From an uncultured Hyphomicrobiales bacterium (lineage in GTDB: Bacteria > Bacteroidota > Ignavibacteria > Kapaibacteriales > UBA2268): DNA of 64,000 nucleotides. The position numbers and the translations under genes are program-made. The notes beneath the pieces are model-generated. The model saw only the letters and a program-made list of their open reading frames with translations. It searched no databases and was not told the origin of the DNA. Below, piece by piece: positions 1 to 64,000 of the stretch. How positions within the stretch are numbered: position 1 is the stretch's first letter; each line of letters begins with the position of its first letter. Location of the stretch: positions 15,074 through 79,073 of the forward strand of contig CAYXFU010000016.1 in assembly GCA_964464375.1 (NCBI GenBank). Reading direction: 5' to 3'.

Positions 1-397
1 TTTTAATGATAAATAAAAATACATATTCAAAATTGAAAAAATTTAATTTGGCTAAGATTATTCAGCTGTTTATTTTTAGCCATAATTTTAATCTAACCAA
101 TATTAAATGTGTTATTATTAATCAAATATGATCATGAAAACGTTATTCTTTAATTTTTCTTCTATTGTAATTATTTTTTATTGAAATCGGAAATAGCTGT
201 ATCGCGGCAATAGATAACGTATATTGGCATTTCTTGAATGATTTTGTGGACAACTATTTGCGATTAAGTAAATTTCGTAGGTTTGAAAGCGTAAATATTT
301 GTCTTATGATTGGCATTAAAAAACATCATTTTCAATACGTAAAATCATTAAGAAGTAAGCTCTGAGTTGCTAATTTTGGTACTTTGATGCAAAAAAC

Positions 398-436
398 CTG
401 CTTTAGATTTAACTCAGAAAGCAGGTTTCTTTTGAT
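398..436. terminator. Symmetric GC hairpin (cctgctttc...gaaagcagg) flanked by A-run and T-run; bidirectional intrinsic terminator downstream of the 458..1921 gene
   Basis: stem-loop with flanking poly-A/poly-T read directly from the sequence. Confidence 0.6.
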
Positions 437-457
437 TAGCAGATTTATTAATTCAAA

Positions 458-1921
458 TTATTTAATCAATATTTTAATTGCTTTATAGTATTGTACAGAT
501 GATATTGATATAAGATAAACACCATTCTGCAAAGTTTCAATATTATTAAGAGGTAGATAGGTTTCGCATGATATTGATGCCTTTTGCTCCAGCAACTTGT
601 CGCCTAGAACATTGAAGACTGTTATTGTTAGGTCAGAATTAATGCAATTTAGATTTCCAAAAAATAATTTATTGTTTTGAAAATACATGTTATTCTGGTC
701 ATTTTTAAAATCTTCCGCACTCAGAACATGATTAAAATCGTATATTTTACCGTCAGAATCTATGCCTTTCAGCTCAGAAAAATGAATTATTGGTGTCAAT
801 TCTGAATACTTTTTTGGCTCAAGAATTAAATTTGCTATAATATTATTAGTATTGTCAATTAGGGCACTTTCCTGCTCGTAGGAGCCTGTTGTAAATATAA
901 ATGACTTAGTATTCGGTTCAATAGCTGAGAATGTATAGGAATCGCTAAAAACGTTCCCGGATTCGATACCTAATATATTATAGTGTTCAGATAAATTAGT
1001 TAAATCGATCGATCCAGCGAAAGCAATAATATTTTCCACTGTATTAATCGAAATTGGATATCGTTCATATCTTGAATTGATATCAAATTTAATATCATCT
1101 TTTAGTTTTGGAAAATCAGAATTCAAAAAATTATGCCTTTTGGTGAAGTTTACAGGAACAACAAGCAGATCATTAATATTCACTTCACCGTTGCCGTCAC
1201 AATCAGAAAAAGTTACCAGTGAACTGTCCCAGGCTAGACATCTCTGGCTTGTCCAGTTTGTACTTGAGTATTGTCTCGAAAATGTTCTCGAATCCAAATG
1301 TCTTTGCCCAAAGTTGAGATATAAACCAATATTAGTGATATCAGTGACATCAACAACTTTGTCATTGTTTGCATCACCGGGCCACACATTAACAAAACCA
1401 TGAATAAAGTATGAAATATCAGTCTTCTGCAACTCGATAACTTTCTGGTTATTATTTGTATCAAGAACGAACCCCTGTGCCGTTGGGAATGACAATGTTA
1501 TAGATTGTCCATAAGGAGCGTTTTGGCTGACAGCAAACTCAAGAGTGATTATCTTTATGGGAGCAGGTTTCAGCTTGTTTGCGAAATCATTGGTCAATAC
1601 ACCGATGATTATATCGCCCTTATTCGTTGTTGTGTCAACTTTTGGAATAACCACACTGGCACTTTTGTCCCAAACGTCACCATAGCTGACAGCTGAGAGA
1701 CTAATATATTTACTTTGGTTATAGCTGATATGGATATTACTTCCATAACAATTTTGGATGCTGTCTATGCTTAGATCGATGGAAAAAAGATATGTTGCCG
1801 TTATGAAAGATGAACGGTTTGTATCGACATCGTTTCTGATAACTTTCAATTTTTGTGCATAATTTACGTTATAGGACAAAATGAGCAACAAAATGGTTAA
1901 TAATATTTTTTTCATATCCAA
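458..1921 (-). CDS. Secreted protein with dockerin-like or EF-hand-like Ca-binding repeats (GDANNDKVVDVTDI, CDGNGEVNINDLLV) and a T9SS-CTD-like C-terminus (GVYLISI...)
   Basis: N-terminal signal peptide MKKILLTILLLILSYNVNYAQ; paired D-x-N-x-D-G-x-V-N-x-x-D motifs; C-terminal beta-strand motif typical of Por secretion tails. Confidence 0.5.
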   Translation of the reverse strand: MDMKKILLTILLLILSYNVNYAQKLKVIRNDVDTNRSSFITATYLFSIDLSIDSIQNCYGSNIHISYNQSKYISLSAVSYGDVWDKSASVVIPKVDTTTNKGDIIIGVLTNDFANKLKPAPIKIITLEFAVSQNAPYGQSITLSFPTAQGFVLDTNNNQKVIELQKTDISYFIHGFVNVWPGDANNDKVVDVTDITNIGLYLNFGQRHLDSRTFSRQYSSTNWTSQRCLAWDSSLVTFSDCDGNGEVNINDLLVVPVNFTKRHNFLNSDFPKLKDDIKFDINSRYERYPISINTVENIIAFAGSIDLTNLSEHYNILGIESGNVFSDSYTFSAIEPNTKSFIFTTGSYEQESALIDNTNNIIANLILEPKKYSELTPIIHFSELKGIDSDGKIYDFNHVLSAEDFKNDQNNMYFQNNKLFFGNLNCINSDLTITVFNVLGDKLLEQKASISCETYLPLNNIETLQNGVYLISISSVQYYKAIKILIK

Positions 1922-2082
1922 AACTTCAATAATTTAGTAATATCAAAAGAATTTCAGCAATCAACGTGCCAAAAGGTAATGATTTGATTGAATTGTATAT
2001 TAATAAAGCGGAACGTTGAATTGTCAAAATATGAAAGCAGGTCTGGGATGGCTTTAGAAAACCATCTCCAACAATTGGAGAG

Positions 2083-2125
2083 GGAATTAATACATTGCAA
2101 TTTGCGAAATATGAGGAATCATATC
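2083..2125 (+). repeat. ~40-nt intergenic motif GAGGGAATTAATACATTGCAATTTGCGAAAT..GAGGAATCAT, second copy at 36365..36410
   Basis: near-identical strings at two distant intergenic sites, same orientation. Confidence 0.5.
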
Positions 2126-2155
2126 AACGAATCGGTTTTTTAAAGGAAATGAAAA

Positions 2156-2239
2156 TTATATCTTTATAAACTTCCCTACTTTATCCCCAATTCGGACAAT
2201 ATACATGCCCGGAGCAAAGCCGGAAACATCAGGAATTTT
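2156..2239 (-). pseudogene. Orphan 28-codon 3' fragment of a T9SS C-terminal domain (..KIPDVSGFAPGMYIVRIGDKVGKFIKI*), no upstream gene body; overlaps the antitoxin stop in another frame
   Basis: reverse-strand translation matches the conserved CTD ending GMYFVRIGDKVGKF(V/I)K(L/I) of four full-length genes in this window. Confidence 0.6.
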
Positions 2240-2513
2240 TAAAAAGTACTTCAGGATTCCTTTCTGCAATCAAAAGAAGTACATTAGCAGGACCTGTTGG
2301 TTTTCTTCTGCCTTGTTCCCAGTTTTTTAAGGTACCAACACTTATACCGAGAAGATCAGCAAATTTATCCTGAGATAGATTGTGTTTCAGTCTTATTTCT
2401 TTTATTTCATTAGATTTTATCTCAAATCTTCTAGAAGGCTGGATTTCTTTTTTTAATATTTTACCACCTTCATGAATGCTTTGGACAAGATCATCGAACA
2501 TTTCTTTTTTCAT
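2229..2513 (-). CDS. HTH XRE-family antitoxin (HigA-like)
   Basis: LSQDKFADLLGISVGTLKNWEQGRRKPTGPA helix-turn-helix; 1-nt overlap with the upstream toxin gene. Confidence 0.7.
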   Translation of the reverse strand: MKKEMFDDLVQSIHEGGKILKKEIQPSRRFEIKSNEIKEIRLKHNLSQDKFADLLGISVGTLKNWEQGRRKPTGPANVLLLIAERNPEVLFKNS

Positions 2514-2839
2514 TATGAGAATTCCTCTTCAATAATTTTACTCAGTATTTTAATTTGATTGGGAGATAAATCGTCCCGCTCAGATTTTGAATAAGCATAT
2601 AATAGTAAAATTGTGTCTTTCATATCGACCCAAAAATAAATAATTCTTATTCCTCCACTTTTGCCTTTTGATTTGGTTTTCCATCTGATTTTTCTCAATC
2701 CACTTGACCCCTTAATAACCTTACCAAAAGCCGGATCGTTTGCCAGAAAATTTTGAAAATCCCTATATTCTTCACTATCTAGTAGAACAAGAATTTGCTT
2801 AGTAAATATTTTTGTCTCTACAATTATCATGTAAGTCAT
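2513..2839 (-). CDS. RelE/ParE-superfamily toxin (HigB/Gp49-like)
   Basis: ~108 aa; GKSGGIRIIYFW..LLLYAYSKSERDDLSPNQIKIL resembles the phage Gp49-like/HigB family; toxin-first order typical of HigBA. Confidence 0.6.
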   Translation of the reverse strand: MTYMIIVETKIFTKQILVLLDSEEYRDFQNFLANDPAFGKVIKGSSGLRKIRWKTKSKGKSGGIRIIYFWVDMKDTILLLYAYSKSERDDLSPNQIKILSKIIEEEFS

Positions 2840-2858
2840 TGACGTAGTAAATTCAACA

Positions 2859-4763
2859 TTATTTAATTTTCACAAATTTCCCGACTTTATCTCCAATCCG
2901 CACAAAATACATCCCAGTAGTTAGAGAAGTGACATTGATTTGTAGGGGTTCAAAATTTTGAACCCCTACAGTCATTACAGTTTGACCGAATACATTGAAG
3001 ATACAGATACCCTCAGATGGACTCCACTTGGCAAGTGGAGCCCATCTTCTCATATCGATTTCTACGAAATCTGATGCTGGATTGGGTGAAAGAATAAAAG
3101 ACTCTGCACTTTTGATATCCGATACATCTGTGATTAAATGAATAGATAATCTGGCTCTTTGAGGTGTCTTACATTCAGTTGTTAAACTTTGTGCTTCAAT
3201 ATAAACAACTGTATCTTTATAAACATATAATGAGAAATAATTTCTTGCTGACTGAAGCAGATTACCACCAACAGGTGAATCATACAGATAAAATGTTGAA
3301 TTTTTGGGAGACAAAGGTATTATTGAAATGTCCTGTTTTTTAATAAGCACAGTATCATTTACTAATACAGGTATTCCAGGATACACTTTAATAGATGTTT
3401 GATTTTCTTCCCCGATTGAAACAGGGTCGGTACTCCTAACTCTGATTTTGTAACTCTCACCTTCTGTAACATCTGAAGGTATTCCTACCTTAATTTTGCC
3501 TTGATAAATACTTTTGCTTTTACCTATAATTTTGACATTTGATGACCATGAACCGTTTGTGTCTGACAATTCTGCAATAAATTCATTTCCTGTTTTATAT
3601 AGTATATAAGTTTTGAAAGCCAGATCAAAGCTATCTCCAGGGCAAAATTGAAGTTTCATTGGCTTGGGGTCATCTGTATTAATTGTTAGCTTTTTGTTCC
3701 TGTAATAAATAATATAAAATTCTTTTATTGTTGTATCACTAATTACAAATTGATGTCTTGAAGGCTGGATTTGTGCTATTTCCCTCATGTCTGATTTGAA
3801 TTTGGAATTTGAATCAAGACTTTCATATAATAAAAATGTTGAATTTTGTGGGAAATTAATATCTTCATATTCTAATTTCAGTGGATAATCTGTTGCCTTA
3901 GAAAAGAACTTTACATGATAAATAAGAGGTGTAGATTCGTTTTTAAATTCTCTGATATCTCTAGAATTTGAATATGGTTTCTCGTCATTAGGGGCAATAT
4001 CGTATATTCCGTATTCTAAAGTATATGGAAGACTATCTATATAAAACCTGGCTTGAAAATTACGCATAATATAGTCAAAAGGACCTTCAGCATAACATGT
4101 ATCAGCATTCATACTTGCTCTGTAATGTGATCCAAATATCAGATTTGTTGTATCTATATTTTTTGAAACTAAAAATAACTCAATACCGGGTTTTGAAGTT
4201 GAATCAAACCATTCATAAGGATTATAGAAAATCCAAATCGGTACATCAACATTGACATAACCGCTGTCATTTAATTCTTTTGCAGTAAATAATAAATTTG
4301 CTGTATAATAGCCGGGTTTCATTGTTTTTGGAGGGATAAATTTCAAATCCAAATCTAAATAATTACCTTTTGTTAGGTTGAAAACATTACCACTAGTTAC
4401 ATAATTTGGAAAGGGATTCTGCTTTCCGGCTCCGGCAACTGATTTGAATACCAAGTATGGCTGATCGGAGCTAATCAGCATTGATTCGATCTTGGATGTA
4501 TCAGTTTTCAAGCTGATATTCATTATGCCGGAATGGGTATTACCTGTTCCTGAATCGGATGAAAATGGATTCCTGATTGAATAAGAATAAAGAGAGTTCT
4601 TCATTGTCGTTGGCAACCAACCAGTTTTTCTGTCAATGTTAAACATTAATTCTGCATTTGATGAGATTTTAGCCGAATTGTTATCCATTGCAGTAATAGA
4701 TTGAGCTGATGTGAGAGCATATCCCAGTAGGGTGACAATAACTATTAAGTATTTCATCTTCAT
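2859..4763 (-). CDS. Secreted protein with T9SS C-terminal sorting domain
   Basis: signal peptide; C-terminus SPNPASDFVEIDMRRWAPLAKWSPSEGICIFNVFGQ..GMYFVRIGDKVGKFVKIK. Confidence 0.6.
   Translation of the reverse strand: MKMKYLIVIVTLLGYALTSAQSITAMDNNSAKISSNAELMFNIDRKTGWLPTTMKNSLYSYSIRNPFSSDSGTGNTHSGIMNISLKTDTSKIESMLISSDQPYLVFKSVAGAGKQNPFPNYVTSGNVFNLTKGNYLDLDLKFIPPKTMKPGYYTANLLFTAKELNDSGYVNVDVPIWIFYNPYEWFDSTSKPGIELFLVSKNIDTTNLIFGSHYRASMNADTCYAEGPFDYIMRNFQARFYIDSLPYTLEYGIYDIAPNDEKPYSNSRDIREFKNESTPLIYHVKFFSKATDYPLKLEYEDINFPQNSTFLLYESLDSNSKFKSDMREIAQIQPSRHQFVISDTTIKEFYIIYYRNKKLTINTDDPKPMKLQFCPGDSFDLAFKTYILYKTGNEFIAELSDTNGSWSSNVKIIGKSKSIYQGKIKVGIPSDVTEGESYKIRVRSTDPVSIGEENQTSIKVYPGIPVLVNDTVLIKKQDISIIPLSPKNSTFYLYDSPVGGNLLQSARNYFSLYVYKDTVVYIEAQSLTTECKTPQRARLSIHLITDVSDIKSAESFILSPNPASDFVEIDMRRWAPLAKWSPSEGICIFNVFGQTVMTVGVQNFEPLQINVTSLTTGMYFVRIGDKVGKFVKIK
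3019..3043. repeat. In-frame 25-nt palindrome ggactccacttggcaagtggagccc inside the CTD coding region (encodes WAPLAKWSP); identical copy at 53907..53931
   Basis: palindrome seen directly; same sequence at the same CTD position in a second gene. Confidence 0.7.
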
Positions 4764-4774
4764 TTTATCCCATT

Positions 4775-5563
4775 TTACAATTTTATAAATTTCCCAACTT
4801 TATCCCCAATTCTCACAAAATACATCCCCGGAGGCAAACTGGAGATATCGATTCTTACTCCCTCCCTGCTCGCGGGGAGGGTTGGGGTGGGGTTAGGTGT
4901 GGCCTGTATTTCTCCCAGCACATTATATATACTCACGTCGCTTTGTAGGGGCGAACGGCCGTTCGCCCCTACGGATATTTCTATGAAATCTGTAGTTGGA
5001 TTAGGCGATACTTCAAAATCTTCTTTATTTTCTGGATTTTTTGATGGAACGTCCAAATTAGTATCCTCGTATCTTCTTAGATAATTGAAATTTGTAACAA
5101 GGCTTACATGTCCTATCTTATTTTCAACTGAATCTATGTTAGAATAATTCATCAGTCTTAGAAGCAAAACTCGTGGTAAAAATTTGGTGGTATCGGGTTC
5201 TTGAGGTAAATACTCCCTAAACCAAAATGTTCCATAAAGCGATTCAAAATGCTGAAATTCATTTTTTGTATTTAAATAGGTTGTAAGAATATCATGCCAT
5301 GTATATTCTATTATTGTGTCTTTTGGATAAATTCCAGATCTAGGAATAACATTATACTGAAATTCAACTCGAAAAATTTGTTTGGCATATAATTGTCCAA
5401 ATGTCGGTGACCAGTAACAGCTATCAACTTTGACCGAATCGGGATTTTGAAATCCCATCTTTTGATGCTTAAGTAGTTTTAGGCAACTGTCTGGTACTTG
5501 TGCATAATTTGCACCCAAACCAATAAAACTAAAATAAAGAAACATAAAGAATAATCTTTTCAT
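4775..5563 (-). CDS. Secreted protein with T9SS C-terminal sorting domain
   Basis: signal peptide MKRLFFMFLYFSFIGLGANYAQ; C-terminus SPNPTTDFIEISVGANGRSPLQSDVSIYNVLGEI..GMYFVRIGDKVGKFIKL. Confidence 0.6.
   Translation of the reverse strand: MKRLFFMFLYFSFIGLGANYAQVPDSCLKLLKHQKMGFQNPDSVKVDSCYWSPTFGQLYAKQIFRVEFQYNVIPRSGIYPKDTIIEYTWHDILTTYLNTKNEFQHFESLYGTFWFREYLPQEPDTTKFLPRVLLLRLMNYSNIDSVENKIGHVSLVTNFNYLRRYEDTNLDVPSKNPENKEDFEVSPNPTTDFIEISVGANGRSPLQSDVSIYNVLGEIQATPNPTPTLPASREGVRIDISSLPPGMYFVRIGDKVGKFIKL
4858..4881. repeat. In-frame GC hairpin ccctccctgctcgcggggaggg at a second variable site of the CTD (between NVLGEI and IDISSL)
   Basis: inverted repeat seen directly; the analogous site in the 53712 gene and the 52735 fragment carries a different hairpin, cctctcctttccaaggagggg. 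Confidence 0.55.
4945..4972. repeat. Perfect 28-nt palindrome gtaggggcgaacggccgttcgcccctac, in-frame in the CTD (encodes VGANGRSPL); related copies at 23153..23180 and 52927..52954
   Basis: perfect palindrome seen directly; recurs in orphan CTD copies. Confidence 0.75.
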
Positions 5564-5596
5564 TTTTGTAGCCTCATAAAAATTTATCCATTATTA

Positions 5597-5625
5597 ACCC
5601 CAACTTAAGCATGGGGTTAATAAAT
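5597..5625 (-). terminator. Hairpin ttaacccca..tggggttaa between the 5706 and 4775 genes, possible terminator
   Basis: 9-bp stem; weak T-tract. Confidence 0.35.
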
Positions 5626-5705
5626 TCTTTTAGTTTATTAACCTCAGTGAATAACTTAACACATTTAACTCAAAAAAGTTACATAGAATACCAAAATTTC
5701 TTCGA

Positions 5706-6497
5706 TTATCTAGAAAGATAAATTCTCTTGCGGATTAGTTTTTCCTTACCAATACGGACTTCGCCGACATAATCGCCAACGGGCAGTAGTCTTCCCGAAT
5801 CATCGCGTCCGTTCCATGTGTAAGTGAAGTCGCCGGGGCTCTGGATTCCGTCGAACATTGTAGCGATGATCACCGCATTCATAGAATAGACAACAACCTG
5901 CACTCTGGTTCTATATTCTAATGTATATTTCATTACGGGCGAAACATCCTCAACTAGTCCGAGAAAACTCCCAATCATTGAAAAAGGAATTTTAAGTCCA
6001 TTGGGGTTATAAAGAGTTGTGTTATTATAGGTCGATGCCTGCTGTAGATTGTATTCATGCTGGAACATCTCTCTAGCCGATGGTTTGAAGTATTCCGGAG
6101 GTATGTCGAGATTCTCACGGATTCTTTCGTATGGAGAATATGGTTTTTTAGCTACTGTAGGTAAATATTGGGAAAACATTCTGAGGTCATTGTTTAGCCT
6201 TGTCGAAAGTGGGATTCTCAATCGCAAAGCTCTTGTATAATTGCTGTCCTGAAACATTGATGTAGGTCTGCCGAATGCTCCGGGCATAGCATCCAATTTA
6301 GTTTTGACAGTGTCAATCTTTATTGTATCGCCTTTTAATATCTGAAGCGGAGTGAAGTTATTATCCTTGAGAATAACCTTAGAACTATCAGCTCCTGTTT
6401 TAAGGGCAAATGAAGAATTTGTGAATATAAAAAGGAACACAATGGCACTTAAAATAAAATGCAGATTTGACAGAGTATGTTTGATTTGACCGGACAT
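5706..6497 (-). CDS. Hypothetical secreted or membrane-anchored protein with C-terminal FlgD-Ig-like motif (FTYTWNGRDDSGRLLPVGDY)
   Basis: N-terminal hydrophobic segment; C-terminal motif. Confidence 0.35.
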   Translation of the reverse strand: MSGQIKHTLSNLHFILSAIVFLFIFTNSSFALKTGADSSKVILKDNNFTPLQILKGDTIKIDTVKTKLDAMPGAFGRPTSMFQDSNYTRALRLRIPLSTRLNNDLRMFSQYLPTVAKKPYSPYERIRENLDIPPEYFKPSAREMFQHEYNLQQASTYNNTTLYNPNGLKIPFSMIGSFLGLVEDVSPVMKYTLEYRTRVQVVVYSMNAVIIATMFDGIQSPGDFTYTWNGRDDSGRLLPVGDYVGEVRIGKEKLIRKRIYLSR

Positions 6498-6643
6498 AAA
6501 GATTCAAATATTATTTCTAATCAATTTATCATAAAATTAACGTTAAAGCTGAAATTTAAGTATAATTTTTAAAAATATAAATTGGAAGAATTAAATCATA
6601 TCTTTTGTTACTATATTTCCTAGAGTGTAAACATCAAAAATAG

Positions 6644-7783
6644 CTACAATTTTTTCAGCCACGCAGAAAAGAAAACATCCGTAACAAAATATGATCCCTT
6701 TTCGGTATGTATCAGTTCTTTGTCAAGAAGTGACTTCAGAGCCTGGCTAACTGTGCTTGTAGAACTCAAATGATACTTACGGATGAATTCTCCTGAAGTT
6801 GGTTCTTTTATAGCATCTTCTCCTGCGATCGCTCTAAGCAGCTGCCATTGGTTGTTTGTCAGAAGGCTTCGGTAGCTGTGATATACAGATTCATTTCCGT
6901 TGATTATATTGTTCAAGGTTGTTTCGATGTCCTTTTGTTTTATCGTCTTTAGTCTCTGCTCAAATAATCTGTTGCATAAAAACTGAACGTAGTAAGTATG
7001 TGTACGGGCTTTACTCAGTATTAACTTAGCTTCTTTTTCTGCTATCGTCTGCTTTCCTGTTCTGAATTGCTTGATGATAAATTCTATATACTTTTTGTCA
7101 TTTATTTTTTGCAATTCAAAAAACTCACTGCTCTGATAAAATGGTCTTCCTGCGTCGCTGAACATTGACATCAGAAGATGCTTCTTACTTCCCGAAAAGA
7201 CAAAATTTGCATTGGCAATCGATTGAATATGCGAACGAAGCACAGCTTCGACATTTTTCTCTGGATATTCGGATATTTGTTGAAATTCATCGATGCAGAT
7301 GTAAAAATGCTTTTTTACTGACTTTATATATCTGAAAACATCATCAATCGTGCTGAGGGCTTCATCATCGTCACTTATTTTCAGCTCAATCGATGGAAGA
7401 TTTGTATTAGAGTCAATTGTCAACGAGGGTGTTATCCTTGTCAGTAACGACTTAATCGCAGCAAATGACTTCATTGTCAGAGTTGCCGACTGCTCGAAGA
7501 CACTTTTAGCGAATACTCTTGTGAAGGAAGCCAGGTCAGTTGTCGGCATGATGTCGATATAGACGGGAACAATTTCATTCTTCGACTGCATAATATTCTG
7601 AACATGTTTAACCAGAACGGACTTGCCGAGTCTGCGAATTGAAGCCAGAACCACATTTCTGCCATTAGTAGCAGCATTCGTGAGCTTTTTAGTTTCCACC
7701 TCCCTGTCGCAGAAGTATTCAGGGGAATCGTATCCAAATATCACGAATGGATTTTTAATGTCTGTTTTTATGTCGTATACCAT
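6644..7783 (-). CDS. AAA+ ATPase of the Arch_ATPase/DUF234 type
   Basis: Walker A GRNVVLASIRRLGKS, Walker B CIDEFQQI, C-terminal wHTH-like region. Confidence 0.55.
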   Translation of the reverse strand: MVYDIKTDIKNPFVIFGYDSPEYFCDREVETKKLTNAATNGRNVVLASIRRLGKSVLVKHVQNIMQSKNEIVPVYIDIMPTTDLASFTRVFAKSVFEQSATLTMKSFAAIKSLLTRITPSLTIDSNTNLPSIELKISDDDEALSTIDDVFRYIKSVKKHFYICIDEFQQISEYPEKNVEAVLRSHIQSIANANFVFSGSKKHLLMSMFSDAGRPFYQSSEFFELQKINDKKYIEFIIKQFRTGKQTIAEKEAKLILSKARTHTYYVQFLCNRLFEQRLKTIKQKDIETTLNNIINGNESVYHSYRSLLTNNQWQLLRAIAGEDAIKEPTSGEFIRKYHLSSTSTVSQALKSLLDKELIHTEKGSYFVTDVFFSAWLKKL

Positions 7784-7897
7784 AGTATCTATTCCATATT
7801 TTACGTTACATGTTTTATATAACGTAAATTATGGAATTATAGTTTATTTTGCAAATAAAAATGTATTTTTAGGGGTTAAGTTGCGGATAATTATCAA

Positions 7898-10800
7898 TCA
7901 CTCAGTGATTGCTTCAGTGAAGATATCCTTGGATGGAACTGTAAAATAGAAGCTGGTGCCTTTGCCCAATCTTGATTCAACCCGGATTTTTCCATGGTGT
8001 TTATCAACAAATTCCTTGCATAGAACAAGTCCAAGACCTGTGCCTGGTTCACCTTTTGTTCCGATAGATATTATTTTTTCGTCTATCTTGAAGAGTTTCC
8101 GTCGTATCTCATCAGTCATGCCAATGCCATCGTCTTTGATGCAGATTTCCACCATATCATTATCGAGAACTACAGAAGTGATGTCAATATGCCCGCCTTC
8201 ATTGGTGAACTTCAGTGCATTCGAAACAAAATTGCGGACGATTGTGTTTATCATATTGAGGTCAGCAAAGATAAAAATATTCTCGTCAGAGTTATTTAAT
8301 AATTCTATTTTTTTGGTTGAGGCATTCGACATCAGAATATCCATCGGAATATCTATAGCATCCCGTAAGGAGAGATTTTCGGGATTGAACGGGATAGCAC
8401 CATTCTGAATCCTTGACCATTCAAGAAGATTATTGAGCAGGCGATTCAATCTGTTGGCATTAATATTCAGCTCCGACAGGAATTCACTTAACTCTGTAAA
8501 GCTAAGGTTATAGACTTCCTTTGTCATCATTTCTGTTAACATCAGGAACGAAGACAATGGACTTCTAAGGTCGTGGGCAATAATTGAAAAGAATCTATCC
8601 TTGCTTGCATTGAGCTCCTTCAGCTGAGTTGAAGATTCCGACAGTGAAAGATTGAGTTCCTGAACCACTTTCGCTTCTTCTTCTATTTTGTCATGTGAAA
8701 TCTGAAGCTCATCGATCAGCTTTATTTTCTCATTCTCATGGATTTTATCTATTGTAACGTCCTGTATAAAGCCCATTAATTTGTTTGCTTTGTTATTCTC
8801 ATCGAACAGGACTTCATTGGAAGTGATAACGTAGCGGACAGAACCATCAACCCGGATAATTCTATGTTCAAATTCAAACATTCCTGAACCTGAAATTGAG
8901 TCTTCAATTCTGCTAGTATATTCTTCAAGATCATCGGGATGAATAAACTTCTTCATAATTTCGTTTGAAGGCTCTATCTCGCCAACCATCAAGCCGTAAA
9001 TTCTATAAATCTCATCGGACCAGTAAGATTCACCAGATTTGAGATTTACCTCCCAGCTTCCCAGATGAGCAAGTTTTTCTGAGTAAAGGAGGCGCTTTTC
9101 ATTATTCTTCAGAATTTCCTCAAACCGTTTTGCTTCAGTTACATCATGTCCAATTGCTTCATAGGTACGCACATACTTGCTTTCATCTCTCACCGGAATA
9201 AAAGTGAATTCCATCAATTTGTGCTGACCTTTTCTCGTTATCCATGTCAGAAGCTGGTTTTTGACGATTTTTTTTCCGCTCTTCAGCATTTCGATTATAT
9301 TTATGCTGGTTTCTATCGAATCCGGATGAAGAATTTTGAAGGATAGACTCGAATCTTCCTGGAATTCCGATAGTCTGTATCCGAGTAATTGCTCAGCGGC
9401 AGGGTTCAGAAATATAATCTGACCAGTATCAGCTTCCGCTCTGTATATAGCTTCACCTGCGTTGAGTGTTAATCGCTCATAAGTATCACTCAATTCTCTT
9501 AGCTTGTTCTTTAATTTCTTGCTTTCGGTTCTGTCTATTATTGTTATCAGTCCATGCGGAGTATTGTTCTTTGTGAAAGGAACAATAATATAATCCAGCC
9601 AGATTTCGCGACCGTCGTAGCTTTCTGATAGAATCTCGCCGTAAGCTTTTTTGTCGGTTTCCATAACAAACTTAAATTCATCGTAGATAGTCGATGTGAG
9701 GCAGATTATACTTTCCTTGAGAGTCAGTTTCTGCATTTTGTCGAGCTCTATACCAAGTATCTTGCAAAAAGAGGTGTTTACAAATACGCAATCACCATTA
9801 CAGTTGTAAGCCGCTTTACCCAAAGGAGATGCTTCAATAATTTTGATGTTAAGATCGAGTTCATCCTGGATTTTCTTCTCAAGAATTTTTCTTTCGGTGA
9901 TATCTCGTGCAATACCTGTCGTACCAAGAACATTCCCATCGTTATCGATAATTGGTGCATTATGAATTTCAATCCAGCTGTCTTCACCGTTTATCTCTAA
10001 ATGTTCTTCTGTACTTATCTTTTTTCCCTGCGTCATAACTTCGATGTCGTTCTGAAGATGCCGGTAAGCCAAATCATCAGGGAAGACATCGTGATCGTTT
10101 TTCCCGATTAATTTATCGGGATCCTTTTCGGGACTAAGCTCAGCAAGAGTCTTATTCACGAGAAGATACTTTCCTTCTTCGTCCTTAAACCAGGAATAAA
10201 ATGGTAGGTTATCAAAGATTGCCCGAAAATGTGCTTCTTTAACCCTCAGATCATTTTCCGTTTTAAGTCTCTCTGATATATTTCTTGAAATACTGAGAAT
10301 CACTTCTCTGCCATTGAGTTCGATAATACTGCTCTTAGCTTCAACCGGAATAATCTCGCCGGATTTATTCACATGGAATGAATCGAACACAATCACGCGA
10401 TTCTCAATGAGCTGAGCTAATTTCTGCGGACGAATCTCCTGAATATGCTGTGGCATAAAGTCATAGAGAGTTGAGCTTGTCAGGACTTCATAACTGCATC
10501 CAAAATGCTGAGTGGCGGCATAGTTAGCCTCGATTATTCTGCCATCGAATTCGTGAATCAGCACGGGATCGAGCAGGTTGTCCAGAATTGCCTTGAAGTA
10601 GTTTCGTGCAGAACGCAGTTCTTTTTCTATATTAATAAGTTTAGTGATGTTACGGCAAACAATAATTGTAGCTTTATAAGTTCCATTTTCGTCAAGATCG
10701 GGTGTGGCTGCAATAGATAGAATCCTACTTTCACCGTTTGGGCGGATAATTTGCAATTGGTAATTACTGCTTTCGCCACGTTTACGCTTTTCAGTTTCTT

Positions 10801-11011
10801 TACGCAAAAGAATGATCTGGCTTTCGGGAACGAAATCGAGGAGACTCTTGCCGGTAAGCTCACCGTGGGTAACCCCGAATATCCGCGATAGAGCTTTATT
10901 GCAGTATATAATGTTTTCATTTTCATCCACAACGAAGAATCCGTCATTGATGTTCTCAATGAGTCTGTTATAATCGAGTTTATAATCCTGGTTGTCAGGT
11001 AAATCAGTCAT
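7898..11011 (-). CDS. Multi-PAS sensor histidine kinase
   Basis: several PAS-like repeats; H-box FFSIIAHDLRSPL; HATPase_c GTGLGLVLCKEF..GKGTSFYF. Confidence 0.85.
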   Translation of the reverse strand: MTDLPDNQDYKLDYNRLIENINDGFFVVDENENIIYCNKALSRIFGVTHGELTGKSLLDFVPESQIILLRKETEKRKRGESSNYQLQIIRPNGESRILSIAATPDLDENGTYKATIIVCRNITKLINIEKELRSARNYFKAILDNLLDPVLIHEFDGRIIEANYAATQHFGCSYEVLTSSTLYDFMPQHIQEIRPQKLAQLIENRVIVFDSFHVNKSGEIIPVEAKSSIIELNGREVILSISRNISERLKTENDLRVKEAHFRAIFDNLPFYSWFKDEEGKYLLVNKTLAELSPEKDPDKLIGKNDHDVFPDDLAYRHLQNDIEVMTQGKKISTEEHLEINGEDSWIEIHNAPIIDNDGNVLGTTGIARDITERKILEKKIQDELDLNIKIIEASPLGKAAYNCNGDCVFVNTSFCKILGIELDKMQKLTLKESIICLTSTIYDEFKFVMETDKKAYGEILSESYDGREIWLDYIIVPFTKNNTPHGLITIIDRTESKKLKNKLRELSDTYERLTLNAGEAIYRAEADTGQIIFLNPAAEQLLGYRLSEFQEDSSLSFKILHPDSIETSINIIEMLKSGKKIVKNQLLTWITRKGQHKLMEFTFIPVRDESKYVRTYEAIGHDVTEAKRFEEILKNNEKRLLYSEKLAHLGSWEVNLKSGESYWSDEIYRIYGLMVGEIEPSNEIMKKFIHPDDLEEYTSRIEDSISGSGMFEFEHRIIRVDGSVRYVITSNEVLFDENNKANKLMGFIQDVTIDKIHENEKIKLIDELQISHDKIEEEAKVVQELNLSLSESSTQLKELNASKDRFFSIIAHDLRSPLSSFLMLTEMMTKEVYNLSFTELSEFLSELNINANRLNRLLNNLLEWSRIQNGAIPFNPENLSLRDAIDIPMDILMSNASTKKIELLNNSDENIFIFADLNMINTIVRNFVSNALKFTNEGGHIDITSVVLDNDMVEICIKDDGIGMTDEIRRKLFKIDEKIISIGTKGEPGTGLGLVLCKEFVDKHHGKIRVESRLGKGTSFYFTVPSKDIFTEAITE

Positions 11012-11090
11012 ATCGCCGCTTTTCGCTTTAAAAGCCTGTTGTTTGTCCTAGACCAATTCGCACTCAAACATATAATTTAAATACAAAGTT

Positions 11091-11155
11091 GTCATTCCTG
11101 CACATGCAGGAATCTCGTAAAGTTAGAGAGATTCCGGGACAAGCCCGGAATGACA
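11091..11155. repeat. 65-nt hairpin repeat bounded by GTCATTC...GAATGAC (attcctgcacatgcaggaat + ttccgggacaagcccggaa)
   Basis: inverted termini and internal palindromes; member of a dispersed repeat superfamily. Confidence 0.6.
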
Positions 11156-11414
11156 CGATGATATTATTTTTCATCTATGTTATCATCTTGGTATCGGACT
11201 CAGAAATTCGTACAATTTCAGTCTAATCTAATATAATCGACAATATAAGGAATATATTGAGAGAGTGTGGAAAAAAAATCAGAATTTTTTGAATAATTTA
11301 ACCAAATTGTTCTATTGTGAATGGTTAGATGGGATTGCATCTAAAATGGATAAATATTAAACCCAGATAGTGCATTGGAACGTTTTCTATTCTTTGAAAA
11401 CGCTGTTCTGTCAT

Positions 11415-11460
11415 GTCATTCCTGCAATCACAAAGTAACAGCGAAGCTAATGCAGGAATC
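11415..11460. repeat. Partial copy of the same repeat family (gtcattcctgca...tgcaggaatc)
   Basis: shared terminus and stem sequence. Confidence 0.5.
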
Positions 11461-11581
11461 TTTTTTTGGTAAGAAAAGCATAGATTCCCGCCTTGTCTGG
11501 AATGTCATAATCAATAAATTGCAACGCCTGTATTAGCCCCCTTTTTTCAAAGGAAGTTTGGGGGTTTCTCCGGAATAATTC

Positions 11582-12256
11582 TTACTCTTTTGTTGCAATA
11601 ATCCTGTAAAAAGGAATGTTCATTTTTCGGCAGAACGTTTCTTTGTTGGTGATGGGTAATCCCCATTCATCGTCACTTTCTATAAATTTTGGGTTCAGCG
11701 ATTTAATATCTTTCAGCATCTCCAGATGATATTCATGAACTTCTTCGACATCGGTAGCAAGGAACAATCTGCCACCCTGCCTCAATACACGTATGAATTC
11801 TAGCAGAACAGGATTGTTGAAAGCTCTGCGTTTGTGGTGCTTCTTCTTGGGCCATGGATCGGGGAAAAGATAATATATTTCGTCGATAGATTCACTATTG
11901 ATGAACCCTAATCCATTCACAACGCTATACCACAGAATGCCGCAGTTAGGAATATTTTCTCCAGCGATCACTTCCTGAAGCCAGTCAACTGCACCTTTGC
12001 GAACTTCTATCCCCAAGATGTTAATTTCCGGATATGCCTCGGCAGTATCGAGCAGAAGTCTGCCCTTGCCGCAACCTACGTCTAGTCTTGATGGCGGGAG
12101 TGAATTGCTGTAAACATCCTTCCAATCAATTGATTCAATCAATGGGGGATAGAAGTTCGGCACTTCCTTCAGCTCACTCAATGGCAGATAGAGATTAGGC
12201 GATGTGTGATGCCTCATCCTGTTAGGAAGCGGATATTTTTCTGAATCTATTTTCAA
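11582..12256 (-). CDS. trmB: tRNA (guanine46-N7)-methyltransferase
   Basis: VGCGKGRLLL SAM motif and the signature FPDPWPKKKHHKRR. Confidence 0.85.
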   Translation of the reverse strand: MKIDSEKYPLPNRMRHHTSPNLYLPLSELKEVPNFYPPLIESIDWKDVYSNSLPPSRLDVGCGKGRLLLDTAEAYPEINILGIEVRKGAVDWLQEVIAGENIPNCGILWYSVVNGLGFINSESIDEIYYLFPDPWPKKKHHKRRAFNNPVLLEFIRVLRQGGRLFLATDVEEVHEYHLEMLKDIKSLNPKFIESDDEWGLPITNKETFCRKMNIPFYRIIATKE

Positions 12257-12265
12257 TATATTTAA

Positions 12266-14686
12266 CTAAAATTTTCTCAATTCTGCATTGAACTTTGTTT
12301 CTAAAAACTTGATAATCAGTGCAACAGAATTATCTACTTCGGTGTCTGTCAAAGTTCTGTCATTAGCTGAATAGCTCACCGAAAAGGCAAGGCTCTTCTT
12401 ACCTTCGGCTAAATTCTTGCCCTTGTAAACATCAAAAATATCAACAGATTTGCAGATATTCCCAGCGTTCTTTTGGATAGCCTGACGCAGATCCTCAGCC
12501 GGGATAGTGTCATCAACGAGTAAAGCCAGATCGCGTGTTACAGTTGGGAACGGCGATACAGAATCGAACTTCCACTGCTTGCGGTCAATTTTGTAGAGCT
12601 TGTGCAAATCCAGATTAGCTGCGAAAACCGGATAATTTATGTCGAATTGTTTTAGTATTTTTTGGTTTACTTCACCGATATAGCCAATTACCTGATTGCC
12701 AATATTGATGCTGACTGTATTCTTCGAAAGAACAGAATGATCCTCGCTTATGGGAAGCAAGCGGACTTTCTTGATTTTCATAGAAGTCAATAAATCCTCA
12801 ACTATGCCGCGGATATCATAGAAATCAGATTGTCTGTCGGTTGAGCCCCACTGCGTCGGCAGTGGTTTTCCAGTCATCACGATCAACAATTCTTCATTTT
12901 CATAAATGCCCGGAATAAATGTGGAAGTTTCTTTCGACACTTTTTGGAATGTCTTTCCAACCTCAAACAATTTGAGATCAAGATTTCTCAGTCTGTGATT
13001 TCTCTCAATCGTCTTGAACATCGATGGGAAAAGAGAGGATCTCAAAATGGACAATTCTTCCCCAAGCGGATTGGAAATAACAACGGGGTCTTCAGTGAAA
13101 ACTGCTGATGATTTTGGATCGATCATGTTTTGTGTTAAAGCTTCATTGTAGCCGTTCGCAACCAAATACTCTCTTATAACTGAGCGCAGCACCGGTACTT
13201 TCAGCTCATCAATCGAACCAGTTCCCGAGCTGTCGATGGATACAGAGAAGTCGGGTTGAATATTGTCGTAATTATACAATCTGGCAATCTCTTCGATCAG
13301 ATCTATCTCCATCGAAATGTCAACGCGGTATGTCGGCACTTTCAGTGTAACCGATTCTGAATTTTCGCTGATAATTTCGAAATCAAGAGCAAGAAGCATT
13401 TCCCTTATTTCTTCATTATTAAGATAAGTTCCAATCACATCATTAGCTCTTTTATATCTTAGAGTTACTTCCTTAGGACTAATCTTAGCAGGATATACAT
13501 CGATAATTCCTTCGCAAACTGTTCCACCTGTAATCTCTGCGATGAGTGTTGCTGCTCTGTCCGAAGCATAAGCAACATTTTCCCAATCAATTCCGCGTTC
13601 AAATCTATAAGATGATTCGCTCTGCAGTGCTAATCTTTTGGATGTTCTTCTGATAGATGCCGGGCTGAAGTAAGCAGATTCGAGAAGAATATCAACAGTG
13701 TCATTCTTGACTTCGCTGTTCTCTCCACCCATAACACCTCCGACAGCTACTGGACGTTCAGCATCGCATATCATCAGCATCGATGAATCGAAAATTCTTT
13801 CTTTACTGTCGAGTGTAGTGAACTTCTGCTCATTCTCGGCAGTCTTTACAATTATCTTGTTACCCTTTAAATCTCTCAGATCGAAAGCATGAAGCGGTTG
13901 ACCACATTCGAGAAGGATGTAGTTTGTTACATCAACTACTGCATTGACAGGTCTCTGACCGAGCATGATAAGTCTTTGTTTGAGCCACTGAGGCGATTCC
14001 TGCATTTTAATGTTTTTAATAACTCTGCCTGTGTATCTCGGGCATTTGTCTGCATCCAGGATTTCAACTGAAACAAAATCAGATGACTTCTCATTGCCTT
14101 CGGCGAATTTGACTTGCGGTTTTCTGACCTTTTGTCTGGAATATGCTGCAATTTCACGGGCAATACCAAGATGACTCAGACAATCCGATCTATTGGGCGT
14201 GATACCAATTTCATAAATAACATCATTCAGATTCAAATAATCGAGAAGAGTCATGCCTACCTCAGCTGATTCAGGAAGAACCCAGATACCATCGTGATCT
14301 TCACCAAGCTCGAGTTCAACCTGTGCACAGATCATGCCTTCTGACTCTACATTGCGGACTTTACGTTTTTCAAGGACTATCTTTGAGTTTGGCACACAAG
14401 CTCCGGGGATGCCTACGACAACTTTCTGCCCCTGTGCAACATTAGGAGCACCACAGACAATAGTTTTTTCCCCATCACCATAATCAACTCTGCAGACTGA
14501 AAGTTTATCGGCATTGGGATGTTTTTCATGATGAAGAACATGACCGATAAAGAAATTTTTATATTTTTCGTTGTAATCAACAATGTGTTCAACCTCAATC
14601 CCGAGACCAGTTAAAATATTGTCAATTTCGGATGGAGAATAATCAAAGTCAACAAACTCTTTCAGCCAATTGTGAGATATATACAT
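12266..14686 (-). CDS. pheT: Phenylalanine--tRNA ligase beta subunit
   Basis: 806 aa; N-terminus MYISHNWLKEFVDF; tRNA-binding, B3/B4 and B5 domain pattern. Confidence 0.9.
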   Translation of the reverse strand: MYISHNWLKEFVDFDYSPSEIDNILTGLGIEVEHIVDYNEKYKNFFIGHVLHHEKHPNADKLSVCRVDYGDGEKTIVCGAPNVAQGQKVVVGIPGACVPNSKIVLEKRKVRNVESEGMICAQVELELGEDHDGIWVLPESAEVGMTLLDYLNLNDVIYEIGITPNRSDCLSHLGIAREIAAYSRQKVRKPQVKFAEGNEKSSDFVSVEILDADKCPRYTGRVIKNIKMQESPQWLKQRLIMLGQRPVNAVVDVTNYILLECGQPLHAFDLRDLKGNKIIVKTAENEQKFTTLDSKERIFDSSMLMICDAERPVAVGGVMGGENSEVKNDTVDILLESAYFSPASIRRTSKRLALQSESSYRFERGIDWENVAYASDRAATLIAEITGGTVCEGIIDVYPAKISPKEVTLRYKRANDVIGTYLNNEEIREMLLALDFEIISENSESVTLKVPTYRVDISMEIDLIEEIARLYNYDNIQPDFSVSIDSSGTGSIDELKVPVLRSVIREYLVANGYNEALTQNMIDPKSSAVFTEDPVVISNPLGEELSILRSSLFPSMFKTIERNHRLRNLDLKLFEVGKTFQKVSKETSTFIPGIYENEELLIVMTGKPLPTQWGSTDRQSDFYDIRGIVEDLLTSMKIKKVRLLPISEDHSVLSKNTVSINIGNQVIGYIGEVNQKILKQFDINYPVFAANLDLHKLYKIDRKQWKFDSVSPFPTVTRDLALLVDDTIPAEDLRQAIQKNAGNICKSVDIFDVYKGKNLAEGKKSLAFSVSYSANDRTLTDTEVDNSVALIIKFLETKFNAELRKF

Positions 14687-14852
14687 AAAATTTGCTTAAT
14701 TAATTGATAATCATTAAAATTAAAAGATATGCAATTTACGGAAATATGGTTATTTATAAAAATTTGGTTAATCAACTCAGTTTCATATCAAAATATCCGA
14801 TAATAAATAATTATAACAGAAATTAATCGTCTGATGAAAAAAATTATTTTTG

Positions 14853-14860
14853 TAGATTTG
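14853..14860 (+). promoter_or_regulatory. Candidate Bacteroidetes-type -7 element TAGATTTG ~33 nt upstream of the 14893 start
   Basis: matches the TAnnTTTG consensus; position plausible; no further support. Confidence 0.3.
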
Positions 14861-14892
14861 TAGTGGTGCCTAATAAATAAGTTTATATTAAC

Positions 14893-15567
14893 TTGAAAAA
14901 GAGAATTTTATATATAACTTCCTTGTTTCTTTTGCTGATATTCCCCATCTCGGCTATCGGTATGGATATTTCTGTGCACAAATGCAAGCATTCAGGCAAT
15001 TTACATTTCTCATTCTATCAGTTAGATTCTAAAAATCAGTATGATGATTGCTGCTGTAAAACTGAAGCGGAGAAAGCTGCAGAGCCAATACCAATGTCCT
15101 GCTGCGATTCTGAAACCACAGAAACAGCAAAACCCATTAACAAAGTGATAGAAAAGCAACAGGAATCTACACAAGTTGAGTCATGCTGCTCAAAAGCAAA
15201 AATGCCACCCAAAAGTAAGACAACTGTTGAAATTGAATCTAAATCAAATACTTCCGAGTCAACCAGTACAATTACTGAAAATATCAAATGCGAAAATGAG
15301 ATATCAAAACCAGTTACCTGCTGCGATATTTCTAAAGTATCTTTTTCTCTATCTTCAGCACCAATTCGGATTTTAAGTTCAGAGAAAACAATCAGAGCAA
15401 ATGTTTACATACCTCATTTGACTTTGATATCGATCCTTAGCTATCAAACTTCAGACAAATCAAAATGTGTTACAATTGACTATCCACTAAAGGAACCGGT
15501 TAATAAGATCATATCATTCATATCACTTCAATCCAATCAAAAGGATGATTCGGACAGTCATTCCTAG
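14893..15567 (+). CDS. Cysteine-rich secreted protein (CCC, SCC, TCC, HKCKH motifs), possible metal-binding
   Basis: signal peptide; many CC doublets and one triplet; acidic and low-complexity. Confidence 0.4.
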   Translation: MKKRILYITSLFLLLIFPISAIGMDISVHKCKHSGNLHFSFYQLDSKNQYDDCCCKTEAEKAAEPIPMSCCDSETTETAKPINKVIEKQQESTQVESCCSKAKMPPKSKTTVEIESKSNTSESTSTITENIKCENEISKPVTCCDISKVSFSLSSAPIRILSSEKTIRANVYIPHLTLISILSYQTSDKSKCVTIDYPLKEPVNKIISFISLQSNQKDDSDSHS

Positions 15568-15743
15568 TGTCTCTACAGTTATTAGCTGTAGAAACTTCCA
15601 ATATTATCAAGATAAAAAAAAGAACATGTCATTCTGATAAAACGAAGTATTTCAGGTATCTATAATACGGATTCGTTAATCAGAAATGACAAAGCAGAAG
15701 TATATTCCTGCATGAGAGATTACGTGAAAAGTCTGATTTAGAT

Positions 15744-15820
15744 GTCATTCCGAACGAAGTGAGGAATCTAGTCCGCATGAATACTAGATTCTCACGGTCG
15801 CTTCGCTCCCTCAGAATGAC
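15744..15820. repeat. 77-nt GTCATTC...GAATGAC hairpin repeat (family A, inverted orientation)
   Basis: gtcattccgaacgaagtgaggaatc...ctcacggtcgcttcgctccctcagaatgac. Confidence 0.65.
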
Positions 15821-15895
15821 AAAATCGTAGTTTTTACACAGCCGCAGGAGTAGGAATAACAAAAACATATTAATAAAATAACATTTGGAAAAAAA

Positions 15896-18145
15896 ATGAA
15901 ATTTAATAGAAGAAAAGCATTAATCTTTAATATTTGTTTGTTTGTAATAGCATTATCCTCCTTTGTATTCTCAAAAGATATTAGTGGTACAGTTTCAGGT
16001 CTTGGAGCAGACAATAAACCTGCGCCGCTGGTCAAAGCCTCGGTTCATTGGATTGGAACTTCTATCGGTGCAATTACCGATAAATCAGGAAAATTCCAGA
16101 TTGCGTCAACAAATAAATCAAACAAACTTGAAGTATCATATATTGGATACAAGAAAGACACATTGGAAGTGTCAGATTATTCTAAACCGATTGATGTCGT
16201 TTTAAAGGCCGATCTAACTCTGGACGCAATCACAGTCAATGCCGTTCAGCCTTCAAGACTTTTATCAAACAGCACCATAAAAACTGAATCAACAACATTG
16301 CGTGGCTTGCAGAAAGCTGCATGCTGTAATTTATCCGAGAGCTTTCAGACGAATCCATCTGTGGATGTGTCATTTACAAATGCAGTTACGGGTGCCAAGC
16401 AAATACAGTTGCTTGGGCTTCAGGGTGTATATATTCAAGCGCTAAATGAACAAGTTCCTTCAATGAGAGGTTTATCCGCTAATCTTGGTTTGGAATATGT
16501 ACCCGGACCATGGATGGAATCAATTCAGATATCTAAAGGATTAGCTTCTGTAGTTACTGGTTTTGAATCCATTAGCGGTCAAATGAATATCGAGTTTAAG
16601 AAACCTGAACATGAAATTCCTCTTTTCTTCAATGCATATATTAATAATATTGGGAGAGGAGAAGTAAACCTTACCTCAGCAATTAAACTTAGCGATAATG
16701 TCAGTACAATGATATTTGGGCACACAAGTTTCAATCAAGTTAAGGTAGATGATAATGCTGATTCATTCATTGATAAACCATTATCAAAGCAGTTCAATTT
16801 CATGAATAGATGGGACATTTGGGATGGTATATGGGAATCACGTACCATTATTAAAGGTCTCTATGATGAACGCAATGGCGGTCAGTCTGAATACTGGCCC
16901 AACAAGAACAACACTTTTTATGGCATGCAGATGAAGTCCCAGAAATTTGAATTCATAACAAAAAATGGATTTATTTTTCCTGAGGCTTCATATAGCAGTA
17001 TCGGGACTATCGTATCGCTCACACATTACAAAGTTGATTCATACTTTGATAAAGTGCTGTACAACGGGGAGGAAAATTCCTTGTATGCTAGAGTAATGTA
17101 TCAGTCACAACTGTTTGATTCAACTCATAAATACATGATTGGACTCAGCTATACTTCTGATAATTTTATCGAAAATCTTCAATCATTGGGCAAAACACAA
17201 CTTAAGTACTCACCCAAACTCGAATCTATACCGGGTGCTTTCATCGAATACACTTATTCAGGAATTCAGGATCTAACACTGATGGCTGGTTTCAGAGCTG
17301 ATTTTCCTAATAAATTTGCCCGTTTTCTTACTCCGAGATTTCATGCTCAGTACAGATTTGACGAAAATAATGCTATCAGGGCTTCTGTTGGGAAGGGATA
17401 CAGAATAGCAAATATTCATGCAGAAGATATCGGAATATTTGCAAGTTCCCGAAAACTGTTCATGGATGGAAAACAATCACCTGAAGAAGCATGGAATTAT
17501 GGAATGAACGCTTCAACATTGATTCCTTTGTTTGGTATCGATTTTACAGTGAATGCTGAGTTCTATAGAACGGAGTTCAAAAATCAGATTATAGTCGATA
17601 TGGAACAGAAGCAAACCGAAATGCATATCTATAACTTAAAGGGTCAATCATATTCAAATAGCTTTCAGATTGATGTGAGCGCAGAGCCGATTAATGGATT
17701 CATTATTACTACTGCTTACAGATTGAACGATGTAAAAATGACAATCAATGGTTCACTTGTCGATAAGCCGCTGCAGAGCCGTCAAAAGGGATTTTTGAAT
17801 CTTGCATATTCTACTTTCGGAGATGAATGGACATTCGACTTTACAGCAGAATACAATGGTAGCGGGAGATTGTTATCACTTGGATTCCTTGATACGTCAA
17901 TTTCAAAAGACCCATCAAATTGGATTGGCAATTCTCCGTCATTTATGTTGTATCATGCTCAGATAACAAAGAAATTCAAGAATTTTGATATCTATTTGGG
18001 CGGAGAAAATCTTTCGAATTACACACAGAAGGAAGTTATTCTTTCGCCGGATAACCCCAGAGGTCCATACTTTGATGGTGCTTTGGTTTGGGGACCGGTT
18101 ATCGGACGTATTATTTATTTAGGTATTAGATTAAGTATCAATTAA
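15896..18145 (+). CDS. TonB-dependent outer-membrane receptor (CarboxypepD_reg-like N-domain + plug + barrel)
   Basis: signal peptide; SGTVSG..KASVHWIGTSIGAITDKSGKFQI N-domain; plug motifs; 749 aa. Confidence 0.8.
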   Translation: MKFNRRKALIFNICLFVIALSSFVFSKDISGTVSGLGADNKPAPLVKASVHWIGTSIGAITDKSGKFQIASTNKSNKLEVSYIGYKKDTLEVSDYSKPIDVVLKADLTLDAITVNAVQPSRLLSNSTIKTESTTLRGLQKAACCNLSESFQTNPSVDVSFTNAVTGAKQIQLLGLQGVYIQALNEQVPSMRGLSANLGLEYVPGPWMESIQISKGLASVVTGFESISGQMNIEFKKPEHEIPLFFNAYINNIGRGEVNLTSAIKLSDNVSTMIFGHTSFNQVKVDDNADSFIDKPLSKQFNFMNRWDIWDGIWESRTIIKGLYDERNGGQSEYWPNKNNTFYGMQMKSQKFEFITKNGFIFPEASYSSIGTIVSLTHYKVDSYFDKVLYNGEENSLYARVMYQSQLFDSTHKYMIGLSYTSDNFIENLQSLGKTQLKYSPKLESIPGAFIEYTYSGIQDLTLMAGFRADFPNKFARFLTPRFHAQYRFDENNAIRASVGKGYRIANIHAEDIGIFASSRKLFMDGKQSPEEAWNYGMNASTLIPLFGIDFTVNAEFYRTEFKNQIIVDMEQKQTEMHIYNLKGQSYSNSFQIDVSAEPINGFIITTAYRLNDVKMTINGSLVDKPLQSRQKGFLNLAYSTFGDEWTFDFTAEYNGSGRLLSLGFLDTSISKDPSNWIGNSPSFMLYHAQITKKFKNFDIYLGGENLSNYTQKEVILSPDNPRGPYFDGALVWGPVIGRIIYLGIRLSIN

Positions 18146-18176
18146 TTCTATTCACATTCACATAAAGAGGTTTATA

Positions 18177-18890
18177 ATGAAAATAAATATAAGCAATTCC
18201 GGTATATTCCTTACAGTCTTAGTTATTACTATGTTCGGAATAATATCATTATCGCAGGCACAGACAGTAACTCAGCCACTTGCAGGAGTATCCACTTCAG
18301 CAAAGGTGTACACTTATACTCACATGCTTTCTCAGACTCAGAAAAAGGATATCAGATACATTATTATAAAAGCATCTAATGGCGATGTTAAGTCTTGTTT
18401 CGATGCTTGTGACGTTTGTTATCTTGCAAATAAAGGATATGTTCAGTCAGGGAATCTTCTAAGATGCAATAACTGTGGAAACACTTTTGCTATAGACGGA
18501 CTTGGATCACAAGGTGTAGGAGGATGTTGGCCCGGTCACCTTCCTCATACTCTTGATGCACAAAATGTGATCTTCACAGTTTCCGATCTTATCACCGGCG
18601 ATAAATACTATCCAACTAAAGCAGTAACAGCTGTTCAGGATGAACCTGTAAGAGAAATGGCTTTGAGCTTTAACTGGTTCATTAAATCTGATTTGCTGAC
18701 AGTCAGTATGGATAATGCAAGCGAGAGAAATATTTCCATATTCAATATTTCCGGTAAAATCTGTAAAACGCTCGCTTTTTCTTCTAATCAGATTACAGTT
18801 GATATTTCTGATTTATCTGTAGGTGTTTATTTGCTTTCGGTTGAAGAAAATGGCAGAACAACAAGTCAGACAATTGTTATTAACAGATAA
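18177..18890 (+). CDS. CxxC-x(n)-CxxC..GGCWP protein (possibly DUF2318-like metal-binding) fused to a T9SS CTD
   Basis: CFDACDVCYLANKGY..LRCNNCGNTF..GVGGCWPGH; C-terminus ISGKICKTLAF..LSVGVYLLSV. Confidence 0.45.
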   Translation: MKINISNSGIFLTVLVITMFGIISLSQAQTVTQPLAGVSTSAKVYTYTHMLSQTQKKDIRYIIIKASNGDVKSCFDACDVCYLANKGYVQSGNLLRCNNCGNTFAIDGLGSQGVGGCWPGHLPHTLDAQNVIFTVSDLITGDKYYPTKAVTAVQDEPVREMALSFNWFIKSDLLTVSMDNASERNISIFNISGKICKTLAFSSNQITVDISDLSVGVYLLSVEENGRTTSQTIVINR

Positions 18891-18924
18891 AATTTAACTA
18901 AGTCTAAAATTTGAAAGAAAAATA

Positions 18925-19581
18925 ATGAAAAAGATATATTTATACATATCTATATTCGCTTTGGTACTGTCTATGTTATTATCCGGTTGCAAAAAGGATA
19001 GTACACCTGTAGATCCAAATGTGGTTACAACTATTCCATCAATTCAAAGTTTATCTGCTGATAAGCTAGTGATAATGTATGGCAATGAGGATCATGCAAT
19101 CATCACATGCAATGCAAGCGGTGGAAATCTGAAATATACATGGGAAGTAGATCTGGGAGATATTATACCCCAAAATACTGACCGATCAAAAGTTAGTTAC
19201 ACAGGAGCCGCATGTTGTGTCGGAGAAAAGACAATAAATTGTACAGTATCTAACGATAAGGGTAGTGCAAGCAAGACAATTATTATTACTATACTGGAAA
19301 ACATTATTGTTCCGGATATTATTTCGATTGGAGTAGATAAAACTGAAATCAAGGCTGATGGCGTTGATGCCGCCAATCTTGTTTGTTATGCTATAGGTGG
19401 AAAACTCAATTACAAATGGGAAACAGATTGCGGCAACCTGACACCTGTTCCTGACGATAGCACTAGAATTACATTCACAGCTACAAATCAATGTATAGGT
19501 GATAAAACAATAAAGTGTACCGTCAGCAATGAAAAAGGGAATGTTTCCAAAACACAGGTTATCACAGTAGTTGCTAAGTAG
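18925..19581 (+). CDS. Lipoprotein with two tandem Ig/PKD-like repeats containing conserved Cys
   Basis: lipobox LLSGC; internal repeats ITCNASGGNLKYTWEVD../LVCYAIGGKLNYKWETD.. Confidence 0.5.
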   Translation: MKKIYLYISIFALVLSMLLSGCKKDSTPVDPNVVTTIPSIQSLSADKLVIMYGNEDHAIITCNASGGNLKYTWEVDLGDIIPQNTDRSKVSYTGAACCVGEKTINCTVSNDKGSASKTIIITILENIIVPDIISIGVDKTEIKADGVDAANLVCYAIGGKLNYKWETDCGNLTPVPDDSTRITFTATNQCIGDKTIKCTVSNEKGNVSKTQVITVVAK

Positions 19582-19653
19582 GTTTAGTCCATAAATTTAT
19601 TAAAACACACTTTGTCATACTTTCGCGTGCGACAGTGTAAAAACTACGATTAT

Positions 19654-19767
19654 GTCATTCTGAGGGAGCGAAGCGACCGTGAGTTCCGGAGGACTGCGAA
19701 GCACATCCAGTCTGTTTTTTTACTGTAAAAGACAAATACATGGATTCTTCACTTCGTTCAGAATGAC
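19654..19767. repeat. 114-nt GTCATTC...GAATGAC hairpin repeat (family A)
   Basis: gtcattctgagggagcgaagcgaccgtgag...cacttcgttcagaatgac. Confidence 0.65.
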
Positions 19768-19790
19768 GTCAACAATTGACTTTTTTATCC
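19768..19790 (+). terminator. Hairpin gtcaacaattgac + T6, intrinsic terminator after the 18925 gene
   Basis: stem-loop followed by T-tract. Confidence 0.5.
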
Positions 19791-19873
19791 AGTTCTTTCA
19801 CAGGAATGACAAAAAATATACTAGACACAAACTAAATTAACAAAAATTTGAAATATCAAAAGTACTCAATATC

Positions 19874-21142
19874 ATGAAATCAAAATTAAGGATATTAACC
19901 TTGCTATTCTATACATTTGCTCTTATTGTAATATCAAACACTGATGCTATGGCTCAGTGCTGCGCTGCAGGAAACCCCTCCAGCACAAACTGTTCATTCG
20001 ATCAAGGTGGCAAGAATAGTCTTCAGATAAGCTATTTCCACATGTACTCTTCGTCAGACGTATATTATGAAGGTGTAAATCAATCAAACTATAAATATGC
20101 CACAAGTGATTTCAACTTCTCATCGCTTGCTTTATCTTATGGAATAACTAATGATCTTAGATTGACTGCTGATCTGGGATATTTCTTGAATAAAAGCCAG
20201 ACTTTCACTAATGGTTACAATCGCCAGACTTCAGGATTGTCCGATGCGACTTTTGGAATAAGTTACCAAACTTACATAAGTTCAGACAAATTATTCGATA
20301 TAACGCAGTCATTAAGATTTACGGTACCCGTAGGACAGTTCAATCAGGAATATGAAGGAGTTATCCTTCCTATTGATTTTCAGCCATCATCGGGAAATTT
20401 CAAATATAATCTTGGATTAGTTCTATCCAAAAGATTTAACGGAAGTCCATTTTCACTGGTTTCTGTCAATTCTATGGAAGTTTCACAATTCATAGAGACA
20501 GAAAATTCCAGATATAAATATGGAAATCTATATAATGTATCATTGATTGGAAGGTATGCTTTTGAGTTTGGGCTGACTGCCTCTCTACAGATGCGTTTCG
20601 AGGTTAGAGAGAAAGCATTGAACGGACCGAAATCTCAGGACAATACATTCAATTACATCAATGCTTCAGGAGGTGTTGTTGCGTTTATATCTCCACAATT
20701 ATCATATAATTTTTACAAGGATTTTGGTTTCACACTTCAGTACAATCATCCCCTTTATAAGAATGTAAACGGACTTCAGCTTACAAATAAATATTCGATA
20801 TCAGCAGGTTTGTCCAAAAGTTTTAACTTTTCCTCAGATGAAGAGCCAATCGCTGAAATCGAGCGGGATGCATCTTTGTCAAAATTATCGATAAATGTAA
20901 GCGGTAACTGCGAGATGTGCAAAGCAAGGATTGAAGAAACTGTCAACGAAATAAGCAATGTATCTTCATCAGACTGGAACTCCGATACTAAGGAATTGAT
21001 AGTATATTATAAAGATAACAAGCCCGATGTCGATAAAATAGAACAAGCTCTTGCGTCAGTTGGACACGACACAGAAAAGTATAAAGCCAAACTTGAGGTT
21101 TATGAAAAACTCCCTAAATGCTGTCTATATAGGAACAAATAA
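19874..21142 (+). CDS. Outer-membrane beta-barrel (transporter/porin-like) with C-terminal heavy-metal-associated (HMA)-like domain
   Basis: signal peptide; alternating barrel-like body; C-terminus LSINVSGNCEMCKARIEETV..ALASVGHDT resembles the GMxCxxC ferredoxin-like HMA fold. Confidence 0.5.
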   Translation: MKSKLRILTLLFYTFALIVISNTDAMAQCCAAGNPSSTNCSFDQGGKNSLQISYFHMYSSSDVYYEGVNQSNYKYATSDFNFSSLALSYGITNDLRLTADLGYFLNKSQTFTNGYNRQTSGLSDATFGISYQTYISSDKLFDITQSLRFTVPVGQFNQEYEGVILPIDFQPSSGNFKYNLGLVLSKRFNGSPFSLVSVNSMEVSQFIETENSRYKYGNLYNVSLIGRYAFEFGLTASLQMRFEVREKALNGPKSQDNTFNYINASGGVVAFISPQLSYNFYKDFGFTLQYNHPLYKNVNGLQLTNKYSISAGLSKSFNFSSDEEPIAEIERDASLSKLSINVSGNCEMCKARIEETVNEISNVSSSDWNSDTKELIVYYKDNKPDVDKIEQALASVGHDTEKYKAKLEVYEKLPKCCLYRNK

Positions 21143-21179
21143 CAAAACAATGTTATCCAAGTGAATATCTATAGTTAAA

Positions 21180-21211
21180 GGGTTGTCTCAAAACTGGGAC
21201 AACCTTTTTGT
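21180..21211 (+). terminator. Hairpin ggttgtctcaaaactgggacaacc + T5
   Basis: stem-loop followed by T-tract. Confidence 0.65.
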
Positions 21212-21397
21212 TATTCATTAAGGTCACTTTTTTTTGATATATTAAAAATTGTGAAACATTTTTCTAATTTATCCGTAAATCGAATTGAATTAACAATTAG
21301 TAGTATAAAAATTAATTAATATATAGAATAATTTTTACCAATCATAAATCCTTAGATAACAGAGTATTTTATTAACAAACTAAAAGGAAAGACAGAT

Positions 21398-22933
21398 ATG
21401 AAGCAGAACGCTTTAAAATCCGCCGGATTTATTGCATTGGGCAGTATAGCATTGGTGATGCTTGTGCTTAGCCTAAGTCCGAGTTTTATGACAAAAGTAT
21501 TTGCAGAAGACATAGGGGCGAAACAACCTCCAGTCAAGATGAATGAACATGTACGAGCTTTGAATAATGCTTTTGAAGAAGTAAGCAAGGCAGTCGTGCC
21601 TTCAGTCGTGAGCATTAGTGTGGTCATTGAAAACAAGGGAATGAAAAACCAGATGCACGATGAATTCAGAGACTTTTTCAAATTCTTTGGACAGCCCAAT
21701 CCCGATGATAACCAGCAGGAAAATCAGGCTCCACAGGAAAGTGAAGCTAGCGGTTCAGGTGTTATTGTTACAGAGAACGGTTATATTGTAACTAATTATC
21801 ATGTTATTGAAAACGCAAAAGAGATTAAGGTTACAACCAATGATAAAAAAGAACACAAGGCAAAGTTAATAGGAACCGATCCATTGACAGATCTTGCTGT
21901 TATTAAGATAGAAGGCAGCGGTTTCCCGATGGCATATATAGGCAATATCGAAGATGTGAAGATCGGCGAATGGGTGCTGGCAGTTGGCAATCCATTAGGA
22001 TTAAATTCAACTGTGACAGCCGGCATAGTAAGCGCAATAGGCAGAGGCGGATTATCTATATTAAGAGACAGAGGACCTTCGGCTGTGGAGAATTTCATTC
22101 AGACTGATGCTGCTATCAATCCAGGAAACAGCGGTGGTGGTTTGTTCAATCTTGAAGGATCGCTAGTTGGTATCAATACAGCTATTGCAACTAGAACCGG
22201 TTCATATATCGGTTATGGTTTTGCTATTCCGATTGACTTAGTTAAATCCGTCATAACGGACCTTATTCAGAACGGTAAAATCAGCCGCGGACAAATTGGT
22301 GTTATGATACGCAGTGTGGACGAACTTATGGCTAAATCACTCGGATTGAATGATGTCGCAGGAGTTCTTGTAAATGATGTCATCAAGAACAGTGCCGCAG
22401 ACAAAGCCGGAATCGAATCCGGTGACGTTATACTTGAGCTTGACGGAAAAACTCTTTCTACATCGAATGAATTACAGAGTATTGTTGCAAAAAAGAAAGC
22501 CGGCGATAACGTAAACATGGTAATCTGGAGAGACGGTAAGAAAATCAATAAACAAGTTAAGTTGCAACCAAGAGAAACGAAGGATGATATTGCATCTAAA
22601 GAGGCTTCAAAGGGCGATGATGAAGACATGACAGATAATGCTAACTCTCTGAACTTCGATAAGCTTGGGTTCACTGTGAAACCTCTGACAGCAGACGATA
22701 AGGATAATTATGATGTACAGAATGGTGTAATCATTTCGAAAGTTGACAGAAATGGTGAAGCAATTAAAAGAGGCATAGTACCTAATGGTATTATTATTAA
22801 AGCAGACAGAACAAAGATAACATCAATGAAAGAGTTGAAAAAGGTTCTTTCGGAGAAGAAATCGGGCGATGCTGTAATGCTCCAAATAAAGTACAAAGAC
22901 TCAAATAGAATTGTGGCATTGGAAATTCCATAA
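21398..22933 (+). CDS. htrA: Periplasmic serine endoprotease, Do/HtrA family, with two PDZ domains
   Basis: catalytic H..D..GNSGGGLFN serine motif; two PDZ-like C-terminal domains. Confidence 0.85.
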   Translation: MKQNALKSAGFIALGSIALVMLVLSLSPSFMTKVFAEDIGAKQPPVKMNEHVRALNNAFEEVSKAVVPSVVSISVVIENKGMKNQMHDEFRDFFKFFGQPNPDDNQQENQAPQESEASGSGVIVTENGYIVTNYHVIENAKEIKVTTNDKKEHKAKLIGTDPLTDLAVIKIEGSGFPMAYIGNIEDVKIGEWVLAVGNPLGLNSTVTAGIVSAIGRGGLSILRDRGPSAVENFIQTDAAINPGNSGGGLFNLEGSLVGINTAIATRTGSYIGYGFAIPIDLVKSVITDLIQNGKISRGQIGVMIRSVDELMAKSLGLNDVAGVLVNDVIKNSAADKAGIESGDVILELDGKTLSTSNELQSIVAKKKAGDNVNMVIWRDGKKINKQVKLQPRETKDDIASKEASKGDDEDMTDNANSLNFDKLGFTVKPLTADDKDNYDVQNGVIISKVDRNGEAIKRGIVPNGIIIKADRTKITSMKELKKVLSEKKSGDAVMLQIKYKDSNRIVALEIP

Positions 22934-22968
22934 GCAAGGTTCTAAGCAAAGATAAGAAAAAGATTTCA

Positions 22969-22999
22969 GATGTCCAACACCTTGAAGGTGTTGGACATC
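22969..22999. terminator. Hairpin gatgtccaacacc..ggtgttggacatc downstream of htrA
   Basis: 13-bp perfect stem; weak T-tract. Confidence 0.45.
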
Positions 23000-23008
23000 T
23001 TATCTACT

Positions 23009-23190
23009 CTAAAGCTTCACAAACTTCCCGACTCTCTCCCCAATCCTCAAAAAATACATACCCGGAGCTAAGCCTGAAACATCGACTCGTTTGGGCAATT
23101 CATGAATTGCCCCTACAGACAATACAGTTTGACCATAAACATTGATTATTTTGTAAGGGCGAACGGCCGTTCGCCCCTACGAAAATTTGT
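23009..23190 (-). pseudogene. Decayed tandem copy of the CTD 3' end of the adjacent 23361..24602 gene (..VGANGRSPLQ, frameshift, NVYGQTVLSVGAIHELPKRVDVSGLAPGMYFLRIGERVGKFVKL*)
   Basis: two-frame translation; no start codon or gene body; contains palindrome 23153..23180. Confidence 0.6.
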
Positions 23191-23264
23191 TTAGATTTAT
23201 TTTCCGTTTTCTACACACAGGTCGCTACTCCGTAGCTGAATACAAAGTACATCTATTGAACGTT

Positions 23265-23288
23265 GTCATACCTGCGTATGCAGGTATC
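23265..23288. repeat. Small hairpin of the repeat superfamily (gtcatacctgcgtatgcaggtatc)
   Basis: palindrome with GTCAT terminus. Confidence 0.45.
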
Positions 23289-23360
23289 TTTTTCCTTTGT
23301 TTGAATTGTATTCATCATGCCTTTAATCCCATAAATCCCATAAATCCCAGTTCAGACAAT

Positions 23361-24602
23361 TTATAACTTCACGAATTTACCGACTCGATCCCCAATCCTC
23401 ACAAAATACATCCCCGGAGCTAAACCGGAAATGTCTATCCGTAGGGGTAATTCATGAATTTCCCCAACAGACAATACAGTTTGACCATAAACATTGAAGA
23501 TTTTGAATTCGCTTTGTTCGGACACGGCACGCCGTGTCCCTACGGATATTTCAATGAAATCGGATGCGGGATTGGGAGAAATAGAAAAATTAAAGTCGTT
23601 AATTGTTTCTTGAATACCAGTTATACTTTTTAAACTGATTAGACTTATATATTCAGAATTACTTATAACTAAATAATTGCTATCTGATGTAAACTTAGCA
23701 TATAAAGCTCTTAGACTTGTTGATGCGATAACAGTACCATCATTAATATCCCATATTAAAATAGGATCTAAACTCCAAAATACACCTGCAACAATAAATC
23801 TATTATTAGGTGATACAGATAATGAATATACTGCGCTACTTGTTTTGATATTTCTTAATAGAGACCTGCTCTTTGTATCACATACATTAACTCCACTTGT
23901 ATTGTTATATTTAAAATAATCGCAAACAAATTTAGAGCCGTCATTATTAAATGTAGCATAATATGATGAACCCTCGTCTTTAATTACGATGGAATCAGTT
24001 TGTAGATCGGTTAATGAGGCAGGAGTAAATCTTGTTGCTACGGCTAAATATCTATCATCTTTAGAAAATTCGATAAAATTGGGTTGTTGTCTTTCCATCC
24101 ATTCACCTATCAAGCATGGATATTGTTTATAGATTTCATCAGTTTGGAAATTTCTTATAATTACGCCTTTCTCCATTAAAGAATAAGCTAAATACTTATT
24201 ATCATGGGAGAGCGCAGCATAAAATGATCCACTAGATAAATTAACCTTTATTTCTTTAACTAAAACCCATGTTTTCGTATCCCAAACAGTTAATTTACCA
24301 TAGTTTCCATCATCAGAACCAGTAGCAATGAGAAATGAACCGTCATAAGAATATTTTACAGCAAATAATGTATAATCACAGACTTTTATTTGCTTGAATA
24401 TAGTTCCAGTTAAAAGATTAACAATTCTTATTGTTCCATCTTTTCCGCTTAATGAAATAAATTTATTGTCTGGTGAGACGTCGAAATAAGAAGAAATACC
24501 AAATTCATTTCTCCAAACCACACTAGAGTCAAGTGATATTTGGCTCTTTACATTTGCAATAAAGAAGATGAAGAAGAGTAGAATAAGAATGAATTGTTTC
24601 AT
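23361..24602 (-). CDS. WD40/beta-propeller-like secreted protein with T9SS CTD
   Basis: signal peptide; C-terminus SPNPASDFIEISVGTRRAVSEQ..GMYFVRIGDRVGKFVKL; in-frame palindrome ggacacggcacgccgtgtcc at 23516..23535. Confidence 0.6.
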   Translation of the reverse strand: MKQFILILLFFIFFIANVKSQISLDSSVVWRNEFGISSYFDVSPDNKFISLSGKDGTIRIVNLLTGTIFKQIKVCDYTLFAVKYSYDGSFLIATGSDDGNYGKLTVWDTKTWVLVKEIKVNLSSGSFYAALSHDNKYLAYSLMEKGVIIRNFQTDEIYKQYPCLIGEWMERQQPNFIEFSKDDRYLAVATRFTPASLTDLQTDSIVIKDEGSSYYATFNNDGSKFVCDYFKYNNTSGVNVCDTKSRSLLRNIKTSSAVYSLSVSPNNRFIVAGVFWSLDPILIWDINDGTVIASTSLRALYAKFTSDSNYLVISNSEYISLISLKSITGIQETINDFNFSISPNPASDFIEISVGTRRAVSEQSEFKIFNVYGQTVLSVGEIHELPLRIDISGLAPGMYFVRIGDRVGKFVKL

Positions 24603-24688
24603 GATACACGCTTTTCAAATTTAATTTTACTAATCTAATTTACTACTAAGACACATCAAAGTAGAAATAGTTACAATACTCCTAAACT

Positions 24689-26299
24689 TTATTTCCTCAG
24701 CCTGACAAACTGCTTTCCATTGAAAATGAAGATTCTGTTCAGAAGCGTTGAGTCTAATATATTTACAATGGCTTTGGTCGTGATTTGGGGCTTTATTTCG
24801 GTTGTTATCTTGATTGTCTGGAAGCCGTCGCGATAGGAGAGCTTCTCGTCTTTGATCACTGCACGCGAGATAGTGCCGTAAGGTACGAATCGGGCATTTG
24901 TGGCTGTGAGTTCGATTTGGCTTGGAGTTATCAGCTTATAGGTTATCTTTGTGTCCTTCTGCATTTCGATTCTCAACTGTGGCGATACCTCGATGTTACG
25001 GTTGTTCAGATAGTACCAGACAGCCTGTGTGAAACCGATTTTGTAGGTGTTGATCCTGTCAATCTTATCGGGGACTGCAAGGAAGATCATTGTGTCCTTG
25101 ACTCCCGGAGTATATTTCAGATTCGAGAGCGATGTTTGGGCAACATTCGCTGCGTTATGCCACTTGCCGGCTCGCACAGCAGTAACGGTGATAGAGAAAA
25201 TGCCTGCAATTATGATTATGAGCATAATAGCCTGATGCAGTGGTTTGCGGTAATCTATCCTGAACAGGCTGAGAGCCGAGATAATCAATCCCATTGATGC
25301 TGTGAACGAATACCACTGCCCGAACCTGGCGCATGCCGGAATGATGAATATGATGAACCAGCCTATTCCGAAGAGGAAAAGTTTCAGTTGTTTTCCTCGA
25401 AGAGTGATTAGTTTCCTGATTATCAGATAAAGTAATGAAAATGCGATTGTCCAGCCGAAAAGTGCGTAGATAAAGTTTGACCTAAGCCAAGTGACAAGAA
25501 TCTCGAACTGGTCTGCCTGTATGAAGCTGATCGGAATGTATAGAAGGAAGTTCTGAATGAATTTCCATAAGCTAATGCTCTCGAAGTTCGATGACTGGAA
25601 AGGAGTTCCGCCGATAACGAAGAATCTGTAAAGAAGCACAAACGAAACCAGAGCAAATGCTATGATGGATGCGTATAGAGCAGGTTTTATCCTTGATTTA
25701 TTTGTATCTTCTTTCAGGAGTAACAGTAATGGAAGCAGAACTGCGGCATAAGCAGGTTCCTTGCTCATGATTGAAAGCATAAACAGAAAGGCTGATGATA
25801 TTATTAGTAGTATTTTCTTTTCCGATCTTAGAAATACATGTAACGATAAAAGAAGGAACAGAGCCATGATAGTATCGGTGCGTCCAGCAATCCATGCGAC
25901 TGATAGTTCATGTGCAGGGAGAACAGTGAATATAAACGCTCCGATTCGTGCAGATATTTCCTCGAACTCCAGTTTTTGAAGGAGTTTGTAGAAAAGCCAG
26001 CAAATCGCTGAATAGATGGCGATGTTCGTGATATGATAGGGAATGGAGTTGTATTGGTAAAAGAACTTGGTCAGCGAATCCAGAGTCCAAACGACGGGAC
26101 GCCAGTATGGTCCGCCTACTTCGCGCTGGAAGAAGTTATTGAATGTCTCGAAGAATGTATGTGGCGACATCCAGCTTAATATTAAAAAGTCCTCATTGAT
26201 TATTCCGACTGAGATGTATCCTATCCATGGGATTACAGCCAGAACCAACAGGAACTTGGTGAAGAATTTTGAATTCGACCAGACTTTTTGTTCTTCCAT
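24689..26299 (-). CDS. Polytopic integral membrane protein, possibly a GT-C/PMT-like glycosyltransferase
   Basis: more than 10 predicted TM helices; family call is weak. Confidence 0.35.
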   Translation of the reverse strand: MEEQKVWSNSKFFTKFLLVLAVIPWIGYISVGIINEDFLILSWMSPHTFFETFNNFFQREVGGPYWRPVVWTLDSLTKFFYQYNSIPYHITNIAIYSAICWLFYKLLQKLEFEEISARIGAFIFTVLPAHELSVAWIAGRTDTIMALFLLLSLHVFLRSEKKILLIISSAFLFMLSIMSKEPAYAAVLLPLLLLLKEDTNKSRIKPALYASIIAFALVSFVLLYRFFVIGGTPFQSSNFESISLWKFIQNFLLYIPISFIQADQFEILVTWLRSNFIYALFGWTIAFSLLYLIIRKLITLRGKQLKLFLFGIGWFIIFIIPACARFGQWYSFTASMGLIISALSLFRIDYRKPLHQAIMLIIIIAGIFSITVTAVRAGKWHNAANVAQTSLSNLKYTPGVKDTMIFLAVPDKIDRINTYKIGFTQAVWYYLNNRNIEVSPQLRIEMQKDTKITYKLITPSQIELTATNARFVPYGTISRAVIKDEKLSYRDGFQTIKITTEIKPQITTKAIVNILDSTLLNRIFIFNGKQFVRLRK

Positions 26300-26306
26300 T
26301 TATGAA

Positions 26307-26609
26307 TTAAACCTCGTAATCGCAGGAATGTGTTACTTCGCGCACCTTGTTAAGGAATTCGACGACAGCAACATGAGCCGGATGCTTAGTATATAAATCC
26401 AGATCTTCCCAATTGTCATAATCAGCGAGAATCGAAAGATCATAAGCTCTCGGTGAATCGAGCTGATTGATTCCCACTTCGAAGCTTTTGATTGTTTCGA
26501 TTTGTGCAGGTAAAGCTCTTAGCATTGTTGCGACAAGCTGCACATTCTCGGCTTTTGATCTGCCGTCAGCTTCATCGTAGAATTTTATCATTATTATGTG
26601 TCTTATCAT
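26307..26609 (-). CDS. Dabb-family stress-responsive A/B-barrel protein
   Basis: ~100 aa; MIRHIIMIKF..HPAHVAVVEF pattern. Confidence 0.55.
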   Translation of the reverse strand: MIRHIIMIKFYDEADGRSKAENVQLVATMLRALPAQIETIKSFEVGINQLDSPRAYDLSILADYDNWEDLDLYTKHPAHVAVVEFLNKVREVTHSCDYEV

Positions 26610-26648
26610 GATATATCTTGATATATTTATTAATAGTAAAATTCATTC

Positions 26649-26790
26649 GTCATTCAGAGCGCAGCGAAGAATCCATGTATTTGTATTTTCTTGTAAAAAC
26701 AGCCTGGATTCTTCAGTCGCAGTGCCCCTTCTGAAGGACAGCGATTCCGTCATTCTGAACGAAGTGAAGAATCCATGTATTCATACTATT
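26649..26790. repeat. Composite of two family-A hairpin units; first 64 nt repeated directly at 27189..27252
   Basis: gtcattcagagcgcagcgaagaatccatgtatttgtattttcttgtaaaaacagcctggattct. Confidence 0.65.
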
Positions 26791-26828
26791 GCTAGATTCT
26801 TAGTACCGATTCCTCAAAAAGACAGCCA

Positions 26829-27116
26829 CTAATACCACTCTTCACTTAAATCATTCCAATTAGGATTATTACCTTCAATCAATTTAATTTTTTTTACTCT
26901 TGAATATCCTTTAATATGCTTTTCTCTGACAATAGCAGATTCAATATTTCCACAGTCTTCAAGGAATACTAGTTGATGAACAGAATATTTGGAAGTAAAA
27001 CCTTCAAATAAATTATTTTTATGTTCATAGACTCTTTTTAATAAATTAGATGTTACACCTGTGTAAAGTGTTCCATTTTTTTGCGAAGCCATAATATATA
27101 CAAACCCGTTTTTCAT
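26829..27116 (-). CDS. GIY-YIG nuclease-superfamily small protein
   Basis: GFVYIMASQKNGTLYTGVTSNLLKRVYEH (GIY..YIG motif), 95 aa. Confidence 0.7.
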   Translation of the reverse strand: MKNGFVYIMASQKNGTLYTGVTSNLLKRVYEHKNNLFEGFTSKYSVHQLVFLEDCGNIESAIVREKHIKGYSRVKKIKLIEGNNPNWNDLSEEWY

Positions 27117-27140
27117 TCATTTTTTTTTATTGATGATAAA

Positions 27141-27280
27141 TACATGGATTCATCAGTCGCTTCGCTCCTTCTGAATGACAGCCATTTCGTCATTCAGAGC
27201 GCAGCGAAGAATCCATGTATTTGTATTTTCCTGTAAAACAGCCTGGATTCTCACTGTCGCTCCGCTCCTTCTGAATGACA
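27141..27280. repeat. Composite family-A hairpin repeats; contains the direct copy of the 26649 segment
   Basis: sequence identity to 26649..26712. Confidence 0.65.
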
Positions 27281-27294
27281 CTTTTGAGACAACC

Positions 27295-27915
27295 TCATCC
27301 TAAATTTTGTTCGGGAATAAAATCCGAAAAATTATTACTTTGATTAACAGATTTAATTTCGGTCAGAACCTCATCGATAGAACTGAAGACCTTCCACGAT
27401 GTAACGAAAGCTTCACCCATGAATTTTTCGGAGATTGATTTCTCCATCATTCTGAGCAGGTCATCGTAGTAACCATTGAGATTTATGATGTAAACAGGTT
27501 TATCTATAATCCCGAGGAACTTCCAGGCTAATGCCTGAAGGAGCTCCTCCATAGTGCCGATACCGCCGGGAAGAGCTATGATAGCATCAGCACTGTGAAT
27601 AAGCTTTGATTCTCTGTGATGGATAGTTTCTACAACATTCAGCTCATCTAAATCCTCTCTGCCCCATTCTTTAGCTACCATGAACTCAGGAATGAAACCG
27701 ATAACCTTTCCGCTGTTCGCAAGTGCACCATCGGAGAGCCGCCCCATCAATCCAACTTTGCCGCCACCATAGATAATTCTGATATTCATCTTAGCCAGAG
27801 CAGTACCAAGTTCGAAAGCAGAATCAAGAAAAAATGGATCTACATTTTTGCTTGATGCACAAAAAACGCATATACTATTAATCATACTCTTGTTTTTATC
27901 ATTTAACCAATTCAC
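27295..27915 (-). CDS. LOG-family protein (cytokinin riboside 5'-monophosphate phosphoribohydrolase-like)
   Basis: PGGIGTMEEL and GGGKVGLMG motifs. Confidence 0.8.
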   Translation of the reverse strand: MNWLNDKNKSMINSICVFCASSKNVDPFFLDSAFELGTALAKMNIRIIYGGGKVGLMGRLSDGALANSGKVIGFIPEFMVAKEWGREDLDELNVVETIHHRESKLIHSADAIIALPGGIGTMEELLQALAWKFLGIIDKPVYIINLNGYYDDLLRMMEKSISEKFMGEAFVTSWKVFSSIDEVLTEIKSVNQSNNFSDFIPEQNLG

Positions 27916-28046
27916 AAAGTTAAGAAATTAGATAGACATTAAATAAGCAATATATCAATGAAAAAATGAAAATGACTTGAAAAGAATGAATTAATTTCTT
28001 ATTTTTAAATTCACAAATTTTTTTGTCAGAAAAATATTAATTTGTT

Positions 28047-28694
28047 ATGAAACTAATTTTTATAGGTCCTCCCGGAGCCGGCAAAGGCACACAAGCGGCA
28101 CGCATTTGTGAAGAATACAATACTGTCCAATTGTCAACAGGTGATTTGTTCAGATTGAATAGAAAGCTCGGTACGGAACTCGGCAAGAAAGCACAGCTCT
28201 ACATGGATGGCGGGAATTTAGTCCCAGACGAAATTGTAATCGGTATGCTGAAAGATGAAATCATCAAACCGGAATATAGCAATGGATATATTCTCGATGG
28301 CTTTCCACGCACAGTTAAGCAAGCTGAAGCCCTAGATGTACTCCTCGAAGAGCTTGGGGATCAACTGGATGGAGTGCTGGTTCTTTCCGTTCCGGCTGAA
28401 GCACTGATCAGCAGGCTTACAGCACGCAGAACATGCCGTTCCTGCAACAGATCCTATCATATTCTGTACAATCCTCCTATTGTTCCAGGTGTTTGCGATT
28501 TCGATCAGGGTGAGCTCTATCAGCGCGATGACGATCAGGAAGAGGCAATCAAGAACAGGTTGAATGTATATGAGGCACAAACAAAACCTCTGATAGATTT
28601 CTATAAGAATGAAGGCAAAGTTATGATGATAAATGGCGTTGGCGAAATCGACGAAATCTATTCATCGATAAAATCGGCTTTGGATGGGATTTGA
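28047..28694 (+). CDS. adk: Adenylate kinase
   Basis: P-loop GPPGAGKGTQA; LID domain with CRSC..C. Confidence 0.9.
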   Translation: MKLIFIGPPGAGKGTQAARICEEYNTVQLSTGDLFRLNRKLGTELGKKAQLYMDGGNLVPDEIVIGMLKDEIIKPEYSNGYILDGFPRTVKQAEALDVLLEELGDQLDGVLVLSVPAEALISRLTARRTCRSCNRSYHILYNPPIVPGVCDFDQGELYQRDDDQEEAIKNRLNVYEAQTKPLIDFYKNEGKVMMINGVGEIDEIYSSIKSALDGI

Positions 28695-28879
28695 TAAAAT
28701 TATTACTACTCTTATCAAGTATTTCAGTTTCTAAAGATGGTGCTTTTGGATGAAATGTACCAGGACCTTCATGAGGACGTTCCGGGCTCCAAATAACACA
28801 ATTACGATTAATACATGGATGAATACACTGATATTGAGGATAGTTCTGAGCAGTTTTAACAAAAGTTACACTAGTGAAT

Positions 28880-29030
28880 AAAATATTTCTCTCCCGCTAG
28901 GGAGAACAGGTCGGTAGAAAATAGTTTATCTTTTGCTAAGTACCGTCCCTTCGGGACGGCAGGTGGTTTTGGGGCATTTGTTTCTACCAACATGCTGTAC
29001 CTACGGCACAGAATAGAGAGATTTCTTGCT
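28880..29030 (+). other. Candidate structured leader RNA in the 620-nt untranslated region upstream of rpmI-rplT
   Basis: stable hairpins including gtccCTTCGggac (UUCG-like loop); ctctcccgctagggag..ctaccaacatgctgtacctacggcacag; no CDS. Confidence 0.25.
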
Positions 29031-29100
29031 TCGTATGACCATGCTTCTTATCCGTGCAATCCTTTAATCCTTTTAATCCGCGATTCAGACATTGGGAGAA

Positions 29101-29140
29101 TACATAGATTCTTCAGTATCTACGCTACCTCTGAATGACA
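29101..29140. repeat. Partial family-A repeat arm (tacatagattcttcag...ctctgaatgac)
   Basis: matches the right arm of the GTCATTC..GAATGAC repeats. Confidence 0.5.
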
Positions 29141-29319
29141 TGCTCTATTGTGCTCTCACAGACTCTTTTGCAGGCATATTTTTGAAAAATATAAAAATAT
29201 CGTAAATAATTTTTTATAATTCACAGGAATTATTTATTTTTGTAGTCCTGTTGTTTACGATTGCAGGAAATCTTTACTTTTAGAGAAATAAACAACTTAT
29301 ATAATATAGGGTAGATAAA

Positions 29320-29517
29320 ATGCCTAAGATGAAAGTAAAAGGAGCTGCCAAGAAGCGCTTCAAACTTACCGGCTCCGGTAAGATCAAAAGAGAAAAGGCT
29401 TACATGAGCCACATTTTAACCAAGAAATCTCGCAAGACAAAGAGAAATCTACGTCAATCAACTCTTGTTCATAAATCTGATATGAGCAGAGTTACTAAAA
29501 TGCTAGCTATCGGTTAA
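29320..29517 (+). CDS. rpmI: 50S ribosomal protein L35
   Basis: [24 protein letters not shown].. Confidence 0.85.
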
Positions 29518-29592
29518 TACAATCAAACAACTGGCACGCGGGGTGAGGCTCTCCCACGGCCGTTTTATTAAACATATAACAGGAGTTATAAA

Positions 29593-29940
29593 ATGCCACG
29601 TTCGGTAAACAAAGTAGCCGCTCATCGCAGACGTAAAGAGTTCATGAAGCACGCCAAGGGTTATTGGGGCAGAAGGAAAAACGTCTGGTCTTTAGCGAAA
29701 AATCACATTGAAAAAGGTATGCAATACGCATATCGCGACCGCAGACAAAAAAAGAGAAACTTCCGCTCACTCTGGATTATCAGAATAAATGCAGCGGCAC
29801 GCCTCCATGGTACAACCTATTCGAGATTAATTCATGCGCTTAAGTTGAAGAATATCGACATCAACCGTAAGGTTCTTGCTGATTTTGCCACAACAAAGCC
29901 CGAATTGTTTACATTAATTGTAAATCAGGCAATCGGATAA
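29593..29940 (+). CDS. rplT: 50S ribosomal protein L20
   Basis: [30 protein letters not shown].. Confidence 0.9.
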
Positions 29941-30050
29941 TAGAGATTGACATTTTATTCCCGCGCATTTGTCCTGTCAATATTCTGACAGCAAATTCGC
30001 GGGATTTTTTTATATTTGTATTTCTTATTGAGTAATTATTTTAATCTGAT

Positions 30051-31064
30051 ATGATCAACGAAATAAATTCACTTAGAGCAGAAATCGCGGCTAAACTGCC
30101 CGAGATCAAAACTATCAACGATCTGGAGAACTTCAGACTCGAGTACCTTGTCAAAAAAGGTAAGCTTACAAACCTTTTCGAGAGACTTAAAGAAGTTTCG
30201 AAAGAGGATAAACCTGTTGTTGGTAAAGAACTCAATCTGCTGAGACAGTTCACAGAGAGTGAATTTAATTCCTTGAAAGATAAATTAGAGGATACGGCTG
30301 AAAGCGTTCCGGATATTGATTTGACATTGCCCGGACGTAGAAACCGTACTGGCAGCAAGCATCCCGTGCTTCAGACAGTTCAGGGAATGGTTGATATTTT
30401 CCAGAGTATGGGATTCACCGTCGCAGAAGGTCCTGACATCGAGGATGGTTATCATAATTTCGATGCGCTTAACTTTCCTCCCGATCATCCTGCTAGAGAT
30501 ATGCAGGACACATTCTTCATAAAATCAGACTCTGAGTTACTTCTCAGAACTCATACATCTCCTGTACAGATAAGAGTTATGAAGTCCCAAAAACCACCTA
30601 TCCGCTGTATCATGCCGGGCAGAGTCTATCGCAACGAATCGATAAACGCTCGTTCACTGGCAGAGTTCCATCAGATAGAAGGACTGTATATCAATAAGAA
30701 AGTTACGTTTGCCGAACTAAAGGGAACACTCATGACATTTGCCAAGAAGATGTACGGTGAGGATTCCAAGTTCAGATTCCGTCCATCATTCTTCCCATTC
30801 ACAGAACCGAGTGCCGAACTCGACATGTCCTGCTTCCTCTGCAAGGGCAAGGGATGCCGTATCTGCAAGCAGAGCGGCTGGCTCGAAATTCTTGGCTGCG
30901 GAATGGTCCATCCGAACGTACTCAGCGAATGCGGTATCGACCCCGAAGAATACTCAGGTTATGCCTTCGGTTTCGGTATTGAAAGAGTTACCCTGCTCCG
31001 CACAGGTATGGATGACATCAGGTTGCTTTATGAAAATGACATCAGGGTTCTGGAGCAATTCTAA
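30051..31064 (+). CDS. pheS: Phenylalanine--tRNA ligase alpha subunit
   Basis: class II motifs; FPFTEPSAE; [16 protein letters not shown]. Confidence 0.9.
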
Positions 31065-31229
31065 AGATCAATTGAGATTATTTGAGGGAAAAAATCATTT
31101 AATATTTGATTTTATTCATGTCATTTTTTTATTATATTTAATATTATCCTCATTTATACTTTAATAATATTACAAACTTTTGTAATTTATAAGCTGTTAA
31201 TTTCACTAAACCTGAAAATCTATTTAACT

Positions 31230-31889
31230 GTGAAAGAAGAATACTATACCACATCGAACATTTATGACAAGGCTGACACTATAATCAATCAGTCTTACAT
31301 GACCTCCGGCAGAACCCAGTCGGACGAAATCAATGTAGAAAATTCAGCATTACTTGTTTTGGATATGCAGGATTATTTTCTCAGGGAAGAATCAAAAGCA
31401 TATATTCCTTCAACAACAGCTATCTTACCTAATTTGGTTACATTAACCGAAACAATTAATGATAAGAACATACCTGTTATTTACACACGTCATGTGAACA
31501 ACTGTGAAGATGCAGGAATGATGGGAGTCTGGTGGCACAGGTTAATAGAAAGCGGCAACCCATTGTCAAATCTGAGTAGATTGTTCGATACAGATGGAAA
31601 AACTGTTATCGACAAAACTCGTTATGATGCTTTCTGGGGCACAGAACTGAATAATATCTTGAAGCAAATGGGAATCGAAAGACTTATAGTTACTGGTGTT
31701 ATGACTAATTTATGTGTAGAAACCACAATCAGATCAGCATTTCAGCATGGATATGAATGTACTTTATTAGTAGATGGCACAGCAGCTTATAATTTTGATA
31801 TGCATCTGGCAACTTGTGTTAATCTTTCTTTTGGGTTTTGTAAATTGAATCTTATTTCTGAAATATTAGGAGCATTTAATGCTGAATAA
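31230..31889 (+). CDS. Isochorismatase-family cysteine hydrolase
   Basis: LLVLDMQDYF..VIYTRHV..LIVTGVMTNLCVETT catalytic Cys motif. Confidence 0.7.
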   Translation: MKEEYYTTSNIYDKADTIINQSYMTSGRTQSDEINVENSALLVLDMQDYFLREESKAYIPSTTAILPNLVTLTETINDKNIPVIYTRHVNNCEDAGMMGVWWHRLIESGNPLSNLSRLFDTDGKTVIDKTRYDAFWGTELNNILKQMGIERLIVTGVMTNLCVETTIRSAFQHGYECTLLVDGTAAYNFDMHLATCVNLSFGFCKLNLISEILGAFNAE

Positions 31890-32760
31890 ATACCAGGTAG
31901 TTGTTATTGGAGGAGGACCGGCAGGGTGTGCTTGTGCTATTCAGCTAAAACGCTACGGAATTGACTGTATAATTATAGAAAAAAACAGAATCGGCGGACT
32001 GCTCTGGAATGCTAATCTGATCGAAAATTATATGGGATTTCCTATTGGCGTTAGGGGTAGCCAGCTAATTCAGCTTATTAATGATCATCTGGAATACACA
32101 AAAACCCCAATAATTTTCGATGAGGTTAAGCATTGTACTTATGCAGATTATGTCTTCACATTAAAACTAAAAGAAACTACAATCCAGGCAGATTATCTTG
32201 TTCTTGCGAATGGAACTGTTCCTAAGAAACCTTTTGCGGAAATCACTGAAGAAGCCGCTAAAAGAATGTTTTACGAAGTTGCTGACACTAATGAAAGGGC
32301 TTATCAGCATTTTGCAATCATTGGTTCCGGTGATGCTGCATTTGATTATGCTATCAATCTGTCTCAATATGGAACAAAGTCCGATATCTTTTGCAGAACC
32401 TCTGAAATCAAGGCTATTCCACTTCTGGCAGAGAGATCAAAGACAATTCCGGGAATAAATGTTTATTTAAATCATAGTTTAACCAAAGTTGTCATTGATG
32501 GCGAGAAGCTTAGACTAACATTCGAATCCGATGGCATGATGAAAGAAGTAGAAGTTGATTACATTATATTCGCAATTGGGCGTGAGCCTGATTTCTCGAT
32601 ATTTAGTGAATCAATTAACTCAAAAAGAGAAGAACTGATTAAGGAAGAAAAGCTTGTTTTTATCGGCGACTGTGTTAATGGAATGAACAGACAATCGTCA
32701 ATAGCTAGCGGAATGGGCATTAATTCCGCAATGAACATTTATAGAAAAATCAACAGTTAG
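31879..32760 (+). CDS. FAD/NAD(P)-binding oxidoreductase (thioredoxin-reductase-like fold)
   Basis: VVVIGGGPAGCACA dinucleotide-binding motif; 11-nt overlap with the upstream gene. Confidence 0.65.
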   Translation: MLNKYQVVVIGGGPAGCACAIQLKRYGIDCIIIEKNRIGGLLWNANLIENYMGFPIGVRGSQLIQLINDHLEYTKTPIIFDEVKHCTYADYVFTLKLKETTIQADYLVLANGTVPKKPFAEITEEAAKRMFYEVADTNERAYQHFAIIGSGDAAFDYAINLSQYGTKSDIFCRTSEIKAIPLLAERSKTIPGINVYLNHSLTKVVIDGEKLRLTFESDGMMKEVEVDYIIFAIGREPDFSIFSESINSKREELIKEEKLVFIGDCVNGMNRQSSIASGMGINSAMNIYRKINS

Positions 32761-32761
32761 A

Positions 32762-33697
32762 ATGAAAGTAATCAGCAAAACAAGTGATAGTGAAATAGCA
32801 TCTGTATTTATAGCGGAAGACAATAAAGGGAGACTACTTGAATTCGTTGAATCGACACAGCCTCCGTTTACAATTAACCAAAAATGGGTTCTGATTATAT
32901 CAACCTTGTTCGGTTGTCCGGTTGACTGTAAATTCTGCGATGCAGGAGGATCTTACAATGGCATAGTGTCATACGATCAGCTTAAATTCCAGATAGATTA
33001 TCTGATTAACAGAAGGTTCCCGGATGGTAACGTTGACACCGACAAATTCAAGATACAATTTGCAAGAATGGGCGAACCGGCATTCAATCCTAATGTTCTA
33101 AGCATACTAGAGGATTTTCCTACTTTATATAATTATAGATATTTCCTGCCATCGCTATCGACTATAGCACCTGCATCCACCGGAAGCTTTTTCGATAAAC
33201 TGCTGGAAATCAAACACAAATTATATGCTGATACCTTCCAGCTCCAATTCTCGATTCACTCCACAGACATTGAACAAAGAGATCAACTGATTCCCGTAAA
33301 AAAATGGAGCTTTGAACAGATTGGGAAATATTCACAGGAATTCTTTCAACAGGGCGGAAAGAAGATTACATTGAATTTTGCTGTATCGCAGCAGAATATC
33401 ATCGAGCCCGAAAAGATCGTCGAATACTTCGATCCCGCAATTTTCCTTATTAAATTAACACCGTTAAATCCAACATATAAAGCTTCAGCGAATGGGATGT
33501 TCAATGTAATAAGTGGCGACGGTCAAAATTTAGAAATTGTCGAGAGATTCACATCTTGTGGCTATGATGTAATCATCAGCATTGGAGAACTTGAAGAAAA
33601 CAAGATCGGCAGTAACTGCGGACAGTACATCAGCAAACACCTGGGCTGTAATGCAGAACCAGAAGATACCTACCTTTATCCATTGATAAGCGTTTAA
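32762..33697 (+). CDS. Radical SAM enzyme
   Basis: CPVDCKFCDAGG (CxxxCxxC) near the N-terminus; GEPAFNP; starts 2 nt after the upstream stop. Confidence 0.6.
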   Translation: MKVISKTSDSEIASVFIAEDNKGRLLEFVESTQPPFTINQKWVLIISTLFGCPVDCKFCDAGGSYNGIVSYDQLKFQIDYLINRRFPDGNVDTDKFKIQFARMGEPAFNPNVLSILEDFPTLYNYRYFLPSLSTIAPASTGSFFDKLLEIKHKLYADTFQLQFSIHSTDIEQRDQLIPVKKWSFEQIGKYSQEFFQQGGKKITLNFAVSQQNIIEPEKIVEYFDPAIFLIKLTPLNPTYKASANGMFNVISGDGQNLEIVERFTSCGYDVIISIGELEENKIGSNCGQYISKHLGCNAEPEDTYLYPLISV

Positions 33698-33763
33698 ATT
33701 TTATACAATCAGGATTTAAGAAATCTAGTATTATGACGATACTTCTATTTAAGTTAATGTTAT

Positions 33764-35101
33764 TTGTATAGATTCATGGAAATTAATAGAATGTCGGCTT
33801 GGTTCAAGAATTTTTTGTTCAGTACCCAAGGCACAATGATATTAGAAGAGAAGATGCTAATTACTGCTATAGCAAGTGGTTGCATCACAAGCATTATTGG
33901 TGGGATTACAAATTTACTTCTGGGTTATTCATTTATAGCGTCAATTATTCCTTGGATATTAGCTCTTGGATTGATGGTACTTTTTTATTTTGTAAGATAT
34001 CAGAAGAAATATTCCCGGATTATATTTCCTTTCATAATTTCAGCATTTTTGGGTGTAGGATTAATTTGGATTAATAATGGCGGTTACAACGGAACTAATA
34101 CTATAGTTCTTTTCACAATCTTTGTGTTGACTCTGTGTATTCTTCCAACAAACAGACTTCATTTCATCTTCATTTTCTTCGTTGTTCTCTTAGTTATACT
34201 TCACCTTTATCAATATCATTATCCTGATCGAATTACCAATTTTCCAAATGAAGCAACAAGATTTGCCGATACTCTATTCACTGTAATCAACGGTTCAGCA
34301 TTCGTATATTTGATGATTTCGTTTCTTGTTAAGAATTACAGAAAAGAACGACAAATAGCGAATGAAAGAGGCGATCAGCTTGAAAAATTATACAAGGAAG
34401 TAAAGCAGCTGAATGAAGCAAAGGATAAATTCTTTTCGATAATTGCCCACGATCTGAAGAATCCAGTGGCTAATTTATTCCAAATATCACACCTGTTTGA
34501 CGATGAGTTCGACTCAATGAACGAAGTTGAAAGAAAAGAAATGATTGGAATGATTAAAGAATCATCTGTGAGCTTGCTGGACTTGCTTAACAATCTACTC
34601 TTCTGGTCTAGGAGTCAGCGAGATAAGATTATATTTACTCCCGAACTAATCGATGTTAATGATATTATAATTGCGAACCTAACGCTGCTAAAATTAAGTG
34701 CAGCTAATAAAAATATAAAATTGGATTTCCGTAAGAATGTAAATTGTGAGTGCTATTGCGACAAGCATCTGATCGATATTGTTTTCAGAAATCTTATCTC
34801 AAATGCAATTAAATTTACAAATAAAGGTGGTACAATTTCAATTTTCAGTGAAACTGCTGCAGATGAAAAATTTAATTTGATTAAAATTAAAGATTGTGGC
34901 GTTGGTATCCGCGAAGAAGATATAGATAAACTGTTTCAGCTTGATTCACATGTAAAAACCAGAGGTACGAATAACGAGAAGGGAACAGGATTGGGTTTAA
35001 TACTATGCAAAGAATTCGTTGAATTAAACGGCGGAAACATCTGGGTTGAAAGTGAAGTTGGTAAAGGAAGCACTTTTTATTTCACGATACCTAAAAATTA
35101 A
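33764..35101 (+). CDS. Membrane sensor histidine kinase (multi-TM sensor + HisKA + HATPase_c)
   Basis: 6-7 TM N-region; FFSIIAHDLKNP H-box; GTGLGLILCKEF..GKGSTFYF; true start may be M at 33791. Confidence 0.8.
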   Translation: MYRFMEINRMSAWFKNFLFSTQGTMILEEKMLITAIASGCITSIIGGITNLLLGYSFIASIIPWILALGLMVLFYFVRYQKKYSRIIFPFIISAFLGVGLIWINNGGYNGTNTIVLFTIFVLTLCILPTNRLHFIFIFFVVLLVILHLYQYHYPDRITNFPNEATRFADTLFTVINGSAFVYLMISFLVKNYRKERQIANERGDQLEKLYKEVKQLNEAKDKFFSIIAHDLKNPVANLFQISHLFDDEFDSMNEVERKEMIGMIKESSVSLLDLLNNLLFWSRSQRDKIIFTPELIDVNDIIIANLTLLKLSAANKNIKLDFRKNVNCECYCDKHLIDIVFRNLISNAIKFTNKGGTISIFSETAADEKFNLIKIKDCGVGIREEDIDKLFQLDSHVKTRGTNNEKGTGLGLILCKEFVELNGGNIWVESEVGKGSTFYFTIPKN

Positions 35102-35131
35102 GACTAAATGCTTTTAGTATTTCGTTGTTTA

Positions 35132-35162
35132 AGGAGAAGATGAATTTCTTCTCCTTTTCTTA
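35132..35162 (+). terminator. Hairpin aggagaagatgaatttcttctcct + T-tract after the kinase gene
   Basis: stem-loop followed by T-tract. Confidence 0.6.
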
Positions 35163-35179
35163 ATTATTTTTTGTAAGTT

Positions 35180-35548
35180 ATGATTGACAAAAAGAAATTA
35201 AAACAAGATTATTTGAACATGGTTCCGCCAAAAGGGGTGTTTGTTTTCCGGAATGAGAAGACTGGAAGAGTATATCTGGGAAGTTCGCTCAATTTGAAGA
35301 ATAAGGAAGTTAGAATTAAGTTGATGCTGAAAACCGGAAATCACTTCAACAATGCACTGCAAGAGGATTGGAACAAATACGGAGAAGATGCATTCACTTA
35401 TGAGGTAGCCGAAACATTACAGCTGAAGGATGATCCAAACTATGATTATAATGAGGATCTTGAGATACTCGAAATGCTCTTGATTGATAAGTTCAGACCA
35501 CTGGCTGAGAAATGCTATAATCAGAATGAGAAGATAAGATTGGTGTGA
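35180..35548 (+). CDS. GIY-YIG domain small protein
   Basis: GVFVFRNEKTGRVYLGSSLNLKNK matches the GIY-x(10)-YIG spacing. Confidence 0.5.
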   Translation: MIDKKKLKQDYLNMVPPKGVFVFRNEKTGRVYLGSSLNLKNKEVRIKLMLKTGNHFNNALQEDWNKYGEDAFTYEVAETLQLKDDPNYDYNEDLEILEMLLIDKFRPLAEKCYNQNEKIRLV

Positions 35549-35660
35549 TCTATTTCCTAGGGTTTGCACGCTCAGTTAATCAGATTCAGCCGCTTTGTGG
35601 CAGAAAAAAATATTAAGGCACTTGATTCTCCACTTCGTTAAGAATGACAGAAAAGGCAAC

Positions 35661-36209
35661 ATGGGAACAGCACTACTAATAATAGATATTCAAAACGACT
35701 ACTTCGATGGTGGAGCTAACCCTCTTGTCGATTCTGAAAAAGCGTGCATCAATGCGCGTTTGATTCTCGATGCTTTCCGTGAGGATGGAATGCCGGTAAT
35801 CTTCGTACAACATATATCTAATCGACCAGACTCAACATTCTTTCTGCCATGCACTTTTGGTGCTGAGATCCATCGCGTTTTAACTCCAATTGGTAATGAA
35901 ATGGTAATCACCAAGAATTATCCAAACAGCTTCAAGAATACAGATCTGCTTGAATATCTGAGAGCAAACGAAATACATAACCTGATAATCTGCGGTATGA
36001 TGACTCACTTATGCATAGACTCAACCGTAAGAGCCGCTAAAGATCTTGGGTTTAACTGCACTCTGATCGGTGATGCCTGCGCTACAAAGAATCTGGAGAT
36101 TAATGGACAGTTGGTCATTGCAGAAGTAATACAGAACAGCTTCCTTGCTGCACTTAACGGATTTTATGCAACAGTGATCAAAACTGAAGAATATTTGGGT
36201 GGAGAGTAA
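35661..36209 (+). CDS. Isochorismatase-family hydrolase (second paralog); start moved to M at 35661
   Basis: MGTALLIIDIQNDYF..IICGMMTHLCIDSTV; the 35595 extension would translate through a repeat arm. Confidence 0.65.
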   Translation: MGTALLIIDIQNDYFDGGANPLVDSEKACINARLILDAFREDGMPVIFVQHISNRPDSTFFLPCTFGAEIHRVLTPIGNEMVITKNYPNSFKNTDLLEYLRANEIHNLIICGMMTHLCIDSTVRAAKDLGFNCTLIGDACATKNLEINGQLVIAEVIQNSFLAALNGFYATVIKTEEYLGGE

Positions 36210-36364
36210 AAGCAATGAACAATTTAGATAAATCTGAAATAATCAACACACTTGACTCAATCACAAACCGGTGGCTGGAGTTATCAGAAAAGTTGTGAAG
36301 TAGCTGATTACCGTCATAAGCGATAAATACATGCCAAGCACCAAAACCAACTCCGGCAATCAGA

Positions 36365-36410
36365 GAGTGAATTAATACATTGCAATTTGCGAAATGGGAG
36401 GGAATCATGG
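36365..36410 (+). repeat. Second copy of the 40-nt AATTAATACATTGCAATTTGCGAAAT motif
   Basis: identity to 2083..2125. Confidence 0.5.
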
Positions 36411-36516
36411 CATGAATACTATATTGCCACATTTTCTACAAATCCTTATGGGATTATTATAAAACTTCCGAGAAAACCCAAACCCCTTTGAAAAAGGGGG
36501 CTAATACATTCTTTGT

Positions 36517-36672
36517 AAATCAATGAATAGCCACGAGCTTTAGCTCGTGGTGAAAAGAAAAAATGATTTTATTTGGGGATTTATCCCCACAAAAAGAGTG
36601 ATTTCGACTAAAGTCAATGAAAATAATTAGGAATCTTCCACGAGCTAAAGCTCGTGGCTATTGATTCCATCA
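36517..36672. mobile_element. MITE-like element: ~33-nt terminal inverted repeats (each containing the palindrome ccacgagctttagctcgtgg) flanking a ~90-nt AT-rich core with hairpin ggggatttatcccc
   Basis: caatgaatagccacgagctttagctcgtgg at 36517.. and its reverse complement at 36640..36672; no ORF. Confidence 0.4.
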
Positions 36673-37017
36673 TATTTTATGAGAACGCACCAGCCCTTCT
36701 TGTTCCAAGGGGGATTAAGGGGGTTTCCGTTATTCATTTTTATATTCAAATATCGCTTTCATTAGCTTTTCACCGCTAATAGATATCTTAATCACTTCCA
36801 TGGAAGAATGAGGACGATGTAAACAGGTGCTTTTTTCATGATATTACCGATCTTAAATTTATATGAACAATTTAACATCAAAGAACTTGGTGGTGGCGAA
36901 TTCCTATCGCCACCACCATCTATCATCGCCAAACACTTTATTTGGATTCTGCTGTCAATTGTCTTCTTTTGAAATGCTAATCCGGAGTTTGCATAGCATA
37001 TTCTTGCCATATTCAAT

Positions 37018-37665
37018 CTACATCTTCGCCAGATCTGCCAATTTCATTGATTTTGCGAGTGATTTAGCGAAATCCGTATTTGACTGATTCTCAACTCTGA
37101 TTGTTAAAATGAATCTGTAGCCCACGGCAAATGTAAGTTCCGCAGTTTTGCTCGATTTAGTATATTTTTCGAATCCGGGGACTTCTTTGACACCAATGTC
37201 GATTGTTCTCTCATAACCATTGGCATCTTCTCTCGAAAAGTTTGTGCTCATCCAGAAGAAAGCGGCAGAAAAGAGATCTTGAGTGGCATTATAATCCACC
37301 AGCTTTATTTCGATGTCTTCGGCGGCTCCGGTTGCATTTTCTTTAACGTATCTTCTCGAAGATTCCGAATAGCTTAGTCCTGGCATGTTCATATTCTGTC
37401 CGGCTGGTTCTTCTGATTTATATCCGCTTATGGTAGGAGGCATGAATTCCTCAAGTTTTTTGAAAGGTAAGGACAGAGTATCACCTTTCTTTTTTCGTTC
37501 TTCCCAACGCGCTTTTGATTGTTCCTGTGCAGACTGCATATTCTTTGCCATTTCGGGAGCTTTTTGAGCTAGCTCGATAGCATCCTTAATTTCCTTGGCT
37601 TTTTCGCCACAGGACACAAGTATAAATGCAAATAAAGCGATAATGAGGGTAAGGAGTAGTTTCAT
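37018..37665 (-). CDS. Hypothetical lipoprotein
   Basis: signal peptide + lipobox LVSC; Lys/Glu-rich N-region. Confidence 0.45.
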   Translation of the reverse strand: MKLLLTLIIALFAFILVSCGEKAKEIKDAIELAQKAPEMAKNMQSAQEQSKARWEERKKKGDTLSLPFKKLEEFMPPTISGYKSEEPAGQNMNMPGLSYSESSRRYVKENATGAAEDIEIKLVDYNATQDLFSAAFFWMSTNFSREDANGYERTIDIGVKEVPGFEKYTKSSKTAELTFAVGYRFILTIRVENQSNTDFAKSLAKSMKLADLAKM

Positions 37666-37746
37666 AATAGACCTCTGATTTATTTAAGAAAATATTAAAG
37701 AACAGATTCTAATTTGATAACAAATATATAATTATTTTTTTTAATT

Positions 37747-38613
37747 TTAGATGTATTTTTTTAAAAGAAGATTTACTTCATTATACATTTCTTTTGTGAG
37801 GATTTCAGAGGCATAAGCACGATCGGCTGTAGCAAGCCCGATCAAACAATATGACCTGAGATTTTCGGGATTGCTTTTGAGTGCTTCTAAATGTGAAACA
37901 AGAGTTTCAATTTCACCTCTTGCAATAGGCCCGGTTAATGGAATAATTTCTGAACTGAAATTATTCTCAAGAGTTGTTCTCATTATGGGTGGAATGAAAA
38001 GATCAGGGTTAATTCCGGCAGATTGAGCGATAGATCTTCCAAGATCGGCTATAGTACTTAAGAAATTCGAAACAGTAACAGCCGATGCATGGTAAAGTGT
38101 TTTTTGATTTGGAGAAAGATGGTTTAGATTTATAGCTTTACCATCAAATCCGGAAATAATCTCTTCAATTATTTTGAATTCAGAACTAGTCTGAACACCC
38201 CAGCAAATATCTTTTAGAATCGATGGATCGGGATAGTAGAAAGTTTGGTATGGATGCGCCGAGGCTGTAATCACTCCTTCTTCAACAAAACCATCAAACA
38301 ATTCAATTCCCTTGCTGCCGGATAAATGCATAATCACTTTACAGGAAAGAGATGAATCAAACTGGCTTCTGAGTGTACTTATGGTTTCTGAAATATATTT
38401 ATCGGCTTTGGCAATAATGACTATATCGGGGAGTGACTGAATTAATCTTATATTTTTATAAAAATCTATTCCAGGAAATTCATCCAAAACTAATTCGGAA
38501 TTATAACTCTCGGAGCAAAGCCACTGCAGTTGATTTCTGTTGAATAAATCTCTTGCAAGAGTGAGTCCAACCTTGCCTAAACCTACTATTCCATATTTCT
38601 TTATTTTATTCAT
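37747..38613 (-). CDS. Rossmann-fold NAD(P)-binding protein (DUF2520 / prephenate-dehydrogenase-like)
   Basis: GIVGLGKVGLTLARDL dinucleotide motif. Confidence 0.5.
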   Translation of the reverse strand: MNKIKKYGIVGLGKVGLTLARDLFNRNQLQWLCSESYNSELVLDEFPGIDFYKNIRLIQSLPDIVIIAKADKYISETISTLRSQFDSSLSCKVIMHLSGSKGIELFDGFVEEGVITASAHPYQTFYYPDPSILKDICWGVQTSSEFKIIEEIISGFDGKAINLNHLSPNQKTLYHASAVTVSNFLSTIADLGRSIAQSAGINPDLFIPPIMRTTLENNFSSEIIPLTGPIARGEIETLVSHLEALKSNPENLRSYCLIGLATADRAYASEILTKEMYNEVNLLLKKYI

Positions 38614-38623
38614 TTTCAGATAT

Positions 38624-38657
38624 AAAAAAAGAGGACGGAAAAACCGTCCTCTTTTCT
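38624..38657 (-). terminator. A-run + hairpin gaggacgg..ccgtcctc + T-run; intrinsic terminator for the 38671..41355 gene
   Basis: seen directly. Confidence 0.7.
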
Positions 38658-38670
38658 AGATAATAAATTT

Positions 38671-41355
38671 CTATTTCTTTTCAATTGGTGTGTTAATCTT
38701 AACAAAGACTGTTCTGTTATAAAATCTTCCTTCAGGAAGGGTATTGTTATAAAGCGGTTCATCTTCGCCAACTCCACGTTTGGAAATTTTGCCGACTTTA
38801 CTCTTTGTTTGTTTCATTATACCGTCATAGACTGTATTTGAACGTTTGTCAGATAATTTCTGATTGTGGTCATAAAGTCCGACAACATCTGTATGTCCAA
38901 CAACTTCAATTGAAGAATTTGGCATACAACGATCGTAAACATAATCTCTCATAATTCTCTCATTCAATGGACCTGCAAGAGGACTATCAAATGGGAAGAG
39001 AATCAAGCTATAGTTTTCCTTTGTAGAATCTTTGTCAGTAACGATTCTTTTCTTTCGTGTGGTAACCTGTTTTACTGGAATAGTTATAGGATCTGATTCG
39101 CATTCCTTACCTGATTTTGTAGTAAGAACTAGTTTGGCTACAAATGATTCTTCATCTTTTGGATAAAATTCACTTTCATTCTGCCAGTTCCAAACAATAT
39201 CCTGATCTGTAATGCCAACATTGGCGAGTGTTTTCCAACCTCCAGCACCATGTTTAACTTCAATTCTTCTCTTGGCAATAAGATCATCTTCGATACCATT
39301 TTTCATAGTGAATTTCATTTCGTCGGGTTGAGGGAATGTCTTTGGATCTTTATCAAAAACCGGTTTCATAACATTCCATTCGGGACAAAGAATTTCTACG
39401 CGACGGTTTTCTGTGATACCAAGCGAATCTTTAAGATTTGAAATTCTTTCGGGTTTGTCTCTTACAACGAGTTTCATTCTGCTTTCAGAGATGTTCCAAA
39501 CGTCCTTCAAATAATTATAAACGTTTGTTGCTCTTTCTTTTGAAAGACCTGCGCGTTTTTCTTCAGCAGTTGTTCCGTCGTTGCAACCAACAACTTCAAT
39601 TTTTGCATCGGGGAATTGATTTAATCTATATCCATAGATATTCAAAACATGATAATATCTGTCAAGAGTTCCGCCATTGATTGTAGAATCGGTGAAATCC
39701 TTTGTAGCAGAATTAGAGCTGAATATGTTGTATCTTGAAGGAATATCAGATTTACCCAGATCAAAGAATACATAATTAAGAAGTGGATACAAATCCCATG
39801 TCATGAATTCTTCCATAACAAGACCATTGTAACCTGCTAATGCAGGTTGCGATGCTTTATTATTTTTAATGTATGAGGCTTCGTCAATTTCTTTTCCGAT
39901 AACCGGACGCTGACCTAATGTAAGTGTGATTTCAATAAAGTCAGCAAATTCCTGTGTTTCTTCCAATTTCTTGGTCTTTGCAGGTTTCATTACGCGCTGA
40001 ACTTTTTGAGTAACACCATATTTTGCATTTACAGCAGAAACCTGCAAATCAACAAATTTTAATGAATCCTTAGGATTACCGTAATCAGTATTAGAAACGA
40101 TCATTTCAATTTCAGTTCTATTCATTGTCAAACTGTCACTGAACACTCTGTTAGTTACTGGATTTGAGATAGTAACCGTTGCAGGAATATTCTGTCCTGA
40201 ACATTCGTCAACAACTTTCACCTTAACGTTCACTGCGCGGAAGAATGATGGAACGAAAGCCATGAAAACATCAAGGTCACCCTGGTAGTGGGGCAAATCA
40301 GTTCTTCTTGAAGAAAAATAAAGAATATCTCCGGAAGCTGGCAAAGTGATAAACTGATCGTCCTCACCTGTATTAATTGGCTCAAGAAGGTTTTGTGGTT
40401 TTGTCCATTTCATATTCTTGTCGTCCCCTTCGTTACGGGTCAGATAAAAGTCCAGTCCACCAAGATTAGGAGTATGTCCTTTTGAAGAAAAGAATAATGT
40501 AACGTTATCAGCGGCGATAAATGGTGCAACATCAGCGGCTGGAGTATTAATTACTGACAGGTTCTGAGCTGGCTTCCATTCTTCAGTTTCTGCATCCCAA
40601 TCTGCATACCAAATATCCATATTTTCAGGCTTGGCATCTCCGTTACTATTAGGACCCGGTCTTGTAGAAGTAAAATAAATTCTACTTTGGTCAGGAGCAA
40701 TAGATGGCTGGGAATCCCAATATTTTGAGTTTACATTTTTTCCTAAATTAACAGGACGACCCCAACGGTCTCCTTCAATAGTTGTTTTATAGATGTCGCA
40801 GCTGCCTAAACCATCCGGACGTTCACAACCGGTAAAATAGAGAGACTGTCTGTCTGCAGCGATTGAAGCCGCACCTTCATTCAACACTGTGTTAACACCA
40901 AGATTACCAAGGTTCGTTGTTGTGTCGATATTATAAAGAGGTAAGAAAACAGTATCCATTCTGTCATTCTTTTTTGCAGCCCAAAAGTCATGAGAAAAAA
41001 CTTTCTCGTTGTAAGATTTGCTTCCGGGACGGTTCGACACAAAGTACAGCGTTTTACCGTCGGCACTTACTGTTGGAGCATAATCCACAACATTAGTATT
41101 AATCATAGGACCAAGGTTGATTATTCTGATTCGTGCCCTGCTCTCAGGGCTCAGTATTCCTTCATCCTGCTGCTGCGTGCTTGTTGGAGTTGCAGTTTCC
41201 AAAACTGCACCATAAAGAATAAGAGTTGATCCGGCTGGATTGACAGCTAAATCGGAGTTTTTCGAATTGTTCATTATTGCTTTATCTTCAGATCTTAAAG
41301 CCTGAATAAAGAAAAATGACACCAGAACTAATACAAATAGAACTTTTCGACACAT
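38671..41355 (-). CDS. OmpA-family outer-membrane protein with TolB-like (PD40/WD40-like) beta-propeller repeats
   Basis: PD40-like repeats (DYAPTVSADGKTLYFVSNRPG etc.); C-terminal OmpA motif IEVVGHTDVVG..NQKLSDKRSNTVY. Confidence 0.7.
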   Translation of the reverse strand: MCRKVLFVLVLVSFFFIQALRSEDKAIMNNSKNSDLAVNPAGSTLILYGAVLETATPTSTQQQDEGILSPESRARIRIINLGPMINTNVVDYAPTVSADGKTLYFVSNRPGSKSYNEKVFSHDFWAAKKNDRMDTVFLPLYNIDTTTNLGNLGVNTVLNEGAASIAADRQSLYFTGCERPDGLGSCDIYKTTIEGDRWGRPVNLGKNVNSKYWDSQPSIAPDQSRIYFTSTRPGPNSNGDAKPENMDIWYADWDAETEEWKPAQNLSVINTPAADVAPFIAADNVTLFFSSKGHTPNLGGLDFYLTRNEGDDKNMKWTKPQNLLEPINTGEDDQFITLPASGDILYFSSRRTDLPHYQGDLDVFMAFVPSFFRAVNVKVKVVDECSGQNIPATVTISNPVTNRVFSDSLTMNRTEIEMIVSNTDYGNPKDSLKFVDLQVSAVNAKYGVTQKVQRVMKPAKTKKLEETQEFADFIEITLTLGQRPVIGKEIDEASYIKNNKASQPALAGYNGLVMEEFMTWDLYPLLNYVFFDLGKSDIPSRYNIFSSNSATKDFTDSTINGGTLDRYYHVLNIYGYRLNQFPDAKIEVVGCNDGTTAEEKRAGLSKERATNVYNYLKDVWNISESRMKLVVRDKPERISNLKDSLGITENRRVEILCPEWNVMKPVFDKDPKTFPQPDEMKFTMKNGIEDDLIAKRRIEVKHGAGGWKTLANVGITDQDIVWNWQNESEFYPKDEESFVAKLVLTTKSGKECESDPITIPVKQVTTRKKRIVTDKDSTKENYSLILFPFDSPLAGPLNERIMRDYVYDRCMPNSSIEVVGHTDVVGLYDHNQKLSDKRSNTVYDGIMKQTKSKVGKISKRGVGEDEPLYNNTLPEGRFYNRTVFVKINTPIEKK

Positions 41356-41595
41356 AGCCTAAAACCTATAAAAAAATTTATAAATTAAAATTAATTGTTG
41401 AAATTAATTAAAAAAACTAAAAAAGTGTAATTGAACTTTTAGGAAAGAATAATATACTCTAAATCAAATTAATACACAACAAAATAATGAAAGATTGTTA
41501 AAAAAAATTCACACTAAGGCAAAAATGTTAATTTTTATTAACACCTATATCTGAAAAAGGTTAGCAGAAAATATTTATATACGTTTAATACAATT

Positions 41596-42480
41596 CTAAT
41601 TGAATCTTTTTTGTAAAGCTACTCTGAGTTCAAATAAAATCCGCCAGTTCAATACCTTGAAGCCATCACCTTTGGTGCTCAACGAAGTTAATGGATAACC
41701 AAAATCAAAAACTGGTGTTAGATTAACGTTTTTGGCGAGTTCAATATTCACTCCTATTGCAGGAACAAGATAAATCTGGAATTTATTTATATCAGAATAT
41801 TCACCTTCTCTGACAACTGCAACATTTCCTGAAAAATCTTTAAATTCAAATTGTCCAATTTCTCCGCTAGAGAGTAGTGCTGTCTTCTGAGTCAATTCTT
41901 CCGTATGCCGGACATGTGAATAAACAAGATATCCTGCTTCAACGCCCATCCTCACAAAGAATGAATTTGACGGTGACCACTTGATAAAAGGCATTACGGT
42001 TAAATTTACTAATCCTGTCTCTGACTTTTCCCTAATCATAACATTAACCATTTCTTTAGTCTGCGATACCTGGGAAGTAAATAATAGAGCACGATAATCA
42101 AGAAAAGAACTGACAACATTAAGAACATTCAATCCAACTGCTGCACCTAACTGCCAGGTTGGAGATAAATCAAATTCATAAAGAAGTCCAGCTTTAAAGC
42201 CGAATCCATTGCCACTATCAAAATTACAACTATCGCAACCGGTATTATAGTAACCTGATTGAATATTTTGGCCTAATCCGACGAAAATTCCTAACTCCTT
42301 CTGAGTAAAAGTTTTACCGGGATTTAAAGGAGAGGCACCTAACGTCTGTGCAAATAAATTTTTAGTTGATATAAAATTGAAAGAAATAATTAATAAAATA
42401 ATTATTAATTTTGTTAACTTTATTCTTTGCATAATCGTCTCAAACTTTGTTAAATTTTTCATAATAATTATATAAAGCAC
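41596..42480 (-). CDS. Outer-membrane beta-barrel protein (porin-like)
   Basis: signal peptide; alternating hydrophobic pattern; C-terminal F; start uncertain. Confidence 0.4.
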   Translation of the reverse strand: MLYIIIMKNLTKFETIMQRIKLTKLIIILLIISFNFISTKNLFAQTLGASPLNPGKTFTQKELGIFVGLGQNIQSGYYNTGCDSCNFDSGNGFGFKAGLLYEFDLSPTWQLGAAVGLNVLNVVSSFLDYRALLFTSQVSQTKEMVNVMIREKSETGLVNLTVMPFIKWSPSNSFFVRMGVEAGYLVYSHVRHTEELTQKTALLSSGEIGQFEFKDFSGNVAVVREGEYSDINKFQIYLVPAIGVNIELAKNVNLTPVFDFGYPLTSLSTKGDGFKVLNWRILFELRVALQKRFN

Positions 42481-43959
42481 ATGGATAACATTAAACTAAC
42501 CGAATCCGATGATCCAAACATGCTACACGACAGTCAGTATGCTGATTTTCCAGAACAATTTAATAATCAGCATTTAGACTTAGCGGATGACCACGAATTT
42601 AAATCACAAGACGAAGAGAAAGTGTTTCTTAGTGGAGCAAGATTTTCTGCAATACGAATATTAAGCAGATTCGAAAGAAGCGATTCGTATATCGACAAGC
42701 TTTTAGATTACGAAATGAAGACTGGCAACCTTAATCCAATGGATAAAAATCTACTGAATGAGATTGTTCATGGAGTTATTCGTTGGAAAGGAAAGATTGA
42801 TTGGGTTCTAGTCGGATTCTATCATGGCGATTATCTCAAATGCCTGAATATCGTAAAGAATGCTATGCGGGTAGCTCTTTACCAGATTCTTTATCTCGAC
42901 AGAATTCCAATTCCTGCCGCCATCAATGAATCAGTTGAAATTGTGAAGCGTGTTCAAGGTGAAAAAACAGCCGGAATAGTAAACGGTGTTCTTCGCAACA
43001 TAGCAAGAAATATCGACAACATTCGCTTCCCCGATAAAGGCGAAGACATTATATATCATTTTTCTGTTATGTATTCTCATCCTCGATGGATGGTAAAAAG
43101 ATGGCTTGAAAGATACGGTGAAATTCAAACTGAAAAACTTCTGTTCACTAACAACCGCAGACCTTATACAACATTAAGAGTCAATCTGCTAAAAGCTAAA
43201 ACTGAACATGTTATCGAAGTGCTCAGAAATTATAATATGTATTACTTCGTATCACCATATATAAAAGATTCTATCGTTGTGAAATCCAATAAGCCGGAAG
43301 TTCCGTCACTCGACATGTTCAAAGATGGCTGGGTTACTATTCAGGATACGAGTGCTTCTCTAGCTGCATATCTTGCACAGCCAAAGGAAGGCAACAGAAT
43401 AGCTGATGTTTGTGCCGCTCCCGGTGGCAAATCCTTTTATCTTGCAGAAATGATGAACGATAAAGGGAAAGTTTACGCTATCGACCAGTACCCATCCAAA
43501 TTGAAATTTATAGAAGAAGGTGCCGAAAGATTGGGCTTGACATCTATCGAAACTATGATTGGAGATGCTACTTGTATTGAATTTGATGAACAGGTTGACA
43601 TAGTATTTACTGACGTTCCTTGTTCCGGACTGGGCACATTGGCGAAGAAGCCTGACATAAAATGGAAGCGTGAACGTGAGGACATTTATGTTCTTGTTGA
43701 AACACAAAGAAAAATTCTAAAAAATGCAGCCAAGATACTCAAACCAGGTGGAGTACTGCTTTACTCTACCTGCACTATCGAACCCGAAGAGAATGTAGAA
43801 AACATTGAATGGTTTTTGAAGAATTATCCTGAGTTCGAACTCGATCCTGCTGAGAATTATCTTCAGCCTGAACTATGTAAAGCCGGTTACATGATGCTAT
43901 ATCCACATACTCATAATATCGACGGTGCTTTTGCGGCGAGATTGATTAAAAAGGGATAG
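42481..43959 (+). CDS. rsmB: 16S rRNA (cytosine967-C5)-methyltransferase with NusB-like N-domain
   Basis: DVCAAPGGKS, DVPCSGLG, TCTIEPEEN motifs. Confidence 0.8.
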   Translation: MDNIKLTESDDPNMLHDSQYADFPEQFNNQHLDLADDHEFKSQDEEKVFLSGARFSAIRILSRFERSDSYIDKLLDYEMKTGNLNPMDKNLLNEIVHGVIRWKGKIDWVLVGFYHGDYLKCLNIVKNAMRVALYQILYLDRIPIPAAINESVEIVKRVQGEKTAGIVNGVLRNIARNIDNIRFPDKGEDIIYHFSVMYSHPRWMVKRWLERYGEIQTEKLLFTNNRRPYTTLRVNLLKAKTEHVIEVLRNYNMYYFVSPYIKDSIVVKSNKPEVPSLDMFKDGWVTIQDTSASLAAYLAQPKEGNRIADVCAAPGGKSFYLAEMMNDKGKVYAIDQYPSKLKFIEEGAERLGLTSIETMIGDATCIEFDEQVDIVFTDVPCSGLGTLAKKPDIKWKREREDIYVLVETQRKILKNAAKILKPGGVLLYSTCTIEPEENVENIEWFLKNYPEFELDPAENYLQPELCKAGYMMLYPHTHNIDGAFAARLIKKG

Positions 43960-43965
43960 AGCAGA

Positions 43966-45279
43966 ATGGATATAATTAAGGTCGGTGGTGCCGTCCTTCG
44001 TAATATTGACGGATTCAACAAATTCGCTAAGATATTGGGTGATCAACAATCCGATAATCTCATCATTGTTGTCTCAGCTTTTTCCTTATCTACTCGCGAG
44101 CTTTCTTCTATGGCTCATTTAGCAGAGATAGGTAACAAGGAAAAAGCTTTTGCTTCAACCGAAAAGTTTATCAAAAAACACCTCAAATTAGCTGAGAATA
44201 TCATCAAGAGCCATGATCTGTTGATTCAATTAAATAATCAGCTAGATTTGATTTCTCAGAAGCTTTACAGCATCATCGAAGGTATTGCCATTACAAAAGA
44301 GCTATCATCGAGAATTCTCGATCTTGTGCTCAGCTTCGGTGAATTATACGCACTGACGATTATTGATGCTCTTTTAACCGATAGAAAATTCCCACATAAG
44401 ACCATTGATTCTACTACTTTGATTGTTTCCGATAATTCCTACGGTAATGCAAAACCTATCGAAAAAGAGACACTGGAAAGAATCAATAAACTTTTAATCC
44501 CTGAAATTGATAGACATAAGCTGATTCTTACTCAAGGATTCGTTGCTTCTACCATGAACGGTGACATCACAACAATGGGAATAGAAAGCTCCAACCTTAC
44601 TGCCGCGATTCTTGCAAAAATGACTGGGGCAAAAAGATTAACACTCTGGACAGACGTTCGCGGCATCAGATCTGCCGATCCGAAAATTGTGGGCAAAACC
44701 AAACTTATAAGAAACATGAGCTATTCTGAGGCATATACTGCCGGTGCCCTGGGATTAAAGCTGATTTATCCGGGAATGATTGATTATGCTAAGGAAAATA
44801 ATATTGAATTAATTTTCCGTTCCGCATTCGATGGTCATAAGGAATTCACAACAATAAGCAAGAAGTCCGGCGAGAATAAACTAATTATATGTTCCGATGG
44901 ATACCGACTTATTGAAATAACACCGGAGGACAGCACTCAATACCAAATAGCAAGTAACTGGGCACAGCAACTTATAAATAATCCTGAAATAATTGTTAAG
45001 TCAAGCACCATTTCATCCGGAAAGATTTCAGTTCTAATCAAGCAGAATGGAACAAAAATTATCCCACCAAAGGAATTGAAACCGGAAATATTTGATAGTA
45101 TATCGCAAATCTCTACTGTTAACATCCCAAAGGATAAACTTCTGAAAGTATTAGCAAAGGAAGAATTTTCGATCAGATATTTATCGGTAAGCGATGTTGG
45201 CACAAATTCTTCAGTATTCCTAGTAGAACAGAAAGATTCTGAAGAAATGATAAATCAACTGCATAAGAAATTAATATAA
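43966..45279 (+). CDS. Aspartate kinase (amino-acid kinase family)
   Basis: KVGGAVL..IVVSA..; TQGFVAST..LWTDVRGIRSADPK..MSYSEA pattern. Confidence 0.65.
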   Translation: MDIIKVGGAVLRNIDGFNKFAKILGDQQSDNLIIVVSAFSLSTRELSSMAHLAEIGNKEKAFASTEKFIKKHLKLAENIIKSHDLLIQLNNQLDLISQKLYSIIEGIAITKELSSRILDLVLSFGELYALTIIDALLTDRKFPHKTIDSTTLIVSDNSYGNAKPIEKETLERINKLLIPEIDRHKLILTQGFVASTMNGDITTMGIESSNLTAAILAKMTGAKRLTLWTDVRGIRSADPKIVGKTKLIRNMSYSEAYTAGALGLKLIYPGMIDYAKENNIELIFRSAFDGHKEFTTISKKSGENKLIICSDGYRLIEITPEDSTQYQIASNWAQQLINNPEIIVKSSTISSGKISVLIKQNGTKIIPPKELKPEIFDSISQISTVNIPKDKLLKVLAKEEFSIRYLSVSDVGTNSSVFLVEQKDSEEMINQLHKKLI

Positions 45280-45305
45280 TAATAGTGTCTTATTTTGATG
45301 GACTC

Positions 45306-45336
45306 AACTTCGGAAGTAGAGTCCATCTTGCATGGG
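45306..45336. terminator. Hairpin gatggactc..gagtccatc between convergent genes
   Basis: 9-bp stem; no clear T-tract. Confidence 0.35.
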
Positions 45337-45362
45337 CTTTCAATCCTATCTTAAGACTTTCT

Positions 45363-46667
45363 CTACATCCAGCCGTAAGCATCAAAACTTCCAAATCCAT
45401 AAACGCTTATTCCGAATGGAAGCGACGATTTAATGATATGCGCACCCGGTTTTAATTTTATGGTTCCGGTCATCATAGTTGTATCATAAAATTCGTTGAA
45501 CTTTTGTGTGTCAACTTTCACTCCGTCAATCGTCAGATCTGCCAATCCATCTTTAGGAATTGAAATATTTACAAAACTCTCGAAACTTGGCAGTTCGGGC
45601 ACATTCACAAGGTAGTTCAACTGATAAATGCTCTCGGGACGTACAAGTAACATCATCGGATCTCCAACGCTGTCGCCATTTCTGTTACCCTGACTGTACT
45701 GAGTGACAATTACAGGTTTACCGGATTTAATGGTAACATTTTCATTCATAGCGTCATTTTCATAAGACTCACCGCGATTAAGCAATATACCCTCATTACC
45801 GTTAATTACGAGTATATTATTTTCATCCTGTCCCACTATCTTAATCGAATATTTTGAGCGCATAGATAATGGGGAGATGAAGAAAGTAGTGCCTGCGAAA
45901 TTGTTTGGAAGCAGCTGTTCTACTAAAAAATTACATGCCATAATCTTCTCAGGCACATAACTGCACTGATGCCCGCTAAACACAGATATTTTCTTATCTG
46001 CCGTAATCTTAGTCCCGGTCAAATCCTTGAATTTCAAATCCTGATAAGCGGAATTGAATTGGAAGGATTCACCACGATTAAGAGTAATATTAATAGGAGC
46101 TTTTAGCTTTCGAGTTTCAGGATCTGTTTGTGGTGTAACGATTGATATGCGGGTGTTATCTTCAGACGCTACCACAGCGAACTCCGAGTTCAAGCCCTCG
46201 TTTGTGTTTCTGCTTGTAATAAAATAGTCTTTACCCGTTGTCTCAACAGGCAGAACAGTGAAACCATCTGTTGTCTGTAATCTGGAACTTAGGGCATTGA
46301 CCACGATCTTCGCATCCGAAGTGATATGAATACCCTGCTCGCTTTTGACGTTGCTCGATGTAATCTGCAATTCAGGAGGAAGCATAACAGTTGCCATTTT
46401 ATTTGGTTCCAGCTCTAAGCTTGTGCTGTAATTATTTCCCTTACAGGTAATTTCAACTTTAGCCTTGCTTTCAGATGAAATATAAAGGGTTAGAGTTAAA
46501 GCCGATGATGGAGGTCCGGATATGTTTCCGGATGTTGATGGTTTGCTTTCCTTATAATTCTGCATAAAGCACAGCCAGAAATCAGTGCCCGACTGAGAAA
46601 ACTGTGAAAAAGCCGGAAGTGCAGACAGAATCAAAAGACCAAACAACAAGATACTCTTCAGTTTCAT
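45363..46667 (-). CDS. Secreted protein with IgGFc-binding-like N-terminal motif (GTDFWLCFMQN)
   Basis: signal peptide; G-T-[DE]-F-W..F-M-x-N motif; no CTD. Confidence 0.4.
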   Translation of the reverse strand: MKLKSILLFGLLILSALPAFSQFSQSGTDFWLCFMQNYKESKPSTSGNISGPPSSALTLTLYISSESKAKVEITCKGNNYSTSLELEPNKMATVMLPPELQITSSNVKSEQGIHITSDAKIVVNALSSRLQTTDGFTVLPVETTGKDYFITSRNTNEGLNSEFAVVASEDNTRISIVTPQTDPETRKLKAPINITLNRGESFQFNSAYQDLKFKDLTGTKITADKKISVFSGHQCSYVPEKIMACNFLVEQLLPNNFAGTTFFISPLSMRSKYSIKIVGQDENNILVINGNEGILLNRGESYENDAMNENVTIKSGKPVIVTQYSQGNRNGDSVGDPMMLLVRPESIYQLNYLVNVPELPSFESFVNISIPKDGLADLTIDGVKVDTQKFNEFYDTTMMTGTIKLKPGAHIIKSSLPFGISVYGFGSFDAYGWM

Positions 46668-46812
46668 ATTAACCTCATGTATGTAAGAATTGAATATTCA
46701 GATCTATGTTAGAAAGATAATTCGATTTCAGATTTGTAGCATTAGTAATTTATAATATTTACAACTTACTTCAAAGTAATTAATATTAATTAATTATATG
46801 TTAATTGAAAAC

Positions 46813-46842
46813 CCGCTCCAAATATGGATTTGAAGCGGATTA
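46813..46842 (-). terminator. Hairpin ccgctccaaat..atttgaagcgg downstream of the 46858 gene
   Basis: ~10-bp stem. Confidence 0.4.
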
Positions 46843-46857
46843 GAGATTGAATAGTTT

Positions 46858-48744
46858 TTATAATTTCACAAACCGCTTGTTCACTCGCTCGGAATTATCG
46901 GTTGAGATATTGATGATGTATGTTCCACTTTGGAGTCCATTCATATCGAAATCGATTGTCTGTTCACCTTTTTGCAATTTTTCCCAATTTACCAACGTTT
47001 TTATATAATTGCCTGAAACATCGTGAATCGTAATATTTACAATTCGATCATTTAGAAGGAAGAACTTTATTTTGCCATTATCGTTGAATGGATTTGGAAA
47101 TACATTGATATCCTTGACTGATTCGGAGGAAAGTTTACACAATTCAAAGAATGTTTCATCGACGCTGAGCCCTTTACATGCTTCTTCGGGCATCATCTTA
47201 CCTGATTCAATCAACTCAATAGCTTTCAATTCCCTGCTTAAAACATTTCTGTATCTTTCGGGCAGTGCTTCAACAAACTCTTTGGTCGGTAAATACCAAA
47301 GTACTTCGGAAATTTGATCATAAGAAGAATCTGTTGATTTTTTATAAGGGAACATTACTTCAACCGGTACTAAATAGTTCATTAATAATCTGTTCTGATA
47401 GGCTTGTGAATAGACAGACCACCTATCAGAATCTTTTTGTATAACAGATTTCGCTGTTGAATCATTAAATTCTTCTGCTAATAGCCTTTTAAGCAATTCC
47501 TTAAGTAATTGAGTTTCAGTATATTTCATATAATATTCTTTTAAAATCGTATTATCATGTCCAAGAGGAGAGTAATCATACTTAATACTTTTTCCGGTTC
47601 CTGTCATAACAGGACATGTCATACAGAATTCTTTATTGCTCCAGCCATCGTATGGTATTATATTGTCTTTAGGAATAAAGATGTTTTTTTCTTTTCTCAA
47701 TTGATAATCATCTGAACCTATTAACATAACAGTACCAATACCTTCGGGATTGGTTTTCCAAAGAATTTCCTGCTTGTGTTTAATTAATGCAGGTTCAGGA
47801 CTATCTTTGTATTTTGAAACAATATCTTTGGGAACATCTTGACCAATAAAACTAACGAAATATGATTCAGTATTGTAATACAACGAAGAGTCACCATAAT
47901 TGATTCCCAAATTCTTAAGTTCATTAATATCAAGATTGATAACATTGATAGAAGAGGGCTTATTGTTTAATACAGTAGCCAATAAAACATATTGGGAGAA
48001 TTTTTTTACATTTTCAACTGGATTATCCTGCAAACTGATAGTTTTGGTTGCTTCATCATAAAGTTTTTTGAATTCTTCATCATCCTTAGCAAATCCAATT
48101 TTATCAAGATTCGGAATATTCTGTGCTGATAAACTTGCATATAATTCCTTATAGTGTGTTAATGCTTCGGAAGTTTCTATAAAATTATAAAATTGTATTG
48201 TTTGAGCTTTTGAAGAATCTATTCGGGTAAAATACATGTGACATGTATAAAAGAATTTATTACTATAATTATCATATCCGAGCTTTTCCCAGCCAGGCAT
48301 TGTATCATATCTTGCAATGTCAAATGTATCAATTCCAACGTATATTCGTTTTAAAAATTCTTGCTCATTTAGCGAAGTATTTGATGTTTCTTCCCGATTC
48401 TTAGTTTCTCTTTTGTTAATATTAACAATTTCTTTTAGAACTTCTTTATCAACCTTTTCCTCAATTCTCGCATTTGCTTGCTTCACTTTTGCTGTCTGCG
48501 ATTTGACTGTGGCTGGTTGCGGGTCATTGGATAAGTAGTTTATTCCAAAAATACCCAGCATTAAGATTGATGTTATTATAGATGTCATTTTGATTCCCCT
48601 TTTTGTAAAATGTTTAGAATTACCTAATGATTCGCTTCTGTCCACTCTTTCCAGAACACTTGTAAGTTCTGATTTGTCGAGGGGGAAGGGCGGAATATCG
48701 GTATTCTGCACATTTTTGATTATATTGGATAAATCCTTTTTCAT
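46858..48744 (-). CDS. Membrane protein with anti-sigma-like N-terminus, single TM, large extracytoplasmic region and T9SS C-terminal domain
   Basis: 4-nt overlap with the ECF sigma gene; TM IITSILMLGIFGINYL; C-terminus VFPNPFNDNGKIKFFL..GLQSGTYIINI..KRFVKL. Confidence 0.5.
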   Translation of the reverse strand: MKKDLSNIIKNVQNTDIPPFPLDKSELTSVLERVDRSESLGNSKHFTKRGIKMTSIITSILMLGIFGINYLSNDPQPATVKSQTAKVKQANARIEEKVDKEVLKEIVNINKRETKNREETSNTSLNEQEFLKRIYVGIDTFDIARYDTMPGWEKLGYDNYSNKFFYTCHMYFTRIDSSKAQTIQFYNFIETSEALTHYKELYASLSAQNIPNLDKIGFAKDDEEFKKLYDEATKTISLQDNPVENVKKFSQYVLLATVLNNKPSSINVINLDINELKNLGINYGDSSLYYNTESYFVSFIGQDVPKDIVSKYKDSPEPALIKHKQEILWKTNPEGIGTVMLIGSDDYQLRKEKNIFIPKDNIIPYDGWSNKEFCMTCPVMTGTGKSIKYDYSPLGHDNTILKEYYMKYTETQLLKELLKRLLAEEFNDSTAKSVIQKDSDRWSVYSQAYQNRLLMNYLVPVEVMFPYKKSTDSSYDQISEVLWYLPTKEFVEALPERYRNVLSRELKAIELIESGKMMPEEACKGLSVDETFFELCKLSSESVKDINVFPNPFNDNGKIKFFLLNDRIVNITIHDVSGNYIKTLVNWEKLQKGEQTIDFDMNGLQSGTYIINISTDNSERVNKRFVKL

Positions 48745-49304
48745 TTTGTAACCTCTCCCAGGATTGGATGAACCGGTAGATCAATATCATCTGAAATATC
48801 ATCTAAAATATTATTATTCACTCCGAGTAGCTCTGCCAGTTGCTTCCTGCCACGATATAGTCGTTTCTTCAGTGCATCGAGCGAGCAGTCCTGTATCGTG
48901 GTAACTTCGAGCTGAGAGTAACCCATGAGATCGAACAGCACGATTGCTGTCTTCTGCTCGTGTGGCAACTGATCGAGAGCACGATACATCAGGGCAATAT
49001 CAGTAAGTGTTTCCGGAGAAACCGTGTCGGACACAAGCGAAGAGCAATCCCACTCATCGAGAGGGACGTTCCCGTTAGTCCGGAGCGACATTTTCTGATA
49101 CTGACGCGATGCAATTGTGAACAAAAAGCTTAAGAAAGCACCCGTGTGAGTCAATGAATCGAAAGCTGAATAAGCACCGGCAATGGTTTCCTGCAGTAAA
49201 TCCTTTGCCAGATCTCTATTCCTTGTCATCGATAGACAGAACCGCCAGAGATTGTCCCTCAGCGGATCGAACATATCAAGGAATATTTTTTGCTTATTTG
49301 TCAT
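48741..49304 (-). CDS. ECF-type RNA polymerase sigma-70 factor
   Basis: region 2 (LLQETIAGAYSAF) and region 4 HTH (GYSQLEVTTIQDCSLDALKKRLYRGRKQL). Confidence 0.75.
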   Translation of the reverse strand: MTNKQKIFLDMFDPLRDNLWRFCLSMTRNRDLAKDLLQETIAGAYSAFDSLTHTGAFLSFLFTIASRQYQKMSLRTNGNVPLDEWDCSSLVSDTVSPETLTDIALMYRALDQLPHEQKTAIVLFDLMGYSQLEVTTIQDCSLDALKKRLYRGRKQLAELLGVNNNILDDISDDIDLPVHPILGEVTK

Positions 49305-49445
49305 CCCGATTCATCCTGATTCAAATGATTTAGAAATTTCAGATGTACAAAAGGGTAAGTGCAAATTAATGGAAAAAGGGGGACAAATAATAGAAAAGTA
49401 ATTTTTGGGGGGATTTTATATTTTAGCTGTGGTGATTACAAAATG

Positions 49446-49536
49446 GTCATTCTGAGGGAGCGTAGCGACCGTGAGAATCCAGACTGTTTTACAAGAAAAT
49501 GCTAATACATGGATTCCTCACTTCGTTCGGAATGAC
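49446..49536. repeat. 91-nt GTCATTC...GAATGAC hairpin repeat (family A)
   Basis: gtcattctgagggagcgtagcgaccgtgag...cacttcgttcggaatgac. Confidence 0.65.
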
Positions 49537-49666
49537 CTCTTAAACAGACTTTTCATACAGGCTCATTTGCATGAATGAAGAATTTACTTACAGACTAAAG
49601 CTAATAATATAATTTGCGATTTCAATAATAATTCATTAAATTTGATAAAACAAAAGAAATGTACAA

Positions 49667-49984
49667 ATGGTTAAAATCCCTGAAGAAATAGCAGATAAAA
49701 TCAAAAGATTTATTGATTTGCTCGAGAAATCTCAAATTCACATCGAGCAGGCAATTCTTTTTGGATCTTATGCTAACGGCACCCAGAATAAATGGAGTGA
49801 CATCGATCTGGCTTTAGTCTCTTCGAATTTCGAAGGGAATAGATACTACGATTTAGACAAACTGACAGATGCTCAATTCATGGTTGATACTGATATATCG
49901 CCATTACCCTACCGACCGGAAGATTTCACAAATGATGATCTATTCGTAAGAGAAATTAACAAAAGTGGAATCCGAATCGTATAA
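49667..49984 (+). CDS. Nucleotidyltransferase-domain protein (MNT-type antitoxin-like), no adjacent HEPN partner
   Basis: LFGSYANGTQNKWSDIDLALV (GS-x9-DxD). Confidence 0.7.
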   Translation: MVKIPEEIADKIKRFIDLLEKSQIHIEQAILFGSYANGTQNKWSDIDLALVSSNFEGNRYYDLDKLTDAQFMVDTDISPLPYRPEDFTNDDLFVREINKSGIRIV

Positions 49985-50002
49985 ATTGACATCACAAGCT
50001 AA

Positions 50003-50212
50003 TTATTTAATATTTTTAAATTCTTCGAGACTAATACCTGCTTGTTTTAAGATTGCTCTGAATGTTCCTTCGGGGATGTCTTTTGAATGAATGGATACGT
50101 AAGTTTGTCTACCGTCGTTATGACGAAGAATAACATGAGAACCGGATTGCCTTTTCTTCTCAAATCCAATTTTTAGTAATTTAGCTAGGACTTCAATAGA
50201 TTTATACGGCAT
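50003..50212 (-). CDS. hicA: HicA-family mRNA interferase toxin
   Basis: YKSIEVLAKLLKIGFEKKRQSGSHVILRH.. Confidence 0.7.
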   Translation of the reverse strand: MPYKSIEVLAKLLKIGFEKKRQSGSHVILRHNDGRQTYVSIHSKDIPEGTFRAILKQAGISLEEFKNIK

Positions 50213-50441
50213 ACTCCTCTAAATCCAGGACTGAATAAAATGTTTCGTTAGGAATTGGAACTGGCTCATGATTCTCTCTTTTCTCTTCGATCCATAATGA
50301 AATCAGATCCTTCGCAGCTTCTAATGCTCCTTCAATTCCTTCACCATGGGTAGTTAGTCCTAAAGTAGGCACATGTGCATAAAAATATCCATCAGGAAAC
50401 TCTCCTTCGGATATTTTTTCTAATAATATTCCATATTTCAT
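50202..50441 (-). CDS. hicB: HicB-family antitoxin (UPF0150-like)
   Basis: YFYAHVPTLGLTTHGEGIEGALEAAKD; overlaps hicA by 11 nt. Confidence 0.6.
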   Translation of the reverse strand: MKYGILLEKISEGEFPDGYFYAHVPTLGLTTHGEGIEGALEAAKDLISLWIEEKRENHEPVPIPNETFYSVLDLEEYAV

Positions 50442-50491
50442 AACATACTCATAGATTATTCAGTTAGTTATAAGACACATATATTGAGTTT

Positions 50492-50998
50492 TTATTTAAT
50501 ACTCGCACCGAAGTTCAGCATAAAGAATCCGTTGGTTATTGTGTTAGATCGACCTAATGTCCTAAAAGTGCAGCCCAGCATAAGTTTTTTAACATATATC
50601 TGAAAACCTAAACCAAATATTGTTCCTGCATAATCATTAATATAAAATCCGTTTTGTCCCATGCTGATTCGTGTATATCCAACAAGAGCCTGAAGTGCGA
50701 AGCCTTTGTTCAACTGAAGGAAAAGACTAGGCTCGATGGAATACCAGCTGATATGTCCAAGAGATGCGATTATTCCGCTCATGCCGAATGGTCCTGATCT
50801 TGCTCCTAAAGCACATAAACCAAAATCATACTTCTTAGATCCTAAAATGCTAAATCCAAAATAGGCATTTCCTTTTATAGGTTTTTCGGTACTGTCGATG
50901 GCTTTTACTTTTGTGGGCTTTACCTGAAGATTCTCTGCAAATGACAGAGAAATGGAGGTAATAATAACTATTATAAGGATGCTGAGGTACTTCTTCAT
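50492..50998 (-). CDS. Small outer-membrane beta-barrel protein (OmpW/OmpA-like barrel)
   Basis: signal peptide; Gly/aromatic-rich alternating pattern. Confidence 0.4.
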   Translation of the reverse strand: MKKYLSILIIVIITSISLSFAENLQVKPTKVKAIDSTEKPIKGNAYFGFSILGSKKYDFGLCALGARSGPFGMSGIIASLGHISWYSIEPSLFLQLNKGFALQALVGYTRISMGQNGFYINDYAGTIFGLGFQIYVKKLMLGCTFRTLGRSNTITNGFFMLNFGASIK

Positions 50999-51196
50999 AA
51001 TTCTCCTGAATATGCTTATTCAATTATTCAAATAACTCAAATTTATTGAAATGATGTCTGCGTAACTATTTTATTTTATTTCAAATCTATTTGGGAAGAG
51101 ATTTCAATTTACATTTACTTTTTTTGTGATTTATACTTAATTTGTCTTTTTCCCAATGAACAAACCAAATATTAATATTATTATAAGGAGTAGAAA

Positions 51197-51856
51197 ATGG
51201 ATATTTATGTCGATACGGCTAATATAGGTCACATTCGCCATTGTGCTGAGCTTGGCTTCATTTCAGGTGTAACAACCAACCCATCGCTTTTGGCTAAGGA
51301 AGATCCAAGTGTGGACGTTAAACAACGAATCCTCGAGATATACGAACTTATCGGCGGACATCTTTCGGTCGAGGTTAATGCTCTCGACACAAAGGGAATG
51401 CTAAAAGAGGCAGAAGAAATTCTCAGCTGGTTCCCCGATGCAACGATTAAATTACCAATGCTTCCTGCAGGATTAGCAGCATGTAATGCACTATCAAAGC
51501 AGGAAATCCCGACAAATGTTACGCTCGTTTTCAGTCCTACTCAGGCAATCGCAGCTAACAATGCAGGTGCAACTTATGTCTCGGTGTTCATGGGCAGACT
51601 CGATGATATAGCAATTCCAAGCAGTGCTGTTCTCGAAGACATCTGCGATATATGGGACATTCAGGGCTATGAGTCACAGATTATCGCTGCATCGGTACGC
51701 CATCCGATTCACATGATCGAAGCAGCTAAAGCAGGCGCACACATCGCAACAGTTCCATATAACGTTATCATTCAATCGCTGAAACATCCATTGACAGATG
51801 CCGGAGTTGCAGCCTTCACAGCAGACTACGAGAAGATGAAAGCAGCGAGAAGTTAA
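51197..51856 (+). CDS. tal: Transaldolase / fructose-6-phosphate aldolase (Tal/Fsa subfamily)
   Basis: MDIYVDTANIGHI..GVTTNPSLL; ~219 aa. Confidence 0.8.
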   Translation: MDIYVDTANIGHIRHCAELGFISGVTTNPSLLAKEDPSVDVKQRILEIYELIGGHLSVEVNALDTKGMLKEAEEILSWFPDATIKLPMLPAGLAACNALSKQEIPTNVTLVFSPTQAIAANNAGATYVSVFMGRLDDIAIPSSAVLEDICDIWDIQGYESQIIAASVRHPIHMIEAAKAGAHIATVPYNVIIQSLKHPLTDAGVAAFTADYEKMKAARS

Positions 51857-51960
51857 TTAATAAAATCTTGATAAATGAAAACCTAATCCAATTCAGGTAA
51901 AGGACAGGCTATAATCGATTATTGAGTTTATAAAAAATTCAGATTATCGAATACGAAGCG

Positions 51961-52007
51961 TGGCTAATGCAGGAATCTCGAAAAACCAGAGGAGATTCCT
52001 GAATATA
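51961..52007. repeat. Hairpin of the repeat superfamily (gcaggaatctc..gagattcctg) between convergent genes, probable terminator
   Basis: 10-bp stem. Confidence 0.45.
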
Positions 52008-52020
52008 ATTTTGGAATTTT

Positions 52021-52680
52021 TTATTCCTTATAGTCATACTCGATATACTTAGCTGTTGCTCTGGCAACTTCTTTGCCAAATAATCGTCCGACTACATAGA
52101 GAGAGCCATCTATTCCGGCGGAAATTCCTGCTGTTGTAACAATTTTACCGTTATCGGTATATCTCTGCCCAGCTTGAACAAGAATCTTTGGATATTTCTT
52201 CTGAAGTCGGGTAGTTGCACCGTACCACGTTGTTGCTTTCTGCCCGTCGAGAATCCCAAGGTCTGCTAGTATGAATGCACCTGTGCAAACAGACATAGTT
52301 ATTTCTGTCTGCGTTGATACAGATTTTATCCAATCAGCTACAGATGAATTCTCTGTTGCAAGTTTTAAATTCCCGCCTGGTACAACAAGTATATCGGGTT
52401 TCGGACTATTTTCGATTGAATATTGTGGATTAATCGTAGTATTGGTATGGCTCTTAATGGGGGCAAGTGAGGGAGCGACCAGATACACCTCGAAAGCTGA
52501 AGTCGAATCGTTGATCATGGCATCATTGAATATTTCGAGCGGTCCGCAGAAGTCCAGAAGATAAACGCCATCGTAAATCAGGATTGCTACTGTCATCTTC
52601 TTATGTGATTGCTGAGCATTAATAACATTCATAAAGCCGGCTTGAATAATTATTAGCAAAGTTAAAAATATTGCTTTCAA
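52021..52680 (-). CDS. DJ-1/PfpI-family protein with signal peptide
   Basis: VCTGAFILADLGILDGQKATT nucleophile-elbow Cys. Confidence 0.7.
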   Translation of the reverse strand: MKAIFLTLLIIIQAGFMNVINAQQSHKKMTVAILIYDGVYLLDFCGPLEIFNDAMINDSTSAFEVYLVAPSLAPIKSHTNTTINPQYSIENSPKPDILVVPGGNLKLATENSSVADWIKSVSTQTEITMSVCTGAFILADLGILDGQKATTWYGATTRLQKKYPKILVQAGQRYTDNGKIVTTAGISAGIDGSLYVVGRLFGKEVARATAKYIEYDYKE

Positions 52681-52734
52681 TTTTAATCCCTTATTTTTAT
52701 ATAATTAATTTAAGAACTCACAGTTCAGACTACT

Positions 52735-52988
52735 TTACAGCTTTATAAACTTTCCGACTCTGTCCCCAGTCCTCACAAAATACATTCCAGGAGCCAAACC
52801 GGAGACATCGATTCTTGCTTTTTCCTCTCCTTTCCAAGGAGGGGTGTCACGATTGCGAAGCAACGGCGAAGCCCACTCCGGGGTGGTCTTGATTTCTCCA
52901 AGAACATTATATATCATCACCTCGCTTGTAAGGGCGAAGGACAGTTCGCCCCTACGGAAATTTCTATAAAATAAGAACTAGGATTGGG
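52735..52988 (-). pseudogene. Stand-alone frameshifted T9SS CTD cassette (..TPNPSSYFIEISVGANCPSPLQAR* then MMIYNVLGEIKTTPEWASPLL..GMYFVRTGDRVGKFIKL)
   Basis: two-frame translation gives a complete ~80-aa CTD with no gene body; ~150 nt near-identical to the 3' end of the 53712 gene; palindrome at 52927..52954. Confidence 0.6.
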
Positions 52989-52996
52989 AGTGACAA

Positions 52997-53308
52997 TTAA
53001 TTAATATCAATTCCGGTTCTCAGAATTTCCTGAATAAAAGGATCCCCTTTATAAAAATATTCAGTTGGGAATGTTTGTGCATCAATATCGAGATAGTTTT
53101 TTGTTATAGGTGCTATCATTAGAGCATTTTCGAATCTGTCACTCGTGAATTGACTTGAAACTAATGCCAGATCGATGTCTGTATTATCATTGTTTATATC
53201 TTTGGCAAGAGAACCAAAAAGAATTACCCGATCGAAAACCAAGTTGATTTTTCGGCATTCATCGATAAACTCCTTTGTTATATCTATTGCATTTTGTCTA
53301 GTAAGCAT
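52997..53308 (-). CDS. Nucleotidyltransferase (MNT antitoxin)
   Basis: ILFGSLAKDINNDNTDIDLALV. Confidence 0.7.
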   Translation of the reverse strand: MLTRQNAIDITKEFIDECRKINLVFDRVILFGSLAKDINNDNTDIDLALVSSQFTSDRFENALMIAPITKNYLDIDAQTFPTEYFYKGDPFIQEILRTGIDIN

Positions 53309-53676
53309 TTTCTGATTTCACCAGCTTTTTGAATTAATTCTTTTGTTTTTTCTGTGGTTGTTGTTTTGTAAATATTGCCCAAATAGTCGGGATATCGACC
53401 TTCCAGATTATAGACGTTGAATGCCTTTAGAAAAACAATCATATCGTCATCAAATTCAATATTAGTAAAAGATAAAAGTTTCACAATATCATGCGTTTTG
53501 GGAGGATAAATTTCATCAGTAAATCGTACATATATTGCTTTACTGATTTTTTCCATTGTCAAATGAACAAAAAATAATGCTTGTACAAATTTCCCGCCAT
53601 CCAATAATAAGGTTACTGATTCCCAGTCGCTTTGAGCAGAATCAATCCAATACGCAATATGTTCCTGTTTTGTCAT
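53284..53676 (-). CDS. HEPN-domain protein (toxin partner of MNT)
   Basis: size and helical pattern; 25-nt overlap with the NTase gene. Confidence 0.6.
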   Translation of the reverse strand: MTKQEHIAYWIDSAQSDWESVTLLLDGGKFVQALFFVHLTMEKISKAIYVRFTDEIYPPKTHDIVKLLSFTNIEFDDDMIVFLKAFNVYNLEGRYPDYLGNIYKTTTTEKTKELIQKAGEIRKCLLDKMQ

Positions 53677-53711
53677 ACTCGGTATACGAATATTTTCAAC
53701 TTATATTATTT

Positions 53712-54950
53712 TCAATATTTTATAAACTTCCAGATCTTATCCCCAATCCTCACGAAATACATACCCGGAGCCAAACCGGAGACATCGATTCTTGCTTTTT
53801 CCTCTCCTTTCCAAGGAGGGGTGTCACGATTGCGAAGCAACGGCGAAGCCCACTGCGGGGTGGTCTTGATTTCTCCAAGAACATTAAAGATTCTTATCTC
53901 AACAGATGGACTCCACTTGGCAAGTGGAGCCCATCTTGCCAAGTCGATTTCTATAAAGTCCGTGGCGGGATTAGGGAAAATATAATTATCTTTAACATTA
54001 ATATTATCATCAAATCCAGATTGTAGTGGTGAAGTTGCAACAACCAGATTATCGATCCACATAGTCTGTTCAATGGGAGAGCCATCGCCAATATAGGGAG
54101 CAATCAGGAACTGATTGAGCTTCATATCGGGGAATTGTGCTGTTCTGAATATAATATTATCATAACTTATCAAAATCTTGGAATCGTACCAGTATCTGAT
54201 CTTCCCGTCAGTAACTCCTTTACCGCCTTGAATACTATTCAGCTTAAAATATGCTTCCACATGATGCCAGTCATTCTTGTAGTTGAGTCCCTGTGCGTCT
54301 GTGAAATAAACTGTGTCGGCATCCCATATTCTTGCACTATAATAGTATCCACCGCCATAGTTGAAGCAATCGCTTCTATCGAAACCACCCTCGATACCAT
54401 TGCATGCGGCTATGGAACGATTCTCGGAGAACTTATAGCTATTAAAATCTCCATCGCAGCCGATAAAATTACCGTTGTTCTGCAAGATACACGTCTGATC
54501 TACATTCTTGCTGTCCTGAAGTGCAAGCAGGGGCTTACCCTCATTCTGTTCGATATATAAAGTTAGATGAGTGATTGCCGGACCGACATATTTATCATCA
54601 GCATTTGTCATAATATTAAATTCATGAGGATGATACGGCTTGTTCGAGCCTTCCCAGTTTGCACTATACTTCACCCAATAGCTTACGTAGAGTTCATCTG
54701 TTTCGGTGAACAGATGACGGCTGGGGGTCCCTGCGGCGCATCCTCTCTGCCCCTGCAGGAATTTACACTCGAAGCAGGCAGTACTCCCATTGATATGCTC
54801 AGCCGTTGAAATTGTCCCTTTAGACGCATCGTACCACCCACGCAAAGCAAAGTCATTATCATCAAAATTCTCAATAAAGAGAATGGTTTGAGCTAATAGA
54901 GCTACAAAACCAAAAGTGCTTATAAACAATATGATGAATAATGTTCTCAT
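53712..54950 (-). CDS. Secreted protein with T9SS CTD carrying two in-frame hairpins (WAPLAKWSP palindrome 53907..53931; cctctcctttccaaggagggg 53801..53821)
   Basis: signal peptide; C-terminus FPNPATDFIEIDLARWAPLAKWSPS..NVLGEIKTTPQWASPLLRNRDTPPWKGEEKARIDVSGLAPGMYFVRIGDKIWKFIKY. Confidence 0.55.
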   Translation of the reverse strand: MRTLFIILFISTFGFVALLAQTILFIENFDDNDFALRGWYDASKGTISTAEHINGSTACFECKFLQGQRGCAAGTPSRHLFTETDELYVSYWVKYSANWEGSNKPYHPHEFNIMTNADDKYVGPAITHLTLYIEQNEGKPLLALQDSKNVDQTCILQNNGNFIGCDGDFNSYKFSENRSIAACNGIEGGFDRSDCFNYGGGYYYSARIWDADTVYFTDAQGLNYKNDWHHVEAYFKLNSIQGGKGVTDGKIRYWYDSKILISYDNIIFRTAQFPDMKLNQFLIAPYIGDGSPIEQTMWIDNLVVATSPLQSGFDDNINVKDNYIFPNPATDFIEIDLARWAPLAKWSPSVEIRIFNVLGEIKTTPQWASPLLRNRDTPPWKGEEKARIDVSGLAPGMYFVRIGDKIWKFIKY

Positions 54951-54963
54951 AGGCTTTTCAACT

Positions 54964-57900
54964 TTATAACTTTATGAACTTTTGAACTGATGTTGCAATC
55001 CTAACAAAATAGACTCCTGACACTAATCCAGAGACATCGATCTTAACTCCCTCTACAAGAATGGAGAGGGTCGTGGTGAGGTTGATCTTTTTCCCATAAA
55101 TATTATAAATTTCAAAACTCAAACCTTCATCAATCTCGAATCCCTTCGCAAATACTATATTCAGCTCATCTATCACAGGATTTTCTGTAATTGTAAATTC
55201 AACAGGATTTATAAGTTGTATTCTGGCTATGTTAGGTTGACAGATGCCGGATACTTTGATGCTTCCATTTGTGATTTTGTTGATTATATCCTTGTCGCTC
55301 CATTCAAAATTTATTATTTCAATGGGTGTTATATCTCTATCCCCGATGAAGATCTGACCACAGATTTCACCGATTTTGGTTGGATTTTCTGTTAATTGAA
55401 TGTTGTCTCCGATCAGTTCTATTGTTCGTTTGCCGGATACTATTGTACCTTTGTTGGTTGTAGGGTTCATAACGGAAGCATCGAGTGTGATTACTGCTTT
55501 GTAGCTTACTTTGTCATCGTAAGGTTCGTTATCATCCTTCTTAGCCATTAGCGGAATGCAGAAATTCAGTTGTCCTATTTTTGCAGACATATCAGGTATC
55601 CAGACTGATGTGCTGATCTGTGTTTTGATGCTGTCTGACGCTGAGCCTTTGACTGCAATTAATAAAGACTGAACACACGGCTCGGTTATATCAATTATTA
55701 GTGAGTCCAGATATGATTTTGAATCAGTTGGCAGATAATCTATTTCGATATTTATTGATTCATTTTGAGCGAGTGTTTTTGGTGGCACAGGTGTTGGCTT
55801 AGCGGTGAAAGTATTTGCTTCAAGTCCCTTTATCTTTATGCTGAAGATTGTGACCTGTTGTGTATTTGTGTTCTTCAGTTCAATATTCTTTTTGCTTGTG
55901 GAGTTAACTTTCCTAGTACCGAAGTCAATATCAGTCAGCTGAATGACATCTGGTTTAAATTCAGTTATGGTGGTTGTTGCAGTTCCTTCGCATCCGTTAG
56001 TGTCGGTAACCGTCACGGAATAAATACCCGGATTTGATATAGAAATTGATTTTGTCGTTTCAGCTGTGTTCCAGAGATATGATTGAAAATCGTTTTGGAC
56101 AAGCAGGATGCTTGTCCTACCGGGACATAGGAATAAATCGCCTGATATTATCGGCTTTGGTTCTGCAACCTGAATTATATCAATTATTTCCGATGTTCCT
56201 TCGCATCCACCGTCATCTTTAACGTGAACTGAGTACTTTCCGGGTTTTGTGATCGTTATTGATTTTGTTGTTTCACCTGTGTTCCAGAGGTAAGATGTAT
56301 AGTTGTACTCTGTAGTTAGGTTCAAAGATCCATTTGGACAGAGAATTCCATTGTTACTAATTATCACAATTGGTTTCAGACTATCTACCAGTGTTACTTT
56401 CACTGTATCCGATATTGCTTTGCATCCGTTTATGTCAGTAACTTCTACATAGTAGTTTCCGGGTAGATTAACCGTTATGTTGTCTTCTGTGTTGCCTGTA
56501 CTCCAATTGTATGCGGTATATTTATCTTCTGTCGAGATGTTTAGTTTTGAGCCTGCACATAGTTCGGGGTTACGGCTCAGTTTAAGCTTTGGTGATATTT
56601 TGGGATAACTTTGAACGACTAAAGTGTCATATACCTCACAGCTACCGTTAATGCTTACCTTAACCCAATAAGTACCTGCTTTGTCTATGTCGATTTCTGA
56701 TGCTGTACTTCCATTTGACCACAAATATTTGTATGCATCATTTGGTGGCATTACTTTCAGTTTAGAGTTAATACCATCACATATCAAAGAATCACCCGAT
56801 ATATCAATGGTTATTGCTGGAAGCACATTTACCTCCACAGTGTCGCATCTGCTGCAGCCTGCATTATCAATTACGCAAAGAATATATTGGAATTTCCCGT
56901 TTGTATCCAAAGTTAGTTTGGGCGTTATAGAATTTGGATTGTCGAGTCCCTTAGACGGTGTCCATAAAATCGATTGAATTGGCTGAACACCACCGCTCAA
57001 CTGTCCTTTCAAATCGATTGTCGCATTGGTGCAGATATCAATATCAGGACCCGCAGAAATATTAATCTTTTGATGAATTCTAACAAAAAGCGAATCTGAT
57101 TTTGAACATCCGGCAGAATCAGTTACAGTTAATATATATTTCGTTGTCTTTTCCGGTGAAACGAGTGTGATTGCTGAATCAGGATCAACTATTCCTTCAG
57201 TTGGATTCCATTTATAGCGATATGGCGGAGTTCCTGATTTTGCTAAATTTCCTATAAATATCGATGAGCCGTAACAGATTGTTGTATCCTTGCCTGCCTC
57301 TATTTTAGGACCGATAACCTTTGCGACAAGGACTACAACCTTATTCCTGCCGCAACTATCGTAAACATCAATAAACTGAGTAAATGTTCCGGTATCTGCC
57401 GGAGCTGTAAATCTTACTTTTATTGCTTTAGTTTCATTAGCATTGAATTGTACAGAAGAAGGATTGCCCGATACGTAAGAAAACGGTGATTTTAAATCAT
57501 TAAAAGAAAATTTTGTACCAATAGTAGATTTGTTTTCTATATTAAAAATTGTGTCTTTTACAGAATTAGGGCATACAATTCCAAAATCAAGAGTATTAAA
57601 TCTCAATCCGCTTAACTTAAAAGATATACTGTCTTTAACTGCATTTAATGCAATACTAAATGGACTTTTAGGGGAATTATTTATAAGGTTTAAATTTGCA
57701 GATTTATTCCCCGATATTGATGACTTAAAACTAATTACAAACTTAGCAGAATCACCATACGGTATGATAATTGGCAATGCTGGTGAAATCAGAGAAAAGT
57801 CTGTAAAGTTAATTCCAGATGGATTTGAGTTTGATATTATTAGATCACAACCACCGGTATTCTTTACCCAAATAGAATCAAGCTCTGAATTTTCACAAAC

Positions 57901-60093
57901 TAAATTTTTAAATCTAAGATTTTTATTGGAAGAAATTCCAGGAGTAAGATATATTTGACTGAATTTTGTTACAAAACCATCATGTTGACCTTTTAGGGAA
58001 GTTTGAAATGCACCTGCTGTAACTGGATAATCATGGGAAAGGGTTGAGCCAGTGATATAAATATCATTCTTATTATCAATACAAATAGATGTTCCATACT
58101 CTCTATATGAACCAGAAATAAATGTTGAATAACTGAATTTTGAATCATTAAAATTCAATTTAAATAAAAAACAATCAGAGTAATAAGTCAATGGAGTAGT
58201 TTGATAAGCACATTGAATTATTGGGAAATCGTCAGAGATTGTATATCCTGTGATATATGGATTTTTCTCTGAATCCAATGCAATTGACAACCCATAATCA
58301 TCTTTTGAGCCACCTACAAAAGAAGAATATAAAATACTTGTGCCGGTATTATTGAATTTGGTGATAAAAGCTTCATTCATTTTCTTTTGTGTGGGTTGAA
58401 ATGAACCAGGTGTAGTTGGAAAATTAGGAGAAGCGGTACTTCCGGTGACAAAGGCATTTCCATTATTATCAACAACTACACCTGAAATTTGATCTGTACC
58501 TGAGCCACCAAGATAAGATGAATACAAAGCATCTGTGCCAGTTTGATTTAATTTAGTAATGAATCCGTCATGAGACCCACCGGCATAATTTATCTGAAAA
58601 GCTCCGGTTGTAGTAGGATAATCAGTAGTAGAAGTGTAGCCAGCAATATAAGCACATCCAAACGAATCAATTGTTAAGCTCAGCACAGATAGCCAATTTA
58701 ACAAAGATACCCCTAATTCTCCACCTAGAAATGTTGAATATATTAAACTTGTGCCTGTTGAATTACATTTAACTACGAACAAATCTGAAGAATTTCTTAA
58801 TGTTGTACGATAAGCACCGGAAGTAGTTGGAAAATCACTTGATAATGTTCCTCCTGTTATATATGAATTACCTGCAATATCTACAGATATGGAATTTCCC
58901 CAATCATCATTCAAACCGCCTAAAAAGGTTGAAAAAAGTAATGTAGAACCAGTAGAATTAAGCTTAGTAATAAATGCTTCAGTACCATTCCTTGTTTGGC
59001 GTAAAGCACCATTTGTTAAGGGGTAATTATCCGACCAGGTCGTACCAGTCATGTAAACATTTAAATTAGAATCGATTGCTAAACCTGCTCCCTCTTCTAC
59101 ATCATTACCACCGATAAATGTTGAAAATATAGGATATGTACCATTTACATTCATTTTTGTCACAAAATAATCAGCTATTACTCCTTTTGATGTATCAATA
59201 TTCGTTTGATATGCTCCTACTGTTGTTGGAAAATCTTTTGAATCGCTCTCTCCGCAAATATAAGAATTTGAATTTCTATCCACTACAATCCCATGTGGAA
59301 AATCTGGTCCAGATCCACCTAAATATGTAGAATACACCATTGGGTCAATTATCAAAGCTAAATCATGATTATAATCATCGATTTTGAAAGTGGCGGTTCC
59401 ATCGTAATTTAAAATAAAGCGGCAATCAACTTTGGTGCCTTCAGCAAGACTAAGCAATGCTTTGGGTTGATAAGCATAGATTTTATTATTGAGAACATTT
59501 CCTATGCTTGTACCAATAACCAATTCACCATTTTCATTGATTGCAAGGTTGTTCTGTCCTTCAAATTTCATCTTAATTTGAGATATATCTGCACCGGGAC
59601 TGACAATATAATCATATCTCAAACCAGCTAAAGTTTGTCCTTCTGTAGTTTTTGTATCAAAATAATATCTAATATCTATACCCTGATAAGCATCCTTTAC
59701 GATTACTTCTTTATACAGAGGCACAAATGAAGCCCATTTTGTAGAATCATTACCAATAAAGTAGTTATAATAAGTCTCCAGTTTTTCTTTGGTTAGATTA
59801 GTGCAGCTCTCATTTAAACCATCATATTTTAACCCAACAACATGACCTTTCAAAAACTTGTCTTCTATCTTGTTAAAGTCATAAACAACGCCGCTTTTGG
59901 TTATCCAGGCATTTATTCCATTCATCTTAGCAAGGAATTGTACTTCAGGATTCCACTGTCCTTTGTTTTCAATGAAGGAATTTGAATTGTTGATCTTTGA
60001 CAGGGTAGTCTCATCCATGCCGGTAAGCACAAGAGATGGATAGATGCAAATTAACAGGCAAATAAACAGATTTCTCATTTTCCGCCTCAGCAA
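54964..60093 (-). CDS. Giant (1709 aa) secreted adhesin-like protein: SBBP beta-propeller repeats + multiple Ig/PKD-like domains + T9SS CTD
   Basis: repeated ..GGSGxDxxxGIAVD..NVYVTGxTxSxDFP.. units; Cys-containing Ig-like repeats; C-terminus LVSGVYFVRIATSVQKFIKL. Confidence 0.7.
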   Translation of the reverse strand: MLRRKMRNLFICLLICIYPSLVLTGMDETTLSKINNSNSFIENKGQWNPEVQFLAKMNGINAWITKSGVVYDFNKIEDKFLKGHVVGLKYDGLNESCTNLTKEKLETYYNYFIGNDSTKWASFVPLYKEVIVKDAYQGIDIRYYFDTKTTEGQTLAGLRYDYIVSPGADISQIKMKFEGQNNLAINENGELVIGTSIGNVLNNKIYAYQPKALLSLAEGTKVDCRFILNYDGTATFKIDDYNHDLALIIDPMVYSTYLGGSGPDFPHGIVVDRNSNSYICGESDSKDFPTTVGAYQTNIDTSKGVIADYFVTKMNVNGTYPIFSTFIGGNDVEEGAGLAIDSNLNVYMTGTTWSDNYPLTNGALRQTRNGTEAFITKLNSTGSTLLFSTFLGGLNDDWGNSISVDIAGNSYITGGTLSSDFPTTSGAYRTTLRNSSDLFVVKCNSTGTSLIYSTFLGGELGVSLLNWLSVLSLTIDSFGCAYIAGYTSTTDYPTTTGAFQINYAGGSHDGFITKLNQTGTDALYSSYLGGSGTDQISGVVVDNNGNAFVTGSTASPNFPTTPGSFQPTQKKMNEAFITKFNNTGTSILYSSFVGGSKDDYGLSIALDSEKNPYITGYTISDDFPIIQCAYQTTPLTYYSDCFLFKLNFNDSKFSYSTFISGSYREYGTSICIDNKNDIYITGSTLSHDYPVTAGAFQTSLKGQHDGFVTKFSQIYLTPGISSNKNLRFKNLVCENSELDSIWVKNTGGCDLIISNSNPSGINFTDFSLISPALPIIIPYGDSAKFVISFKSSISGNKSANLNLINNSPKSPFSIALNAVKDSISFKLSGLRFNTLDFGIVCPNSVKDTIFNIENKSTIGTKFSFNDLKSPFSYVSGNPSSVQFNANETKAIKVRFTAPADTGTFTQFIDVYDSCGRNKVVVLVAKVIGPKIEAGKDTTICYGSSIFIGNLAKSGTPPYRYKWNPTEGIVDPDSAITLVSPEKTTKYILTVTDSAGCSKSDSLFVRIHQKINISAGPDIDICTNATIDLKGQLSGGVQPIQSILWTPSKGLDNPNSITPKLTLDTNGKFQYILCVIDNAGCSRCDTVEVNVLPAITIDISGDSLICDGINSKLKVMPPNDAYKYLWSNGSTASEIDIDKAGTYWVKVSINGSCEVYDTLVVQSYPKISPKLKLSRNPELCAGSKLNISTEDKYTAYNWSTGNTEDNITVNLPGNYYVEVTDINGCKAISDTVKVTLVDSLKPIVIISNNGILCPNGSLNLTTEYNYTSYLWNTGETTKSITITKPGKYSVHVKDDGGCEGTSEIIDIIQVAEPKPIISGDLFLCPGRTSILLVQNDFQSYLWNTAETTKSISISNPGIYSVTVTDTNGCEGTATTTITEFKPDVIQLTDIDFGTRKVNSTSKKNIELKNTNTQQVTIFSIKIKGLEANTFTAKPTPVPPKTLAQNESINIEIDYLPTDSKSYLDSLIIDITEPCVQSLLIAVKGSASDSIKTQISTSVWIPDMSAKIGQLNFCIPLMAKKDDNEPYDDKVSYKAVITLDASVMNPTTNKGTIVSGKRTIELIGDNIQLTENPTKIGEICGQIFIGDRDITPIEIINFEWSDKDIINKITNGSIKVSGICQPNIARIQLINPVEFTITENPVIDELNIVFAKGFEIDEGLSFEIYNIYGKKINLTTTLSILVEGVKIDVSGLVSGVYFVRIATSVQKFIKL

Positions 60094-60174
60094 GATAATA
60101 GAATTGTATTATTCAAATTTAAAATTATTATTATTATAAAGCAAGTTTATTTAGTGAGGAGTGAATAGTTTGGA

Positions 60175-60492
60175 ATACATAGATTCCTCACCTACGGTTC
60201 GGAATGACGAAGGGGCTGTCATTCAGAAGGAGCGTAGCGACTGAAGGAATCCAGGCTGTTTTCTTCGAGAAAAATACAAATACATGGATTCCTCATTTCA
60301 TTCGGAATGACGGAATGGCTGTCATTCTGCGGGAGCATAGTGACTGAAGGAATCCAGGCTGTTTTTTTACAGAGGGAATACAAAATACATGGATTCCTCA
60401 CTATGTTCGGAATGGCAAAAAGGCTGTCATTCAGAAGGAGCGTAGCGACTGTAAGTTCCGAAGGACTGCGAAGCGCATCCAGGCTGTTTTTT
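60175..60492. repeat. Tandem array of three ~104-nt units of the GTCATTC...GAATGAC hairpin repeat
   Basis: gtcattc begins at 60218, 60321 and 60425; each unit carries gtcattc[at]g[ac]..gagcgtagcgactg..ggaatccaggctgtttt and tacatggattcctca..ttcggaatgac arms. Confidence 0.7.
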
Positions 60493-60544
60493 GAGCAGCA
60501 CTGTTCCTCTCTTTTTCTGCTGAATATCATAGGCACTGAAATTC

Positions 60545-60571
60545 AAAAAAAAAGGCGTTGAATTCAACGCC
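60545..60571 (-). terminator. Hairpin ggcgttgaattcaacgcc with T9 on the minus strand; terminator for mrp
   Basis: seen directly. Confidence 0.7.
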
Positions 60572-60600
60572 TAATAAAATTATAATATCTTAACAAGATT

Positions 60601-61695
60601 CTATATCGATATTTCTACTTTTGGATTCTCCCAGATTGTGAGGTTGTGGCGTCGAACCTGTGCTACAACTTTTGATGCGATCTCTTTGATTACTCCAGCC
60701 TGATAACCATTCTCATCTTTAATGACTATGGGAGTCCCTCCGTCATTAGCTTCGCGCATTTCCATATTTAACGGAATTTCACCTAGGAAGGAAATTTCGC
60801 TCTCATTTGCAACGTTCCTACCTCCACCTTGTCCGAAGATGTAGTATTTTTTGTCTGTCATGTCGGGTGGAACGAAATAAGCCATATTTTCGACTATTCC
60901 AAGAATGTCAACATTAACCTTGCGGAACATAGCTATCGAGCGACGAACATCGGAGACGGAAATCTCCTGAGGAGTTGTAACAATCACAGCTCCAGTCATT
61001 GGTATCTTCTGCGTCATAGTCAGCTGAATGTCTCCGGTTCCCGGAGGAAGATCAAAAATAAGGAAGTCAAGCTCTCCCCATTCAAGCTGTTCGAATAGCA
61101 GGGAGAAATATCCTGCAAGCATCGGTCCGCGAATTATAGCGGCATCGTCTCTGTTGAGTAGAAAGCCCATAGACGCAACTTTGATGCCATGAGATTCGAG
61201 TGGGAAAGCAACTGAATTGCCATGTCCGTCATCAATAGCTTCGAAAGATCCGCCGACAAGACCGAACATGGTTGGCTGGCTTGGACCGTAAATGTCGCCA
61301 TCGAGAATCCCGACACTGGCACCATTAAGCGATAATGCCGCTGCCAAATTTGATGCAACAGCAGATTTACCGACACCACCTTTACCTGAAGCCACTGCAA
61401 CGATGTTCTTAACTTTTGGTAGAATCTTACGACCGCCATTGTCTTGTTCCTTTTCTGTGCATACGATTTCAGTTTCAACACCCGGTGCTAATTTACCAAT
61501 GGCATCGGCACTCATTTTACAGACAGTTTCTGCAATCCAATGAACAGGACCAATCATCTCAAGGTTTACTTTAATAATACCATCTTTAATTATCACCTGT
61601 TTAACAGCTTCTAGTTCGGAAAAGGTTTTGCCAAGATCCGGATCAATCAAGGAATTGAGAGATTGCTTAATGTCGTTTTCTAAGTTATTACTCAT
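60601..61695 (-). CDS. apbC: Fe-S cluster carrier ATPase, Mrp/ApbC/NBP35 family
   Basis: VASGKGGVGKSAVASNLAAAL P-loop; N-terminal DUF59-like domain. Confidence 0.85.
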   Translation of the reverse strand: MSNNLENDIKQSLNSLIDPDLGKTFSELEAVKQVIIKDGIIKVNLEMIGPVHWIAETVCKMSADAIGKLAPGVETEIVCTEKEQDNGGRKILPKVKNIVAVASGKGGVGKSAVASNLAAALSLNGASVGILDGDIYGPSQPTMFGLVGGSFEAIDDGHGNSVAFPLESHGIKVASMGFLLNRDDAAIIRGPMLAGYFSLLFEQLEWGELDFLIFDLPPGTGDIQLTMTQKIPMTGAVIVTTPQEISVSDVRRSIAMFRKVNVDILGIVENMAYFVPPDMTDKKYYIFGQGGGRNVANESEISFLGEIPLNMEMREANDGGTPIVIKDENGYQAGVIKEIASKVVAQVRRHNLTIWENPKVEISI

Positions 61696-62270
61696 AATTT
61701 AATACCTGATTCTGAAATATGACTAAATTTATCCTATTTAACGAAAAGTATAATGATAAATTGTGGGAGGAAAAAAAATTGCTGGAATGTAAATTAGATT
61801 TTATAACCATGATTAATAAAAAAATTATCAGGTGCTACAATCTTAATACTTTTATATGGATTTAGCAATTTAAGTTCTGAGTACCCCTTAGGAATTTTGA
61901 TTGCTGTGATTTGCTCGTACAAATATTGGGATTCAGCTTTTTAGCGATGGAAATAAATAGAAAAATATAATCAATCTTGTCTTATATACTTGTTGAAATG
62001 TTTGTTTATATATACTAATTTCATCTTTTTAAATCGGTTATTTATTTTTTTTTTTAAAATTATTTCTTTACTTTTGAGTTTATTATTAAAAACTTTTAAT
62101 AAAATTAAAGGTTTTATTTTTATATTTGATTGTGATATTATAGATATTTAGGCTCTTACATCTAATCCTATGGCTAACATCTATGAATATATAGCTCCCA
62201 ATTTTTAACAAATTATTGGGTGGATTTTTAGTAATAGTTTAAGGCTTCTTTAATTAAAGCGAAAGTAATA

Positions 62271-63359
62271 ATGCACGAAACGTTACCCGATTTAGTAATC
62301 GGAAAATTGAAAATAAATCCTCCTTTTATACTTGGCGGAATGGGCGTTAGAGTAACTGAACATAAATTATGCGCCGCTGCGGCTAATACCGGAATGGCTG
62401 GTACAATAGCCAGTGTTGGTCTAGGTCACAATGCCGTCAAAGGTAGAAACTACGTTCAGGGATCTAATAATGCTCTTGCCAAAGAAATAAAACTTGCCAG
62501 GAAGCTCACCAAAGGTGTTATCGGCGTTAATATCATGGTTGCACTTACTAACTACGCAGAAATGTGTACGACAGCAGCCAAAGAAAAGGCAGACTATATA
62601 ATTTCCGGTGCAGGCTTGCCAATGAAGCTTCCCGAATATGTTGGAGAATCCGATATAGCATTGATCCCAATTGTTTCCTCAGGTAGAGCAGCGAAAATCC
62701 TCTGCAATAAATGGCTAACAAGCTATAACCGTTTACCTGACGCTTTTGTCGTCGAAGGCGTAGATGCAGGTGGGCATCTGGGGTTTAACATGGCGGAAGT
62801 TGAGGCTTGGAATGAGGATAGTCACGTAAGAGTTTGCAAGGAAGTTCTTCAGGTTGCTAAAGACTATGAGGAAATATCCGGCAAACATATTCCGGTGATA
62901 GCTGCCGGTGGCATATTTGATGGAAACGATATAGGAAAAATGCTGGCAATTGGCTGCGAAGGTGTGCAGATGGCTACGAGGTTCGTAACCACCGAAGAAT
63001 GCCAGGCTCCAGACAATTTCAAACAGGCAATCATCAATTCAACAATTGATGACATGGTAATTATCAAAAGTCCTGTCGGCATGTTAGGACGTGCTATTAA
63101 AAGCCCATTCACAGAACGAGTAAATGCCGGCGAGACAATTCCTTTCAAATGCCCTTTCCATTGTATTAGTGTCTGCAAACCCAAGGAAGTTCCATTCTGT
63201 ATTGCTGTTGCATTGCTCAACGCAGTCGATGGCGATATCGACAATGGAGTCATGATGGCAGGTCACAACGCATACAGAGTAAAAGAAATACTTCCTATTA
63301 AGAAACTTGTCGATGAATTAACATCTGAGGCAGTAGCATATCTGAACAGAGCAAAATAG
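62271..63359 (+). CDS. Nitronate monooxygenase family / FabK-like FMN TIM-barrel oxidoreductase
   Basis: GGMGVRVTEHKLCAAAANTGMAGTIAS..; IPVIAAGGIFDGNDIGKMLAIG. Confidence 0.65.
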   Translation: MHETLPDLVIGKLKINPPFILGGMGVRVTEHKLCAAAANTGMAGTIASVGLGHNAVKGRNYVQGSNNALAKEIKLARKLTKGVIGVNIMVALTNYAEMCTTAAKEKADYIISGAGLPMKLPEYVGESDIALIPIVSSGRAAKILCNKWLTSYNRLPDAFVVEGVDAGGHLGFNMAEVEAWNEDSHVRVCKEVLQVAKDYEEISGKHIPVIAAGGIFDGNDIGKMLAIGCEGVQMATRFVTTEECQAPDNFKQAIINSTIDDMVIIKSPVGMLGRAIKSPFTERVNAGETIPFKCPFHCISVCKPKEVPFCIAVALLNAVDGDIDNGVMMAGHNAYRVKEILPIKKLVDELTSEAVAYLNRAK

Positions 63360-63380
63360 GGCTTTAGACCAAGAATAATT

Positions 63381-63416
63381 TAAAAATGGGTTCATTTTGT
63401 AATGAACCCATTTTTA
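63381..63416. terminator. Hairpin atgggttcatt..aatgaacccat flanked by A5/T5; bidirectional terminator
   Basis: seen directly. Confidence 0.7.
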
Positions 63417-63444
63417 ATTATGTCTAATTCAAGATAATTGATTC

Positions 63445-63882
63445 TTACATATTCGTAATCATCTGTGATTTCCCTTCCTCTATAGCTTTATTGAATTTTA
63501 CTTTTGTATGTAATGCAATTCCTATTATAAAAAATACAATCAATGATAAAATTGCAATTCTATAACTGCCGGTTAGCTGGAGTCCGATACCAAAACAAAG
63601 TGGACCTAACCAACTAGAACCTCTCTCACTGATTTCATAAATTCCAAAATATTCCGCTTCGCTTCCCTTGGGTATCATTGATGAAAAAGCTGATCTGCTC
63701 AGAGCCTGACTTGCAACAATAATCAGACCGAAGAATATTGATAATGCGTAGAAACCAGACTCTCCATTTAAGAATCCGTATGACCAGATCAATGCTAAAC
63801 TAAACAGGTATAAAGTAACCAAAATATGCGAGCCTGGCTTGCGAATAAATGACAAAAGATGCTCTGGACACGCAAACACCAT
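63445..63882 (-). CDS. C-terminal part of an MFS transporter (UMF1/Atg22-like); upstream portion continues in another frame to the window end (probable frameshift)
   Basis: 4 TM helices; ..YFGIYEISERGSSWLGPLCFG..; reverse-strand frame 63883..64000 encodes a protein-like stretch without stops but out of frame. Confidence 0.4.
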   Translation of the reverse strand: MVFACPEHLLSFIRKPGSHILVTLYLFSLALIWSYGFLNGESGFYALSIFFGLIIVASQALSRSAFSSMIPKGSEAEYFGIYEISERGSSWLGPLCFGIGLQLTGSYRIAILSLIVFFIIGIALHTKVKFNKAIEEGKSQMITNM

Positions 63883-64000
63883 TTTTGTAGCATAATAATA
63901 ACTTTAATTTATTAGCTTTAAAATAAGGATTTCTCTTGGAATCCAATTGCCGTTTTACTTCTGATTTTAATTCGGGAACCCAATTAGGATCGGCGGCATA

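Follow-up and report, generated by a model that had tools for sequence, protein, structure and literature searches.

A genome can contain anywhere from dozens to hundreds of T9SS cargo genes, and a tag of ~80 aa, the CTD, is common to all of them. The stretch of DNA analyzed here, 64,000 nt long and referred to below as the window, raises the question of how such a tag comes to stand in a genome with no protein attached to it. The case in point is an orphan at 52735..52990 on the minus strand, which its reading frames, family profiles, and a DNA profile identify as a full-length, frameshifted T9SS type-A CTD without a protein body. Frame 1 (52735..52997, minus strand) reads IVTPNPSSYFIEISVGANCPSPLQAR and ends in two stop codons, with TPNPSSYFIEISVGANCPSPLQ as the domain stretch, and frame 2 ends in MIYNVLGEIKTTPEWASPLLRNRDTPPWKGEEKARIDVSGLAPGMYFVRTGDRVGKFIKL and a stop codon, the ORF at 52735..52920 reading (M)IYNVLGEIKTTPEWASPLLRNRDTPPWKGEEKARIDVSGLAPGMYFVRTGDRVGKFIKL up to that stop. 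The frames are split by a 1-nt deletion at ~52925..52927 on the minus strand, where a base is absent from an A-run that reads ACAAGCGA in the orphan and ACAAAGCGA in the CTDs of genes 4775 and 23361. Once the frame is corrected, the 82 aa of the orphan score 31.3 bits against PF18962 of Pfam (curated cut-off 27) and 28.3 bits against TIGR04183 (curated cut-off 23), the 61-aa ORF alone reaching 20.4 bits, below the cut-off of 23, and a DNA profile built from the window's CTDs matches 52735..52990 with E = 6e-59. These frames and family scores bear out the first-pass annotation, which had described a complete but frameshifted CTD with no protein body.

The orphan has no continuous ORF, no body, and no signal peptide, and does not qualify as the C-terminus of a cargo protein; for want of a signal peptide and of any body N-terminal to the tag, the ORF is excluded as a T9SS substrate. 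The nearest upstream gene, encoding a minimal nucleotidyltransferase (MNT), has its stop codon at 52997, 8 nt before the orphan, and translational read-through from MNT into the orphan is ruled out by frame. Scans for promoters and terminators returned nothing above chance that bears on the orphan, and its RNA fold (z = -2.2) is due to known hairpins and is not diagnostic. The orphan is a pseudogene fragment, a relic, and is neither a gene nor a regulatory device.

The simplest way to obtain a duplicated CTD would be a chimeric join of repeats during metagenome assembly, and short-read Logan contigs do end at or inside a duplicated 120-nt core, as would be expected of a true repeat. Seven independent JGI assemblies nevertheless span the 1.2-kb structure at 99.9-100% identity (the 1201-bp sequence is 100% identical in six and carries 1 mismatch in the seventh), and the unique flanks of the locus are consistent on both sides, leaving the chance of an artefact negligible. 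The orphan structure is real and fixed in the sampled population. A search for an empty-site allele by way of the DJ-1 neighbor found none, returning only the same locus or contigs broken in the repeat. Population data had been suggested as a means of detecting CTD 3′ ends that switch between genes, and no switching between the CTDs of the orphan and of the adjacent gene was seen among the seven assemblies.

That adjacent gene, at 53712..54950 on the minus strand, is a T9SS cargo gene of 412 aa with a polysaccharide-lyase-like body, recognized from its ORF and a weak PF14099 match. It ends in a complete type-A CTD at 53712..53976 (minus strand; PF18962, 35 bits; DNA profile match 53976..53714). 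Orthologues of this gene share up to 83-86% identity in the body while their CTD loops are unrelated, and the nearest of them (P0001) is not syntenic and has CTD loops unlike those of either the gene or the orphan. A paralogous relationship between the 412-aa gene and a 413-aa gene was rejected, as their alignment is limited to the CTDs.

The CTDs of the orphan and the gene share 93.5% identity over 168 nt and form a 182-nt direct repeat with a spacing of 977 nt, yet the likeness is a mosaic. A core at 52790..52909 in the orphan is identical at 119/120 positions to 53767..53886 in the gene (both on the minus strand), where it runs from NVLGEIK via the TTPQWASPLLRNRDTPPWKGEEK loop to ARIDVSGLAP. 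On the 5′ side of this core, identity falls to 42/91 positions (46%) in the orphan's segment 52910..52990 (minus strand), and on the 3′ side to 40/55 (73%) between the orphan's end at 52735..52789, which reads GMYFVRTGDRVGKFIKL to the stop codon, and the last 55 nt of the gene's CTD at 53712..53766, which read GMYFVRIGDKIWKFIKY to theirs (both minus strand). Fisher tests of core against flanks gave p = 2e-21 (5′) and 8e-8 (3′). The core is thus bounded by heterology, a hypervariable loop 1 upstream and a diverged 3′ end downstream, and all similarity stops at the stop codon. An earlier description of the last ~150 nt as nearly identical holds for the 120-nt core but not for its flanks.

The two 5′ parts differ in their loop-1 palindromes. 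The orphan's loop-1 palindrome (52928..52955), of type A and GTAG-tagged, has 11-nt arms and a 6-nt loop, is imperfect, and reads VGANCPSPLQ; its sequence is GTAAGGGCGAA-N6-TTCGCCCCTAC, and relatives occur at 4945..4972 and 23157..23176. The gene's loop-1 palindrome (53904..53936) is of type B, with 16-nt arms that are 94% complementary (AGATGGACTCCACTTG/CAAGTGGAGCCCATCT), and reads RWAPLAKWSPS; a second copy lies at 3022..3040 within gene 2859..4763. Neither type is expected by chance, with 0 matches in shuffles, and the pairing of VGAN in the orphan against WAPLAKWSP in the gene is as the first-pass annotation had it.

The gap between gene and orphan had been given as 0.8 kb; it measures 723 nt and is not empty, being filled by a HEPN-MNT pair that had been overlooked. 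Proceeding along the minus strand, a 35-nt spacer (53677..53711) leads from the stop codon of the gene's CTD to the start of a HEPN-domain protein of 130 aa (53284..53676; PF05168, 56.2 bits), which is overlapped by 25 nt by the 103-aa MNT gene (52997..53308; PF01909, 28.5 bits). Two adjacent small genes of these families form the arrangement of a HEPN-MNT (type VII) toxin-antitoxin (TA) system, with HEPN as the presumed toxin and MNT as the presumed antitoxin on the strength of their domains. The MNT protein scores 27.5 bits against NCBIfam MntA, below the equivalog cut-off of 60, and on reading the sequence the Rx4-6H RNase motif is absent from the 130-aa HEPN, the nearest R..H having 10 residues between. 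The HEPN gene recurs at the same locus in at least 10 contigs. Its more distant homologues (34-49% identity) have no same-strand CTD neighbor; the scan of genome contigs yielded only three distant relatives (37-46% identity), again none with such a neighbor, and the scan of metagenome contigs yielded six loci, of which one alone, L022 (79% identity), is informative.

A similar layout occurs at two further sites in the window. The DNA profile search confirms orphan fragments at 2157..2230 and 23010..23196, so that the three orphan CTDs per 64 kb proposed earlier (2156..2239, 23009..23190, and 52735..52988) all stand. Orphan 1 (2156..2239, minus strand) comprises the last ~25 CTD codons, DVSGFAPGMYIVRIGDKVGKFIKI and a stop codon, and starts at the stop codon of an XRE/NadS-type antitoxin (2229..2513, minus strand; PF01381, 43.3 bits; NF041265, 58.6 bits). 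With a RelE-like toxin (2513..2839, minus strand; PF06296, 26.4 bits), for which an exact look-up returned the same locus only, this antitoxin forms a pair at 2229..2839 that lies between CTD gene 2859..4763 and orphan 1. Orphan 2 (23009..23196, minus strand) runs from the loop-1 palindrome, beginning ~10 nt before it, to the stop codon; it lies 165 nt downstream of CTD gene 23361..24602 with no gene between, and forms an 84% direct repeat with the CTD of that gene. Each of the three orphans lies on the same strand behind a complete CTD gene, in the order CTD gene, insert, CTD fragment, and at 2/3 of them a TA pair exactly fills the gap. Among the five or six genes of the window's CTD DNA family, 3 have an orphan behind them. 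CTD genes also stand in tandem in the window, 54964..60093 beside 53712..54950 and 4775..5563 beside 2859..4763.

Such tandems are compatible with simple decay, in which a second T9SS cargo gene once lay downstream and lost its body when the TA pair landed, later gene conversion producing the 120-nt core. The 5′ part of the orphan, with its type-A loop, is unlike the type-B counterpart in the gene and resembles the CTDs of other genes, and homology-anchored illegitimate integration typically deletes recipient DNA, according to PMC3240628. Decay of this kind would nonetheless need a deletion ending within ~8 nt of the CTD start, together with like events at two more sites in 64 kb. It is considered unlikely, and it also leaves unexplained the arrangements found in other organisms.

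The first of these arrangements came from the 61-aa ORF used as a query, which found other short CTD ORFs, one of them leading to L013, a 100-kb contig from a related organism whose DNA matches to the window are CTDs only, at 70-88% identity. In L013, a CTD gene is followed by a gene for a 121-aa DUF559 nuclease and then by an orphan CTD 3′ fragment, twice within 10 kb. Identity between the two units is ~99% over a span that opens at loop 2 of the upstream CTD, takes in the end and stop codon of that CTD together with the DUF559 gene, and closes ~60 nt into the orphan; the rest of the orphan is no more alike than paralogues are, and past its stop codon no identity is left. To judge from this profile, the segment was copied from one cargo gene to another, each of its boundaries lying inside CTD DNA, and an en-bloc copy so bounded finds no explanation in simple decay. 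The DUF559 gene, orphan, and downstream flank of L013 recur behind a third, different CTD gene in L030. On viral contigs, a DUF559 query gave four distant matches, and scans with HEPN and with the RelE-like toxin gave no matches.

The second arrangement is that of L022, from another organism, where a HEPN-MNT pair has a Mu portal remnant and a DUF1015 gene as neighbors and its HEPN shares 79% identity with that of the window. At ~30 nt upstream of the HEPN ATG there is the 3′ end of a CTD without a body, ISFSPAGLYFVCVGDKVNKVLKIK and a stop codon (DNA profile E = 0.009), and the 124 nt upstream of HEPN align collinearly between L022 and the window, including the window's spacer, with a score of 30 against 16.6 ± 2.6 for shuffled sequences (2/2000 reach it). 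The homology starts roughly at the end of the window's identical core; further upstream, and downstream of the pair, the alignment is at background. The L022 locus is otherwise a non-CTD neighborhood, with no CTD on the right side of the pair. Because of this upstream alignment and the CTD 3′ end within it, the HEPN-MNT cassette seems to bring a CTD 3′ end along on its 5′ side, statistical support from L022 being modest. A CTD 3′ end attached to the L022 pair is likewise left unexplained by simple decay.

In two further contigs, L039 and L040, no more than ~10 nt separate a complete CTD gene from the orphan behind it, which, like orphan 2, starts at the loop-1 palindrome. Among the short CTD-only ORFs checked, P0127 (in L039) is a genuine orphan. 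Four other candidates were rejected: L013 5001..5210 and L014 550..768 are frameshifted 3′ ends of large genes, and P0125 and P0133 are located at contig ends. The sharp identity breakpoints, together with the recurrence of one layout at three sites in the window and in other organisms, support the suggestion made in the first-pass annotation that the orphan is a mosaic and a footprint of recombination.

That annotation had placed the recombination at the palindromes, which are a general property of these CTDs. In each CTD of the window family, GC-rich palindromes, often perfect ones, encode two variable segments; many of the palindromes have the form GTAGGGG...CCCCTAC, in which the inner sequence varies and self-complementarity is kept. 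Of the 13 perfect GC-rich palindromes in the 64 kb, 6 lie within ~1.9 kb of CTD DNA, and a hairpin, CCTCTCCTTTCCAAGGAGGGG (53801..53821), falls inside the gene-side core. In an AlphaFold model of the gene's CTD, the sister copy of the orphan (6 strands, mean pLDDT 68.9), both palindrome-encoded segments lie between beta-strands at pLDDT 56-60. Intergenic hairpins related to the CTD palindromes are present at 45297..45331 (a relative of type B) and 36470..36920.

Palindromes of this kind could be the targets of an enzyme. If a nuclease or transposase (a REP-associated Y1 transposase or DUF559) cut the loop palindromes, cassettes could be inserted or copied there, in the manner of homing or site-specific insertion. 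Like REPs (PMC3733652), the palindromes have a GTAG tag; perfect inverted repeats of 28 nt and 16 nt flank the DUF559 gene of L013, the right-hand one reading in frame as CTD loop 2 (TTPSLCDTPPWKGGEK) and having a related copy, TTPQWASPLLRNRDTPPWKGEEK, in the window core; and several orphans begin at a hairpin. Orphan 2 (23196) and the L039 orphan start within ~10 nt of the loop-1 palindrome, and the DUF559-linked orphans start with the hairpin element of loop 2. The L022 fragment and orphan 1 start just after loop 2, however, and the orphan at 52735..52990 at the domain start, and 5′ ends at four different CTD positions do not fit a single site-specific enzyme. The core of the latter orphan also has its breakpoints away from any palindrome, the 5′ one (52909/52910) ~18 nt downstream of the loop-1 palindrome and the 3′ one (~52790) in ordinary CTD sequence. 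The TA cassettes have no terminal repeats, and no transposase, integrase, or DUF559 gene is present among the 30 window ORFs scanned, making hairpin-targeted enzymatic insertion quite improbable. Recombination at the palindromes therefore does not describe the breakpoints of the orphan at 52735..52990 and is a better fit at orphan 2, the L039 orphan, and the DUF559-linked orphans, which hints, from the sequences of these starts, that hairpins may be preferred break points. Hairpin-based phase variation is unsupported, the 1-nt difference between L028 and L029 not being at a palindrome.

A further proposal was that orphans are silent donor cassettes, promoterless reservoirs from which CTD segments are copied into expressed genes. 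A promoterless partial homologue does lie beside an expressed copy with a conversion-like identical tract, and there are several orphans per 64 kb. The CTD, however, is a translocation signal removed by PorU after export, as stated in PMC4804311 and PMC4560394, so that its variation does not reach the mature protein and has no obvious payoff. There is at most one orphan per gene and no array; the orphan at 52735..52990 carries a frameshift, and orphans 1 and 2 lack their 5′ parts. With the locus invariant in seven assemblies and the CTD cleaved off, the proposal is unsupported, and a donor role is highly improbable.

The orphan at 52735..52990 is best explained, with moderate confidence, as a scar, namely the downstream member of two direct CTD repeats that bracket an inserted HEPN-MNT cassette. 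The clustering of orphan 5′ ends around hairpin loops is among the observations in favor of this explanation. The ~230-bp module that codes for the CTD occurs as a dispersed DNA repeat in the lineage, 70-90% identical from gene to gene and with its two variable loops encoded by GC-rich hairpins. Small selfish cassettes (HEPN-MNT, RelE/XRE, and, in a relative, the DUF559 nuclease) would be physically linked to a CTD 3′ end and would recombine within CTD DNA to insert at the end of a T9SS cargo gene, probably relying on the recombination machinery of the host. Possible routes include Campbell-type integration of a circle carrying the TA pair and a CTD, or a double exchange of a CTD-flanked segment, both through RecA-type exchange. 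In a third, one end would be anchored by homology and the other joined illegitimately, as described in PMC3240628; this route may also have deleted a former downstream gene. Simple homologous exchange does not account for the right-hand junction, in which the MNT stop codon is followed by 8 nt and then by PNP.

Once the cassette is in place, the host gene would end in the incoming CTD 3′ end and stay secretion-competent; with its own replacement CTD end on the cassette, secretion of the host protein would survive the event. The resident CTD would be displaced beyond the cassette, without body or promoter, and left to decay, one frameshift having accumulated so far, and the 120-nt identical core would be an exchange or conversion tract. 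The last 55 nt of the gene (53712..53766) probably came with the cassette, and the homology shared with the sequence ahead of the HEPN-MNT pair in L022 starts within them. The 3′ end of the orphan (52735..52789) would then have belonged to the resident CTD before its displacement; the analogy is with L013 and L030, in which this end is kept with the downstream flank. The GDRV.KFIK ending of the orphan resembles that of P0001, a faint pointer to a resident origin of 52735..52789. Each window cassette is present in one copy, and its mobility is suggested by analogy with the DUF559 unit.

A broader generalization can be offered only tentatively. CTD-coding DNA may be a multi-copy landing pad, in an Ignavibacteria/Bacteroidota-like lineage, for a guild of small selfish cassettes (TA pairs and hairpin-flanked DUF559), each bringing a replacement CTD end, with loop hairpins as fragile or recognized start sites and orphans as the att-like scars of an undescribed form of cassette mobility. 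The orphan matters mainly through the recurrence of its layout at other genes and in related bacteria. If CTD DNA is portable homology, TA and nuclease genes could spread within and between genomes without a recombinase of their own, which would explain mosaic CTDs and the many short CTD ORFs listed as 'hypothetical protein' in metagenome annotations, and would warn annotators that short CTD ORFs are relics.

Several known systems resemble parts of this architecture. Where Rhs/CdiA toxins have orphan modules, and in displaced T6SS effector-immunity arrays (PMC3967940; PMC5361080), an incoming module uses a conserved stretch to recombine with the resident gene and provides one or more small companion genes as well as a new end for that gene. 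The old end stays behind downstream as an orphan, without a promoter but with the conserved stretch still in common. The direct repeat, L022, and the DUF559 unit display the same elements, a shared conserved stretch and an incoming new end with companion genes. Here, however, the conserved stretch is a 3′-terminal secretion tag rather than an upstream core, and the passengers are cytoplasmic TA or nuclease genes rather than secreted toxin tips with immunity genes. No toxin tip with a cognate immunity gene is found at the orphan, which is only a secretion tag, with no separate function encoded in it.

Some integrative elements insert at the 3′ ends of genes (tRNA, tmRNA, and protein genes), carry a replacement 3′ end, and so generate att direct repeats. 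As in the present case, the target gene stays intact and a partial duplicate marks the far border of the insert. No integrase was found here, by contrast, the length and position of the repeat differ by site (84, 188, and 256 nt), and the 'att' is a multi-copy domain module common to many genes. The integrase that would define an integron is likewise absent from the 30 window ORFs scanned.

GTAG-tagged REPs and Rickettsia palindromic elements (PMC3733652) are also short GC-rich palindromes, GTAG-tagged and in frame at tolerated positions, and GTAG REPs are occasionally intragenic (PMC3733652). The structure that defines them, GTAG with a 5-13 bp stem and a 2-20 nt loop (PMC3733652 Table 1), is present in GTAGGGGCGAACGGCCGTTCGCCCCTAC (4945..4972) and in its imperfect copy at 52928..52955. 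The palindromes described here differ in occupying two fixed loops of one domain family and in having copies whose inner sequences differ while remaining self-complementary. GTAG-tagged REPs occur in many copies per genome, chiefly outside genes and together with a RAYT gene; no RAYT gene occurs among the window ORFs scanned. Conversion from pilS silent cassettes into pilE is similar in its promoterless partial copies, its conserved blocks flanking variable blocks, and its conversion-like tract, but in the window the varied region is cleaved from the mature protein, the cassettes form no array, and no switching is observed.

Literature searches did not find a report of CTD-flanked cassettes. 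The orphan architecture works like Rhs/CdiA/T6SS displacement and like att duplications, yet belongs to neither family, and the recurrent pattern behind it is plausibly a new variant of cassette mobility.

Within the window's family of DNA encoding T9SS type-A C-terminal domains (CTDs), both variable loops of each CTD are encoded by GC-rich, near-perfect palindromes. These lie at window positions 2951-2978, 3015-3047, 4945-4972, 23093-23112, 23157-23176, 23520-23539, 52928-52955, and 53904-53936, and the family's CTD DNA, ∼3% of the window, holds 6 of the window's 13 perfect GC-rich palindromes. Related hairpins also occur outside coding DNA. One, at 45297-45331, occupies the intergenic gap between convergent genes, and its outer arms (GATGGACTC...GAGTCCATC) match the type-B palindrome that lies inside CTDs, as in loop 1 of the CTD of gene 53712-54950; a single hairpin family is therefore present in both coding and non-coding DNA. 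Intergenic hairpin-repeat clusters are also found at 11090-11570 and 36470-36920, and they include two copies of CCACGAGCTTTAGCTCGTGG with opposite loop orientations along with other hairpin types, ccccctttgaaaaaggggg and cattcctgca..tgcaggaatg. Parts of these clusters share 97-100% identity with positions 2173-2263 of L013, a metagenome contig from a related organism.

The motif GTCTGAACTG is found at 52715-52724 and 23343-23352, ∼10-20 nt past the stop codons of the body-less CTD at 52735-52990 (orphan 3) and of CTD gene 23361-24602, respectively, and CTD homology thus reaches a little beyond the stop codon, which would be expected of a module that spreads as DNA. Behind the latter gene, the gene-free spacer that precedes a second orphan CTD (23009-23196) contains the palindrome acctgcatacgcaggt (23262-23285, reading PAYAGMT), which belongs to a widespread hairpin-repeat type and may be a leftover of whatever formerly separated gene and orphan at this site.

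A 121-aa DUF559 (Vsr-like endonuclease) gene at L013 1564-2080, also present in contigs L028, L029, and L030, is bracketed in L013 by perfect inverted repeats of 28 and 16 nt, the right-hand one of which is CTD loop 2 when read in frame. This unit occurs in at least three copies, each behind a different CTD gene, and may be an element that carries a nuclease and is either MITE-like or of the homing type. In contig L039 (3600-3823), and also in L040, an orphan CTD begins at the loop-1 palindrome GTAGGGGCACGGTGTGCCGTGCCC within ∼10 nt after a 1124-aa gene that has its own complete CTD of another type (...NLIIVK*), with no cassette between them. Separately, a 914-aa CTD gene is whole in one sample and broken into 877 and 69 aa in another (L028 at about 458 versus L029) by a 1-nt deletion directly upstream of PNP and not at a palindrome, a difference reflecting either polymorphism or assembly error.

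The HEPN protein encoded at 53284-53676, the presumed toxin of a HEPN-MNT pair, lacks the Rx4-6H motif, and because of this absence it may, judging from its sequence, not be an active RNase toxin. Other small addiction-type or selfish-type genes occur without a CTD neighbor at 49667-50441, comprising an MNT-like nucleotidyltransferase (49667-49984), HicA (50003-50212), and HicB (50202-50441), and at 26829-27116, a stand-alone GIY-YIG nuclease of 95 aa.

Many of the CTD-loop palindromes take the form GTAGGGG..CCCCTAC, with an inner part that varies by copy and stays self-complementary. As a group, the loop palindromes are similar to intragenic GTAG-tagged REPs.

Follow-up and report, generated by a model that had tools for sequence, protein, structure and literature searches.

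What kind of element fills the space between a giant adhesin-like gene and mrp in the genome of an uncultured bacterium of the FCB group? Do its hairpins work as RNA, or do they belong to a class of repeats that is recognised as DNA? The stretch of DNA that we analysed, 64,000 nucleotides long and here called the window, carries the array in question at 60175-60492. A preliminary description had seen three head-to-tail units of a hairpin repeat and had offered a cluster of small RNAs, a stack of terminators or the recent amplification of a mobile repeat as explanations. We consider it probable that the array consists of six Ssn-related hairpin motifs (SRM; NTS-like, CGTC-tagged REPs), drawn from the same repeat population that brackets an ssnA-type gene in the window, and that these motifs serve at the DNA level as sites of an Ssn nuclease.

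CGTC-tagged REPs are palindromic repeats with a CGTC or TGTC tag, an A-T pair at the start of the stem and a CCA tail; they occur mostly as inverted dimers and are found in Proteobacteria, Chlorobi, Bacteroidetes, Spirochaetes and Thermotogae. Neisseria dRS3 and Rickettsia RPE-4/6 belong to this class, for which the authors could identify no dedicated transposase (PMC3733652). Runs of dRS3 hairpins with spacers of 19-214 bp, the NIME of Neisseria, lie next to surface-protein genes (PMC1797815). The Neisseria motif NTS (CGTCATTCCCGCGMAVGCGGGAATCYRG) and the related SRM are associated with ssnA across phyla, typically in the order NTS-ssnA-NTS, and motifs lie near 71% of ssnA homologues (PMC11893778). 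The ssnA product is a 94-aa single-domain GIY-YIG protein (cd10448) with the catalytic residues Y6, Y17 and E64; for SsnA to bind, the hairpin must be ssDNA, and the cut falls on the motif strand only, a few nucleotides upstream; ssDNA-only cutting 5' of the motif is established for four proteobacterial homologues (PMC11893778). Binding depends critically on the C after the palindrome and cutting on the three bases before it; transformation by NTS-bearing DNA is about five-fold lower with SsnA, and the authors pointed out the IS-like architecture and the analogy to RAYT/REP/BIME systems (PMC11893778). Ssn nucleases, now under development as ssDNA tools, are the first endonucleases described that are site-specific and cut ssDNA only.

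The array is built from two inverted hairpin modules

Tandem Repeats Finder calls a single long-period tandem array at 60174-60451 (period 105, 2.6 copies, 80% matches, score 377), GTCATTC starts at 60218, 60321 and 60426, and ccaggctgtttttt is found at 60479-60492. The call, the positions and the strings agree that the tandem hairpin-repeat array of the preliminary description is real; the third GTCATTC start lies one base beyond the 60425 given there, and the other two are as given. The flanking genes were also named correctly, and the array is, as had been said, not CRISPR-like.

What is the repeated unit? The copies do run head-to-tail, but the unit of about 104 nt is not the building block. 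Read on the plus strand, a unit comprises a reverse-complement S module, a 9-nt linker, a forward L module and a linker of 35-37 nt, that is, two modules of 25-34 nt in opposite orientation. The S module is GTCATTCCGAACGAAGTGAGGAATC (25-27 nt), the L module GTCATTCAGAAGGAGCGTAGCGACTGAAGGAATC (34 nt), and the longer linker reads CAGGCTGTTTT...AATACATG. Since each unit pairs an inverted S with an L, the array holds six modules, three per strand (Table 1). The first 9-nt linker of the array, GAAGGGGCT, has analogues at other junctions: GGAATGGCT and AAAAAGGCT, which are the other two of the array, and GAAATGGCT and GGAATCGCT. The last L module is a long variant, 88% identical to a copy at 19653-19720, and the array ends in a tail linker that has no partner S module.

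Each unit had been thought to fold as one long imperfect hairpin. This holds for units 1 and 2, which beat shuffled sequences both as plus-strand RNA (z = -1.2 and -3.3) and as DNA (z = -2.9 and -4.9), and fails for unit 3 (z = -0.3 and -0.1, not better than shuffles), whose second arm is the longer variant and which is truncated; hence the missing long fold. As DNA, the S'-9 nt-L and the L-linker-S' registers both form longer imperfect hairpins in units 1 and 2 (z -2.9 to -4.9), and not in unit 3.

Table 1. Features of the window discussed in the text, in order of position.
Feature	Position	Strand	Sequence or evidence
Perfect-stem, NTS-like tail-to-tail doublet	11091..11154	.	GTCATTCCTGCACATGCAGGAATC and GTCATTCCGGGCTTGTCCCGGAATC
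S/L doublet upstream of TonB-dependent receptor gene	15744..15820	.	pattern matches
Long L variant + linker + S' doublet	19654..19767	.	S' = pattern match 19743-19767
S' - 9 nt - L - 32-nt linker - S', directly downstream of ssnA	26649..26773	.	read on minus strand
ssnA-like gene, 95 aa, single-domain GIY-YIG nuclease (predicted)	26832..27116	-	Pfam GIY-YIG 1.8e-13
L - 32-nt linker - S' - 9 nt - L, directly upstream of ssnA	27147..27279	.	read on minus strand
Solo L module	29107..29139	-	pattern match
Solo S module	35624..35648	-	pattern match
L - linker - S' doublet	49446..49536	.	pattern matches and alignment A1
T9SS-secreted beta-propeller/Ig adhesin-like protein, 1,704-1,709 aa	54964-60078/60093	-	domains
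S module 1	60182..60208	-	GTCATTCCGAACCGTAGGTGAGGAATC; tag C at 60209 (minus); hairpin ATTCC/GGAAT + GA/GA + ACC-GTA-GGT
9-nt head-to-head linker between two tags	60209..60217	.	GAAGGGGCT
L module 1	60218..60251	+	GTCATTCAGAAGGAGCGTAGCGACTGAAGGAATC; tag T, tail CAG
35-nt tail-to-tail linker	60252..60286	.	CAGGCTGTTTTCTTCGAGAAAAATACAAATACATG; kept at other loci (alignment A1)
S module 2	60287..60311	-	GTCATTCCGAATGAAATGAGGAATC
9-nt head-to-head linker	60312..60320	.	GGAATGGCT
L module 2	60321..60354	+	GTCATTCTGCGGGAGCATAGTGACTGAAGGAATC
37-nt tail-to-tail linker, T7 run	60355..60391	.	sequence and alignment A1
S module 3, degenerate tag	60392..60416	-	GCCATTCCGAACATAGTGAGGAATC
9-nt head-to-head linker	60417..60425	.	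AAAAAGGCT
Long L variant, 54 nt, two extra GAA-triloop mini-hairpins	60426..60479	+	repeat family D15
Tail-linker start, first 13 nt	60480..60492	.	CAGGCTGTTTTTT
Intrinsic terminator of mrp, 8-bp stem + T-run	60545..60572 (called 60572-60553)	-	kept in the 93% relative (L138)
Mrp/NBP35-type ATPase	60601-61695	-	Pfam ParA 1.4e-90

The hairpin is kept by compensatory change across phyla

Every copy has the same five parts: a tag, an outer stem, a G.A interior, an upper stem closed by a triloop, and a C with a tail. The tag, (C/T)GTC, is unpaired and stands directly 5' of the hairpin; GTC opens the modules of the array and the other 12 exact copies alike, the base before it is mostly C in S and T in L, and a single array copy reads GCC. 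The outer stem is ATTCC...GGAAT in every module, the interior consists of two G.A/A.G mismatches, and the short upper stem carries a GNA triloop on top (C-GAA-G, C-GTA-G). A C follows the palindrome directly and leads into the tail CA(G/T), such that S ends in ...GGAATC-CAT and L in ...GGAATC-CAG. Written out, S reads CGTC-ATTCCGAA-CGAAG-TGAGGAAT-CCA, with 8 stem positions (two of them G.A) and a 5-nt loop. Modules differ among themselves by indels, and some copies in the window keep the tag, the outer stem and the C and have different, perfect upper stems (ATTCCTGCA...TGCAGGAAT, ATTCCGGG...CCCGGAAT). Stem pairing, tag and tail are intact in five of the six array modules.

How far does this module reach beyond the window? 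A scan with GTCATTCNGANCGAAGNGANGAATC returned at least 120 loci when one genome per species was taken, against about 0.3 expected by chance (21 fixed bases in 1.2e12 positions). The matches listed come from MAGs of Ignavibacteria, Bacteroidia, Chlorobiales, Acidobacteriota, Chloroflexota, Nitrospirota, Planctomycetota, Armatimonadota, Verrucomicrobiota, Bdellovibrionota, Gamma- and Deltaproteobacteria, Clostridia, CPR Saccharibacteria and Gracilibacteria. At these cross-phylum loci a module is usually followed, after 17-50 variable bases, by a partner in inverted orientation. Searching the literature for the repeat strings gave only unrelated primer matches.

These loci allowed the covariation check that had been proposed beforehand. 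Among 57 distinct 25-mers from many phyla, 94% of cells are paired (15-52% in slid controls), and both sides of a pair have changed in 63 cells, against 17.9 in shuffles; none of 500 shuffles reaches the score. Such two-sided changes affect six of the seven stem pairs. Position pairs that the search pattern leaves free are Watson-Crick in 136/144 and 135/144 cases (about 80 expected), and in 63 further 25-mers from the same loci, unselected by pattern, each stem pair is Watson-Crick in 89-98%, with alternatives such as TT/AA, TC/GA, CC/GG and TG/CA. Across the cross-phylum modules, neither tag nor G.A pairs nor terminal TC show any change. Pairing is thus kept by compensatory change across phyla, and we conclude that the hairpin is under selection.

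The repeats are dispersed between genes and surround an ssnA-like gene

Are the modules confined to the array? The pattern GTCATTC-N10-28-GAATC has 18 matches in the 64-kb window, where shuffles predict 0.26, and they fall into nine clusters, namely the array and eight further intergenic sites (Table 1). The array is indeed, as first described, a set of head-to-tail copies of a dispersed hairpin repeat. Long ORFs cover 82.5% of the window, and all modules lie outside them save one, which coincides with the 5' end of a TTG-start ORF that is itself doubtful. The genes nearby are of various kinds (histidine kinase, methyltransferase, TonB-dependent receptor, PKD protein, adenylate kinase, ribosomal protein L20, sigma factor), and the clusters in the window show no specific adjacency to surface-protein genes. 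At five loci the L-linker-S' doublet is kept with its linker (alignment A1).

Which protein might recognise these hairpins? At 4 of the 120 loci listed we found a small GIY-YIG ORF, and in all four the homologue is bracketed as module(+)...gene...module(-). Searched with a profile of these four cross-phylum proteins, the window itself yields a homologue at 26832-27116 (E 1e-35). Y7, Y18, R28, H32 and E65 of this 95-aa protein are invariant in the cross-phylum alignment, and Y7/Y18/E65 correspond to the published SsnA residues Y6/Y17/E64. Homologues of about 95 aa number at least 3,481 in many phyla; the closest named ones among the matches listed are from Candidatus Kapabacteria, at 75% identity. 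In two Kapabacteria MAGs the homologue is flanked by similar modules, and one of these (L136) has tandem doublets with the related linker AAGTTTT..AAAATACATG. A PDB sequence search with the ORF gave only a weak UPF0213 GIY-YIG match (E 0.003).

On the minus strand the locus reads L-32 nt-S'-9 nt-L-[26 nt, gene, ~58 nt]-S'-9 nt-L-32 nt-S', with the flanking modules about 26-30 nt upstream and about 58 nt downstream of the gene. It is an alternating array of the type seen at 60175-60492, with the gene in the place of a linker, and the sequence after the stop codon, GGCTGTCTTTTT...ATGAATACATG, appears to resemble the ends of an ordinary linker (GGCTGTTTTT...AAATACATG). The size of the predicted protein, its single domain, the match of its Y7/Y18/E65 to the published residues and the thousands of homologues of about 95 aa lend indirect support to its being Ssn-type. 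Since 33 kb separate the gene from the array, the link between the two is solely the identity of their repeats.

The modules as proposed sites of a single-strand nuclease

How might such an array act? The reading as Ssn nuclease sites draws on the anatomy of the family, the covariation of its hairpin, its intergenic dispersal and the GIY-YIG gene embedded in its repeats; the specificity of the nuclease, the cleavage position and the biological effect that we would ascribe to it are carried over from experiments in Neisseria and Wolbachia. The modules would act as DNA, not as RNA. Whenever replication, recombination or DNA uptake exposes a single strand, each module on it would fold into a hairpin with an ATTCC/GGAAT stem, two tandem G.A mismatches and a C-GNA-G triloop, and would gain its polarity from the unpaired (C/T)GTC tag and the C after the stem. 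An Ssn nuclease that binds this hairpin would then nick the strand a few bases 5' of the tag. With S and L arranged head-to-head, the cut sites of both strands would fall within the same 9 nt; the nick points of the array would be its 9-nt head-to-head linkers, on both strands, and would bracket each L-linker-S' doublet. By analogy with Neisseria SsnA (PMC11893778), the linker at 60209..60217 is a candidate cleavage zone for both strands. Single-stranded DNA with the array on it would then likely be cut locally. Such cuts may help the repeat to propagate, modulate recombination or transformation near the adjacent genes, or do both; the recombination of incoming single strands around the array might be limited, as proposed for Neisseria. 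The data fit a domesticated role as well as a selfish one and do not decide between them.

Could the nuclease also move the repeats? It is conceivable, though rather unlikely in our view, that module(+)-ssnA-module(-) is an active transposon-like element mobilised by the GIY-YIG nuclease, that the L-linker-S' doublets of about 95 nt are its gene-less, MITE-like derivatives, and that arrays grow by insertion beside existing copies. Single-strand cuts in the 9-nt linkers, on both strands, would then define the excised unit. The repeat family does have the look of a mobile element that had been attributed to it, and two observations bear on the question: the S module is near-invariant across distant phyla, CPR and Firmicutes included, and the gene sits exactly in the linker place of a repeat doublet. 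If true, this would be a GIY-YIG-driven DNA transposition system and would explain a near-identical 25-mer in dozens of phyla.

Age and origin of the array

Is the array a recent product of amplification? Identity among its units is 79-84%, against 73-81% with copies 33 kb away; the units are no closer mutually than to those distant copies, which argues against the recent local amplification that had been suggested. A comparison of array length, proposed at the same time, lends the suggestion no support either: the array is identical in all seven metagenome contigs that carry it, which is a weak test because the locus itself is invariant in those contigs. Five of the seven match the window at 100% over the whole overlap. 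In two contigs (L003 and L004) the match is perfect from mrp to a point 4.2 kb inside the adhesin gene, the array included; beyond that point about 12% of sites differ for 700 nt, and homology is lost at the 3' end of the adhesin gene.

A relative with a 93%-identical Mrp (L138) has kept the terminator and has different neighbouring genes, synteny being lost; at the same spot it carries two tandem units of about 237 nt that belong to a different palindrome family. A metagenome scan with Mrp found relatives at 56-62% identity only, with no modules nearby. With a different palindrome in the 93% relative and no such modules at the more distant Mrp loci, the position after the mrp terminator is one where palindromic repeats land, and the array was gained within this lineage.

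Might the array be the decaying, functionless debris of an old selfish element, its locus inactive today and the Ssn gene and repeats persisting as parasites only? The units are diverged by about 20%, one S tag is degenerate (GCC), one L module is the aberrant long form, the array stops in a half unit, and the 93% relative has another repeat family at the same spot. All this would suit decay. We nevertheless regard it as improbable, given that stem pairing, tag and tail survive in five of the six modules, that the ssnA-like ORF is intact with all its catalytic residues, and that the covariation reveals selection on the hairpin throughout the family.

Neighbouring genes and transcription

The array fills the space from the mrp terminator to the AT-rich region before the adhesin gene, whose product has DUF7948, beta-propeller repeats, Ig-like domains and a T9SS sorting tail (ATG at 60078). 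The terminator of mrp is separate from the array. JGI gene callers placed an 84-aa ORF across the array, which we regard as spurious because its translation is visibly made of the repeat.

Do the hairpins act as RNA, be it as small RNAs, as stacked terminators or by stabilising a transcript? In favour of this, the RNA folds of units 1 and 2 are good (z down to -3.3), every L module has a plus-strand T-run of 4-7 behind it, and REP-type hairpins can stabilise mRNA in other bacteria. We nonetheless consider an RNA role very improbable. The T-runs are antisense to both flanking genes and stand 6 nt (AGGCTG) from the foot of the stem, whereas an intrinsic terminator has a GC-rich stem with a T-run within 0-2 nt on the transcribed strand. 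In a terminator scan of 59900-60750 no array unit passes and only the mrp terminator is called, a strong one upstream of the array; the proposed stack of terminators finds no support in this result. No promoter-like site is called inside the array. Rfam has no match in the whole window at gathering level, and its E-value mode gives only chance-level matches in 60050-60620 (E 0.19-0.75). C-GNA-G triloops and tandem G.A pairs are typical of stable DNA hairpins, the d(GCGAAGC)-type mini-hairpins, and the presence of both module orientations at every locus fits a DNA-level element. A cluster of small RNAs, the first of the earlier proposals, thus finds neither an Rfam family nor an internal promoter-like site between the mrp terminator and the adhesin start, and the Neisseria nuclease of this repeat class binds ssDNA, not RNA (PMC11893778).

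That a RAYT-type Y1 (IS200-like) transposase has spread the modules as classical REP/REPIN elements, in the manner of E. coli BIME clusters, is hardly credible: the layout of alternating palindromic units with two linker types is BIME-2/REPIN-like, and a 152-aa Y1_Tnp gene flanked by hairpins in inverted orientation lies about 6.4 kb past the window end, but those hairpins (GTAATCCCGTAGGGATG) are a different family without dispersed copies in the window, the protein scores 71 bits for IS200 and 34 bits for REP_Tyr_transpos (cut-off 80 bits), the module tag is CGTC/TGTC and not GTAG, and tyrosine transposase genes were never found flanked by CGTC REPs (PMC3733652). RAYT/Y1 was accordingly rejected as the driver, its gene having the other hairpin family and the 120 S-module loci listed containing no Y1 homologue, as against four with a GIY-YIG gene.

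Comparison with known systems

How does the array relate to the repeat classes described so far? Judged by its motifs, it is a variant member of the CGTC-REP/SRM class, with a motif variant and a lineage that lie outside the published description; we file it so because the ends and the flanked gene are shared, yet the published SRM string finds no match. That string, HGTCWYN(0-2)YYVSBRHN(0-5)WNVSBRGN(0-2)RNCYNB, has 0 matches in the window (in controls the NTS consensus matches and shuffles average 0.06), because the G.A-interrupted interior of the stem differs; the ends fit. Because the string does not catch this variant, the family is probably larger than published censuses show. Within its repeat class the array is itself ordinary. 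The window holds an intact nuclease gene and the repeats that go with it, a clean and complete example from an uncultured bacterium of the FCB group.

With NTS and SRM the modules share the HGTC tag, the ATTCC...GGAAT stem ends, the C after the palindrome, the C-C-A-G/T (CYRG-like) tail, and their nature as extragenic, multi-copy, hairpin-forming inverted repeats of 20-50 nt; with SsnA the window shares a single-domain GIY-YIG gene of about 95 aa that has repeats on both sides and the catalytic Tyr/Tyr/Glu. The published motifs have an 8-bp GC-rich stem and a 4-nt loop, whereas the stem here is G.A-interrupted and bears a GNA triloop. The modules here also come in two classes, S and L, which form heterodimers with conserved linkers, and the host is not a proteobacterium but an uncultured, Kapabacteria/Ignavibacteria-like bacterium.

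CGTC-tagged REPs resemble the modules in the CGTC/TGTC tag, the A-T and then T-A start of the stem, the CCA tail, the position between genes, the prevalence of inverted dimers and the lack of a tyrosine transposase, and the phyla reported for them include Chlorobi and Bacteroidetes. The S module fits their description, whereas the L module is longer than the described families: theirs are uninterrupted stems of 8-9 bp with loops of 4-5 nt, and L has 34 nt with a nested mini-hairpin. Clusters of such repeats have been reported as rare outside Neisseria and Wolbachia.

Like NIME, the array is a run of short ATTCC(C)...(G)GGAAT hairpins with spacers of tens of bases between genes, and here a large surface protein gene adjoins it. 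Unlike NIME, it lacks the strict dRS3 form ATTCCC-N8-GGGAAT, its modules reading ATTCC-N11-24-GGAAT, and it has two conserved spacer types (9 nt and about 35 nt) in place of more than 100 RS families; NIMEs had moreover been regarded as Neisseria-specific.

The likeness in architecture to BIME-2 and REPIN-RAYT systems lies in palindromic units that alternate in orientation, repetition by doublets, a nuclease gene in single copy with its own repeats on both sides, and hairpins recognised as ssDNA. In contrast to these systems, the nuclease here is of the GIY-YIG type instead of HUH/Y1 and the tag is CGTC instead of GTAG, and while REP sequences are lineage-specific, the S module is near-identical across phyla.

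The site between mrp and the adhesin gene

Two co-occurring strains, represented by the metagenome contigs L003 and L004, match the window with 100% identity from mrp through the array and across the initial 4.2 kb of the adhesin gene. Past that stretch, in the 3' part of the gene (window 55126-55907), they carry 84–92 mismatches over ~700 nt; at the 3' end of the gene homology to the window is lost, and the downstream genes differ. The pattern looks like a mosaic recombination breakpoint within the surface-protein gene. The contig L001 ends at exactly window position 55907.

What occupies this site in a relative? In L138, a locus with a 93%-identical Mrp, two tandem ~237-nt units of a different palindrome family (GCCCCGTAGGGGC, AATCCCCTACGGGGAT) stand in place of the SRM array, the CGTC-tagged hairpin modules. 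They are placed as the array is, behind the conserved mrp terminator, and the adhesin gene is not a neighbor of this site in L138.

In every contig, the JGI gene calls include an ORF of 84 aa that spans the array. This is probably a spurious gene, because its sequence is made of the repeat and has no Pfam match. In some homologues of the GIY-YIG nuclease Ssn (P0003, P0020), the C-terminal DSSLRSE is read-through into a module.

Distribution of the S module across phyla

Could the modules have moved between lineages? Among the matches listed (L010-L129), the 25-nt S module is near-identical in MAGs whose phyla lie very far apart, CPR bacteria and Firmicutes among them, and the associated GIY-YIG proteins of ~95 aa share 60–75% identity between phyla. 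Sequence similarity of this kind suggests either horizontal spread or very strong constraint.

Other repeats in and near the window

A second repeat family in the window consists of GTAG-type perfect palindromes, GTAGGGGCGAAC..GTTCGCCCCTAC, which adjoin a repeated cassette of ~100–250 nt that codes for a C-terminal T9SS sorting tail. One palindrome of this kind, in L004, lies in frame within a T9SS tail. The window also holds two intergenic copies of a 59-nt direct repeat (86% identity), the second of which is followed ~40 nt downstream by a ATCCTTATGGGAT hairpin.

Coordinates of repeats and associated genes
Feature	Sequence	Position
GTAG-type palindromes and T9SS-tail cassette	window	4943-5005, 23151-23213, 23514-23576, 52926-52988; with 2142, 2848, 4761, 22995, 23347, 52721, 53698
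59-nt direct repeat	window	2058-2116, 36343-36401
ATCCTTATGGGAT hairpin	window	36442
84-aa ORF	window	60307-60561 (+)
Tandem ~237-nt units	L138	1270-1700
Y1 transposase gene with flanking hairpins	L001	700-1350

The Y1 (IS200-like) transposase gene, of 152 aa, lies ~6.4 kb past the right end of the window. No dispersed copies of its flanking hairpin, GTAATCCCGTAGGGATG, were found in the window. In L001 there are two copies each side of the gene, in inverted orientation, and gene and hairpins together form a RAYT-like arrangement.
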